Shown here: piece after piece, positions 1 through 64,000 of the stretch
How positions within the stretch are numbered: position 1 is the stretch's first letter
How the letters are laid out: every line of letters starts with the position of its first letter
Assembly: GCA_951406725.2 (NCBI GenBank)
Contig: OX597814.1
Coordinates: 67,766,001-67,830,000, forward strand
Length of the DNA stretch: 64,000 nucleotides
Direction: 5' to 3'
From: Octopus vulgaris
Taxonomy: Eukaryota
Notes under the pieces: model-generated
What the model was told of the DNA's origin: nothing
What the model saw: only the letters and a program-made list of their open reading frames with translations
Database searches by the model: none
Position numbers and translations under genes: made by a program

Positions 1-129
1 TGTTAGTAGAATAAGACTTCACAGACTATTAGTCTTCAATTGGCTAACTTACACAGTAAAACCAATATATCAAAGGATGAATGATGTCATAACAGAGCCT
101 CTTCTTAGATTGTTGAGAAAGCAGCAATC

Positions 130-700
130 ACTAAAAGGTCTACTGTAGATAGTAAAAAGAGAAGTGGGTGCAACCATTTCTCCAGGTAGTTATTTGATGT
201 TGTTATCTAATAGGAGTTCAAATAGGGGTATATCTAAATCTCTCCTTTACTGTGCAGCATAGACCCAGATATATAAGGAGAGCATGCTCATTCGGGATCA
301 GCTTAGGTTTTCAGTGCTGACTTCAGTTGGTGAAAGAAATGTTCCATTTTATTGTTAGATAGTAAGTAGTAAGCAACAGTATGATTTTGATTGCATCCTA
401 GTGATCATGTTAGATAGATTTTAACTATCATCCTCTATCAGTTGTGATGGTTGATGGTGTACTGTATTTGGAAATCCTGTGCTAAATAAAATCCTTAGTA
501 ATCAGCTAGTAAGTAGTAGCATAGCATCTGACTATCTGGTATACTTGTTGATACAACCAAACAGGTCTGTGTCCATATGAAAGAGGAAGTGGTTCTGTGA
601 GATCAACATATATGCTCAAATTTTGCATCTATTGAAGCAAAAATACCTAACAGTGCCTCAAAATGCTGTAGTATCTTTGCTTCCTCACATGTGATGCTTT
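130..700 (-). mobile_element. Degenerate Ty3/Gypsy integrase remnant
   Basis: Manual minus-strand translation gives broken integrase-like motifs: CINKYTR*SDA (cf. CIDRFTRWPEA), ISKYSTPSTITTDRG, HTVAYY..NNKMEHF.HQLKSALK, LPGE. Many stops and frameshifts. Confidence 0.55.
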
Positions 701-1015
701 TCCTGACCTACTCTGGAATATCTTTGTTGATACTTGTCCGGATGAAACATGCTGATATCAATTTCCAAGTAGGTAGTATTGATAGTGTGAAACCAACAAC
801 AGATTGCAGTGAAAACAATGCAATAGTATCTTTCAGGTACAACAGAAAATTTGTGACCAGTAGGTACATCATAGCAAAAATTATCCTAATTACTAAATTT
901 TTTTCTAAATACTTTCTACTAAGAAGAGCATGTATTTCTGATTTTCTTTGTTCCAAACTTTTAGATGGATAGAAATGTCTAGAAAGTCACAAATATTTTA
1001 AACTGTCTCTTTTAA

Positions 1016-1079
<64 letters not shown>

Positions 1080-1699
1080 AATAGTGCTTTGAAGTTATGA
1101 ATTTTGCAAGTGAACAATACATATAAATAATCAGTATGACCTTGGGTATGATAGCTAAAATAAATGGAAGAACTAAGTCTCTTGTTAACCACAGCCACCT
1201 TGAACTGGTCTCAGTTGCTATGGCTATCTGGTGTTTTTCTTCTGTTGTTTGGGTTTCAAACCAATCTTCTGCATAAAATAGTGCACCAATCTTGTTAGGA
1301 AACCATGGCGGGTGAATTCAATAATGAACAAAGTGGTATGAAATCCTTTGACAAGAGCCTTGCTGATCAAGTCTTGATATCCAGCTTTCCTCAATTAGTG
1401 AGAGATGTGAAATCTGTTGTCACAAAACACTATGACTTTAGCCAAGATGGATCGTTTTTGTGCTCCTAAATAAATGAAACTTGTGAGGGTATAGGAAAGT
1501 TATATCTAAGAGCATTGTCCATCATAGGTAAAGCCATATAAGAACAAGACACATGAAAAAGATAAAGTTGTGTTTATTCAGCCATGTGGAAAAATGTTCA
1601 AAGGCTGTTAATGATGGTGGTAGTAGTTGTCATCTGTTAAAATAAGCTGTTGAAATTATATTTTGATTCAAACTGTTTTTGTTTTTTTTATCTTTTCAG

Positions 1700-2335
1700 G
1701 AAGAATTCAAGCATTATCAAGATTCTATGAAGAAAGAGCTAGAAGATGTTGTCAAGAAGCAGCATCAACTAGAATCATCAAATGCTATATTACAAGATAA
1801 AGCATGTGATGTGAAAAATAGTCTGCTGAATTTGGACCTCAGTGAACAAGAATACTATGAACTACGAAGCCAGAAGGAGGAAGACTGGTCTTTACGAGAA
1901 TATGTTAGCATTAAACTTTATGAAAAACTTTTTCCTCTACAAAATGAAGTGAAAACATTGAAGTCAGAAACTATCAGTTCTGAAAGAGAGATAAAAACTT
2001 TAACAAACAAATTATCTGATTTACAAAAAAGGTTAGATGGGGAACGCATTGCCCATGGAGAACTAAGGATAAAATATCAGAAAATTAGTCTACAGCTCTC
2101 TGAGAATCAAACCAAAATTAAAACTGATTTGTATAAAATAAACAATTTTGATCATATCAAGAGTGACCGAGATAACCTGCAGCATGACCAAACTGAACTA
2201 CAGCGCCATAACCTGGTGTTGGAGGCATCACTTGCTAATGTCCAAAAAGAACGTGATGATTTAAACAGACAGCTAGGTTGCTGCAAACAAGAGATTTCTT
2301 TACTTCAGCAAGACAAAACTTATCTGTCTCGCCAG
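1700..2335 (+). CDS. PIBF1: PIBF1/CEP90 (progesterone-induced blocking factor 1, centriolar coiled-coil protein), internal coding exon
   Basis: ORF 1679-2359 matches PIBF1 from memory (SLREYVSIKLYE ~ SIPEYVSVRFYE; LLQQDKTYLSRQ ~ LLQKDKEYLNRQ). Acceptor ttttcAG ends at 1699 and donor CAG|GTTAGT starts at 2336. 636 bp, phase 0/0. Upstream exons lie outside the window. Confidence 0.93.
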
Positions 2336-3236
2336 GTTAGTTTATTTTATATCATTTAAATTTAATTTCAGTTTTGTTTTATATCTATTAACCCTTCTCC
2401 ACTTTCAAAATAGTTAAGTGTTTGATAAAATTGGATATTTTGTTAAACAGGTTGGTATCATTATTCAATGTCAGCATGGTTACATTGATTTTAACAAATT
2501 TTCACATTTATATATTGTTTGAGTAGTTGTCAAATCACTCGAGTGTAAATTCTATTTTTTAGCCAGACAGTGCGAGATCAACAAAGTTATGTCCCTTACG
2601 AAAGAATTCAACACAATGACTATTTGTAGGACTTTGAATCATATTTTAGTATCCGCCATCCAAATGAAATTAGTGTGACGTTCTCTCATTTTTAAATTAC
2701 TTATCTTAAAATTCATTCATGTTTATATCCCACTTCAACTAGTCTTTTGATCCACACTGAATGTCCCCTATATAACAAAGTATCCATTACGAACAGCCAT
2801 GATAGTTCTTAAAAGTTTGATTTTGTACAAGATACTGTAGCTGAATGTTTAGTGATCCAATTTTAATCAGCATTAACAAATCCTGGTAAAAATTCTTCTC
2901 TGAGTGGAGAAAGAAAAGGCAATACCTACTTTTAATATTAGATTCCTTAGTTACTTCATATGATATGTATATTGTAGTTTGATACTCATAAAGTATTGTT
3001 AAATTGCAGCTCAAGCACTCAATTATAAATGCATTGCATCTCATAGTAGAAACAGCTGTAAGTTAATGAAGTTCGTAGCATTATATGTATATAATATATT
3101 CCTTTGTCATCCCATTTCTTATTATCGCTCAGTACCTGACTAATGCTTTGTTCTGAAGCATACATATATATTGAGTTCTAACACCGAGTTATTAGTATTG
3201 TTATGCCTCAGCAATATAGATATGTATATATATCAT

Positions 3237-3797
3237 GTAAAAAGCACCATTCAAGTGTGACTGATGCTAGTGCCACCTAACTGGTACCCATGCCAGTGGC
3301 ACATAAAAACACCCTTTGAGTGTGACTGATGCCAGTGCTGCCTGACTGGCTTTCATGCTGGTGGCACATAAAAAGCATCCACTAAACTCTTGGAGAGGTT
3401 GGCATTAGGAAGGGCATCCAGCTGTAAAAGCCTCGCCAAATCAGATTGGATTCTGGTGCAGCTTTCTGGCTTGCCATTCCTCAATCAAAGCATCCAACCC
3501 ATGCCAGCATAGATAGCAGGCGTTAAACAACAATGATGATGATGATGATGTATATATATATAAATATATATACACATTGACAAAACATATCTCGCCAGTG
3601 CTGGTGTCACATAAAAATGCGTTCAGTCCACTATGTAAGGTGGTTGGTGTTAGGAAGGGCATCCAGCCATAAAAACCATGCTAAAACAGACAGTGAAGCT
3701 TGGTTTAGTCTTCTGCCTAGCCAGCTCCTGTCAAACTGTTCAACCTATACTATGCCAACATAGAAACACAGACATCAAATGATGATGATGGATGATG
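3237..3797 (+). mobile_element. Two tandem RTE 3'-end/SINE-like repeats with (GAT)n tails
   Basis: Shared motif GGTTGGYRTTAGGAAGGGCATCCAGC...CCAACCCATGCCAGCAT...TAAA..(GAT)n. Other copies at ~19727-19950 (-), ~22910-23210 (+) and ~35340-35500 (-). Confidence 0.7.
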
Positions 3798-4085
3798 GCA
3801 TATAATTGTTAACAGTATCTAGTACTCAACTGCAGATTCCAACCAAATGATCCATGGACTACAATAAAAGTCCCCGTAATGCTTTTCATTTAGCCATATG
3901 AGAATACATATGGAGTTCTAAACACTGGTTATTTGTTATACATTTTAAATTTTAAATTATCATTTGGTTTTACATCTATTTTTCCATGCTACCGTGGGTT
4001 TGATGGTTATATTATTGAGGATCTTTTATTTTATATATCTTTAAAAGTAAAAAGCGAGTGAACAAGTTGTTGAAAGGAGAAATGA

Positions 4086-4465
4086 CAAGTTTATGCCAAA
4101 ACTGCTTTCAGCTGACCAAAACGACACTCGGGTTTCAGTTGCACAAGATCTTCTTGATTGTGTTGAGAATGTTGAAAACTTTTTGAAAACTTTGCATGGG
4201 CTTCTGAGCAGGTATCGCCAAGCTTTTGGCAAAACTTGATGCAGATTCTCTGCTCAACTTTCTCTGTCATGGTCAATGCGATGTACACATGCTACACACC
4301 TTCCTTCCAAGCACTACTGTAAACAGCGGAAGTTAGCTAGAATGTTAAAACTTAGTGTGCATGCACAGCAAAGTTTAAGGTCAATCTGTACCAAACGGCT
4401 TCACTCTGCATGCTTTAGCTTCATTACTATGGCAACAGTCTGGATACTTATTGATCAGATCATGT
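4086..4465 (-). mobile_element. Rearranged mariner transposon fragment
   Basis: Minus-strand N-terminus MTEKVEQRICIKFCQKLG with a TIR-like end at ~4465. An adjacent + strand piece reads KFMPKLLSADQNDTRVSVAQDLL..ENFLK (WVPRLL-like linker). Confidence 0.65.
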
Positions 4466-4466
4466 A

Positions 4467-4505
<39 letters not shown>

Positions 4506-4515
4506 GTATGTATAT

Positions 4516-5606
4516 ATAAATGAAAACTGCATTAAATGTTACAAAACATAGGGCAGACACTGAAGGATCCTAATTCTTCATCAGTTATTGACCAAAATTC
4601 TAATACTCAGTTTCATGCCTTTAACAATAAGACTAACAACTTAGTATATTGGTGGCACCCGCATAATTTGCGGAGAGTTTGGGCTCGAGCAAACAAAACA
4701 ATACAGGGTGGACATACAAAAGTAATGTAATTTGAAACAATAGATGAAGACGGAATAAATACAGCCTTTCAGCCAAACATGAGAATGATGGGTAATGCCT
4801 AGACGAAATCCTGAATGGATATAGAAAGAGAAATAGCCAGACAGGAGAAAAATGTTGATCAACAAGCTAAGTGTCTGGTGGTGAAAAGGCTGAGAGATAA
4901 GAAACTTAGTTACAAGTCACATATGGGTAGTAGATAGAAGGGAAGAAGGATGAGTGAGAGGGAGATAGACAGCAGTAGAGAGAACAGGGAAGGAAGGAAG
5001 GGAGGAAAGAAGGAAGAGAGAAAGTCTACAATTATGAGTGAGAAGCTGAGAAAGAGGGAGAGGGGAAGTTGGGATGCTAGAAAAGGAATATGAAGATGAG
5101 AGAGAAAGAAAGGAAGAAGATAGTCACAAAAAATATATAAAAACTTAATGTTAACAAAAGTTGGAATGCGTGACATTTAGTTACTCAATAAATGAAAAAT
5201 GCATGAAATACTACAAAATGTACAAGACAGACACAGAAGGACATAATTTCTTCATCAGTTATCAACCAAAATACTGATACTCAGTTCTATGCCTTTAATG
5301 ATAAGACTGAGAACTGCGTATATTGGCAGCACCCACAAAATTTGCAGAGAATTAGGCCTGAAGCAAACAAAGCAGATGTACAAAAGTAAAGAAATGTAAT
5401 TTGAAATGATAGATGAAGATGGAATAAATACAGCCTTTTCAGCCAAACACAAAAATGATGGGTAATGCCTAGAAGAAATCCTGAATGGATATAGAAAGAG
5501 AAATAGCAGGAGAGGAGAAAAATGTTGACTGGCAAGCTAAGTGTTCAATGGCAAAAAGCAGGCAGATGAGAAAATTAGTCACAGGTCACATGTGGGCAGT
5601 AGATAG
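4516..5606. repeat. Diverged ~420 bp direct repeat (4516-4937 and 5188-5606), partial tandem of an unclassified element
   Basis: Colinear blocks at ~672 bp offset, e.g. TTCTTCATCAGTTAT and GGGTAATGCCTAGAmGAAATCCTGAATGGATATAGAAAGAGAAATAGC. Confidence 0.8.
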
Positions 5607-5812
5607 CAGAGAAGAGAGAGATCACTAGCTATTAAACCTTTTTTTATTTTCTCTCACTGTTTATTTTTGTCTTCCTTTGTGTCGAAGAGTGTAGGCTCAA
5701 AATGTAAAAGACTTTCTCACTTCCCAAGTGATAAACTAATACCTCTGTTTGTTGTTTACACACCCATCTTCATCTTTTGTTTTTTTGTAAATTCTCACTA
5801 TATATATATAAA

Positions 5813-7109
5813 ATTTAACACACTCACCAGTAAAATTTCCACTCATTTACTTATTTATTTTTCTAAAATTTTCATTGCATCTTGCAACCTTTTCAATAGT
5901 TGTTGACTCTGTCTATTATTGAAGCTATGTTCTTTTTGTTTGTGCACATGTGTGTGGGTCAGTGTGTGTGTGCATGCATATGTATGTATGTAGGTATGAG
6001 GATATGATATCTACTACGTATATTTCCTATTTAGTACTGGGGATGTTTCATTTATGAGGACGTACTCCTGTATTTGTCTGAGAGTTGGGTCTTTTGTGTG
6101 CTTGGATAAAATGCAGATGTCAAGTTGACCCAGGTTGCATCTGTATTGGTCCTTGGCATGTTGGTAGAGTATGGAGGACTGTTTTTTGTCATATTGTCTC
6201 AAATATTCATTTAGTCGTTCTGCAATGTTCCTAGATGTCTCCCCTATGTATGTCATGTTCATGTCTTTACAAGCACCTTCTATGCATTTTATGCTGTCAA
6301 CTACATTTCTAGTTCTACAGTTAATGCCAGAGCTAATCCTACATACCATGCAGCTATCATTGGTGCATATATTCTACTCTACAGGTAGAGTAGAATAGTT
6401 AGTGGGCTGTTATGTAGATAGATGTGTTTATGTGTGAGTGTGGATGTGTGTATATGTGTATATGTATATGCACAGGTATGTAGGCATATGGATATGAATG
6501 TAAACGGATATACATACAGACAGATATGTACATAGGTTATATGAACAGACAAGCACACACACACACACACACACACAAATGAAGACTGAAACACATGGTC
6601 ATATATATGCACACACCTCACTTCATACAAGTTCACATATGGAAACACAGGTCTACACATATGGAGATATACATTCATACGGACAGACACAGTACATAGT
6701 CACAAAAACACATACACACACACACACACTCAGACATGCATACACACTCAGACATGCATACACAAGGAGACAGAGGTACGCACACACACACATGCAAACA
6801 CATACACACACATAAACACATGAATATGCAGGGAGAATACCTATGAACATACACACATACATATATACATGCACACACACACACACACATACAAACATGC
6901 ATACACATGCATACATACGTACATACATACATACATTCATGTGTATGCGCACACACACTGACCCACACACATGCACACAAACAAACAAAAAGAATGCAGC
7001 TTCAATAACAGACAGTCAACAACTATTGAAAAGATTGCAAGACACAACAAAAATTTTAGAAAAATAAATAAATAAATGAGTGGAAACTTTACTGGTGAGT
7101 GTGTTAAAT
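5813..7109 (-). mobile_element. Penelope-like element remnant: GIY-YIG endonuclease fragment between ~170 bp inverted terminal repeats carrying minimal HHRs
   Basis: ORF 6014-6349 (-) reads NCRTRNVV..IKC...YIGETSRNIAERLNE...QH...DPTLRQIQE..I...PVLN, a PLE-type GIY-YIG. 5813-~5980 is the reverse complement of ~6940-7109. Confidence 0.8.
5863..5899 (-). ncRNA. Minimal hammerhead ribozyme motif, U3-A8 variant
   Basis: Minus strand: cua UUGAAAA g guugca-aga-ugcaau GAAA au UU uag. A degenerate mirror copy lies at ~7023-7059 (+). Confidence 0.6.
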
Positions 7110-7294
7110 AATAAGGCACTAAAAGAGAATGACTCTCCACAGATACAACAGAATATGCTTCAACATGATCTCAAAGAATCTTGCAAACCAAATCCCAAAA
7201 TGAAATATATATATATATAAACTTACTTGAAAATAGATGCATGGCATTCAATTTATTAATAATATATATACATATATACATATTTATATATAAC

Positions 7295-7650
7295 AGCTCA
7301 GCTACTGGCGAGAAGACGGGAGAGATATGCAGTAATATACATCTGGAAGATCCTGGAAGGAATTGTGCCAAAATTTGGCATTGAAAGCTACACCAATGCC
7401 AGAACGGGACGACACTGCATAGTGCCAAAGATCCCAGCAATGCCATCATGCTTCAGGACCAGTTACTGCAACAGCCTGGGTTTCAAAGGACCACAGCTTT
7501 TTAATATTCTTCCAAAGAATCTGAGGAACTTGCACAAAGTAGATGTAGGGGTTTTTAAATAAAAGCTGGACCTCTTCCTGTCGAGAGTCCCAGATGAGCT
7601 TACCTCACAGCAAGAGGTGCAAATGAGGGTAGCTATATCAAACTCCATTC
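7295..7650 (+). mobile_element. CR1/L2-group LINE 3' fragment
   Basis: RRRERYAVIYIWKILEGIVP...NSLGFKGPQLFNILPKNLRN...FK*KLDLFLSRVPDE, a typical CR1-group ORF2 C-terminus. Confidence 0.7.
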
Positions 7651-7729
7651 TTCATCAAGTGCCACATATTAGAGGAGGCTCTTAGTAATAACAGTGTAGT
7701 GCAAAATGGCGGTGTATCAGCTGAAACTC

Positions 7730-7788
<59 letters not shown>

Positions 7789-7800
7789 TCACACACAGAG

Positions 7801-8088
7801 TTGCAGCGGGGGAGATGTTTGTAAGCCATTCAAGAACACACAAAAACCATTAGTTTCACTTCAACATGTAAATTTCATTTGTGTCAAAATATTTTCATTG
7901 CTTTAAAACCGTGACCTGTTCACTGACAAAACTTCATGCTGATCTCTGTCTGTGAAGTTTTGTCAGAGAACAGGTCACAGTTTCAAAGTCAGGAAAATAT
8001 TTTCACACAAATGAAATTTAAATGTTGAAGTGAAACTAATGGTTTTTGTGTATTCTTGAATGGCTTACAAACATCTCCCCTGCTGCAA
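7801..8088. repeat. ~290 bp near-perfect foldback element with an HHR-like motif in each arm
   Basis: Arms 7801-7936 and 7953-8088 are reverse complements around a 16 bp loop. Confidence 0.9.
7882..7928 (-). ncRNA. Minimal hammerhead motif, G3-C8 variant (stem II decayed)
   Basis: Minus strand: uguca GUGAACA g gucac-gguuuuaaa-gcaau GAAA auau UU ugaca. Perfect 5 bp stem I and palindromic AAAAUAUUUU. Confidence 0.5.
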
Positions 8089-8570
8089 TTGTTTTTGTTT
8101 CAGCATACGATCTCAGATCAAGTCATAAATTAAGAAATGGAGTTAAATGCATGTGTTATTCAAATCTTTATACTTCCAACATAGGTTTCAAAGGAAACAT
8201 TGGTATTATTCCTGAGGTAATAAAACAATGTAAAACAATGTAATCATCTCGTCAGGAAAAAAAAAAAAAAAATAAAACACATCAATAAGCCATTTTATCC
8301 AAATGTGATTTCTGCATATATGATGAAGGGAACACTGGCAAGTTATTTTAAAAAAAAAAACCTTTAATAGATTTAACATCAAAGCAATTTAGAGAAAGAG
8401 AAGGAGGAGAAAAAGAGAAATTGACAGAAAATTAAGATTGGAGAAATATAGTGCGATAGACGAATGGAAATAAAGCTCAAAGGCATGTAAATAGATATAT
8501 GTAGTGGAATGAATTGAAATGTAAGAGGACAGTCAAAAGTCAAATTTTATAGATTGGTAGAAGCTACTTA

Positions 8571-8825
8571 TATTGGGTTGGTACATAATTATTGTGGCTT
8601 TTTTTCAACAAATTTTATTCAACAGAAACAATAACAACATGCAGTAAAAACATCTTTAAATGATTATTCCAGAGCATATTCACCACCTACTTCAATTACT
8701 GCTTTCCATTTGCTTGACAGATGGTCAGACCATCATTTAAAGATATTTTTGTTAAATATTGTTATTGTTTTTGTTGAATAAAATTTGTTAAAAAAAAGCC
8801 GCAATAATTATGCACCAGCTCAATA
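8571..8825. mobile_element. Mariner-type MITE
   Basis: TA-flanked TTGGGTTGGTACATAATTATTG.../...CAATAATTATGCACCAGCTCAA with ~100 bp imperfect inverted arms. Confidence 0.75.
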
Positions 8826-10068
8826 GGAACCAAAAGTATGTTTTTGCCAATGTTTGCAACAATAAACACATTCTTTAAAAGTGTTTACAAGAGAATTGTT
8901 TGAGAACAATGAGATACTGTTCTTCAGTACAGAGTGGACAAAAGGATTTACCTTTATCTATGATAAAGGTAAATCCTTTTATTGAACCTGGTCACAGTTC
9001 CTTTATTTTCGTTCAGCATCTAGCAGTCGTGTTAGAGGTGCCCTGTGTCAAAAAATATTCATAGCAGATGTTCTCTTGACATTGTTCATATATGCTTGAC
9101 TCGGGCTCAGAAGTTACAGCCCGAGTTGTTATCTATAATCGTAAAAATTAGAAGTAATTCAAATTTAATGTTTTCTTGAAACAATAAATTTCCATAGAGA
9201 TTAGGATTTAAATTCCAATCTATGAAAAGTTTCCATTCTACAATATTCTTAAAGGAACGCAAAATTATCCAGCAACTCTGGCTAATACGAAGGAACCTGG
9301 TAGGTATAAAAGGCTAACTGGCATCTCTTATCAAGAGTACAAGCAACAGTCAGATCATTGATGTTTGTCATGCACTCCACTTTCGTTATTTGATTGGTGT
9401 TGTTCTGTGTGTAAAGATCAGTTGAGTTTTGCAGGGCTGCTATATTTTTCCCTTAACTTAGAAATGGAGAAAGACATAGTGCTAGATATAAAAAATAAGC
9501 CATTTGGGGCTAGAAATATTACAACAAAATCTGTCTTATGCAAAATCTGTGATGAGCTCGAGTGATAAAATTTGTGATAAGCCTGAGTGACGCTGATCAC
9601 CTGGAGTCGCCTCTAATATAATCTTAATAATACTAAAATGCTAGGGATGTAACCAAAATATCTCAGAAATAGTATATTTTATCTTAATATTTTTTTGCAT
9701 ATTTATTTTCATACTTACCTTCAGCAGTGCAGTAAAAATTTTTGTGACATTTCGACCTTTATTTATTAATGAAAATGAGTAAACAGAAATTTTGTAAACA
9801 CACATACAGAATACACACACACATAATGAATGTCATGGCGGGGCAATCAACACAAACACATGTCTGCTATCTGTGACATATACACATACAGTTTTCGCAC
9901 TCTCTAAGGAAAAAAGTTGACTTTTTGATATGCACAATATTTTAATCGTTTACAAATGTTTTTAACTGAATGTGATTTCAAAAATGTAAGCTGTTTGTAG
10001 AGTAAGTATTTATATCTTAGCTTTCTTTAAACAGACAATATTTTAGTTTGTTTTTTTTTATTTTCAAG

Positions 10069-10450
10069 TTGTTAATTTCTGTAAAATTTATTTATTTATT
10101 TGCTTTTGTTTAAAACTGAAAGAGAGGACAAAGTGAAAGATGTATGTAGGGATATATAAAATGGACTTGTGTGTGAAAGTGAGAGAGAAAAAGAGAGAAA
10201 GAGAGAGAGTGAAGGGGGTGTGTTGTTATGTATATGTACATACATCAATACATTTGCATACATCTTTTTATGTACGTGTGCACATGTATGTGTGAGAGAG
10301 AGTGAGTGAACATGTGCATTCTCATGTATGTGCAAGTGGCGCTCTCTCTCTTTCTCACACACACATACACATTCATAAATTTTTCACTTTCTCCTCTCTT
10401 TCACTTTAAAACAAAAGTGAATAAATAAAGTTTATTATGGAAATTAACAA
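10069..10450. repeat. Imperfect inverted repeat (~70 bp arms) around microsatellite-rich interior
   Basis: TTGTTAATTTC...CTTTTGTTTAAAACTGAAAGAGAGGA.AAAGTGAAA at 10069-10140 mirrors 10380-10450. Confidence 0.55.
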
Positions 10451-10888
10451 ACAGAGCCAGCTGATATGGATGATGGTTCCGTGAGTCAAAGCAAAAGATT
10501 GCCCCAAGGCAAAAATTTTTTCATTCTCAGCTCCAAAGATTTGGCTGCTATTCCTAGCTCACCCTGCTACCATGTAACTGCTATTTCTGATAAATGGCCC
10601 AAAATGGCCAAATCTTTCCTTTTCTAGGGAAAGGAGCCGTTTATGCCTGATTTTGATGTCAGATTCATTGAAAACATACTAAATAACCTGGAAAAGAAAA
10701 AGACCCATGAAACAAAACTCCGTTGCCAAGAAAGTCATACTTTCCTAGTGATCCAATGGATCAAGGGTAGTCTAGTTTATATGTATGTATGTATATATGT
10801 GTGTATGCATGTATGTATGTATATATGTGTGTATGTATATATGTATGTATATATGTATGTATGTATATATATATATATGTATGTATGT

Positions 10889-13800
10889 CAGGTCACTTTC
10901 GAGTGCTGCTGGTAACATGTAACCCAGTACAACCTGTTGCATGGTCGGGCCATCGGCGACTAAACCGGCAACCCCACCAAGCTTGCTTGGTGAGGAGGGT
11001 GTTTATTGGACACCCTGCTGGAGGAAAAACAAAACCCGTCAAAGGGCAGAGGAACTCTTGAGAGTCAACGGCCATCCAATAATTGTGTAATTATATATTT
11101 ACTGTATATCTGCCTTTTTCTCACTAATTTTTATATATTGTATATTTTTATAACTTCATTATATTCATTATATAAATTCTTATATACTTCACATCATATA
11201 TTTTATGTATATTTTGTATATCAATGTTTTTTTTTATATATATATTGTATGTTTTATTTTTTATTTTTTTATTTATTTATTTTTTTCATTATATCAATCT
11301 TATCCAGCTTAAGGCTGTACCATGCGCGGGGACATAGAAATAATTGGACTGAATACCCGATCGCGCGGTTAAACCATTGGGAGTGAAGGACTCCTAGCCT
11401 TTGTTAGGGCATCCTTCTAGGAGAAGGCAACTCAGGTAACTGGGATAACTCCGACATAAAACCTGTGGTTACCGATGATGTTGACTTGTTCTTCTTTTCG
11501 GATTATGGCTGCTGTTGCTTAGTGGGTGGGATTGACTCATTGCACAGCCTTTCCTCACTTGAAAAAAAATCTTCTTGCACAGGCATTGCACGATAACAAC
11601 GTTAATTGATTGATTAAATTGATCAACTAATTCATGATTGTTGATAGTGCTGTGAGTCTCAACTGAATGGCTTAAAAAGCAAATAATTAATGATATAAAA
11701 ATAAATAGCAGTAAGGACTCTGGAACCACATCAGATGAAAGAGTCTGGCACGGCAGGGGCCCCAGAGCATCACAGTTTGAACTCGGCCATCATCATGCTA
11801 CTGTGATAGAACCAAATAAAATATTGAATATTGGCTGTTGGAATGTATGGACACTGCTTGACTGCAAGTCCTCTGAATGTCCTGAACGAAGGACTGCACT
11901 TGTTGCGAAGGAGCTTCAACGCTATGATCTTGACATCGTTGCTTTTATCTGAGACGAGATTACCTGGAGATGGTCATCTTACAGAATCTTGTGGAAAATA
12001 TACATTCTTTTGGAAAGGGAGGAATGAAGAGTTTAGAGGAGAAGCTGGAGTAGCGTTTGCTGTTAAGACTACTCTTGTAGACAAGTTGGAAGAATTCCCT
12101 GTCGGAATTAACAAGCGTCTTATGTCCATGAGAATTCCTTTGGTTAAAGGAAATTATGTGACCTTGGTGAGTGTGTATGCTCCAATTGTGTGCTATACTG
12201 ATGAAGAAAAAATTTCTTTCTACCATGCTTTGGAGGGCAATATAAGAAATATCCCTCGGGCAGACAGTCATCGTACTGGGTGACTTTAATGCTAGAGTGG
12301 GTAGGGATTTTAACACATGGACTGTAATTGGAAAGCATGGGGTGGGAAAGTGTAATAGTAATGGCATCCTTTGTTGCAGATGTGTGAGGAGCTGCGTCTG
12401 TGTGTTACCATTACCATGTTTCAACAAAAGAATAAGTTTAAGACCACATGGATGCACCCTGCATCTAAAGAATGGCATATTCTGGATTACATCCTTGTTA
12501 GAGTGCATGACAGACAGGATGTGCAGTGTGTTCGTGTTCTTCGTGGAGCTGAGTGTTGGACTGACCACCGCCTAGTACATACAAAAGTGAAATTAGTTAC
12601 AAAACATAAAATCCAGGCTGCAGGGATTACCCTGCCTAAAAGACTGAATGTTGATTGTCTTAGGTGTAATAGTGTGAAGAGAACTTTATGAGAGGAAATG
12701 AATGCTGTAGGTATTGGGAAGGATTGGCCGACCCTTAAAAAGTCAGTTTATGATATAGGCAAGAAAGTTCTGGGATTGATACAAAGAAAGCATCAAGATT
12801 GATTTAAAGAAAATGATGAACATATAGATGATTTATTAGCTGATAAAAGATGTACTTTGTCACGCTATCTGTCAGCAAAGCCACAGGAAAGGGAAGTGTT
12901 GCATAGGGAACTCAAGGATGTAAAATCACGTGTGAGGCAAAGGCTTTCTCAGATGAGAGATACATGGTGGAGTAAAAGAGCTGATGAGATACAGGTGGCG
13001 TCGGATTCCAATAACACAAAGCTGTTGTATTGTCTTTTGCGAGAAGTTTATGGACCAACGTCTTCTCTGATGGCACCACTTCGAAGCAGGGATGGTAAAG
13101 AACTTCTTTGTGATTCACAAGGAATTCTGTGAAGGTGGCAAGAACACTTTGATGAAATTTTGAATCAGCAGTCTATAGTTAGTGAGGATGTTCTCAATCT
13201 CACCCATGGATTGCCTGTGACGGCAGCACTCGCAGAACCACCAAAGTTGGAAGAAGTTGCAGTAGCTGTCTCAAGGATGAATAATGGAAAATATCCGGGT
13301 ATGGATGGAATACATGTGGAGTTGTTGCAGCATGGGGGTGAGAAACTTCTGCAGCAACTTCACTCTTTGTTTGGTAAGATATGGACTAGTGAATCTGTAC
13401 CTGAGGGCTGGAGAGATACAGTAATGGTCTTGTATAAGGGAAAGGGCAACAGGAATGATTGTAGTAACTATTGGGGAATATCATTGCTTTCTGTCATAGG
13501 AAAGGTTTTATGCAGAGTACTTCTGGATCACCTGCTGAAACACGTTGCAGATTGTGTTCTTCCAGAAAGTCAATCTGGCTTTCTTGTGGGACGTGGCACT
13601 GCTGATATGATCTTTTCAGCTAGACAGCTTCAGAAGTGTGTGGAACAGGGTCTGGATTTGTATCAGGTTTTTGTCGATCTGACAAAAGCCTTTGATACTG
13701 TTAATAGAAAAGCATTGTGGAAAGTCCTCCAGAAATTTGGGTGTCCTGAAAAGTTCCTTGCTTTGGTTAGGTCTTTTCATGAAGACATGAAGGGTAGGGT

Positions 13801-15264
13801 TAATATTAGGGGGAATATGTCGGAGCCCATTTAAATACAAAATGGAGTAAAACAGAGGGATATTCTAGCACTGACCCTATTTGCCATATATTTTGCAATA
13901 GTTTTCTGTATTGCATTCAGAAACTGCAGATATTGTGTTTACATCCATTATCAAACCTCTGGCAGCATATTTAATATCAGGCACTTTGCTACAAAAACAA
14001 AGGTATTTACCTCTATCATAAGAGACTTTTGTATGCAGATGATTGTGATCTGGTAGCGCACACGGAGATTGATATGCAACACATTTTGAATGCATTCTCT
14101 GATGCTTGCTCTGCCTTAGGATTGACAGTCAGTCTCAAGAAAAATGTTGTCATGTATCAACCTGCCCCTGGTAAGCAGTATAGTGTACCAAATATCTATG
14201 TGTATGGTAAACAACTTGATGTAGTTGATCAGTTTGTCTACCTGGGAGGCACTGTTAATAGATATAGCAATTTGGATGATGAAATTCCATACAGAATTAG
14301 AAAAACAAGTGATGCTTTCGGAAGGCTAGAAAGGTGCCTTTGGAGTATGCAGAAAGACAAAGATAAAGGTGTACAAGGCATGTGTGCTCCCTTCTCTTCT
14401 CTATGCCTGTGAGACGTGGGTCACATATCAATACCACCTTAAACAACTGGAACGTTTCCATCAGATGTGCCTCAGATGGATCCATAGCATTAAGTGGAAG
14501 GACCGCATCAGTGATCTTGAAATATTGGAAGGCTCTCGGTGTGAAAGTATAGAAGCTCTTGTGTTAAAGCAAAGGCTCAGATGAAGTGGTCATCTGGTCA
14601 GTATGAAGGATTCAAGGATGCCAAAACAACTCTTTTATGAAGAGTTAGCTAAAGGAGAACGACCTCCACATAAACCAAAAAAGAGGTATAAGGACTTGCT
14701 GAAGGCTTCCTTAAGAGATGCTTGCATCTCTCCTGACACATGGGAAGGCATAGCTATTGATCGTAGCAGGTAGAGAAGGATTGTACACGAGGGGACAGTC
14801 ACTTTGAGAAATCTCGAGTTGCACATGAGAAAGTAAGGAGGAATGTCAGGAAGGGCATCGCTGTTACACTTCCAGATGGGAAGGGTCTTCCTATGATGCT
14901 GACATGCAGTGTCTGTGCAAGACCCTGCCTCAGTAAAGCTGGACTCAAGAGTCATCTTCATAATCATAAAGCGAGACAGATGAGTGACAACCTGGCCACT
15001 GGTGGTGGTGTTACACACCTTAATTGTCATATCTGTCAGGCATGTCGAAGAGAGTGTAATTCGGCAGGAGGACTTAAACAACATGCAAAGTACATGAAGC
15101 CAGTTACAACTACAGCCGGCTATTGCTGGTAAAGGTTTTAGGTGCCAATTCTGTACAAGACATTGTAGATCTTTAGCTGGGCTAAAAAGTCACATTTAAT
15201 CACAGCACTAATAACAGTTAAGCTTCGTGCAATGGCCATACTCGATAACGAAGAGGCAGCCATC
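10889..15264 (+). mobile_element. Near full-length, inactivated RTE-clade LINE (APE endonuclease, RT, C-terminal C2H2 fingers)
   Basis: [55 protein letters not shown] (~14032), CSVCARPCLSKAGLKSHLHNH. 3' end GAAGAGGCAGCCATC. Possible low-complexity 16 bp TSD ATATATGTATGTATGT at 10873-10888 and 15265-15280. Multiple frameshifts and stops. Confidence 0.9.
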
Positions 15265-15297
15265 ATATATGTATGTATGTGTATATATATATATATG

Positions 15298-15482
<185 letters not shown>

Positions 15483-15519
15483 GTATATATATAAAAAAAA
15501 AAAAAAAAAAAATATATAT

Positions 15520-16295
15520 CCACCACCCTGCCCTGTCCCTAGCCATATTCAGATGGCTTTAGTCCCTTATGTTATCGAGCAGTTACTGTCTATATCCCTT
15601 TTAGAGAATTATTATTGCTTTCGAACAGATTTTCGAAATCAGCAAATGTATTTTGCTTGAAAATCTATATAAGAAAATCCTGCATAGTGAGAATTCGTCG
15701 AGGAAGCGGAGGCCTACCACACGCCGATGATAGGCAATACACCTTGAAACCATGGTCCGTGTGTGGTTTCCGCTTCATCGGGGAATTACCTCCCTTTGCA
15801 GGTTTAGGGCACCGTGACGGTGTCGAGCCTTTCTGGTGACGTCGATGTTCGCCTGGGGCTAAATGCAACAGTAACACCCCCACCACCCTGCCCTGTCCCT
15901 AGCCATATTCAGATGGCTTTAGTCCCTTATGTTATCGAGCAGTTACTGTCTATATCCCTTTTAGAGAATTATTATTGCTTTCGAACAGATTTTCGAAATC
16001 AGCAAATGTATTTTGCTTGAAAATCTATATAAGAAAATCCTGCATAGTGAGAATTCGTCGAGGAAGCGGAGGCCTACCACACGCCGATGATAGGCAATAC
16101 ACCTTGAAACCATGGTCCGTGTGTGGTTTCCGCTTCATCGGGGAATTACCTCCCTTTGCAGGTTTAGGGCACCGTGACGGTGTCGAGCCTTTCTGGTGAC
16201 GTCGATGTTCGCCTGGGGCTAAATGCAACAGTAACACCCCCACCACCCTGCCCTGTCCCTAGCCATATTCAGATGGCTTTAGTCCCTTATGTTAT
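15520..16295 (+). mobile_element. Candidate retrozyme: 2.16 identical copies of a 360 bp non-coding unit, each full unit with a type I hammerhead
   Basis: Units 15520-15879, 15880-16239 and a 56 bp partial, flanked by (TA)n. HHR cacacg CCGAUGA uagg-caauaca-ccuu GAAA c-caug-g UC cgugug at 15718-15763 and 16078-16123. Homologous to the element at 48385-48759. Confidence 0.8.
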
Positions 16296-16302
16296 ATGTA
16301 TG

Positions 16303-16365
<63 letters not shown>

Positions 16366-16376
16366 GTATATATATG

Positions 16377-16411
<35 letters not shown>

Positions 16412-16420
16412 GTATATATA

Positions 16421-16724
16421 TAACGGGAAGCTTTATGAAAATAGACAAAAGACGAAGGCAGGTGGAAAACAAACAAACAATTGTATTAGTATGGCGCTCA
16501 GGAAATATAAATAAAACAAGTCTTTAACGTTTCGAGCCTACGCTCTTCAACAGAAAGATACACAGAGAGAAAAAAACACAGAAAGAAGGAGAGAAAAAAA
16601 ATGCGTGCAGTAACTAACGAATCAACATGGCGATCTGATTTCGGCCAGAAGTCAAAGATCAAACATGAGACGCGAGAGCGAAATAAGGGGAGATAATAAG
16701 GTTGATAACAGGGTTGAATGACCA
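16421..16724 (-). mobile_element. 3' end (pLTR) of a Neptune-like Penelope element
   Basis: Reverse complement of ~44890-45208, flanked by (TA)n. Carries the HHR-like motif at 16521-16558. Confidence 0.85.
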
Positions 16725-16821
16725 CCTATTATATATGTATATATATATATATGTATATATATATGTATGTATATATATATGTATATATATATATATATGT
16801 ATATATATATGTATGTATATA

Positions 16822-16910
<89 letters not shown>

Positions 16911-16916
<6 letters not shown>

Positions 16917-18089
16917 ACAAGTCAAAATAGAAAATGCTAAAATAATTTTATAAAGAACATTTCAGTACCGGTTTCGCTCATTTTGAGACCTTTTCAACTG
17001 TAACAATTAAATAATTAAATTTAGAAAAATTAAAAGAAAGGTTTTTTTAAAGGAATATTTGTATAGTGTTCAAATATAAGTGGCATTCTGCCTTTCTCTG
17101 TCTCCCTTGTTTGCACTTGTGTGTTGGAGGCGAGTTGTGAATTCTTGGTAGGGTAGAAGAAGAAGGTTGATGAGGAGAGGGGGTGGAAAAATTTGGGAGT
17201 GCCTTGATGGTCGTATTTTGAATGGTCAGTAACGGCTAGCAGTTGCAGTTCAATTCAGGAGAATATTTCTATTGAAAGGTTTGTTTATGGAATTTGCGTA
17301 GGTGTTATACTAAAAAGCAATAGTGATAAAGTTAAGAGGTAGAAGGTGGAGCAGAAGAAGAAGAAGAAGATGACGATGTTGATGATGATGATGATGATGA
17401 AGAAGAAGGAGAAGAAGAAGATGATGACGACGACGACGATGATGATGATGATGAAGAAGTAGAGGAAGGAGAAGAAAAAAGAGAAGGGAGAATATGAATG
17501 GGTGAAAGTAGTGAGGTGTTGTATGACTTGAAGTTGGCACGTTATAGATTATAGCTGTGATTGGGGCTGATTTGTAATGGATTCTTTGGAATGTAATATT
17601 TGTGTGTGTATTTCTGTTATTCTAAAGTTGACTTTTTTCTTCTCCTTCCTCTACTTCTTCATCATCATCATTATCATCATCATCGTCGTCATCATCATCT
17701 TCTTCTTCTCCTTCTCTTTCTTCTTCTTCTTCTTCTTCTTCTTCTTCTTCATCATCAACATCGTCATCTTCTTCTTCTTCTTCTTCTTCTTCTTCTTCTT
17801 CTTCTTCTTCTTCTTCTTCTTCTGCTCCACCTTCTACCTCTTAACTTTATCACTAATGCTTTTTAGTATAACACCTGGAACACACAAGTGCAAACAAGGG
17901 AGACAGAGAAAGGCAGAATGCCACTTATATTTGAACACTATACAAATATTCCTTTAAAAAAACCTTTCTTTTAATTTTTCTAAATTTAATTATTTAATCG
18001 TTACAGTTGAAAAGGTCTCAAAATGAGCGAAACCGGTACTGAAATGTTCTTTATAAAATTATTTTAGCATTTTCTATTTTGACTTGTTT

Positions 18090-18092
<3 letters not shown>
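16911..18092. mobile_element. ~1.2 kb foldback element, probably PLE-derived, inserted in (TA)n
   Basis: Outer arms ~16912-17125 and ~17879-18092 are near-perfect inverted repeats, and inner arms ~17300-17490 and ~17632-17876 are also inverted ((GAA)n/(TTC)n). Each outer arm contains an HHR motif. Confidence 0.85.
18004..18041 (+). ncRNA. Minimal hammerhead motif, U3-A8 variant (mirror copy 16963-17000 on -)
   Basis: cag UUGAAAA gg-u-cuca-aaa-ugag-c GAAA ccgg UA cug, with palindromic ACCGGU in place of helix III. Confidence 0.65.
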
Positions 18093-18119
<27 letters not shown>

Positions 18120-18120
<1 letters not shown>

Positions 18121-18249
18121 GGCGCAGGAGTGGCTGTGTGGTAAGTAGCTTGCGTGACATCTTGGGCAAGTGTCTTCTGCTATAGCCCCGGGCCGACCAA
18201 TGCCTTGTGAGTGGATTTGGTAGACGGAAACTGAAAGAAGCCTGTTGTA

Positions 18250-18296
<47 letters not shown>

Positions 18297-18485
18297 TTGT
18301 GTGTCTGTGTTTGTCCCCCTAGCATTGCTTGACAACCGATGCTGGTGTGTTTACATCCCCGTCACTTAGCAGTTCGGCAAAAGAGACCGATAAAATAAGT
18401 ACTGGGCTTACAAAGAATAAGTCCCGGGGTCGATTTGCTCGACTAAAGGCGGTGCTCCAGCATGACTGAAATAAGTAAAAGAGTA
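18120..18485 (+). mobile_element. tRNA-derived, CORE-like SINE
   Basis: Head GGCGCAGGAGTGGCTGTGTGGTAAG (A-box-like) and CORE-like TTGGGCAAGT. A fragment of the same family is at 40949-41043. Confidence 0.75.
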
Positions 18486-18647
18486 AAATAGTATGTATGT
18501 ATGTATGTATATGTATGTATGTATATATATGTATGTATGTATATATGTATATATATAGGTATGTATATATATATGTATATATATATGTATGAATATATAT
18601 ATATATGTATATATATGTATGTGTATATATGTGTATATATATGTGTT

Positions 18648-18690
<43 letters not shown>

Positions 18691-19513
18691 ATGTCTATAT
18701 ATATATGTATATATATATATGTACTAGCATTATGACCCATCGTTGCCGGGTGCATGTATATATGTGTATATATATGTGTACATCTATATATATACATCTA
18801 CACATAAAATACAAAATACAAAGTTATATCTTGATATCGCTAGTGATAACAATACTCAAAATATATAACAGACTGGAATTGTAGGCCCGTCTCTTGCAAT
18901 TTCAATCAATTGTATCTTGTCCTCCCTCTTGTATAGAAGTGTGGCTACAATCCAGCCTATCTCTACTTCTGGGGTGACATTTTAAATTTTTATCTGGGAC
19001 GTCCTACATCCCAGATATAAAGGTAAATATAAAATATTTCCACTATGCAACGTTCGAGTTGAGTACTCCCTTGCACGCTCCATTGACTCAAACCTTGCTT
19101 CTATTGTGGCGAATTTACCACGTCTGGTTAGATACTTGATATCTTTCATAGTCACACCAAGACACTTTTCAATGGTGCTTCCTTCAGGTGTTCAAATCTT
19201 TTTTTTTTCTCTACATTGTATACTTTATAGACAATAGTCTTTTCTTTATTTAATTTTTTATTTCGTTTGGTGGTGTTATCTTAGATTCACCGTCTTTGTC
19301 GGTGATCAATCCGAAATAGGTTTCTATTTCTTCCATTTTAATTTTAATGAGTTTGCACCTGCCGACGGCTGCAGCGAAATTCATTTTTGGACTTTCTTCT
19401 ATCAAAGGCATTCTAACAAAAATGCTTCCGTGTAAACGGTGAAAATATTGTCAATTTCCCCAAATAGGGACACAATTCAATTTTTAAACAATAACCAAAG
19501 CTCCTTCTCCCAA

Positions 19514-21357
19514 ACTTTATAGACCGTTTGGGTGTCGGTTTGGTATCTGGAATGGGATAGCTTACCTCATGAGCAGATAGAAGCTCTTTAATCTTGGTTG
19601 GTAATCTACCTAGGAGAAGGAAACTAAAGAGATGGTGGTGTGGATTTCCACCTCGGCATCCGAAACTCAGAGTTTTATCTTGGCTACCAAATAATTGTCA
19701 CATATTATATTTACATATACATATCGTCATCATCATCATCATCATTTAGCATCCGCTTTCCATGCTAGCATGGGTTGGATGGTTCAACTGGGGCCTGGGA
19801 AGCCAGAAGGCTGCACCAGGCCCAGTCTGATCTGGCAATGTTTCTATGGCTGGATGCCCTTCCTAACGCCAACCACTCCGTGAGTGTAGTGGGTGCTTTT
19901 TACGTGCCACTGGCACAGGTGCCAGACGAGGATGGAAAACGGCCACGATCGGATATTGGACACAGGAATGATATTTGATCACTTTATAGACCGTTTGGGT
20001 GTCGGTTTGGTATCTGGAATGGGATAGCTTACCTCATGAGCAGGTAGAAGCTCTTTAATCTTGGTTGGTAATCTACCTAGGAGAAGGAAATCTCCAAAAT
20101 AAAACCTGAGGCCTTGGAAGTTCCTGGTTTTGTCAATTTTCATGTCACACCAGTGAAAGTCTTCTTGGGCCACTAGGTGGCGGTAGTGCAGTGCAAGCTA
20201 CACCCACTGAAAATTATTCGTCTGCATAAGTACTTCTTGTACACCAAATCTTAGTAAAATTGGTTGGTTCGCAGAAACCTAAAAATGCGCTTGTAACTTA
20301 CTCTGAAATGTTAACAGATTCAGTAAATGGCAAAAAAGGCTTGGAAATGTCAGGGGAACAGGTCTGGCTCAGCAGGTGTCCCAGTGTATCATAGGCTGGC
20401 CCAGTCATCATCCTGCCACTGTGGTTGAACAATCTTTAAGAAAAAGTAGAAATAAACGTTCTCTGAATTTTTGCTCTTGGAATATGATGATAATTGATAA
20501 TTTCAACAAGTGGCCAGAAATGCATACTGACTGCACTTATTGCATGTGAGTTTAAAAAATATTCCCTTGAACTCATCTCTCTGATGAGGGTCAAAAAAAT
20601 GAATCTACTTATTGATATACTATCTTCTGGAGAGACCTACCTGAGGGTCAGTGCAGAGAATCTGGTGTTGGGTTTGCTCCCAAGAATTCATTAGTATACC
20701 CCATTGCAGAATTTCCAAGTGGTATATCTAAACAAACCATGTCATACCATATAAATTACAAAAGGTAGGTGTCTTACCATTGTTAGTATTTATGCACCAA
20801 TAATGTCTCATTCTGATGAAACTGTAGGGCAGTTTTATGATAATCTAACACAGTTATTGATGCAAGTACCAATTTCTGACAAGCTGGTCATATCAGGAGA
20901 TTTCAACACAAGAGCTGGAAATGACTACATTTCATGGCCTGTTTTAGGCTGACATGGGATTGGAAAATGTAATAAAAATGGAGTAGCTCTTTTGACATTT
21001 TGTACTGAAGATAATCTGGTTGGTACCAACACTCTGTTTAAGCAGAAAAATAAATATAAAACCATCTGGATGCACCCAAGATCTGGCATCTCATAGATTG
21101 TATTTTGATCAGAAAGCATGATATGAAAGATGTTTCTAGTGTTTGGGCCATGAGACAAGCATCTAGTGCATGGAAAAATAAATTATTCAATAATGTCTAA
21201 AGCTCAACAGTCTAGTCCTAAGGTACCCAAATGGCTAAATGTTGCAAACTTTAAATTACCAAGCAACTTGCAAAGATTCCACAATGCTATAGAAAGTATC
21301 AATCTTGACTCAAACAATCTATGGGAGGATTTCAAACAAAAATATTTCAGGCTGTAA
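19514..21357 (+). mobile_element. 5' portion of a second RTE LINE (5' UTR plus decayed APE domain)
   Basis: CTAGGAGAAGGAAA 5'-UTR motif, as at ~11417. SIYAP, GDFN.R.G, HGIGKCNKNG..LL..C and TIWMHPRS APE motifs. Confidence 0.7.
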
Positions 21358-21549
21358 GTTAAAAGTTGCATGTATATATATATATGGTCGGGTCATCGGC
21401 GACTAAACTGGCAACCCCACCAGGTTGTCCTTCATTTTTGTTTATTTATATGTTTTTCACCTATCTCAGAACATGCTCTTCTGAAGTTTATTGCAGACTG
21501 TGCATTTAATACCCTCCCTAGTGAAGTACCTGCCATCATAGACTAGTTA

Positions 21550-23210
21550 TTAGTGACTTTAAACTCGAGGCCAAAAGCAGACCAATCTGGAAAAGAAGGA
21601 CTTGGAAGCTTAAGAACCCTTCATATGGTCAGAGATTTAGGGATATCCTTACCGAGAAATTTGATGATAGGGAGGAGGAGTGACATAGAAGGCAGCTGGA
21701 AATTCCTGCAAGACAGCTTGCTGAATGCCACTGACCGAATCTGTGGCTGGTGCAAAATCCCTTCCAGACCTAGGGTAATATGGTGGTGGAACAATACCAT
21801 AGACAAGGCCATTAGAGCAAAAAAACTGTCTTGGAAGGCCTGGAAGGGTTGGGGTAGCAGGAGAATGTATCAGATAGCCAAAGGGAAGCTAGGAGACAGG
21901 TATATATAGCCACTGGGGTATCAAATTATTGGATCAAGTGATGAAAGTTACAGAGAGAGTTAGACTAGATGAGATGCAGTTTGGTTTTGTGCCAGGCAGA
22001 AGCACCACTGATGCTATATTTCTTGTAAGGCAATTGCAGAAGAAATATCTAGCCAAAGATAAACCTCTGTACTTAACTTTTGTTGACTTGGAGAAAGCTT
22101 TTGACAGGGTCCCTTGATCCCTTATCTGGTGGTCAGTGTGGAAACCGGGGATAGACGAGTGGTTGGTAAGAGCTTTACAAGCCCTGTTGGTAGGGTGAGG
22201 TTGGCAGCGAGTATAGTGAAGACTTCTGAGTAGAAGTAGGGGTTTACCAAGGATCAGGCCTCAGCTCCCTCTTATTCATTATAGCCCTCCAGGCAATAAC
22301 AGAGGAATTCAAGACAGGCTGCTCCTGGGAGCTTCTCTATGCTGATGACCTTGCTCTAATAACCAAGTTGCTGCCAGAACTAGAGACAAAGTTTAGGGTG
22401 TGGAAGCAAGGTCTAGAATTGAAGGGTCTTTGGGTTAACCTAGCAAAAACCAACGTCTTAGTAAGTAGGGAGGCTGTCAAATCACAAACCCCTTCGGGTA
22501 GATGGCCCTGCATGATCTGTAAAAAAGGCGTGGGTAGAAACACACCTTTTTCTGCCATCATTCTTGATCACTCTTTCTCTCTCTCCTCTTGCTTTTCCCT
22601 CTGACTAGGTAACCACATATCTCCTGTTTCTGTCCTCTTTTTTGTACCTCCCTCTTTCTCTCTTTCTTCCTCTCCCTCTCTCTTTCACTGGGTAACCATG
22701 TACCTCTTCTATTACAAGACACCTGTTTTTGCCTCTCTATTTATCTGTCACTCTCTAGCCTTTCATCACCTAACATCAGATCACCTCCAGTGCCCCCACC
22801 GTTATAGCAAGACACCTGTTTCTGCCTCTTTCTCTATCATAATCTAACCTTTCATCCTCTGACACAAGTTCCTTCCTCAAATGCCCCTGTCTTGCAAGTT
22901 ACTTGGTAACTCTGCCAGTGCTTGTGCCACATAAAAAGCATTCAGTCCACACAATAAAGTAGTTGGCATTTGGAAGGACATCCACCTGTAAAAATCATGC
23001 CGGAACTAACCTTGCCTGTGCTAGTGCTGCATAATAAACACTGAGTCCACTCTCAGAGTGGTTGGTGTTAGGAAGGGCATCCAGCTGTAAAAGCGTTGGC
23101 AAAACAGACACAGTAGCCTGGGGTAGTCTTCTCCCTGGCCAGTTCTTGTCAACTGTCCTACCCATGCATGCATGCATGAAAGACGGATGTTAAATGATGA
23201 TGATGATGAT
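21550..23210 (+). mobile_element. Internally deleted RTE LINE (RT fragments and (GAT)n-tailed 3' end)
   Basis: DEMQFGFVPGRSTTDAIFLVRQLQ..FVDLEKAFDRVP, LYADDLAL, WPCMICKKGVG. Confidence 0.8.
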
Positions 23211-23236
23211 GTGCGTATATATATATATATATATAT

Positions 23237-24807
23237 AGTGGTTGTCTACTCCTAATGCAGAATCTGACCACCTCTTATACTTACACCTTAGATCTATCAT
23301 GGCGTCTGATGTGTCTTTGTTAAACAAGACAATGTTTTGAAAAGACACTCACATAAATTGCATATCCGATTTGGACCACCAAGAGCTACAGTTAAGTTTT
23401 GATCTTTGTGGATCTTAAAATGTCTTTTGAGGCCTCTGTAGATTTGCAGACCTTATGGCATATATGGCATTGACAGGTGTGCACAGATAGAAAGGCAGAG
23501 TAGTTGGTGGAAGTTCACTTTTTGGGTCTGCAAATGAGATTTGAGCCCAGCAAAAGAAAGGCATGGCCTGTCACAAATTGTACACACCAAAAGGTTGTTG
23601 GGATTCATTTTCTCATTGATCGGAGCATTTTTCTTTAAATTTCTTTTGAGTTTCACATGGGTCATCTCGGTTTCTCCAAAAACTTTCACTCCACTCCACA
23701 CTTTTGTTTGCCATCCAGCTCAGTCTGAAGCAAGGGTTTCTAATGGACTTTGGATCCATTCCAAGTGACTTCATGTTAGTCCTTATACAGTTCTTAAACC
23801 TTTTTTAAGGCTTACAATGACCACATTTCCCTTCTTCAAGTTCGCTATAAAACAACTGTTTGGATGTGTGGTCATCTGCCATTCAAATATTGTGGCCAGA
23901 CCATCTAATTTGATTTTTCGAAATCATTGACTTAATTGATTTTGTATTATTATGCAGACTTGCAGCTAGCAAGTGACAAAGTATTCTGTCATCAGTGTCA
24001 AGATGTTTTTGTAGCTGAATTTATTTTATTCTACATAATACCATTAATAGTGCTACTCACTCATGTAAGGAGTAAGATTTTCAGAGAGAGAGAAATAGAA
24101 ATTTGTACCATGTCTTTCCTATAGTTGTTAGCATGGTAAACTAGATGAATGAGGAATTTGATACACAATAGACTGTCTTGCATTAGTCATCACATTCAAC
24201 CTGTAACAGGAACCTATATCCATGACTTAATTGTGTTGTAGACTTGATACCTTGTTTTGATTTTAATACTACCATCTGGCCTTTGGATGCCTTTAGTAGA
24301 GTTTACTTTAATGCAAAGATTTGAACCAAGTCTCCAATTTGAGAATCCCTTCTTCTCACTAGCCTCAGATTTATTAGAAAAATATCCAATAACAATATCA
24401 ACAAAGGTGACTGCAGTCTTGGAATGATTTCCATTTGCCTTCTTTATGCACAGCACCATGAATTAACAACTGTGTATTCTATAATACTCTTACTCCTTAC
24501 ATGAGTGAGTAGCACTATTTAAAGGGTATCGTGTAGAATAAGGTAAATTCAGCTACAAAAACATCTCGATGCTGATGACAGAACACTTTGTCACTTAGCT
24601 GCAAGTCTGCATGATAATACAAAATCAAATATACCAGCTGTCATAGTTTTTGTTTGTGTAAGTTGTAATATAAGCTCAATTGCTGCAGAGTACAAGGTAA
24701 CTTGCTTTTTATTTCAGATGTAACAAATTCATTTAATTTACCATGCTAACAACTATAGGAAAGACATGAATGTCACAAATTTCTATTCCTCTGTCTCTGA
24801 AAATCTT
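23237..24807 (-). mobile_element. 3' part of an RTE LINE with internal inverted duplication
   Basis: CTICDRPCLSFAGLKSHLQT zinc finger, RWSGH.., QLFYSELEEGK. 23936-24150 is duplicated in inverted orientation at 24488-24628 and 24727-24807. Confidence 0.7.
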
Positions 24808-26022
24808 TGGTTTTATAATCACATAGTGAACCCTAGAGAATCCTACTCCAGTGAGAGAAAGTCTCAGCAAACTGGGTCTGGAATTGAATATTCTTCAAAT
24901 AAAAAAAAAGATTCTTACACTCTCTAGCAACTTCATTAGTTGATAATTGTATTTAATCCTCAGAAATGTAATTATGTGTTTTATAAAATTAAAACCTCTT
25001 TTCACATTTATGTTTGTTTCAGATAACAATCACTCGTGTGAATGTGACATAATTTAAAGTTTGTTTTTTTCTTATTTTGCATTGTTAGATGTTAACAGGT
25101 AGTTAACATAATTTGTTTCTGCTATTTAAATGTAATAATTAGCCTGTTACTTTGTAACAGTGGGACAGGTTAACTTATGCAGATGAAACCCAAATTATAA
25201 AGGTACAAGATTTCTTGTATTACACCAATTTCTGTAATCTTTTACTATTCCAAACCTTAAACTCTTTTTCTGTGACATGCATCACAATCTTTTCTTCTTT
25301 GTGTCTCTCCATTCTTATCTTCATCAAAACATATTCTATCTATAATCACTTTTATCACTGATTTCACCACAACCTTATTTTTCATGGTTCTCTCTATTTT
25401 AACTCCACAGACTTCCTTACCTCCTCCACTAAATTCTCTTTCATCAATTCTTCTCATCTACTCACATGTCACTATCTGTAATATTTGTTCTCAGCTCCCA
25501 GCCATCAAACAGTGCATTTAATAATTTCATTTTCTTCTCTATTTCATCTGCACTCAACATATCGCTCTTCCCATAGCTCTTTACACCAATCAGCTCAACC
25601 TACAATTGCTTTCCTTCCAACTATGCAGCAAAACTCATAAGCTCTACCAATTCACTTGCCTAACATCTACTGTGCCTACCATCTCTACATCTATCATGCA
25701 TTCGCACATGCTTATCATTCAAGCTCTTAACAAACCTCTATGGAGTTGGAGCTGAGCATTTAATCTTTGGTAAGAGCTGTTCCTTCATACCCCACATTGT
25801 TTGTGTGCAAGTTCTTAACCCATATTGACACCAAATGATTCTTGCGTTGCATGAAACTGGTGTCCTAGTGATAATAGGTTCTTTTGGTCTCTTCTTTTCT
25901 TAAGTTTTATTTTCAAACAGTTGCTTTCTTTGAGTGACTTTATTCATTTTATTTTCTATCTATCGATAAAAACTATTGCTTTCTAATGCATGCTAATTCC
26001 TTCTTTCAGTAAGATACAGTAA

Positions 26023-26638
26023 TATCAGGTCATCCCTTTAGTAAAAGGGAAAAAGCTCAACCACAACTGAGAAGGGAACTTCATGGAAAAAAGGTTCTTC
26101 TCTCTATCTGGTGGGATTGCAAAGGAGTAATTCACTTTGAATTATTACCACTTAATGCAACAATCAATGCTCAAGTCTACTGTCAGTAATTAGAGCATTT
26201 GAACCAAGCTTTAAAGAAAAAAGGACCCACTTTAGTGAATCGAAAAGGAGTGTTGTTTTGTCAGGACAATGCATGACCCCACACTGCAATGATCACATCA
26301 CAGAAGATCGTAAAGCTTGGTTGGGAACAAATTCCTTATCCACCTTATTCTCCCAGTTTTGCTCCTTCAGACTACCATCTGTTTCGTCGTTTACAGAATC
26401 ATTTGAGGGACATAACTTCTGCAAGCCAAGAGGAGGTCGAAACTGACATTTCAGAGTTTTTTACTTTGAAACCAAAAGAGTTTTACATTGACGGGATTAA
26501 AACGCTTGTAAATACATGGAAGGAAGTCATAGATAATCAGGGAAAGTACATTGATGATTAAATTTCAATTAAATATAACATTTGATCAATTGTTTTCTTT
26601 ATTCAAAATTCAGACAGAACTTATGGGATGACCTGATA
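26023..26638 (+). mobile_element. Internally deleted mariner transposon
   Basis: TIRs TATCAGGTCATCCC (26023) and GGGATGACCTGATA (26638). KKVLLSIWWDCKG, QDNA, PPYSPSFAPSDYHLF motifs. Confidence 0.9.
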
Positions 26639-27628
26639 TTTTGAAGCAAGGTATTACTAAATAATTTTTTGTATGTATGCGTATTCTTTTATGTGTTTCA
26701 GCCCTAAGGCTGTGGCTATATGTAAGAGATGGTTTCCTGAATTCATAGTTAAGAATAATTTCCTGCACTCATAGTTAAGAATTAAAACTGTGACCTAGAT
26801 TTTACATCTTTTCCTTTGTCTCAGTTAGAGATTTATGATGTCACCTGTCAACTTTATCTCAGTTCCTTAGTTTAAGCAGAAGCTGACAGATCATTTAGAG
26901 GTTAAGAGAGATAAAGGAAATATATTCCTTTGTTCTTGAGTATACATTGAGTTTTCTCTATTCTGTATAGCAGTTAGTAGTTTCCATTGCTTCAGCACAG
27001 CAGTCAGTGCTTCCTTAGCTTTGCATGGCTTCACTTTCTAGTAAACAGCTGGACCTGCTAGACATGCACATCTAAGAATGTGTGAACATCATTGTTGTCT
27101 TTCGCCTTGAACTGCTAAATTGCTAATTGCTACTAAGCCTTGTCTACTGACTCTGCATATGTATAAAAAGACTGTAAATATGCCTTTCATCCTTAACCAC
27201 CAGTTGCGTACTGGTGTCGATCTAATCGACTGGCCCCCTCCCCCAAAATTTCAAGCCTTGTACCTAGAGTAGAAAAGAATATTCTTCTTTTCAATGTTCT
27301 TTATTATGCTGTCTCCCAATAAAGTTGTAAGGTACCACACAAGTGGAAATATATATGAAAGAAGGTTTGAAAATGCAATTTTAAAGATGTTTATTCACTT
27401 GAACGGTTTCCCTTTTTTAGAAAAAGATTATCAAAAGTAAAATGTAAAGCTTTGTATGAGCTTCGTTTTGTTAAGTACTGGGTATCACAAAAGTTTTAAA
27501 AAAACAGAAATGTATTCTTTGATAATAATAAGAAAATGTTAAAAACAGTTTACAAGAAAGTATTCGAGAAAGTAATCAGAACGGGACTCCAAAAAGTAGA
27601 GTTCAATAAAAATCATGTTTGTTTGGTA

Positions 27629-27687
<59 letters not shown>

Positions 27688-27952
27688 AGGAGATATATTT
27701 AAGAATTTATAAAAAATTGTAGAGAAATAACTGACCTTTCTGAGGTCAGTTACACAAATATCAAGCAGAACATGTTGTTTCCATATTTCTAGCAGAGTGA
27801 ATTGCATCATGATGCTGTTTTTCTCACAGACGGTGACTAACTGACCCTACTATACAGTGTTGTCGACAAAAATAAACAATGCGCATGCACAAAATTGAAA
27901 ATATAAAATGGCAACAATTTACCTATCATACTCTGTACATATACACACACAA

Positions 27953-27999
<47 letters not shown>

Positions 28000-28859
28000 T
28001 GTATGTATTTATATATATTATAATTATTATTTAAAACTGTTTGATTTTACTACATGTGACTTGAAGTTTCATTCAGAAACCGAGCTCATTGGGCCCAATC
28101 TCCCAAATGGAAGGATACAAGAAGTTCAGGATGGCTACCAGAAAGTGGGCTGCCATTGGTCAAGTCAATTCACATGGTGTATTTAGAAGTGAGATCAACA
28201 TTCCAGTGACACCAAATGCATTAAAAGGGAGAATTTCTTGGACTGCATGACTGAACAGGAAGCTAGTGGTACCTTACTGTCTGGCTTGTCTTTGAAGGGT
28301 CTTGTAGGTGAGGGTGGGTGTGCGTTTGTGTATATACCTGATGTATAAGTATGTAAATGTGAATGTCTGATGCTAATGCATGTGTATCTGCTTTGCATGT
28401 GTGTGTGTGTTTGGTGGGGGTATGCTAGTTTGCAGGTTGGTGAGAGTTTATGGCATCAGCTCATAGGTATGTTTGTAAATGTTTGCTCAAGTATTTATAT
28501 GTATGGGTATAGGTATGTATAAGCTAAGTGTGAGTATTTATGTGCACAAATATGTGGGTGTATGTTTCAGCTGTGTATGTATCAACTGTGTGTGTATGTG
28601 TGTGAATACCTGTGCATTTGTGCCTGCTGTATACGCATGTGCACATACGTGTTTAAGATGCATATATAGGTGTGTTCATACAAATGGTTGGCGAATGTTA
28701 GTATGTATGAATCTGTGCATGTTTGTGTAAAAGAATATGTATGTGTGCATGTGTGTTATCATTTGGTGTGTGCATGTGTGTACATATATATGCATGCTTT
28801 TGGCATTTTGTGTGTGAGCTTGACTAATTTATGCTAGTGTTGTTGTAATAACGTTGGTT

Positions 28860-30130
28860 GGGAAGGAATTTATCATTGGATAGAAGTTTGGTGGTGTTAG
28901 GTGGGGGTAGGTTTGGTTGTGTTAGGGAGCAGAAAGAGAAGAAAAGCATACAGACAATGACATGTGTGTGCACACTCATGTATATGGTGTTACAGGGGAT
29001 GTATAAGTTTGGAAAGTCCGCCTGTGTTCTGCATAAGCATTGATAGTTAGGAATTCTGTCCTTGGTTGTGGGGCAGCCAGTGTGTAGGTGCAGTCAATGT
29101 TAAGGTGGTATATCTGGTTTGTTGGTGGCCAGCGGTTTGAAGTTCACCAGGTGGGTGTACCTTTGTTGGCAGCAGTAAGATAGTTCATATTTTTTGTTGA
29201 TAGATATCGCAGGTTGGTGGAGAATATGCAGTCTTTTGCAGAGACAGAGCTGGCAATTGCAGGCACTGAGTGATTAAGGTGGAGCCCTGTTGATGATAGT
29301 CCATTTGATGTTGAAGGTTTTATTCCTGAGGTCATGAAGCCTCTAGAGGAAATGAGACTAAGATGTGGAATTCTGTTTATCCCTGCATCTAAGCAAATAC
29401 CTATGCAGCATGTACCTTCCCTTGAAGTCAGCCCATGTTGTGCCTTGTGGTGCTATTGCATGGTGAGAGAGTGGCTCTGTAGATTCTGGCCCTTGAGAGG
29501 CAGGATCCTTCTACAGAGCAGCCAGTAGGGCATTGGAAATTACAAATTGAGTTGGAGATTGTGCAGGTGCATGTTTGTGTCTACTGTAGCATGCAGTGTT
29601 AGAAGTAAGGTTGTCTAAGCAGGAGTAGTTCACCAGGACATGGGGGTTGAAAAGCTTATAGTGCTTATAGTCCCTAGGGAAGTGTTTTTTAACCAATGAC
29701 AGGAAGCTCCTAGCTAAGTTCTAGGTTAATGGAGTGTTGAACTAGATTATCTTTCTCTTTCTAGTTCTCTTCAGGTGCGGGGTGGATGTTGGAAGTCCTC
29801 CATATATGTTAACTTCTTGGAAAATTCACTTGTCGCCAATGCATCTTTGTAGTGGTGGGTTGGGGGTGAAGGCAGTCTTGTTGAAGATCTCCCTATCGAC
29901 TGACAGCCTAGATATTCCTCTGCTAATGTGTGCAATTAGGTCCTTCCCAAGTTCCTTGATGTAACCTTTCATATAGCTTGAGATTTCCAGGACATAGTCC
30001 CTGTGTGTGTGTGTGCATTTCTTGAGGGTATCCAAGATAAATAGCCTGATGAGGTCAACAATCTCAACCACATTGTAGTTCCCCATAGAAATGTCAAACA
30101 GTGGATTGCCTTCTTTCTTCACCCAGTTAC
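28860..30130 (-). mobile_element. Decayed Penelope-like element (Naiad-like RT/linker)
   Basis: FDISMGNYNVVEIVDLI.LFIL (cf. FDVTMGSYDGAE), ISRLSVDREIF, RKRKII*FN, FLSLVKKHFPRDYKHYKLFN..VNYSCLDN. Confidence 0.65.
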
Positions 30131-30661
30131 AACATTTTTATTAAGGATTTTCCATGTTTTGTGTGTTTCTTGCAATTCATTTGAAACAATAATCTATTTC
30201 TCAACTATTTCAGTCTCATCTCATCTTCAGTTTGTAATGTGCTGTTGGTATGTGTAACTGTAATTTCTGTAGGTTTTATAACCAGAACCTGTTTAGACCT
30301 TATCAGAAATTTAATTGTAAGAAATTTGATTGTTGGTATTTAGTATGTAATATATGTGTATTTTTTCTGAGTATATTTTAGTTTTGCTCTGCATTGTAAC
30401 TCTTCCATCATTAATCATTTAATTTTGTGTGAAATTCTACTTAGTATTGATGTATTGTCCTCTAGTACTCTCTGAGTAGACAGTAGTTATGGTTCCTAAA
30501 TTAAGCTTTGTCTAAAGTTTTCATATCTTAAGAATGATATACAATTGTTTATATCTGCCAGTAACTAGCAGCAAAACTATACAATTGTTTACTTAAGCCT
30601 GTAGATATGTGTTATTATTATTACTATTGTTACAGGATTGTTTATTTCTATTATTTTTAAG

Positions 30662-31834
30662 GCGAGTGAGCTGACTAATCGATGTACTTTGATAGGAGAG
30701 AAAGTTCAAGAGACCAACCTACAGTTAGAAGATGCTAAAAAATCTCGGGAGGAGTTGTATGAGAAATATATTTCTTCCCGCGACCATTACAAATCTGACT
30801 ATGAAACTCGTCTCAAGGAAGAATTAGCAAAAATTCAATCGAAGACAAATATGGAAATTGAAAAACTTCGAACATCAACTAAAGAAATGTATGATCGAGA
30901 AAATCGAAACTTACGTGAAGCCCGTGACTTTGCAGTGATGGAGAAAGACAAATTTGAACTAAAATGTCAAGAAATTCAAGATAAATATGACCAGCTTATG
31001 AATGAATTCCGAGCCTTACAGACTTCTGGTGATGGGAGATTGTTAGATTTACAAAGTGAGGTTAAACTAAAAAGTTTTGAAGCAGAACGAGGTAATTTGG
31101 TCTTTGAAGAAACTTGCAAAAATTTGAAACAGTGTCAGTTAGACCTGGAAAAAATGGAAGCAAAGTATGATGTCTTATTGAAAGAGTACTATGCAATGGA
31201 AAACATGAAAGAAAAGACTATTACTGAGCTGAATTCAGAACTAGTGTCTAAGAATATTCGTTTAGATTCTTATGAGAAGCTTGAAAAAGAGTTGGATGAA
31301 GTTGTTTTGCAAGCTGCTGAGTTAACTGATCAAGAAAATGCTGAGAAGGTTCTCTTTGCTTATGGCTATGGTGCCAATGTACCAACAAATGCAAAGCGTC
31401 GACTAAAACAGAGTATAGATTTGGCACGAAGAGTTCTAAATCTTGAACGGCTCAATACATCACTTCAACATGATCTTGAAGCTGAGAAGAAATGTGTTCA
31501 ACAAATAACTGAAGAGTTAAAATCTTCTAAAGACCTAATTCATGTTTCACAGCAGCCACAAAGCTACCTTGTTGAAACTCTTAAAAATCGAGACAATATG
31601 TTAAAAACACAAAAAGGAGAGCTTGATAATGCATTGAAACAGAATGAGATCCTGAAAACTGAACAAAACCGACTTTTAACCACACAAAATCAACTGTCAC
31701 AAGATTTAGATCGTTTGCTCCATCACCAGGCTGAAATTTCTCTTATGAAGCAGGTTCTGATGAAGATATCTTCTGGTAAATCTAGTGGAATTGATACTTT
31801 GATAGAAAGTGGTATTTCATTCACTCAGGCATGA
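30662..31834 (+). CDS. PIBF1: PIBF1/CEP90, large (probably terminal) coding exon
   Basis: Contains SRDHYKSDYE, EMYDRENRNLREARD, YEKLEKELDE and LFAYGYGANVPTNAKRRLKQS, all PIBF1 hallmarks. Acceptor ttttaAG at 30661 joins LSRQ|ASELTNRC, colinear with vertebrate LNRQNMELSVRC. Stop TGA at 31832-31834. A possible donor near 31775 (G|GTAAAT) cannot be excluded. Confidence 0.92.
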   Translation, partial: ASELTNRCTLIGEKVQETNLQLEDAKKSREELYEKYISSRDHYKSDYETRLKEELAKIQSKTNMEIEKLRTSTKEMYDRENRNLREARDFAVMEKDKFELKCQEIQDKYDQLMNEFRALQTSGDGRLLDLQSEVKLKSFEAERGNLVFEETCKNLKQCQLDLEKMEAKYDVLLKEYYAMENMKEKTITELNSELVSKNIRLDSYEKLEKELDEVVLQAAELTDQENAEKVLFAYGYGANVPTNAKRRLKQSIDLARRVLNLERLNTSLQHDLEAEKKCVQQITEELKSSKDLIHVSQQPQSYLVETLKNRDNMLKTQKGELDNALKQNEILKTEQNRLLTTQNQLSQDLDRLLHHQAEISLMKQVLMKISSGKSSGIDTLIESGISFTQA

Positions 31835-34161
31835 CTTATGCAATATCAGTCTACCATGGGTTGTTACGTCCCTAGCAGATGAGGATAATATTCTTTCTAA
31901 GTTTGATATCAATATCTATTGCATTTAATGTGCTGCTTAGTGACTTCAGTTTAAGAAAATGTTTTGTTGAGAAGTATTTATATCCTTAAAATATCTATAT
32001 TGAGAGTCTGTAAGATCTATTGATGTTTATATTTTTGTATATTTTATATAAATTTACATATAACTGCAATTATTTAAGATTTAAGACAACGTACTACTTT
32101 TTTCAGCCCACGGGAAAAAATGTAGCATTAAAAGAGGTGGTAGGGGTACTCTGAAAGAAGTCTTTCTAGGCACATCAGCCTAGTAAAGTTCATATTTTCT
32201 AAGCTATAATTTTGATGTAATTGAAGTGACTCTTTATGGCTGTCTAAAATCCTTGGAACAACAAAGGAAAATAGATCTCTATTTAAAAGTTTGTCATCTT
32301 AAAAGTGTTTGGTTGAAAGTTAGCTTGATAGAACCTATCTTTCTTTCAGCTTATTGATTACTGTCAGATGTCACAGATTTGAGGAACAAGAGAAGTAAAA
32401 TGGTTCAACCCAGGATCAAATTGCACCTTGGTTTATTTATTTTATGTCACAGCACATAATAGCATTATTGGTTACAGACTTCCAATGGGTCAGTTTTTCT
32501 GATGGTGAGTGCAACAAGTAAGCATCTGTAACTCAGTCAACTTTGATTGAAACCCTTTCTTTTTGGCCACTGTTTACATCCTTCACCAAAATATAATAAA
32601 AGATATAACCATGTGCCTACGCACAAACAAACATTCATGCATCTACTTTTCCATGCTGGCTGCATTCAACAAAGACATTTTTCAGACAATATTTTACAAC
32701 TGGATGAATTTCTTGTCACCTGATCTGTTTTCTAGTATCTCATTGCCCATCACAAGTACAGAGCTCCAGGACACTGCTGACACAGAATGTAAACATGACA
32801 TCTCATGTTTTTGCTTTGGTTAAGCAGTGTCATGTGTAAATTACAATGGCCTCTTACTGAAGTGCCACAAAGTGGGATAGAGCCCAAAGCCATGTGGTCT
32901 TGAAGAAAACACAATATTCACACAGCTTTGCCTGTACACACCCACACTATGTGTGTATAAGGTTTTTAGATCTGTGAGAAATAGGACTACTTTTCTCAAA
33001 AGCAGCAAGCCAAGAATCTCCCTGAAAAAGGTAGGGATCCAGTTGGCTGGAGAGAGAGCAAAGAGAAGAGTTAGCAACTAAGAACATATGTGTGTGAGTT
33101 GGTGTGTGCCACAGAACCCTCCAAAACTAGACACTATTATCAAGGTATTATCAAAGCCTATAAGGATTATCTATAAAGTGAATCTGTAATCATCTTAAGC
33201 CGTGAATCCACAAGCACTTTCAATTTTACAAGAATGAAGGACAACTCAGAATAATGAGGACTTAAGACCTAAAAAATTCACAAATAATCATATCAAATAT
33301 ACATTCCCATCATCAACTGACAAATAGATACCACTATGATTTTGACACTCAATCCAGCGATGTCAGCAATGTTAAAAGCATAAACACTGCAGGAATAAAA
33401 CATTAGAGTAGTATGTCCATTACACCAACACCTGCTTATCACTGCAAACAACACCACATTAAATAAATAAATATTAACTTATAGTTATGTAATAATATCT
33501 ATAAAACAAAGAACTTACTCGCAAAAATGCATCAATCCTGATGCCTAGCATGACAACCCAAGGAACAGCAAACCTAGAAATGAAAACATTTAAACTTAAA
33601 TCTATATCATACTATAAACATGAAATCACACCCAAAACAAACCTAATATATACTTGTGGAATGGTATATACTTTAACCAATGTCCTCAAACAATGTACAA
33701 TGAAAAATACAAACACAGCTCCATATCTGTAAAATATTTGTGCTCAATATTATAAAATAAATTAACCGAATTTATTGTAATAAAAGTAAAATAGATTGAA
33801 ATATAATTAGAATTAAATTAAAGCTATAAAAAATACAATATAAAATAATATAGATCTGGCAAAAACTACCTAAAACAAAAACCATCAATAAAATGCCCTA
33901 ATTACAAAGAGATTGAATAATTTTTTCTACTCTAGGAACAAGACCCGACATTTTTGGGGAAGGCACCACTTGATTAGATCAACCCCAGTATTCACCAAAA
34001 GGGGTGAAAGGTAGATAGACAAAATACCAATAAGCATTTTGCCTGGCATGCTAACGATTCTGCCAGCTCACTGCCTTAATGCAATGAATAATAAATTATT
34101 CATTTTATCAACAACATCCCTGCTGTATAGGAACAACTGTAACTACACAAACTTATCGAAT

Positions 34162-34200
<39 letters not shown>

Positions 34201-35969
34201 CATTTAAACTAACATATACACCTAAAATCTATAAACATTTAAAATTACTAAAGCAACTATACTGTAAGTTCATATAAGATAATGAAAATCCACTTGTTGC
34301 TATGAAATTAACAAAAGCCACACTTACATCATAACCCATTGCTGCCAAAAAAACCCAAAAGACAAAAAATCATTACCTATCATCATGCTACAAACACCTT
34401 GTATATGAAACTGCACTCAAAAGGTATTTGTCAGCTGAAAACTATAGTAGAAGACTCTTGCTTAAGGTAATGTGCAATGGAATCAAACTTAGAGCTGTGT
34501 GGCTAGGAGCAAACTTATTAAACTCACAACCATGCTGTATGACTAATAAGTTTGGTATGTGATTCCCAACTCATATAAAGCTGTTAATTAAACATATGCA
34601 ATGAAAAAAAGGGAAGTTAACGAACACTACTGCTGTACATTTAAAAACTAAGCAAAATGGCTAAATAAATGAGGTATTGCACTACATGTTCATAGAATTT
34701 TAGTTACAATCTACGGCAGGAATTAGTGTTCAATCTAGAATAACATGTTATTCTAGATTGAATGTAACTATATCAATGTATAACAATATGTAATAAAAGA
34801 TATAAACATACAAACATACACCGACTTTTCCATGCTAACTATGTTCACAAAGACAAATGCAGACTGATTAAATCCTCACAAAATGAACAGAGTATAATAA
34901 ACACATTCTTGATTTCATGAATTTAAAGATCAAATATGCAATGGCAAAGTAGTTGTGTTGTAATTAAATGCTTCAGTTTTATAAAAAATAAATAATTCTA
35001 GGTTCACTCGGCTTGATATAATGGAGTTTTACCCCTCAATTTCAGAATTAATCTTCAGTCATAGAATTCAGTAAAACATTCCAGCATAATAAATAATGAA
35101 CACCCAGAATTCTGCTTGTTTTGTGATGACTCCTAGTTCTTGAAGGAAGGTTATGAGGTTTGTCACATCTTCCATATTTGCCATACCTTGCAAATTCAGA
35201 TTTTTACCAGTCTTGATCTCTTAAAAATTCATTTAATGGACAGACCAACTTTGAAGATGATTCACCTAGAAGAGTTTTGAAGAAGGAATAATGGATCTTC
35301 TCACAAGACGGCAAGAAACAAAACGGTAATTTTAGCATTCATCATCATCATTATTTAACATCTATGTTGGCATGGGTTGGACAGCTTGACCAGAACTGAT
35401 AAAGCTAGGGCTGAACCAGGTTCCATAATCTGTTTCTATGGCTGGATTCCCTTCTTAGTGCCAACTACTCCACAGTGTACTGGGTGCTTTTTTATGTTGC
35501 ACCAGTATCTGTGCTTTTCCCATAGCACTAGCACCAGATCAGTGCTTTTTATGTGTTATTTTGGTTTTAGGATCTCAGTTCTGTTGTGGTGGGCAGGTCT
35601 TCTTAAGAACAGCAATGTGTCACATAATTTGCTCTTCCATCATTTCTTTCGTAGGCTGGGCCAGCCTTAAGCCAATTGGACTGATTGCTCCTAGTTGGGC
35701 CCTGCACTCAAGGAGGCCACATCCTATACTGCGACATTTCATGAAGGTGGTCTCCCTAAAGTTTAAAAAACCATACTTTCTATACTTTAACAACACAAGA
35801 TACCAAAATATAAACCCATTCATCCAAAATTGCTTGGGTAAGCCTTCCTTGTATTTTCAGTGTAAGGGTCAATTGTATATATGCATGTGTGTATGTGAAT
35901 GTTTGGGAGTGTTTACTGGCATGTTTGGGTAAAATATTTGTGTGTGTATGTGATTTAAGTGTATGGTGA

Positions 35970-36017
<48 letters not shown>

Positions 36018-37109
36018 TATGTTTGTGTGTTTGAGTTATAAATATACTTTGTATATGTTTAATTCTGGGGAAACTTTTTTATATCAATAGAGTGTAGTTT
36101 ATATATTTATATACTAGCTGGTGTACCCAGTAATTCCTGGAGGTAAAGATGTTCTACTGAAATGCCTTATTTCTCTGATATAAGAAAGCAATTTTGTTAG
36201 AACTGCCACAAAAGGTGTATTTTCTGTCGCAAAATAGTACAAAAAACTGTCAGCTGGAGGAGGGAGAGATTGTTGGAGGTTGGCGAGAAAGTACTCTGAC
36301 TTGTCATGGCATTTTAAAGGTGAACTTTATGAAGGCTAATTTATTAAAGGTAATATATAAATGTAGCATATATGTTTATAAATATATGAATGGAGTGTTT
36401 AATGTTTAAGAATGAAATGAAGAAAGTGCACTAATAACATTCACACTCACTGATAGTTGTTCTCAGTAACTACCTTTAGCCTATGGAGTTCTTGTTTTTA
36501 TAACTATGGAAAAGCAGCCAGAAAGATAGACATTGTTGAGAACAAATGATTTTGTTGGAGGTCTGTTATCTTCATTCCAGCCCCTGGTGGCCTAGAAGAG
36601 GTTAGAAGGGTCACGTGACAAAGACATTATTCTGCTTAGCAAAGGCATCTGGGAAATGTATAATTGCTGTCATTCACAGAAAAACTATTGTTTTACTGTG
36701 AGAAAAGCGCTGTTGAAGTGTTAAGTGAAATTTGGCAATCGAGGATTGAATCCACGCTATGCCTACATGAAGCCACTATAAATACATTGTGGAATAGAAA
36801 ATTTATCTACTGTCATGGAAAAAGTGTAACTGTAAAAATGCAGAATTATCAGGGTAATGGGCATTCCAAAAAGTATGTATGTACAGAAATGTATGAATGA
36901 AATCTTTAAGGTTTAAGATTCAAATCAAGGAAGTACAATAACAATGTTTATCAGTTCAAAACCTAGTAGCGAAATGCAGAATTAGGTTGGCTGATCCTGA
37001 GAATCAAATATTGATTGCTTTGCTAAAAACTGCAGGTGGTATGGGTTATTTCCCTTGGGTTGTTTAAATAAAATATTAGTAATATGTAGTAGATAGCAGG
37101 ATCCATTGG

Positions 37110-39960
37110 AGGAGCCCTATTATCGAAACCATCAAGCAAAAGGTATCTGCTAAAGCTGCCCGCATAGCGAGGTATGAAAAGTGTATTAGATCCTTCAAGG
37201 ACAACATGTTCAAAAATAACCCCAAAAATTTTTACAGGAAGATAGGGAAAACACCAGTTACTGTAAAGTCAAAAGAAGTGCAAGGTTTTTGGAATAAAAT
37301 TTGGGCAGAAGAAAAATCACACAACGAAAAGGCCACGTGGATTGATAGAATAGCTACGGTTTTGTACTCCTTAGAGGAGCAAAAGTGGGAGGGTGTCAAG
37401 GTAGAAGATGTAAGATCTGCTCTCAGGAGGTCAAGCAAATGGAAGTCTCCAGGAAAGGATAAAATTCCTAACTTCTGGTTGAATGACTTCCCAGAGAGCC
37501 ATGAACTGCTAACAGAACTTTACAATGATGTTTTGCAACACCCTAGTAGGATGCCTGCTTGGCTAGTTGATGGTTTAACATTCTTGCTCCCAAAAAGTGA
37601 AGAAACAAATGAACCAAAAAAACTATAGACCCATAACCTGCTTAACAACTATGTATAAAACGCTAACATCTGTCCTGGCGGAATATACCTATAGTTTTTT
37701 AATAGACAGCAGCATATTCCCAATAGACTATAAAAAGGCTTTTGATAGCCTACCACACAGCTGGATAAAGAAAAGCCTGGAAATATTTATCATTCAGAAT
37801 ATCTAAGGCAGCAGTTTTAGCACGGGTTTTCATGCGCTTAGCTTTTTCTGTGCTTGTTTCTTGTATGTCTAATTCCGAAATTTGTTGTATTCGGAATTCA
37901 CTTCGATATTCCTTTGCCTGTTTTGTTACTGACTATGATGCTTTCTTGTTTTCATGTTTTCGCCTACTCTGCGAAACTTTTTGTCTGTAAGTATGAGATC
38001 ATGGAGAACCACACTAACTTTGAACAGTGACGATGAATCTCTAAATGCTGGTGATGTAAAAATTTCATGTGGTATTTTCCAAGGCGACTCACTATCACCA
38101 CTCCTCTTTTGTTTAGCCGTAATACCTCTCTCAAAATTGCTCATTGATGCACAGTACGGATATAAAATGTTGGATGAAAATATAAATCATATCATTTACA
38201 TGGATGGCTTAAAGCTCTTTGCAAAAAATGACCAACAACTCAAGGGCTTACTAACGATTGTTAAACAATTCAGCGATGACATCAGACTGCAATTTGGCCT
38301 CAATAAATGTGCAAAAGCTACCTTTATCAAAGAAAAAATGACAGAAACATCTAACGTTTACCTCGACCAGCAGAATACCATAAAAGAGTTAGACCCAGCG
38401 GAGAGCTATAAGTACCTAGGGGTAATTGAAGGGGGGTGGAATAAAGCATTCAGTGATGAAGGAAAGGATCGGGAGAGAATGTTATCGCAGAGTAAGAGCA
38501 ATACTCAAGACAGCTGAATGCGAGAAACAGGATCGAAGCGATCAATGCTTTAGCCATACCAGTCGTGACTTACAGTTTCAATATCGTTAACTGGTCAATT
38601 ACTGAAATATGTAATCTTGACCGAAAAATAAGAAAACTGTTGACAATGCATAGAATGCACCACCCTAAGGCAGATATAGAACGACTTTATCTGCCACGAA
38701 AATAGGGAGGCCGTGGACTTTTACAACTGGCAATAACAGTGAAGGTTGTTACAATTGGCCTAGACACCTACCTGAAAAACTCAGGACTGGATGTTAAAAC
38801 TTGTCTCAAAACATGAAAACAAGACAGCATCATAGTCAGTAACAAAACAAGCAAAGGAATATCTAAGTGAATTCCGAATACAACAAATTTCGGAATTAGA
38901 CATACAAGAAACAAGCACAGAAAAAGCTAAGCGCATGAAAACCCGTGCTAAAACTGCTGCCTTAGATATTCTGAATGATAAATGGTAAGAAATACCTCTC
39001 AATGGCAAATACCCAAAGAGAGCGAATAATGCAGATGTTGACTAAGCCCTGACCCATCAATGGCTAATGGCCTCTGGCTTAAAATCTGAAACAAGGGTTT
39101 ATCATAGCAGCTCAAGATCAATGCCTGCCTACAAGGAACTACCAGGCCAACATATTAAAGAATGGCAGTAGCCCAACATGTCGCGTATGTCAACAACAAA
39201 ATGAAACCATTGATCATGTTGTCTTCAAGTGCAGTCTTTTAGCGCCTACAGAGTATCTCAACAGGCATGATAGAGCTGCACAATATATTCACTGGTTAAT
39301 TTGCAAAAGCCTGGACTTGCCCCATGATAAAATCTGGTGGGAACACAAACCACCTCCAGTGCTTGAAAATGACCACATCTCACTCCTCTGGAACTTCACC
39401 ATTCAAACTGTCAGAAAGATAGACGCGAATAAACCAGACATCATAATAAAAGACTTCAGACAAAGAACTTGCTTCCTCATTGATATGACTGTCCCAATCG
39501 ATAGAAACATATCTGTCAAGACCTACCAGAAACTGAGCAAATATAAAGATCGTGAAATAGAAATCAGCAAAATGTGGAACCTGAAGACTGAAACAATACC
39601 TGTTGTCATAGGTGCCCTGGGAATGATAGCAAAAGGGGCTGATTGCTACCTAACTCAAATACCAGGAAACCCCAAAATGGCAGAAATTCAAAAGATAGTG
39701 CTCATGGAAACTGCTCATATCCTACGCAAAATACTTTCTATGTAATCTCAAGGTTTAAAACAAACATAATTTTCGTATGGCTTTTTAAGCATTCACTAGT
39801 ACAACACTAAGTACAAAACCAAATATATGGCACCCTAGGCATAACACCAACACGAACTTCCAACTTGTCTCTTGAGGTCTCTGGGTGAGACTTGGAGCCA
39901 GCTTGTGCAAATGTAAAGCAAAAGTCAAACATAGAATAATAATAATAATATTATTATTAT
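37110..39960 (+). mobile_element. 5'-truncated R4/Dong-clade non-LTR retrotransposon (RT, CCHC, restriction-like endonuclease)
   Basis: WKSPGKDKIPNFWL, DYKKAFDS, GIFQGDSLSPLLFC, YMDG(D)LKLFAK, CRVC..NETIDHV..C, KPDIIIKD..IDMTVP..KLSKYKD. 3' end abuts (TAA)n. Confidence 0.88.
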
Positions 39961-40247
39961 CATTGATAATTAATTTTTATTTATCTGTCCATAAGCATAG
40001 ACGTGCTTATATGTTACAATGTATTTATATATGTATATGACGTATAGTATATCTACATGAACCTATTGTTTAATTGTATTTATTTATGTAGTTTACGCAT
40101 GTAAACAGTATATACATTTTGCTTATGTATGTATATGTGTGTATATATGTATATGACTATTTGGATATTTGTTTATTTTTTTATATATATTAAATAATAC
40201 GTGTATCGATTTTAATGCGTTAATATTGATATTTTTAAAGTTCCGTA

Positions 40248-40385
40248 TAACCTCTGACGAGGCCTTTGGTTAATAATATAAGTACTCTATTTTTATATGA
40301 CTACAACCTCAGTATGTTGACAACTATAGGTAATGAAAATACAATTATCTACTTTTAGCCATAGGCTGAAACAGCTGTCAGAAGT
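40248..40385 (+). ncRNA. Hammerhead-like motif with canonical core and long stem II insertion
   Basis: CUGACGA (40254) ggccu-u-uggu ua ...~83 nt... uagcca-u-aggcu GAAA (40368) cagcug UC. Stem I is weak. Confidence 0.5.
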
Positions 40386-40657
40386 GTTTATAATGATTTC
40401 ATTAATTTATATTATGACTTTTATAATTTGTATTCTTATCTTATATCTCATATGTATTGAATTATAGAATATATTTGTATGCTATTGATGTTCTCATTTT
40501 GTTAAATGAATAAATAATCCAGCATTATAATATCCGAAAGTTGATGAACAAGCTAAATTTGTTTCTCCATTTTCTTATTTGTATTATATATATATAGTAG
40601 TAGTAGTAGTAACAGAAAAGAGGAATTTCGGTTGTCTCCACGTGTTGGATTGTAATG

Positions 40658-40867
40658 TATATAAGAAATTAAAAAAGGAAAATACACACGCTTACATGGT
40701 TATAATATAATTTTTAATATATTGACCGGTTTCGCAATCGCTATTCATGATATAATGTTTAATTTATATGAATATATATTTATTCTGAATAGCGATTGCG
40801 AAATCGGTCGATATATTAAAAATTATATTATAACCATGTAAGTGTGCGTATTTTCCTTTTTTAATTT

Positions 40868-40875
<8 letters not shown>
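40658..40875. repeat. ~220 bp foldback element with an A3-U8 hammerhead motif
   Basis: Arms 40658-40747 and 40786-40875 are inverted. Minus strand 40718-40754: uauauc AUGAAUA gc-gauu-gc GAAA ccgg UC aauaua. Confidence 0.8.
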
Positions 40876-40904
<29 letters not shown>

Positions 40905-41042
40905 CACACACACACACACACATATATATAATATATATTATATTATACGTGACACCTTGGGCAAGTGTCTTCTACTAAAGCCTCGGGCCAACCAAAGTCT
41001 TGTGAGTGGATTTGGTAGACGGTAACTGAAAGAAGCCCGTCG

Positions 41043-41108
<66 letters not shown>

Positions 41109-41209
41109 CATATATATATATTATATATTATACATATATATATGTGTGTGTGTGTGTGTGTGTTGTATAATATATATATATATATATATTATACATATAT
41201 GTATATATA

Positions 41210-43380
41210 CAGGAATCCGTTGTTTTCCGAAAATAATGCGTTCCTGATAATCTGTCTGTGATACGAAATTAGTTTTCTCATTGGTTTTCATATTATCAAT
41301 TGGGATTGAGTTCCTACGAACATTAAAAAAAAAAGCCAAAAAAGAAAGAACAAGAAAACAACAGATAGGAAGCAACGCGATAACCTTCATGCATGAAAAT
41401 AATTATTTCTAAACATACACGGTACAATATAGCTACATAAAAGCAATAAAACATATAAAGAGGAATACGTTAGGGAATTAATAAGAATCGTAACTGTGTA
41501 ATTGTACGTTCTTAACACAAAAGATGTTGACCACTGCGAAGGAGTGTTGGTGGGATTCATTGACATGAACATCAGCTTGAAGTGTGAAGAACTAAGCAAA
41601 GTTGTTTCTTGTTTATGGCGCATTATCTCTTTGTACAGCTCGGTATAGAATCTGAGCCCATTGTAAACTTCTCTTGTAATTCGTAAGTTACATTCACGAT
41701 TTGGATCATTATCGTCCAAAACCTGCAGACCTTCCTCTATGAGGGTCAAGCCTTTAGCAATAATTTCTGCTGTCAATTTCAGTGGTGCAGGAGGAACTTC
41801 TGTTGTCTTATCTGTATTCTCGCTTGTTCTTTTTCTAATAGCATCAGCTAATCGTTAGCTAAACTTTCTCTTTGGAACACTGGCACCTCAGTCACGTCAT
41901 CCTTTGTGACTTCTTCAAATCCTACAGTTTTCGCAAGTGTCACAATATCTTTCCAAATTTGATGTAAAATTTCTGCTTGAGGAAAACTTGTAATATCATG
42001 GATACAGTCTGATCACATACTTTTCTAAGCACTATTCAAAGTTAAAGGCTTCATTTCATCTTGTTGCTCAACTATATAATCCACAGCATCCATTATGTTG
42101 AATTTCTTCCAGAAATCTCTAATTGTAGGTTATCTTCCGTGTAAAATTGCTTTCATTAGTTGTTCGAAAGTTCTCATATGATATGCCATGAAGTTAGCTG
42201 TCGAACCTGGATCCATTGCCTAGAGCAAAGAAATTGTATTCTTGAGGATATATTCTACTCTCACATTATCAGAAAAGTTATCTAAGTCCGCTGAGTGGTT
42301 CGGGGCATTGTTTAAATAAAGCAATGATTTATTGAAAATATGTCAGGCACTGTATCTTTCAACTGCAGGACAGAAATCGCTTGCAAACCACACTTTGAAA
42401 AGACTCTTAGTTATTCGTCTCCTTATATGAACGTCAATATTAAACTTTGTGTAACCCTTTAAAGCCCTTACATTTTTGGAGTAATACACGTAGAGGGTCT
42501 TTAATTTCATATCACCAGTGGCATATCCTCCCCAAAGAAGTGTCAGGCGAGTTTTGGAAGCTTTAAATTCTGCTGCTGATTTCTCTTCTAGAGAAATAAA
42601 AGTTCTAGCTGACATGCACTTCCAGAAAAGTGCAGTCTCATCAACATTGTATACTTAAACTGGTGAGTTACCCGCTTCAGCAGTCATTTTCTTCAAGGCC
42701 CTGGATAATTTGTATCGGCCTCTGTATCAGCGCTCGCAGTTTCACCAATCATTTTTATGTTGTGCAAAATCATGCACTTCTTAAACCTTTCAAACCAGCC
42801 TTTACTAACCAAAATGTGTTTACATCAGAAATTTCACCTTCCTTTTTCTGAAAATCATCATGATTCTTTTTTGAATTATTATTATGTTTATCGGCATATT
42901 ACGCCGATTCTGATCCTCGATTCATACACTCAAGAGTTGTTCCATTTATCATAGATCTATGGAAAAACAAGGTCTGAACATTTAACGGAGTAGCTTCTTG
43001 AGCACTAGACATAATTTTCTCTGTTGTCACGTATTGTTCTCACTGTAGACATTTCAAGATTTAATGTTTTGTCAACATAATTTAGTTTTACTTCCGCATT
43101 ATGTCTTTAAGAAACATCTAGTTTAATACCCAGTGTAATCCCTTTAAGGTTTCTTTTCACACTACTACTTCTAGGTCTACTTGATGACTTCTCTCTAGTC
43201 ATTTTAAATTGAAAGCTAAACCAGGGACTAATTATCTAAAACAAATACGTAGTAACAATAAAATTGGCCCAGGAAAGATAATCTGTGAGAGCGGAAAATT
43301 GTCGTATCCTATTGATGCAATAATGAAAATGAGATGAAAAGTTGAAGGACAGAGGAAGAGGAAGTACTGTATGCTTACAG
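41210..43380 (-). mobile_element. Decayed pogo/Tigger DNA transposon
   Basis: RTFISLEEK..FKASKTRLTLLWGG.ATGDMKLK..Y.SKNVRALKG, LLYLNNAPNH, AMDPG (QPMDQG-like). CAGG-start terminus at 41210. Confidence 0.8.
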
Positions 43381-43768
43381 CTTGTTAAAGGGTCACCAGA
43401 TTTTATAGGCAGTTCGCTCCTTGTACGTCTTACGAAGAAATGCATGCGCACGCACACGCACACACTCATGTACACGCTGATATCTCTTGTAGCCAGTTGG
43501 ATTCAAAAGTTCATGGATTGGTGGTTTAAATGCTATTGATGGTGTGCAGGTATTGTTGGTGTTGTGGTGGAAATATTGCTCTTGCAAATGGTATTTATGT
43601 GGCTGTTTTGTCTGAAGTAAATCCTCATAGATGCACTAGGTCAACATATTTGTTTTTATATTTGAAATGGACTTGCTTCTCTACTTCATACTATCGTACT
43701 ATTGGTGTTGGTGGTTGTCTTCGTGTTGATGATTGTAACACACACACACACGTACATAATACAACATT

Positions 43769-43822
<54 letters not shown>

Positions 43823-43826
<4 letters not shown>

Positions 43827-45208
43827 ACCCCACGACCCTACCTCTCCAACGCACCATTCTTCGAGCTTTCCGTCATCTCCAGTCCGACCCGTCCACTTCA
43901 CACCTCTTCCCTAACCGACCCCTCCCCTCTTTCAAACGAGCCCATAACCTTCGAGACCTTTTGGTCCATAGCTCCTTCCCTGACCCTACCTCCCAACCTG
44001 GCTCGTTCCCCTGCTCCCGCCCACGTTGCCGTACTTGCCCTTACCTTTCCAACACCACCCTCCTCACTGGCACCCATCATCTACCCTATCGCATCATCAA
44101 CTCCTTCACCTGCACCTCCAGCAATATTATCTATTGCGTCTCTTGCTCTCTCTGCCATTCCCTGTACATCGGACAAACGGGACGCCGCTTGGCTGACCGG
44201 TTCGCGGAACACCTTCGTGACATCTGCCTTGCGAACGACACACCGGTCTCACGCCATTTCCGCTCCACCGGTCACTCCTTGCAACATCTATCTGTGTTCG
44301 GTTTGTCCTTACACAGAGGCCATCCGGATTCCCGTTTGCGCCGTGAACAGGAATTAATCTTCTCTCTTCGCCATTTGGTCTCAACTCCCCCCCCTCCTCA
44401 TCTAACCCCCATCTCCCCCTCCTCATCTAACCTCCCCCCGACCCCTACTTCTCTTCAGTCCTTCATCCTTTCACCCCTACTCCTCTTCCCTTCTTCCCTC
44501 TTTCTCCCTCCCTCCTTCTTCCCTCTTCCCCTTCCCTCTTTCTCTCTGCTCCCTCACTCCCCTTCTCTCTCCCCCCTCTCCCTCTATCCTCCCCCTCCTC
44601 CCCATCCCCCCCTCCTCTTCTCCCCCCTCCTCTTCTCCTCTCCTTCCTTCTCCCCCTTCCCCTTCCCCCTCCTCTTCTCCCCTTTCCTTCTCCCCTCTTC
44701 TCCCCTTTCTTTCTCTCCCCTCTCCCCCTCACCCTCTTCCCTCATCTCCTCTCTCTACCCTACACCATACGACTTTACACATCACATATATACATACACA
44801 CGTCCAGACCTCTCATACGCACTAATACTCTCTCATACATACACACACACTCTTCTCATACACACACACACACTCTTATGTTGGAGCGAGGTCATTTAAC
44901 CCTATTATCTCCCCTAATTTCGCTCTTGCGTCTCATGTTTGACCTTTGACTTCTGGCCGAAATCAGATCGCCATGTTGATTCGCTAGCTTCTGCACACAT
45001 ATTTTTTTTCTCTCCTTCTTTCTGTGTTTTTCTCTGTGTGTCTTTCTGTTGAAGAGCGTAGGCTCGAAACGTTAAAGACTTGTTTTATTTATATTTCCTG
45101 AGCGCCATACTAATACAATTGTTTGTTTGTATTCCACCTGCCTTCGTCTTTTGTTTATTTCCGTAAACCTGCCTTCGTCTTTTGTCTATTTTGATAAAGC
45201 TTCCCGTT
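43823..45208 (+). mobile_element. 5'-truncated Neptune-like Penelope element (Cys-rich linker, GIY-YIG, 3' pLTR) in (TA)n
   Basis: YHP..F.RAHNLRDLLVHS..PCSRPRCRTCPY..NIIYCVSCSLC..YIGQTGRRLADRFAEHL..HF..H..RLRREQELIF. The terminal GLN is frameshifted. Polypyrimidine tract, then HHR-like motif at 45040-45079. Confidence 0.9.
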
Positions 45209-45904
45209 ATATATATATATATATATGAAATACGAAATGGGACAAGAACGCAAAATATCCGGACAGCTAGGTGATACAAAAAGGGACAACAAAACATCCA
45301 GATAGACGATACAAAGAAAACAAGGACGAGTCATTCAAAGTTTTCTTTCCTCAGTCAAGCACCAGATTATCCTCGCAATTCGGCTGATTATACTCGAGAT
45401 TGCTCCAATCTGGCCAGCCCCAAGGAAAAACTAAGCTAAGAGCATTAGATTCCTTGGAAGAAAGCACCGAATGTATACAAAAACAAGGACGAAAAAACGG
45501 ACAAAGTTACACAAATATAAATACAATAATAAATACAATAAATTAACAACAGGGCATAACAACAAGTGTCTTTCGACTAAGGACGAATTGAATTAAGCTG
45601 GCGTGTGTGGAAATGAAGCCTTACGGCAGAGATACAAAATTTTCACAAACACAGGGAAGAATATCGATATTGCATGGACGGCAGTCAGAGCAAAAAAAAA
45701 AAAGAACAGGCTAGGTTGACCGGCCGTCACGTGGGAAGAGAAGAGAGAGAAGTAGAAGCAGAGGGACAGAAAAATTAAGGAGGAGCGAGAAAAAAGGACA
45801 GGGAAACAGTGAAGTGAAAAGTGGAGGGAAAGTGAGTAAGAAGTGAAGGCAAAGAAATGTGTGAGAGGGGGAATGAAAGGACGAAGAATGGAATGAACGA
45901 ATAA

Positions 45905-47950
45905 ACGTGAAACCCGGCGTTGCTAGGGATTAAAATGGCATAGTTTGTATATAGTATATTACAAGTATGTTGAAACAGGTGATATGGGAAAGTGCAGCAT
46001 TGACAACAAAACATTTGTGGAGTAAATGCTGGGCTAATTCAACTAAGCAACATGCTATTCGTCCGTTTGGAGTATTTCAGGCCCTAACCTGTCATGGAAA
46101 ATTGGATGTGGGGATTTTTGAACGCACCGAAAAGCTGTCAGTGGATATACTCTTTTTTGCAGCAGTCGGCGCTGTGTCTAACACGACCCATCATCTGAAA
46201 TTTTAACAACTCCTTCGGGTTTGTTGTCCTACATCACTCATAAAGTAAATTTGGAGGAACTGTGGCTGTTCATTTGTGGGTAATAGGGAGCCAATGAGGT
46301 GATTGATTTGCCCTTGAACTTTGACGTCGTCGTAAATTCATGTTTATCTCCTTAGATGCACCAAACGATGTCATTTGAAATGCTGAGTTGTATTGTTTGA
46401 TATTGTTCAGAAAATCCCTTGACTGGATGGATGTGCCTTCTAGAAGATCCATAAGAGGTTGAGAAGGAGCTGGTTGTGCTGGCAATGTTACCTGACCGCC
46501 TGAGCAACATTCACCATTTGTTTCATTTGAAAATTTTAAAGCTCTACAGTAACGTCAATTTGTGTTTAGCACACCAATTTGGACAGTTATCATTTTTATA
46601 AGAATGGGAGGGATCATATCTAAAAACAGCTTCAGGAGTTGTGAAGAATGAATTTGTACGTAGTCTGTTTCTGAGAGCTATTCTACTGGACCTCTGTCTA
46701 ATAATTTAAAACATTGATTTAATGATCCAGCATTAAGTATTGCAACATGCATTTGTTGATCTTGAGAAAATCTCATCTCTCTTCAGACTCTTGCCTTCGG
46801 TTTTCTACAATCCTCCTTGCTTTATACGTCTTTTCTGTGTTTCTCCCGCTCATTCTGTAAAAATTTATTTGAAGAGAGCAGAAATTGAAAGAAGAGAAAG
46901 CGAAAAGGACAGAGAAAGAAAATGAAAGATGTATATACGTCTATATTAAATGGATACCCATGTATGTGTGTGTGTGCGCGCGCGCGTATGTGTGCGTGTG
47001 TGTGTGAGAGAGAAAAAGAGAGATAGAGTGAGCGAAGGTGTGTGTCGTGTTGATTGAGGTATTTTAAGGTATACATACACACATAGAAAATGTGACGTAA
47101 TCGTATAAAATGTTTGCGATAGTTGATTTATTGAAAAGGTTATAATGTTAAATTTTTGAAATGCAAATATGTGAATGGAAATTAAGTTTATGAAATAGTC
47201 TAAGAGATTGCTGCGGGCTCGCATTAGGCAAGAAGTTGGAAATTTATTTGGCCCATGACACTGCATGGACCTTGGTTTTTGCATTTGACGACTATTGCTT
47301 TAAGTATTTTATTTTGATTTTATGTATATATGTATGTATGAACCAATGAGGGAGACCTCTACATGGTAGCTAGACCTGCTAAAAAGCGCAGCCTAATCTC
47401 CCTCAAAATATCCTACTGTCTTAATCCCACAATTCTGCCTATTATGTAGTTTGAATGAGAAACTGTAACTAAAGATTAAGATTATTAACCCCAAACTTGA
47501 ACGGTGTTAAGTAGTGGAGATGTTTGGTGATTGTATGTAGCGGTTACTTTTGACTGTTTCTTCTCAATAAGGATACTTGATTGATAACGAATCTTAACAC
47601 AATACATATACCACTTCAAGTGGAATCGGACATCATAAGAGAGACAGTATAGCGACGGTTTTGGCTGACTGTCATCCTGTACTCCCCTTGTTGCTAGCGA
47701 AATGGTATGTGCCGGTTGTCCGAGCAAACATGCTGCTTTTAATGGCGGAACTAACAGGACAAAAAGATTACAAAGATAGCGATTCTCACTTTGAAACTAA
47801 TCATTTTGAAAATCTTTTTAAATTATGGAACGCCTCGCTCTCTCATGTATCCATGTTTAAAATTTCAGCGCGATCGGATAAACACCACTCGAGTTATAAG
47901 CGCACAAACAGACAGACAGAACAGATTTTATATACTATATATATAGAGAT
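45905..47950 (-). mobile_element. Non-autonomous Helitron with Rep N-terminal fragments
   Basis: YCRALKF..E..GECCSGGQVTLP, FLNNIKQYNSAFQMTSFGA, KVQGQINHLIGSLLP..PQFLQIYF. 5' TC-TATA..GTCTGTCTG-like end near 47950 and ACCCGGCGTTGCTAGGG hairpin-like 3' region near 45912. Boundaries approximate. Confidence 0.65.
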
Positions 47951-47983
47951 ATAATATATATATATATATGTATATTATAGACA

Positions 47984-48035
<52 letters not shown>

Positions 48036-48324
48036 TTACATTATGTACATTATATATACATGTGTACATTTGTGATTTGTGTGCATGTATATGCGTAACA
48101 CGATGAAAGTTGTTCAAATCGTTAACAAAATACTTTGATCTTAACAAAAACGCAAGTACCCATTCAGCTAAGAGGAAATTGTAATTTTAAATTGTTTACA
48201 ATTTCAAACTCTGAAATACGAGTTTCTGTAAGAACGAAATCCCGTAACCTGAGGTAACCGTATCGCAGGAGATGCCTTGTATATTCATACTTACACATAC
48301 ACAGATAAGCCCGCGCATACACAC

Positions 48325-48384
<60 letters not shown>

Positions 48385-48388
<4 letters not shown>

Positions 48389-48759
48389 TGACGTATATTT
48401 GCCATCTCAATATTGCTACCCCTAAGGGTGGATGCTACTGTAGTTTTTAGCCCCAGGAGGACACACTCCTCCAGCTGGCCATAGACACACTTTCTGTGTC
48501 CTGTCAGTATTTGCAAAGGGAAGTCATCCTTCCCGTCTTCAACTTATGATACACACGGACTCGAGTTTCGAGGTATTGACCTCTCGTCAGCGTGTGACAA
48601 TCATAGTTGTCGGCGAGAATTAGATTTCCTTCACAAATACTTATACTTTTTCCAGCGTCCACTGTCGCTGATATTGAAAAAGTGAAATCAAACAATGATA
48701 AATATCAAAGTGAGTTATATACAGTAGCGGTAACACATCGTGACGTATATTTGCCATCT
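48385..48759 (-). mobile_element. Candidate retrozyme: 352 bp monomer plus 23 bp terminal redundancy, in (TA)n
   Basis: Direct repeat ATCGTGACGTATATTTGCCATCT at 48385-48407 and 48737-48759. Canonical HHR inside. Confidence 0.85.
48552..48596 (-). ncRNA. Canonical type I hammerhead ribozyme
   Basis: cacacg CUGACGA gaggu-caau-accuc GAAA c-ucga-g UC cgugug. Stem I is extended by caacu..augau/aucau..aguug. Predicted cut between 48558 and 48557. Confidence 0.9.
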
Positions 48760-49563
48760 ATATATATATATATTGTACTAACACTTTTTATTTTAGCCTT
48801 TATTGCATTTAAAGTTTTGTCTACATACTGACATCTGGAATTTGTACTGACATTTCAGAAAATATTTATATATAAAAACCCTTTAATATTATTAACATAG
48901 TTAGGCAATATATCAATTACAAGTTTACATAAACTGTATGGTGCTAGAGATGTCCTGGTGGTGTTTGAGGGGAGCCTTATAAATTCAATATCATGTTCGC
49001 TGCTTCATATTTATTTAATATAATTTTAATTCCAGTAGTTTAGTCTGCAAGAAGATTTTTCCATAGACTTTGCAGGTCCTCCCTGTCTGGGGAGTTCGAA
49101 GCAGTTTAGTCATCAGAATCCGACAAGTTCAATTTGTTACTTCTTTTCCGAGGAAATAAACGAAATTCTAATTACAAGCTAGTACTACTTTTGAGCAAGA
49201 TGGTATCACACAGCCTGTGAAGCAATCAATAATTATTAATTTGCCTTACGTTACAACTGAGGAAGCAAGCCTATGATTATTCATTTATTACCAACCGACG
49301 CGAAGGGATAAATACTAGTGATGAGAATTTCATGAAAGAAGACAAATAACAAAATTTGAATGTGTACAAATATTTGGACAAGAAAAAAGAAAAAAGAAAA
49401 AAACAAAATGGTATAGTTAATTAAGTTGGAAATGTGCATCATCACAATTCTATACTTATATTTAGTTTTGATGTTAATACCTGAAGTTGTATCAATTTGT
49501 TTGAAACCAATATATCAAACGAGAGTGAAGTTAAAGGCCTTCTGAAAGCTACTACTTAGAATA

Positions 49564-50188
49564 ATGCAGTTCAAGCTCGTGCCCAGACACCCAGACACTT
49601 CATCCTACTACAACGACAACATTTCTGGTGGATGGGACGCATACACCACATATCAGACTGCAGGTCCTAAAAGATCTGCAATATGGGAAGCTGGCTTTCG
49701 CAAGAAAACACAAGACCGACAGCCATTGGAGACGAGGGTGGATTTCACCTCCTACTTCGGCGGCATACCACGTCTTTCGGCCACGGAGACGGAGTCATGT
49801 GAAATGCCGATAACAAGCGAAGAAACACAGGACGCGATGACTAGCTACACAAAGTTGAAGTTTTCGGGTCTGGATGGTCTGCCCTTCGAGCTTTATCTTC
49901 ATATGCCAGACTTATTTGGTGATCTCTTGGCGGAAGTATACTGCAACTGGTAACAGGATGGGAGAATTCCCGGGGCTATGAAACGTGGTGTAGTGGTGCT
50001 GCTGAGAAAGGACCCGAACAATGGGGACCAAATAAACAATTTTAGGCCCATAAATTTGCTCAATGCAGATTCTAAGATTTTGGTCAATATGTCAGCCAAG
50101 AGGTTGGCACTTATCGTCGATGAGCAGGTCGGTGACGCGCAGACATGCGCTATACCAAACAAATCTGTCAACGACAAGCTCCATTTCA
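49564..50188 (+). mobile_element. Old Tx1/L1 RT fragment
   Basis: GLDGLPFELY, NFRPINLLNADSKIL, QTCAIP. Confidence 0.8.
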
Positions 50189-53100
50189 CGAGTTATGAAA
50201 TGCTCCACGAGGAATGGCACACAGGAATGGCTTCACGAGGAATGGCACACACTGCCTCCAAAAAAGAAAAGGAGGAAAAAACAAAAGGACACACAGGGGA
50301 AGCACGAACAAATAGTGCTTCCCAACATCAAGAACAACAACAACAACACTTTTGACACCACTACTGCCACTGCCACACACACCAACACCAACAGACGCGA
50401 TTACAGCAATAAACACAAAAAATGAAAAACTCGTTGCATACCTAAAAGACAAAGCAAGTACAAACATAACAGATTTCGTTATACCAACACACAATGCACC
50501 ACCAGCACACATTCTCACAATAAAAATCAACGCAACAACATACAGTGACATAAAACAAATATTCCTTAACGATGTCGGATCGCTAGGGAAAAGTTTCTCA
50601 AAGAAACTATATAAAAATATCGTGGAAGCACCCGTGCAAAAGCACAAGGGAGCCACCCCCACCACCAACAACAGTAAGTAGAGCCTTTTTCTCCTTTTAT
50701 TTTTTTCCCCACCTTTGAAACATGGCAAAACTTAGAATCGGTTGCTTGAATGTGAGAGGCCTCGGGTCACCTTGGAAACAGGGTCACCTGTTAAACGACC
50801 TGAGGTTTCATGATGTGGATGTAGCAGCCATCAGTGAAACCAGGCTCTCCAACCCGCAGGAACTCGCAGCCCTTTTCGACGGATACGAGATATTTCTATC
50901 TCCGTGTCGGCCGGGAGCGGGCGGTGGTGGTACTGCGGTGTTGTTTCGGAAGGGCCTGGACTTGAAAATAAGGACAGTCTTCCTGGATCCGGAAGGTAAG
51001 TTGGTGGTCCTCGACGTAGACGGTAGTGACGGCGGTGCTTTCAGACTGCTGGCTGCCTACGCTCCGACAGGAGCAGGGCAGTCGGATTATTTCAAACGTC
51101 TGGAAGTTTTCCTGGGAACGTCACGCACTCTAGTACTAGTTGGGGATTGGAACGCTGTCTTAGACGAACGTTTCGATCGGGTGGGCAGGGGAGCGTCTGA
51201 TAGGAGAAGAGAGTGCAAGAGCCTCGCCAACCTACTCGGACGCTTTCAGCTGTTCGACAGGTTTCGACTAAACAACCCGAATGTGCCAATGTGGACTTGG
51301 ACCAATCGCATCGGGTTGTCTAGATCGTACTTAGATAGAGTGTTTTGTAGGCTAGCGGATAAGGACAGCATAGGGTGTCCACAATTCCACCTAGTCGACT
51401 ACACGGACCACAAATTCGTGATCTGTACGGTCGACTTAGATAGGCTACATAGACAGGGACCCGGCTACTGAAAGCTGAACGTGTCGTTAACGGCGTGCAA
51501 AGCTTACAGAGACCGGATTAGTTTACTAGTTAAGCGGGCGCTCACGGGGGCAATCATCAACAACAACTGGTGGTTTGCCCTCAAGAGAGCAATTAGAGTA
51601 GAGTCAATTAGGTATAGTAAGACTCTAGCTATTGAACGTAGGAAGAGAGAGCGGGATTTAGTTAAGAAACTAGACGAGGCTCTTGAGACTGGCATCGCGA
51701 CCGACGTGTTGGCGGCAAGGTTGGCCCTCGACCAACACTTCGACGCCAAACACGAAGGCTACTTTGTCAGAGCTAAGGCACGTTCGCTAAGCGGGGAGGG
51801 GACTAGAGCCGCTCGATGGGCCCGCGTGACGGAGGCGAAGCGAGGCAACAAAGCAACCATTCGGTCTTTGGTGGACCAGAACGGGCGCGAGTTTACCGAA
51901 CCGAAGCAGATGTGTACGGTGCTTCAGCGGCACTTTGCTCAACTATTTGGGACGAACGGTGGAACGGACACCAACGGTACAGACTTCGGTGTGTACCTGG
52001 ACGGCCTACCGCGGCTCTAGAACGACGAGGCAGAGTGCTGCGAAGGACCGATATCTGCCTAGGAAGTGGAGGAAGTGATGAAGAGTTGCACGAGAGGTAG
52101 ATCGCCGGGTTTGGATGGTCTGCCCTACGAGCTTTACACTTCAATGCCAGACTTGTTTGCGGGCCTGTTGGCAAACGTCTACTGCAACTGGCAGCAAAAC
52201 GGAAGAATTCCTGCTTTTGTCTGTCGAGGGGTGGTGGCTTTGCTAAAAAAGGACCCAAACAAGGGGGACGTTATAGGGAATTTTCGGCCCATCACTCTGC
52301 TCAATGCAGAGTTGAAGATTTTGGCCAAGGTGCTAGCCAAGAGATTGGCGCTTGTCGTGGACAAGTTGGTCGGCAAGACGCAGACATGCGCCGTGCCGAC
52401 CAGGTCGATACACGACAACCTCCATCTCATATGCTACATCATAGAGAGGGTGGGTAACGACGCTGGCGCGGGTGGGGCTTTGATCAACTTGGATCAGAGT
52501 AAAGCCTTCGATAGGGTCGACCATCGGTACCTGGCAGCTGTTCTCAAGGCAGCCGGCTTCGATCCAGTCTTCCGCGGGTGGATCGCTGCTTTATACAGCA
52601 GCATCTGCTCGGTGATACGGGTGAACGGTCACCTTTCGGAACCGTTCGACATCTCGCGTTCGGTCCGCCAAGGATGCCCTCTCTACTCCCTCTTGTAGAT
52701 ATTGACTCTCGAGCCATTACTGCGCAAGTTGGAGGCTTTGAGGGGTATCCTGCGCGATCTAGGAGGCGGAAACAGCGTGTCTGCCTATGCCGACGACGTC
52801 ACCATGATGGTGTCGAGCCACAGGCACATTGGCCTGATTGGCGAGACACTAAACGAGTACGAAGCGGTGACAGGGGAAAAGATTAACGCGGAAAAGTCTG
52901 TGGGCTTGCAACTGGGCACCTGGAGAGGCAAGCCCATGCCGTCCAACAGCTTCGTAGGACGCTGGACAGACGGATCCGTTAAACTGCTCGGGGTCTGGTT
53001 CGGTCCGGACCTCCAGGTGGATAAAAACTGGGAAGAAGTGACGAGCAGGGTGACACGTCTCACCCAGAAATGGGCTGACAGGAAGCTGTCCCTGAAAGGT

Positions 53101-54443
53101 CGAGCGGAGGTGGCGAATGCGTACATCGCATCCGTCATCTATTACCGCTTGACCGTCGTCCCTTGTCCCAACCGCTGGTTGGCCAAGCTGGTACGCCTGC
53201 TTTTCGACTTTTTGTGGAAGGGTCAGATGCCACTGGTCAGGCGATCCATCTGCTGTCAACGACCGCTGAACGGAGGCCTTGGCATGCCGTGGTTACTGAT
53301 GCGCAGACATACGCTCAGGCTGCGACATCTCAAGCGTTTCCTAGACGGTGAACAGGTGTGGTCGTCTTTTGTCAGACGCGATTTTCCGCAGCTCGTCTCT
53401 TTGACAGAGCTGCAGACCTGGATCAAACTTAGACCGAGAAAGGGCGCTTGGCACCTCGAGTGCCGTCAAGCTCTCTCCGCCCTCCGCCAGGCGGGCAATG
53501 CGATCAGTTTCAGTTCCACTCTAGCGTTCTATAGAGGGTTAGTGGAGTAAAAATGCGATGACGTTCTCGGGGAAACTCTAGGCGTTGACGATAACGAACT
53601 GAGCGGTCTGTTCGCAAGGACTTTCGGGCTGGGGCCAATGGACGATTTCCAGAGGATGCTTGCCTGGCAGTGCTACCGAGGGGCGCTGCCTGTTCGGGAT
53701 AAACTCTACCGGCACGGAAGTGCCGTCAGCCGGGCCTGCTGAGGTGTTGCCAGGACGACGAAACCGTTCTGCACGCACTCGTCCAGTGCCCGAGTATTGC
53801 TGAACTATGGATTTATGTCGAACAGCTACTGTCACGTGTAGGACGGATCCGACTATCAGCCGAATCCATAGTGAAGATTGCCCCGCCGACCTCCTTTAAC
53901 AAGGAGGGTGAGGCCGTTTTCCTGTGCCTAGTGGCTGTGGCAAAAGAGGTTGTATGGTGGACCCGTTTGAAAGGGCTAAAGTCAGACACTTTCCTCTTTG
54001 GTCAAGGCCTCATCAACTTTTTCAAGTTTCACTTGAAAAGGAAGATGAGTTTAGAGAGGAGAGTGCTGTCCGATGGCAAGTTTTCTGAAAGGTGGGTGAA
54101 TTGTGTGAGAATGGCCAGTATAAATGGACCAATTCTCAGGTTTCGCCTATGATTGAAAAAGGTTTTATAAAAGGAGAAAAGGGCTCTCTACCCCCCTTTT
54201 GACTAGGCTCCCGTTCGCTTTTATGGGTTTTTTCCACCAAGAACCTTTCGTAACGCCTCCTCCTTTTGGAAGATTTTCATTGTTATAATCTTTCGTTGTT
54301 AAACTGTTTTTACTCGGATTTTTCACAAACGAACAAAACCCTTTGTAACCTTTCGTCCTGTTTTGTCCCTTTATGTTTACTAATCATGTGCGTCAGCCCT
54401 TGTGGCCAATAAAAAGAATTAATTATTATTATTATTATTATTA
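50189..54443 (+). mobile_element. Tx1/L1-clade LINE: partial ORF1 and full-length but stop-interrupted ORF2, (ATT)n tail
   Basis: LNVRGL, ISETRL, GDWN, YLDR, DH (APE); LDQSKAFDRV, RQGCP, YADD (RT); C..C...ET..H....C. In-frame stops at ~51469, 52018, 52060, 52696 and 53548. Confidence 0.93.
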
Positions 54444-54699
54444 TGGCCATCAGCCTTTGAAGTTGGAGCTCGTAATTTGTAAGTGTTTAATAAAGTATTT
54501 CGGCTGGTTGCAGCCCGTTTATTCAAAATTTTATTTAACAAGTATTTTGCTTGCATTGTCTTGGTCGTGGTGGTAACAATTTGCGTAATTGTACTCCATT
54601 TTTGGGGGCGTAATAATCATTTTGCATTTTTGCATTTTTGTGAAAACGATTTTATTCATTTTTCCCATTTAAAAAAATGTCGGGTTACGAAAAAATCAT

Positions 54700-57600
54700 A
54701 ATAATCGACCAAGAGTAGTTTTCCGTTGATTCCGACCAAGAGCAACGTTCTGTTGAAACTCCGAAAGCAAACACAGCTGAAGGTAAAATAACTTTCTCCT
54801 CAAAGAGAATTATAATTTCAACTTGTTGCTATGGCGACAGTAACAAGTGCAAAAGTACCAGCAGCAACGATAATGACGACGAGTACAGCAGCAGTAGCAG
54901 CAGCAGCAGCAGCACCTCCATCATCTCTACCACCACCACCACAACCACAAACAGCAGAAACAGCAATAATAACAGCAACTCTAGCTACAACAACCACATC
55001 AGTTATAAGGTGAACAAGATCGAAAACAAGTAACATAAATAACAAGGTTGAAAACAACACCAACAGTGATAATCGTGTCGAAAATGACAATAAAAATGAC
55101 ACTACTAACAACAACAACAACAACATCTGCAACAGCAGCAGCATCAATAATAACACAATGATCCTCAACAAAGCTACTTCCTTTTCTAAAGCCGTTGGCA
55201 ACTGGACTATTGTTTTCAGTGGATGACTTAAGAAATAAGGCACTGAAATACAAGAGTGTCATTATGAAACTAAGTGTTATGTGCCTGGAGAAAAAAACCC
55301 TCCGAAAGACGAACAATTGTTTATAAATGTGTTTCTTACAAGGAGTGGAAACTTAAATTTCCTACTCCGGCAGAGCCCGAAAAGTGCCTCGAAAATGCGT
55401 GGCTCTGTGTGCTACACATACAGAAAGGTAAACAATATGGGATGATTGCTGCTATATGCAGCAGTGAGCAAAAAGTCAGAAGAATGGCTACTATAACTTG
55501 CATGTACCAGGCTTTTGTAATGATTCTCCTTTACATGGATAAAAGGTTGACTGGAATTCGAGTCAAGAACGTACCGGGTCACTGTGATCCGGTGAGGGTT
55601 TTTGCCATTCTGGAGGAGCATAGGGAAGTTATGGAGGTAAAGTCCACCCCACAACTCAACAGGATTGAAATTCTTATGGAATTCCAGATACTAGTTTCTC
55701 CAGAAGAATTAAATCGCATTCCCGATTTTTTCTGTTTCGGGGATTGCGAACAGATGCCAGTTTCTATAGAAGGAAAAAAAGAACAAGTGTTTTGTGTGAG
55801 AATTCAAACCAACTCAAAGCATTTTGCCCCGTGGTAGAAAAAACATGAAGCTCTCTACCGTTACTACCTACTCCTCAAGGTGGAGAAAAACTATTACCTC
55901 GCATCTGCCTCCTTCCTCCGACTCAACTCTCGCAAAAGCAAGGTCCTCATTGACTTCGCACCAAAAGGCCTTTGTCAGAGATAAGAGAAAGACTGAATAT
56001 GAATCAAACTGAAGGGTCTAGGAAAACAATTAAAAAAACAAAATCTGCCACAATACCAATTCAAAACAAATCAACACCAACATCAACATCTTCATCACAA
56101 AACAACCCGTTTTTACAAACACATTCACAACCACAAAAAAGCACGAAAACAAAATGAAATACCTAAAAAATAAAATGACCAGCAGTCACACTCTCGGGTG
56201 CGTGCTTCCTTCATCGACTTCATTCTTGTTCAGAAGAGCCACATTGAATTGATTGAGAAAGTGGTTAATAACAAAAAGTCAAGTGGCGAAGGTTTTGCAG
56301 AATTCTTCAAGAAAACCCCACTGGATCGGATGTTAATACGAACAGATACAGATACGTATTTTGGTTTGAAAGACAAATTCCCCCTGTACACTGGAAAGTT
56401 TAGTAGGTACCCCCCAAAAATTTCCTAGAAAAATCCATCTCCATTACCCCCTCAACCACAAAGAAGACTGTGTCAACAGTCGTCCCCGGAGATCAAGATA
56501 CGTAATTCCATTTTCTTTTCTCTAAGTTAAATGGCTACACTCAGAGTTGGCTGCGTAAATGTTCGGGGCCTGGGTTCGGCTTAGAAGCAGGCTCACCTGC
56601 TCAACGATATCAGGTCCCTAAATTTAGATGTGGCAGCAATTAGTGAGACGAGAATTGCTGGGAAACGACATGCTCTTGCAAACATTTTCGAAAACTACGA
56701 GGTATTATTATCTTGTGGTCTGTCGGGAGCGTGTGGCGGTGTAGAAGTGTTATTCCGAAAATCCTTAGGTCTCAAAATAAAGGCAATCTTCTTGGACCCG
56801 GACGCTACGTTGGTGGTCCTAGATGTGAATGGCAGTGAAGGTAGTACCTTTAGAATGGTGGCCATGTATGCGGCGATAGGGACTGGGAGGCGAGATTTCT
56901 TCAGACGTCTAGAAACATTTCTGGGAACGTCTCGCTCTTTGGTACTAGTGGGGGACTGGAACAGTATTTTGGACGCGCGGAAGGGCTGTGTGGGTTTAGT
57001 ACATAGAAAAAGGTGTAAAAGTCTCGAAATCCTGCTCAGAAACTTCCAGTTTTCTGACAAGTATCGATTGGATTTCTCTGATGTGTCAGTGTGGACATGG
57101 AGCAATCACAATGGATCATCTAGATCGTATCTAGATAGAGTATTTGTTAGGTCAGCGGATAAGGATAGTATTGGGTGTTCACAATTCAAAGTGGTCGACT
57201 ACATAGACCACAAATTCGTGATCTACACGGTCGATTTAGATAGGACGCGTATACAGGGACCTGGTTCTGAAAGTTGAACACGTCCTTTTCGGCGCACAAA
57301 GACTACAGGGACCGGATTAGCGAACTAGTTAAGCGGCAGCTGATGGGGGGCAATCGTTAACAACAGGTGGTGGATAGCCCTGAAACGGGCGATTAAAGCA
57401 GAATCGACAGAGTTTAGCAAAGAGTTAGCAATAGAAAGAAACAGATTAGAGGGAGAACTAGTTAGCAAACTAGAAGAGGCGATTACTAAAGGCATCATGA
57501 CTGACGTGTTAGCAGCGAGAATGGTTCTTGAGCATTTCTTTGAAGCGAAACACGAAAGTTGCGTTGTCAGAGCTAAGACCCGCGTACTAAAGTATGAGGG

Positions 57601-59336
57601 AACTGAAGCCGTCCGATGGGCTCAAACGGTGGAGATGCGATTTGGCAACAAAACCACGATCGGGTCTTTAATGGATCGGGAGAGGCGCGTGCTACATGGT
57701 TCTAAGCAGTTGTGTGCAGCTTTTCAGCAATACTTCGCGCAACTGTTTGGAGGGGGCGATGGGTCAACGACGGTAGCGGACTTTAGTTCGTACCTAGATG
57801 GTCTGCCGCAGCTCTCGGCTGCGGACGCGAGTTCTGCAAAAAGCCGATAACGGCCACTGAAATCAAGTAGGGGAAGCACTAACGTGCGCAGTCTCTAACA
57901 AGTCTATCCACGACAATCTCCACCTTATGCGATATATCATAGAGAGGGCTGGGACTAAAGCTGCCTTCGGTGGGGACCTGATCAATTTGGATCAATCAAA
58001 TGCATCCGATAGAGGCAACCATCGCTACCTGAAAGCCGTCCGTAAAGTGGCCAGTTTCGAACTAGTTTTCAGTGGCTGCATAGCTGCAATGCTCAACGGC
58101 ACCTGCTCGGTGGTCAAAGTAAATGGAACCGTTTAGAGTCGCACGCTCGGTCCGTGAGGGCTATCCGCTGTCACCTCTTCTGTATGTGCTGGCTCTCGAG
58201 CCACTGCTGTGGAAGTTGGAAAAATTGAGGAGCATCCTTTTCAAACTGGGACTCGGAAGAGCAGTGTCTGCATACACGGACGACATCACCGTCATGGTGT
58301 CGGATACCTCAAAAGTGGAGATGGTCGGCTCCAGTCTTGAAGAATATTAGTCAGTTGCATGGGCTAAAATCAATACCGAGATATCGGTGAGCTTACGAAT
58401 GGGCACCTGGAGAGGCAGGTCGATGCTGTCAGACGGCGTCGTCGGACGCTGGACTGACGGACCAGATAAACTGCTCGGGGTCTGGTTTTGTCCCGACCTT
58501 GAAGTGGATAAGAACTGAGACGAGATGACGAATAGGGTGGCCAGTCTTTCTCATAAATGGGCTTACTCATAAATGAGCTGAGACAGAGGCAATGAATGCT
58601 TACATCCGTTATCATTTATCGTCTGATCATCGTGCCTTACACCAGTTATTGCTTGATCAAGTTGGAGCGCGTCTTGTTCATGTTGTGGAAGGGACGCGTT
58701 CTAATGGTCAGGCGGTCAATCTGCTGTCAGCTCCCTCTGAGTGGCGGCTTAGGCATGCCGTGGCTTTTGATGCGTAGACATGCGTTCAGATTGCGCCACG
58801 TGCAACGATTTCTAGGTGAACGTGTGTGGGCTCCATTTGTGAGGCACGCGTTTCCACAACTCGTCTTTTCGACGGAACTGCAGTCCTGGGTGAAGGATAG
58901 ACCAAGATTGGGTACCTGGTACTTAGAATGTCGTCAGGCGCTCACTGTCATCTACCAGTCGGGCAATAGGATCGGCGGATGTTCCACTTTAATTATTTAT
59001 AGTGGGTTAGTGGCGGGGATAGTGCGACGACATCCTAGGGAAGACTCTGGGCGTCGACGAAAATGAACTAACTAGTGTATTCCGGAGGTCTTTCCGTCAG
59101 CGACTATTATGGATAATTTCCAGATGCCTTTAGATTGACAGCGCTGCAGGGGTGAGGGCGCCACCGGTTCGAGATAAACCGTTCTGCATGCTCTTGTTCA
59201 GTGTCCGGTAATTGCTGACCTATGAGGTTATGTCGAACAGCTGCTGTCACGTGTGGGACGGATCCGTCTGTCGTCCGAGTCCATAGAGATGATTGTCCCG
59301 TCCCCTGTCCCGTCACGCTCCTTCACCCTGGTCGCA
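54700..59336 (+). mobile_element. Older Tx1/L1 copy (ORF1 remnants, ORF2 with internal deletions)
   Basis: ATGGCTACACTCAGAGTTGGCTGCGTAAATGTTCGG (ORF2 start, 56531). The APE and RT fragments are colinear with the 50722 copy. YTDD. Confidence 0.85.
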
Positions 59337-59382
59337 AATAATAATAATAATAATGATAATAATAATAATAATAATAATAATA

Positions 59383-59415
<33 letters not shown>

Positions 59416-59417
59416 TT

Positions 59418-59488
<71 letters not shown>

Positions 59489-59489
59489 T

Positions 59490-59984
59490 ACAGTGAGAGA
59501 GCAGCGCATGGCATCAAAGTGATACTGGGTATACAAATATACGAAGCTCAATATAACCAACATTACTACCCGTCTAATAAGGGTCCACCAGGCACATGCA
59601 TCACAACCATATGTGCGCGACATGGTGATCTCATATCAAGATAAACAGTGCTTCACCTTGCAGGTGGGGCGCACTTAAAATTTTCTTCAGGTTGAGTTGA
59701 CCATCCCACTCAGAAGGTCCTAGAATAAGGTTTGTTTTAAGGATGATGAACAAAACACCCATTTTCCAGAAGTGAATTATTCAAACCCCAAAGAATTCCT
59801 CTCAACACATGGCTTGCTCGTGAACAGAGTTGCACATATAGTCAGCCACTAAGGGACATGCTCAACTGGTTAAGGTCAAACAACTGACAAGCAAATCTGT
59901 GGTATTGAACAGAATATTTGCTGTAGCCCATCTTTTATACCAAGACAAAACAATGTAGATGATAACACTTCCAACCAGTTAATA

Positions 59985-59985
<1 letters not shown>
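59490..59985. repeat. Unclassified interspersed repeat between (TAC)n and (TTA)n arrays
   Basis: Non-coding segment bounded by microsatellites, interrupting the Tx1 cluster. Confidence 0.4.
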
Positions 59986-62423
<2,438 letters not shown>

Positions 62424-62665
62424 GCCTCTACGTACGTACGTACCTGTTAGTTGAAAGGAAGATGTAAAAAGAGAGAAATAAAACTTAAGCTGAAGAAGTA
62501 TAGTTGACGTGAGAGGCAAAGCGATAAAGAGGAGTGAGTAAGAGGCAGTGAGAGAGACAGCGAGAGAGGGGGGAGACTGATAACGTTGAAAGGTTATTGA
62601 TAACGAGTTAAACGCAGGAGGACGGTTAGGGGTAAAGAGACACAGAGGAGGGAGAGGAGAGAGAG

Positions 62666-62704
<39 letters not shown>

Positions 62705-62839
62705 TGAAAGAAGGGAGTGGATAGAGAATAATAGTGAAAGAGAATGAAACCATTCTTATAGAGAAAATGCAGGAAAACTTTTCGTTTTGGACAATATATG
62801 ATTAAGACACTGAAAACATGGAAATTGCAAAATGTTGCA

Positions 62840-62972
<133 letters not shown>

Positions 62973-62988
62973 CTTTCTTTCTATCTAT

Positions 62989-63036
<48 letters not shown>

Positions 63037-63072
63037 TTATCTATCGATCGATCAATCTCTCTCTCTCTCTCT

Positions 63073-63115
<43 letters not shown>

Positions 63116-63147
63116 TTTATTTAAAGCAGCAGAAAATTCAACAAAAT

Positions 63148-63185
63148 CTGTTACTCTGAGTTTCTCGTTGCCGTTCATCAGACAG
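63148..63185 (-). ncRNA. Minimal hammerhead motif with canonical core
   Basis: cugu CUGAUGA a-cg-gcaa-cg-a GAAA cuc-a-gag UA acag, inside a short element (~63113-63320) flanked by (TA)n. Confidence 0.65.
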
Positions 63186-63321
63186 TTTTTGTTAGAATGG
63201 AACCGATATATCAATTCAATCCAGACTCTTACAAACGCCACACCTTTAAAAATGGACTTGTTTGATTGGCCCTTTAGAAATAACGGTCAATCTTCGAGTG
63301 ATAAACAAAAAATGAGCTCAA

Positions 63322-63353
<32 letters not shown>

Positions 63354-64000
63354 TATAAAAATTATAAAATTCGAGGAAAAACCTTACATTGAATAAAATA
63401 CATATTGACGTTAATGAAAGAAATATAATTAATACATGGAAATTAAAATGCATTATAAATATTACACTGCAATACATATTCATATTAAAGTGTACATATA
63501 TATATATATCAACATACACAGAAGGATGCGTGCAAACGCCATACATATACAGACGTATAAATATAAATATAAAATATACACACAAATGCATGCATACATA
63601 TGTATACGCAATCTATCTCGCACGCAAGTTAAAATCATGGATGCTAATGTAGTGTTCCTTATTTACGGAGCAAAGGTTAAGTGAGGGGGACGTAAAGTTG
63701 TATGCACCAGTATCATATAGTTAGAGAAAAATGTGAAAGAAAGGAAGAGAGAGAAAAAGGAACGAAGAAGGGGGAAGGAAAAAAGAAAAAGGGGTAGGGG
63801 TGGGTAAAAAACGAAATAAAAAAAATTATGTATACAAGCTGTGTAACCACGTTATTGACATATATATAGAGACAATTATACAAACACACACGTTCAAGTG
63901 GATACATACACATACAGCCGTGTATGTGTGTGCTTAAGCACAAACATACGCTCACTTACACATACACAGAGACGCATGCTTACAAATACATATCCATGGC

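What the first reader, a model, noticed from the sequence alone, without database searches (positions are those of the whole stretch)
15520..16295. 360 bp tandem with a hammerhead in every full unit: candidate circular-RNA retrozyme
Seen: 2.16 apparently identical units in (TA)n with no credible ORF. Each full unit folds as a type I HHR with a long interrupted stem I (aauuc..cga.gaagcgga..accac.acg / cgu..guggu.uccgcuuc.ucg..gaauu) and palindromic ACCAUGGU. Predicted cuts after 15757 and 16117 would release an exact 360 nt monomer. The element ends do not coincide with the cut site, as expected for rolling reverse transcription of a circle. Knowledge: small HHR tandem retrozymes producing circRNAs are known from some other animals. 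Inference: a young, possibly uncharacterised cephalopod family mobilised in trans by PLEs.
Basis: partly seen in the sequence, partly recalled or inferred. Interest (0 to 1): 0.9.

Follow-up and report, generated by a model that had tools for sequence, protein, structure and literature searches.

The report
Ribozyme repeat with Penelope insertion footprints
This 360-base repeat, which carries a predicted self-cutting RNA motif, is one of many hundreds of copies scattered through the genome, and their fixed ends and uniform repeats suggest that a small RNA circle is likely copied round and round and pasted into AT-repeat DNA by enzymes likely borrowed from Penelope-type jumping genes.

Summary
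Observation confirmed: 2.16 identical 360-bp units in (TA)n, each full unit with a type I hammerhead layout and predicted cuts after 15757 and 16117. The core is a variant (U4C, U·U at the base of stem II); the helices covary across relatives. It is a dispersed family: 798 exact core matches, 1,305 exact end junctions, plus two related families. New here: copies are not freely permuted. Outer ends sit at two fixed sites 44 nt apart (unit positions 178 and 222), next to (AT)n. All 61 two-armed insertions examined are inverted with one end of each type, the 'tail' signature of Penelope-like elements (PLEs); an intact PLE family in this genome shows the same pattern. Arms reach 14.7 units, are uniform within an insertion and differ between insertions (21 haplotypes in 29 loci), which points to a single-unit, probably circular, template. 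Not shown: cleavage, a circular RNA, expression, the partner PLE, the organism. Verdict: a non-LTR retrozyme whose genomic footprints support PLE-driven rolling reverse transcription, which the papers read only propose. The scan's notes hold nothing on this genome and one unrelated rotifer hammerhead pair.

The parts
15520..16295 (+). Single-armed family-1 insertion, 2.16 units of 360 bp; 5' end at unit position 123 (variable end), 3' end at fixed site A (position 178)
15758..16117 (+). Cut-to-cut monomer (360 nt), the predicted circular RNA; position 1 = 15758
   Evidence: cleavage and circularisation not tested
15692..15788 (+). Hammerhead 1 with extended stem I: UAC loop 15715-15717, stem I 15718-15723/15758-15763, core CCGAUGA 15724-15730 (U4C), stem II 15731-15745 (U·U at base), GAAA 15746-15749, palindromic stem III 15749-15756, predicted cut after 15757
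16052..16148 (+). Hammerhead 2, identical; core at 16084, predicted cut after 16117
15936..15979 (+). 44-nt 'tail' between fixed end site A (after 15935, position 178) and site B (after 15979, position 222); inferred pair of reverse-transcription start sites
   Evidence: analogy to PMC11167929
15868..15949 (+). Conserved structured segment around site A: helix 15868-15875/15942-15949 (one compensatory pair in family 2) and hairpin 15901-15918; candidate binding site for the PLE protein (inferred)
15265..15519 (.). Left (TA)n target tract with a 20-A run; follows the 3' end of a degraded LINE
16293..16422 (.). Right (TA)n target tract
16422..16731 (-). Separate insertion in the same tract: 3' terminal fragment of a PLE-type family ('W1'), 98% identical to the end of a long-ORF copy; carries a minimal hammerhead-like motif at 16521-16558
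48385..48757 (-). Family-2 copy (353-bp unit, 1.06 units) with canonical core CUGACGA at 48590, G-C closed stem II; ends at its site A next to (AT)n

Best explanation
The array is one insertion of a dispersed, non-coding 360-bp retroelement family whose RNA is predicted to cut itself at a hammerhead, likely closes into a monomer circle, and is likely copied into (TA)n DNA by a Penelope-like element's endonuclease and reverse transcriptase. Shown by the sequence: family size, fixed ends, (TA)n flanks, inverted A/B pairing, uniform multi-unit arms, conserved fold. Inferred steps: (1) a tandem copy is transcribed, possibly by read-through; (2) hammerheads cut once per unit, probably slowly and helped by pairing of two palindromic stems III or by protein; (3) a host ligase closes the circle; (4) a PLE protein, probably a dimer, binds the structured segment near positions 110-222, nicks both strands of (TA)n and primes one cDNA at 178 and the other at 222; (5) each polymerase runs round the template for a fraction of a turn up to about 15 turns; (6) the two cDNA 5'-ward ends are joined, giving an inverted two-armed insertion, or one arm is joined to the target, as in the window.
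For: Family: 798 exact 40-nt core matches, control 0; 537 site-A and 768 site-B junctions with (AT)n. Fixed ends: in the 20 loci chosen by the core alone, 30 of 34 segments end exactly at 178 or 222, the rest at 151-176. Pairing: 61 of 61 two-armed insertions among 80 loci are outward-facing with one A and one B end; from coordinates alone 43 of 44 close pairs; family 2: 16 of 17. PLE likeness: 30-40 nt tail on one end, inverted 5'-truncated copies and microsatellite bias are PLE features (PMC8557442 passages); the tail equals two internal RT start sites, both strands are nicked and extended, and the protein is predicted dimeric (PMC11167929). An intact RT+GIY-YIG family here has two ends about 39 nt apart in (AT)n, one of each in the two inverted copies seen. 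Single-unit template: 66 of 140 arms exceed one unit, longest 5,304 nt; the two arms of a locus differ at 0.4% of sites against 5.3% between loci; 21 haplotypes among 29 loci with two or more full units; at sites covered 4+ times, 55 variants lie in one unit and 2 in more; 179 of 179 pattern-matched cut-site junctions have no added bases. Fold under selection: 7 of 19 pairs change on both sides, 94% of cells pair, slid controls 21-51%; G5, G8/A9 region, GAAA and UC at the cut vary little while N7 and loop III vary.
Against: No cleavage, circle or expression shown. The window's core carries U4C, which lowers activity in vitro though a viroid with it stays infectious (PMC3088659 passage), and older family-1 copies carry C3U; 8 of 9 predicted Xenopus retrozyme dimers did not cleave in vitro (bioRxiv 2026.07.22.740005); in the lizard PLE, cleavage was not needed and uncut RNA was the main template. 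The hammerhead fold is not the predicted minimum. No PLE with sequence similarity to the unit was found among 68 fetched PLE-hit stretches, and its 44-nt tail is longer than the 30-40 nt described. Strictly private variants fixed in all units are few: 10 in 8 of 70 loci, only 2 with three or more copies. Uniform arrays could also come from uniform linear sources. 60 of the 80 loci were picked by their end sequence, which favours fixed ends. Covariation counts sequences, not events, and rests largely on three lineages.
Confidence: 0.68

Rival explanations
1. Same PLE-driven insertion, but the template is an uncut linear multimer transcribed from an existing array; the family-1 hammerhead is weak or vestigial, and long arrays are regrown at the DNA level (slippage, unequal exchange).
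For: Variant core; hammerhead cleavage dispensable for the lizard PLE in vitro; the cut site is crossed 179 times and only 4 arms stop at positions 1-4; 16 of 61 arm pairs end within 25 nt of the same absolute position against 5.0 after shuffling, as expected of one shared template of any shape.
Against: Linear copying only shortens arrays, yet 21 nested haplotypes each occur as uniform multi-unit insertions, so a one-unit bottleneck followed by regrowth happened many times. Stepwise DNA regrowth should leave variants shared by blocks of units; 2 were seen against 55 single-unit variants. The helices and catalytic positions stay conserved across families about 40% apart.
Confidence: 0.17
2. 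The template is a cut linear monomer, and the polymerase jumps from its 5' end to a 3' end (same or another molecule), imitating a rolling circle.
For: Some arms begin at positions 1-2, right at the predicted cut: 6 of the 11 genome-wide matches of a pattern built to catch them; 4 observed against 1.4 expected at positions 1-4, p = 0.05 uncorrected. A few loci switch haplotype or register inside an arm (L037, L163, L135, L136).
Against: No added bases at 179 of 179 matched junctions (the pattern would miss deletions, and one search lists none at the cut); up to 14 consecutive crossings without mixing haplotypes although over a thousand ends exist.
Confidence: 0.08
3. The units are only terminal repeats (pLTRs) left by truncated insertions of an autonomous PLE, later expanded as a local satellite; there is no independent non-autonomous element.
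For: Retrozymes are related to pLTRs in Xenopus, and local amplification is proposed there; half of the arms are shorter than one unit (median 332 nt).
Against: Arms that pass the unit boundary run into another unit, never into an ORF: tblastn of two PLE proteins over all non-PLE loci then held gave only unrelated flank hits in L040 and L153, and none in 30 family-3 loci. New haplotypes spread to new loci as whole units.
Confidence: 0.06
4. Assembly artefact or chance hammerhead match.
For: The two window units are identical and lie in a long (TA)n tract; Rfam gives no hit.
Against: Hundreds of loci with different unit numbers and junctions; covariation; two public runs hold a 390-nt contig covering the unit plus 30 nt. 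The exact unit count at this one locus was not checked with reads.
Confidence: 0.01

Closest known systems
Non-LTR retrozymes of animals (Cervera and de la Pena 2020, PMC7229834; mussel units of about 350-390 bp, axolotl Rtz353)
   Same: Non-coding tandem units of 150-450 bp, under 50% GC, one type I hammerhead per unit, short palindromic stem III, dimers to long multimers, coexistence with PLEs; a U·U at the base of helix II is described for axolotl HHR_Amex2.
   Different: There cleavage and circles were shown; here not. In the passages read there is no account of fixed ends, a tail, inverted two-armed insertions or (TA)n targets ('inverted' and 'microsatel' 0 hits in the main text; supplement unreadable). 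Family 1 has U4C or C3U cores.
Animal retrozymes as non-autonomous PLE derivatives (Li, Clavereau, Pollet, bioRxiv 10.64898/2026.07.22.740005)
   Same: Same conclusion on the partner class: PLEs.
   Different: Their evidence is co-occurrence and pLTR homology in vertebrates, no mollusc sampled, mechanism left open. Here the evidence is the insertion footprint, and pLTR homology was not found.
EN+ PLEs: Poseidon of Anolis (PMC11167929); Neptune/Naiad structure (PMC8557442)
   Same: Two internal start sites downstream of a hammerhead, tail on one end, inverted truncated copy, AT-rich or (TA)n target.
   Different: No ORF; 44-nt tail; arms of many short units; a full-size hammerhead (6-bp helix I, 4-bp helix II) rather than the minimal PLE type (PMC4209133).
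Non-autonomous Chlamys elements such as MRC1 (PMC8557442 passage)
   Same: Non-autonomous PLE dependants forming multicopy head-to-tail insertions.
   Different: That clade lacks canonical hammerheads and shares 3' sequence with autonomous partners; algal.

Membership tests
Non-LTR retrozyme | Short (150-450 bp), non-coding, tandemly repeated unit | tested here: met
   360 bp, 46.7% GC, longest stop-free stretch 98 codons, arms up to 14.7 units
Non-LTR retrozyme | Type I hammerhead architecture in every unit | tested here: met
   Three helices with covariation; present in both full window units
Non-LTR retrozyme | Canonical catalytic core (CUGANGA, G-C at base of stem II, GAAA, UH) | tested here: not met
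   Family 1 has CCGAYGA or UUGAYGA and mostly U·U; family 2 meets it. Hence filed as a variant
Non-LTR retrozyme | Dispersed multi-copy family | tested here: met
   798 core matches; 537 + 768 end junctions
Non-LTR retrozyme | Self-cleavage of the RNA | not testable with these tools
   Only indirect: a few arms start at the cut site, not clearly above chance
Non-LTR retrozyme | Expressed as monomer circular RNA | not testable with these tools
   No run on record as RNA and contigs only
PLE-mobilised element | Tail: two alternative 3' ends some tens of nt apart, one per end of inverted insertions | tested here: met
   61 of 61, 16 of 17 in family 2; 44 nt against 30-40 nt described
PLE-mobilised element | Variable 5' truncation, inverted copy, microsatellite or AT-rich target | tested here: met
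   (137 of 140 ends at (AT)n)
PLE-mobilised element | Sequence similarity to the pLTR of an autonomous partner | tested here: inconclusive
   None in 68 PLE-hit stretches from a few families; only 150 of 6,136-16,781 candidates were scored per search
Autonomous PLE | RT plus GIY-YIG ORF | tested here: not met
   No ORF in the unit or attached to arms

The most novel reading that the evidence does not exclude
These insertions are direct fossils of PLE twin-primed, rolling-circle reverse transcription on a ribozyme-made RNA circle: two subunits of a PLE enzyme nick both strands of (TA)n, start 44 nt apart on one 360-nt circle and each roll up to 15 turns, while the circle's hammerhead has drifted through weakened cores (CUGA, UUGA, CCGA) that favour an intact template. 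This would settle how animal retrozymes move and give a minimal natural template for PLE integration.
Probability: 0.4. Interest if true: 0.82.

Novelty: new variant of a known kind. Interest (0 to 1): 0.62.

Why it matters
How animal retrozymes return to the genome is open: PLEs are proposed as helpers from co-occurrence and pLTR similarity, and rolling reverse transcription of the circle is a model. This family supplies countable footprints for both (fixed start sites, strict A/B asymmetry, uniform multi-turn arms) and names the RNA segment and two positions to test in the existing in vitro PLE assay. It also bears on PLE mechanism itself: a strict one-A-one-B rule suggests an asymmetric dimer priming twice on one RNA. 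If family-1 RNA cleaves, U4C and C3U cores become natural working variants that standard searches miss.

Tried and rejected
Rfam: no hammerhead or other credible family; only low-complexity (TA)n hits. DNA search of the whole unit in the genome did not finish; patterns were used instead, so counts are exact-match lower bounds. Expression: no RNA holder listed; this says nothing for or against. Four runs laid were contigs whose RNA status is a guess; they cannot tell circle from tandem. Partner search: GIY-YIG family search and two window endonuclease fragments; profile and BLAST over 40 + 25 + 3 fetched stretches found only separate family-3 insertions in L121 and L127 and chance-level hits; loci of the family could not be cut out, only its window copy was checked. 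The L127 match first looked like a PLE terminal repeat; it is a neighbouring insertion 1.3 kb past the ORF, beyond that PLE's own end. L074, a 3.25-kb spacing, is a segmental repeat, not a long element. Run-off at the cut site as proof of cleavage: weak (6 of 11 pattern matches; 4 against 1.4 expected); by a hand estimate about 3 would be expected genome-wide by chance, so not used as support. My early list of 'private fixed' variants shrank on the full test; the report uses. Stops enriched at 179-222 after a crossing (20 against 10.8, p = 0.008 uncorrected over 11 bins) and at 21-60 (35 against 15.4) are unexplained and not decisive. Atlas search of a host exon gave only generic coiled-coil hits. 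PMC8490949 passages added nothing. Lunse 2017 was not held.

Full report
OBSERVATION. The array is as described. Two 360-bp units are identical and a 56-nt third start follows; the periodicity stops exactly at 15520 and 16295. It lies in (TA)n on both sides and encodes nothing credible. Each full unit has a type I hammerhead layout with predicted cuts after 15757 and 16117. Rfam misses it. Unit positions below count from the first base after the predicted cut (15758 = 1).

IS THE HAMMERHEAD REAL? A second, canonical hammerhead in the same window (48590, minus strand) belongs to a 353-bp sister family that aligns over the whole unit; a third, older group has 2,149 matches to an 18-mer and, read by eye, mostly CUGA cores. 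Over 18 chosen variants from the three groups, 94% of cells pair, 7 of 19 pairs change on both sides, and slid controls give 21-51%. These are related sequences, so the events are few. The layout (6-bp helix I, 4-bp helix II, short palindromic helix III) is the canonical animal type of PMC4209133 (part 1 of 4 read), which often needs a dimer. Family-1 cores among 163 matched copies: 145 CCGAYGA, 18 UUGAYGA, none CUGA. U4C lowers activity in vitro but is tolerated in a viroid (PMC3088659, passages). So the fold is under selection (shown by comparison); catalysis is inferred.

FAMILY AND ARCHITECTURE. The exact 40-nt core occurs 798 times in G000, the family-2 core 422 times. I mapped 80 family-1 loci: 20 chosen by the core (the first 100 listed matches), and 60 of 66 further C1 regions chosen by end patterns; one (L160) had only a short end match. 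In the core-chosen 20, 30 of 34 segments end at exactly 178 or 222. Genome-wide, 537 site-A and 768 site-B junctions with (AT)n match exactly. Keeping segments that end at 160-180 or 205-224 (internal segments dropped) gives 140 arms: 61 two-armed insertions, all inverted, 3' ends outward, one A and one B; 18 single-armed. From coordinates alone, 43 of 44 close pairs on C1 and part of C2 are outward A/B pairs, none A/A or B/B. Family 2, 25 loci plus the window copy: 16 of 17 two-armed loci are A/B (one mislabelled by a stray hit, L070; L063 irregular; L052 and L057 may be one insertion duplicated). 137 of 140 outer ends have (AT)4 within 30 nt. 5' ends vary; the inner junctions mostly abut or share 1-2 nt (35 of 63). 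The window copy is a single arm: fixed A end, random 5' end at 123.

WHY A PLE. Partial tandems, an inverted truncated copy, a 30-40 nt tail on one end and microsatellite bias are PLE hallmarks (PMC8557442, passages). In the lizard PLE the tail is the gap between two internal RT start sites downstream of the hammerhead, both DNA strands are nicked and extended, and a dimer is predicted (PMC11167929, parts 1-2 of 4). This genome has young PLEs: a family with a 781-codon RT+GIY-YIG frame open in many copies whose copies end at two sites about 39 nt apart in (AT)n, one of each in both inverted copies seen; a second family with the same inverted form and a hammerhead-like motif that also reads CCGA with a U·U pair (by eye); and an abundant third (W1), a fragment of which sits 126 nt right of the finding. 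None shares detectable sequence with the unit, so the partner is not identified. The helix and hairpin around site A are conserved between families 1 and 2 and are the likely protein-binding region (inference).

WHY A SINGLE-UNIT, PROBABLY CIRCULAR, TEMPLATE. 66 of 140 arms exceed one unit, 8 exceed five, the longest is 14.7. The cut site is crossed 179 times; 179 of 179 pattern-matched junctions have no added bases. The two arms of one insertion differ at 0.4% of sites, arms of different insertions at 5.3%, and 16 of 61 pairs stop within 25 nt of the same absolute position against 5.0 in shuffles: both cDNAs likely come from one RNA. The 29 loci with two or more full units show 21 haplotypes in nested series, each uniform across its units; at sites covered four or more times, 55 variants are confined to one unit and 2 are shared by more. 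New variants therefore pass through one unit and reappear as uniform multimers, which rolling copying explains directly. Against: strictly private fixed variants are few (10, in 8 of 70 loci), uniform linear sources with quick DNA-level regrowth cannot be excluded, some haplotype counts at two-fold cover may include single mutations, and a few loci show template switches. Two public runs hold a contig of exactly 390 nt covering the unit; with 31-letter words that is what a closed 360-nt cycle gives (my reasoning), but tandem DNA gives it too.

MECHANISM. Shown: family, ends, target, pairing rule, uniform arms, conserved fold. Inferred: transcription, self-cleavage (likely slow, dimer- or protein-assisted), ligation by a host RtcB-type ligase (proposed in PMC7229834, abstract and passages), twin priming by a PLE protein at 178 and 222, rolling synthesis, joining of the two cDNAs. 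Confidence 0.68 for the whole chain; PLE-type mobilisation alone about 0.9.

KNOWN OR NEW. It works like a non-LTR retrozyme (PMC7229834: passages and section 14 read, supplement unreadable). It meets the structural membership features except the canonical core; cleavage and circles are untested. PLE dependence is proposed there and argued from co-occurrence and pLTR homology in bioRxiv 10.64898/2026.07.22.740005 (parts 1-3 of 5 read, supplements not seen; 35 genomes, no mollusc). I found no description of fixed ends, tail or inverted A/B arms for retrozymes, and none of a cephalopod retrozyme, in searches (open-access library only; most seen as listings; Repbase entries and subscription papers were not searched and may hold this family). 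The scan's own notes had nothing on this genome and one rotifer hammerhead pair that did not bear on this. The organism is not established by any search.

VERDICT. A real, still-young but long-lived retrozyme family with a variant core; the value lies in the insertion footprints, which make the PLE rolling-circle model testable. Interest 0.62.

Noticed in passing
window 48385-48757 (-): Copy of the 353-bp sister family with a canonical hammerhead; 422 exact core matches in the genome, same two-end rule. The better candidate for a first cleavage test.
   Followed up: yes
window 16422-16731 (-) and 43760-44400 (+): Pieces of an abundant (TA)n-targeting PLE-type family (W1; 150 best matches 93-100% identical, 16,781 candidates) with a minimal hammerhead-like motif whose core reads as an A6U or C3U variant, about 100 nt from its 3' end. 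Only one end type was seen in the copies fetched.
   Followed up: partly
L115 568-4268 (G000:C6) and L112-L126: Young PLE family with two overlapping long frames: 479 codons without a Pfam match, then 781 codons RT+GIY-YIG. A separate upstream ORF is unusual for PLEs described as single-ORF.
   Followed up: partly
L127 1795-4980, L130: Second PLE family, inverted insertion in (TA)n with a tail of about 30 nt; hammerhead-like motif with CCGA core and U·U at stem II, like family 1.
   Followed up: partly
L192-L221: Older family-3 group (2,149 matches of an 18-mer), diverse, mostly CUGANGA cores, same end sites; L194 shows CCGA again; L195 has a 119-nt sub-unit repeated six times without the hammerhead.
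   Followed up: partly
window 11828-15264 (+): Degraded LINE (RT and C2H2 finger matches; RTE-like by recall) whose 3' end abuts the left (TA)n tract; the retrozyme and the PLE fragment are nested in that tract.
   Followed up: partly
window 1667-2359 and 30605-31834 (+): Two long coiled-coil reading frames that recall PIBF1/CEP90 (from memory, not confirmed; no Pfam hit, Atlas generic). If they are one gene, the array lies sense in an intron and could be transcribed by read-through.
   Followed up: partly
window 6014-6373 (-): Older GIY-YIG fragment of another PLE-type family (best relatives 72-86% identical).
   Followed up: partly
L052 and L057 (G000:C1, about 1.04 Mb apart): Mirror-image family-2 insertions with the same inner breakpoints: a segmental duplication or an assembly duplicate.
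   Followed up: no
family-1 positions 21-60: 5' ends are enriched here (35 against 15.4 expected), often with both arms stopping close together; unexplained.
   Followed up: no

Follow-up and report, generated by a model that had tools for sequence, protein, structure and literature searches.

The window analysed here, a 64,000-nucleotide stretch of Octopus vulgaris contig OX597814.1, contains a 375-bp sequence that an initial annotation took for a retrozyme-like element, the second of two in the window. This raises the question of what kind of repeat it is and of how it could be copied and inserted, since neither it nor the first element, at 15520, has an ORF of 150 aa among the window ORFs. 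The copy and its surroundings are made up as follows.

48385..48759, minus strand: insertion of subfamily B, made up of a 352-bp unit and 23 bp from a second, 5'-truncated unit
48326..48386, no strand: (TA)n target tract, (TA)30, on the element's 3' side
48760..48773, no strand: short (TA)n target tract on the element's 5' side
48385..48388, minus strand: short 3' end at unit position 20-23, the window copy's own end and putative first reverse transcription start site
48401..48416, minus strand: GCCAU/AUGGC hairpin, 13-16 nt before the short end, with a private mismatch at 48414
48690..48736, minus strand: tail segment, unit position 24-70; other copies have their long 3' end at 48690-48694

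Judged by its sequence, this is a young copy of an abundant, protein-free repeat with a hammerhead motif. It has a single arm with one ribozyme motif, and the TA flanks ascribed to it are there, as (TA)30 at 48326-48386 and a short TA run from 48760. The 352-bp monomer length is correct for the window unit, but in many B arrays the period is 353 bp. The 23-bp redundancy is likewise real, as an exact repeat at period 352 whose last 2-3 bases could be part of the TA tract, but it is not a defined terminal repeat since the 5' ends of 58 B arms are evenly spread round the unit (KS p 0.51).

The ribozyme motifs of the two window elements lie at the following positions.

48552..48596, minus strand: type I hammerhead motif with CUGACGA core, 4-bp stem II and palindromic UCGA loop III
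15520..16295, plus strand: subfamily A insertion, 2.2 identical 360-bp units, short end at 16295
15718-15763 and 16078-16123, plus strand: A hammerhead motifs, core CCGAUGA, with cuts predicted to follow 15757 and 16117

The textbook hammerhead attributed to the minus-strand copy is recognised by Rfam as Hammerhead_1 at 48552-48596 (-), at 32.2 bits, below the gathering score of 34 (E 2.4e-6 in a 373-bp search); a whole-window Rfam scan at E<=1 returned microsatellite-driven miRNA matches only and not this motif. The cut is predicted after GUC, between 48558 and 48557. On sequence the core bases are intact in B, and A has C at position 4. A hammerhead motif with its CCGAUGA core can be made out in the 15520 element too, but Rfam gives no match to it. 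Having two ribozymes, the 15520 copy could yield a monomer; having one, the copy at 48385 could not do so by itself. Across the genome searched (2.8 Gb in 227 contigs) the exact B ribozyme motif occurs 407 times, often at unit spacing. A genome search with Rfam model RF00163 finds six loci, none an intact family member by blastn, one of which (L092) has a partial match to the family profile. In the text of a recent Xenopus study, eight of nine retrozymes are given as showing no cleavage in vitro (10.64898/2026.07.22.740005).

The proposed homology with the 360-bp repeat was set against shuffled controls, as the initial annotation had suggested. The local alignment of the two units scores 52, against 18.3 +/- 2.2 (maximum 30) for 1000 dinucleotide shuffles, with 57% identity over 341 aligned columns. 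All the sequence blocks said to be common to both units are present, but the variable M of UAGCMAUAUU turns out to be private to the window copy, the other 39 of 40 B loci having C there. The spacers do differ between A and B, as had been stated, but they are alignable and base-paired rather than free.

Loci taken in order along contig 1 served to name the subfamilies, of which there are at least five: A, B, C (about 80% to B), D (about 75%) and E (55-62%). A shared motif of 22-25 bases has 8,758 exact matches in the genome and its reversed control none. With the B unit as query there were 3,085 candidates, the best 40 of which were scored and gave full-length matches of 98-100%; the A query gave 612, again with the best 40 scored (identity 99-100%). 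Subfamilies A and B, about 99% identical internally, are therefore young, and C and E, with copies only about 85% alike, older. Thus the description of an old, diversified family applies to its depth, A and B being 57% identical, but not to A and B themselves. The view that this is a diversified family of retrozyme-like elements, conserved in more than the ribozyme, is supported: the A/B alignment outscores its shuffles, and the copies are not terminal repeats attached to PLE ORFs (see below). Its copies are dispersed over many contigs and have neither poly(A) nor a 3' repeat of their own. One 17-unit A array (L225) has variants that recur five units apart, a pattern that suggests local block duplication after insertion.

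Where the copies end is informative. The 3' ends had been placed shortly after AGATGGC, and both window copies indeed end 16-18 nt after it, but the family also has another fixed 3' end, 44-46 nt beyond the first. The 40 B insertions have 57 outward ends, of which 53 map to unit positions 19-23 or 62-70; the 33 A insertions have 55, with 50 of them at 50-56 or 96-100. Both sets favour long copies because they were chosen as the best search matches. Nearly all these ends run into TA. The A and B sites are homologous, lying 13-18 and 59-63 nt after the AUGGC hairpin, and subfamilies C and E end in the same two regions. In contigs from two independent runs the sequence changes to ATATAT at 48691 and 48694, the long site. 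Mapping of the genomic termini thus bears out that the 3' ends lie far from the ribozyme cut, and the guess that the conserved region might prime reverse transcription finds its counterpart in the two fixed ends. For a Penelope-like element (PLE) of Anolis, reverse transcription is reported to start at two internal sites, the intervening sequence being called the 'tail', which that text describes as unique to PLEs (PMC11167929). The corresponding tail is 44-46 nt long in the present family and 30-35 nt in the PLEs of this genome. An end classifier based on TA offset, which left 46 arms unscored and included some stray matches, was replaced.

The two ends are not distributed at random between the arms of inverted insertions. 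One short and one long arm are found in 67 of the 70 inverted insertions with both ends scored. Head-to-head insertions are short+long in 13 of 17 cases in B and 18 of 22 in A; the remaining eight have one arm unscored and none scored alike on both arms, although one, L231, with an arm ending at 93, may be long+long. In the contig 1 sample of 67 loci in order, 25 were inverted by script and 23 of these short+long; 22 were counted after one (L277) was dropped as a stray match, the others being one short+short locus (L141) and one unscored. Subfamily C has eight inverted insertions (six short+long, one short+short, one unscored) and subfamily E nine (eight short+long, one short+short). The three loci scored as short+short exceptions are L141, L167 and L294, the first of which looks by eye like a long arm with a deletion. 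Single arms in the unselected contig 1 sample stand at 22 short to 17 long, which predicts short+long in about half of the pairs. The rule also holds in four of four inverted copies of the genome's own PLEs (two of two for each of PLE-1 and PLE-2).

Where the arms meet head to head, they mostly overlap by 0-5 nt. Of 39 junctions, 37 join 5' ends that are unrelated, 9-174 nt apart on the circle; in the other two, the A loci L128 and L253, both 5' ends lie at the same position. Five non-TA sites show target duplications of 11-15 bp. Taken as a sequence footprint, this pattern is the trace to be expected if the two strands were nicked in a staggered way and each nick primed at its own site.

Together these features make it probable, in our judgement, that the window copy is a young member of a non-coding retrozyme family, inserted as two-end copies in (TA)n, with an snRNA-type promoter and a predicted ring form, and moved by a Neptune-type PLE enzyme that primes on both strands. 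Transcription would start from the ATCAG motif of one unit, about 25 nt before the ribozyme core of the next. Two successive ribozymes are predicted to release a 352-360-nt monomer, which would then be ligated into a ring. A GIY-YIG nuclease would nick both strands of AT-rich DNA about 11-15 bp apart; from one nick, copying would begin at the short site, and from the other at the long site, 44-46 nt to its 3' side. Synthesis would go on past the point of ribozyme cutting, with the number of rounds varying, and would end in the head-to-head joining of the two cDNAs (0-5 nt overlap) or in the retention of one arm only. The footprints of the last three steps, namely priming at two sites, read-through and joining, are visible in the genomic copies.

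The nature of the template can be approached through the arms. Most arms continue beyond the cut site (55 of 58 in B, 50 of 65 in A), and stops within 3 nt of it number none in B and two in A (about 1.2 expected in each). The longest arms reach 5,185 nt, or 14 units. In B there are six cases of a locus-private variant present in every unit, five of them across both arms; A also has six, five of them in one locus. Variants confined to a single unit are far commoner (114 in B, 57 in A). Read-through and all-unit variants fit rolling copying of a monomer ring, with both arms made from the same ring type, although the variants could also come from homogenised multimer source arrays. In A the arms are concentrated just 3' of the cut, at positions 238-258 (KS p 7e-5), and some templates may thus have been linear. 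One might then dispense with the ring altogether and suppose that the same element and a PLE-type enzyme use linear, uncut multimers transcribed from tandem source arrays. Such arrays are present in the genome, A has a variant core and a weak stem II, and the Anolis PLE, as reported, did not need ribozyme cleavage in vitro (PMC11167929). We nevertheless regard a purely linear template as unlikely, since arms of up to 5,185 nt would require the ribozymes of 14 units to be left uncut, and locus-private variants fill all units and both arms, so that a monomer bottleneck is needed at some step.

A PLE-type enzyme implies a partner in the genome, and a search for GIY-YIG domains gave 6,136 candidates, the best 150 of which were scored. 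One of them, PLE-1, forms a unit of 4.7 kb whose 781-aa frame is intact and contains RT and GIY-YIG domains; copies are 95-100% identical and 16 of those fetched have the whole frame. The protein has the CX4CXXC motif of the Neptune/Nematis type (motif as given in PMC8557442). The PLE-1 element has its ends in TA, at two sites separated by 35 nt, and the genome's true PLEs in general end in (TA)n with a 30-35-nt tail. PLE-1 is thus, by sequence, an intact and young candidate for the partner enzyme. Its 3' region and those of the other PLEs sampled have no detectable sequence in common with the family. As no PLE with a family-like terminal repeat came to light, the partner is proposed by type rather than named.

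Given the link with PLEs, the copies might alternatively not be an independent element but represent terminal repeats (pLTRs) that belong to an autonomous PLE and have been truncated. Tail, inversions and TA targets are all PLE traits, and the PLEs sampled are those of clades with a C-terminal GIY-YIG match. The family copies, however, do not flank PLE RT and GIY-YIG frames as terminal repeats, the situation that the initial annotation had considered fatal to its view. When the family profile was compared with 56 + 20 GIY-YIG or hammerhead loci, separate insertions only and no parent terminal repeat were found. The head-to-tail units follow one another at 352-360 bp with no ORF between them, and PLE protein similarity occurs in only 8 of 195 family loci (0.6-1.5 kb flanks). 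Four of these eight were inspected: three (L130, L216 and L147, the last being the same as L107) are separate insertions and the fourth (L165) is a one-off junction. In the last, at L165:1480-1500, a subfamily C copy is joined without intervening TA to an old PLE, at the long 3' end of the latter, possibly through a template switch. L216, in the 3' region of a PLE, might equally be cited for the pLTR reading, but that PLE is about 5% diverged and the insert young. Neither of these two older PLEs has a family terminal repeat in its 29 + 29 relatives, 0/29 of which in each case continue into the family. A pLTR origin is therefore largely refuted for the PLE families sampled, and we consider it very improbable overall. 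Reading L216 as a template-switch chimera that would name the partner was also rejected, the insert lying inside the 3' region of the older PLE. Family copies and PLEs often lie in or beside each other's TA-rich ends (for example at L130, L048 and L216), as expected from their shared target.

Mirror-image arms might instead arise by fold-back self-priming or from an antisense template, the tail being an optional by-product of the nuclease. Self-priming from junction palindromes has been proposed for rotifer Penelope elements (PMC3846280, in the text consulted), and the coinciding 5' ends of L128 and L253 would suit it. We consider this origin very improbable: in the other 37 of 39 junctions the 5' ends are 9-174 nt apart, and fold-back gives no reason to expect a short end with a long end in 67 of 70 insertions. 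That the family is a satellite, or a SINE driven by LINEs, which spread through DNA recombination or through the window's abundant LINEs is scarcely credible: there are several APE/RT LINE fragments in the window, and periodic variants typical of local duplication in some arrays (L225), but the copies lie on many contigs without poly(A) or a 3' repeat of their own and end at two internal sites, a footprint common to PLEs.

The elements of the predicted RNA structure of the unit and a promoter-like motif are as follows.

48507..48640, minus strand: predicted rod extending stem I on both sides (circular MFE, covariation)
48721..48728, minus strand: GCUACUGU strand of an 8-bp helix with ACAGUAGC, between the two start sites on the circle
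48434..48441, minus strand: ACAGUAGC strand of the same 8-bp helix (covariation)
48667..48672, minus strand: ATCAGC, like the ATCAGT of U1/U2; putative promoter, with a start near 48610-48615
15638, plus strand: ATCAGC in the subfamily A insertion

All six units folded as circles gave minimum free energies with z of -3.7 to -7.4 (25 shuffles each), and 48530-48620 alone gave z -3.7. The rod is predicted to include the conserved CCCUUUGCA block as its 3' strand. On the ragged alignment RNAalifold found nine pairs only, so whole units were realigned. A 77-pair structure in 19 whole units, set by eye from the same sequences and compared with a shuffle control that ignores relatedness, has 85% of cells paired against 77.6% when shuffled and 34-47% when slid, with 129 double changes against 58 shuffled and both sides varying in 32 pairs. 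Several helices are misaligned for A or E in this alignment. The helix of GCUACUGU and ACAGUAGC has 94% of cells paired and changes from U-A to C-G in 5 of 19 units. Each start site lies shortly after a hairpin. The conserved blocks noted in the 48385 and 15520 units would thus correspond, in the modelled fold, mostly to helix strands of the whole unit.

An internal promoter was among the functions guessed for the conserved parts. ATCAGT occurs at -57 to -61 in 37 of 40 U1/U2 loci of the genome, and the family ATCAG mostly lies 81-87 nt before the ribozyme core, a motif and spacing like those of U1/U2. In a matrix built from six promoter types, the ATCAG block is the best match in 10/10 A-D units (p 0 to 0.055 each); in E units it is best in 4/9, not significantly. 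Per-unit matches are weak, the units are related and ATCAG overlaps an RNA helix. The family is, on this evidence, likely to be transcribed from an internal snRNA-type promoter, so that the guess stands as to motif and spacing and its promoter role is putative. Newt satellite 2 offers a parallel, being a hammerhead tandem repeat (about 330 bp) with an internal snRNA-type Pol II promoter (Coats 1994, cited in PMC2220036), unlike the present case, where the promoter is proposed from a short motif and its spacing.

A more specific and tentative proposal, which we think possible but somewhat doubtful, is that the two halves of a PLE-type dimer copy one ring simultaneously, each half nicking one TA strand. 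A conserved RNA domain, namely the two hairpins flanking the 8-bp helix, would assign the start sites, and the promoter would be one captured from a U-snRNA. Were this so, the 352-nt unit would be a complete minimal substrate and would explain the tandem, inverted and tail structures of all PLEs. The five diverged subfamilies in any case mark out a paired RNA domain round the start sites.

The element class is already known and a link with PLEs has been proposed for it (PMC7229834; 10.64898/2026.07.22.740005). In sequence terms the family is an animal non-LTR retrozyme, having tandem non-coding units, a hammerhead, no LTR, duplications of more than 4 bp and self-pairing. Metazoan non-LTR retrozymes are described as tandem, non-coding units of 150-450 bp, below 50% GC, that pair strongly with themselves and contain a single type I hammerhead; they lack LTRs, come with duplications of more than 4 bp and occur in genomes that also contain PLEs, all as here; those of mussels have repeats of 350-390 bp (Cervera and de la Pena 2020, PMC7229834). 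For them cleavage and circles were shown and a PLE partner proposed; here the PLE footprint is mapped, from DNA only. The words 'tail' and 'inverted' do not occur in the text of that paper as available to us. Vertebrate retrozymes also form tandem hammerhead families beside Neptune/Poseidon PLEs, but 24 of 57 Xenopus families have pLTR homology, against none found here, and the text of that study contains no mapping of ends or inversions (Li, Clavereau and Pollet 2026, 10.64898/2026.07.22.740005).

The family also has the sequence marks of PLE-mobilised DNA: two internal 3' ends, tandem or head-to-head copies, variable 5' truncation and AT-rich targets. EN+ PLEs have, in the texts consulted, two internal start sites, AT-rich targets, tandem and head-to-head copies, a one-end tail and a predicted dimer cutting both strands (Frangieh 2024, PMC11167929; Craig 2021, PMC8557442; Arkhipova 2013, PMC3846280). 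The present family differs from them in having no ORF and a tail of 44-46 rather than 30-40 nt. Their tail is called optional or often at one end (PMC3846280; PMC8557442), in contrast to short+long in 67 of 70 insertions here, and the in vitro work of Frangieh is described as showing no strand difference in start site, unlike the short+long pairing (PMC11167929). The literature seen, mostly open-access texts without supplements, contains no description of this family or of a strict short+long rule. What appears to be added here, from genomic sequence, is a countable insertion rule common to five subfamilies and the genome's own PLEs. Both the origin of tandem and mirror-image PLE insertions and the mover of animal retrozymes are open questions in the literature; with a countable rule, five subfamilies and a young candidate enzyme, the two-strand priming model becomes testable in an existing in vitro assay.

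Several further observations concern the PLEs and the window. In PLE-1 the RT frame is preceded by a second open frame of about 465-479 aa (L110:1338-2754, also L100 and L108), which overlaps it by 78 nt and has no Pfam match above cut-off; a single ORF is the rule in canonical PLEs. The PLE-1 3' region contains repeated GATTGG and TGACGTC blocks (L107:5200-5560), presumably comparable to CCAAT and CRE promoter motifs. PLE-2 contains, at L115:5299-5348, a stretch resembling a hammerhead, with CCCGAAGA...TGAAA, and PLE-1 a more deviant one at the same place (L110:1100-1205); Rfam finds no hammerhead in the 3' regions of either. Several protein relatives of PLE-1 are labelled as coming from bacterial gill symbiont assemblies, probably host DNA carried in. 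Within the window, broken LINE fragments (AP endonuclease, RT, zf-RVT) lie at 13133-13831, 37939-39742, 50719-53547, 56585-57274 and 59966-61189, and a 409-aa open frame with no Pfam match at 30605-31834 (+). A decayed PLE-like coding remnant, 25-29% identical to PLE proteins, occupies 43853-44359, 4 kb from the 48385 element and not joined to it.
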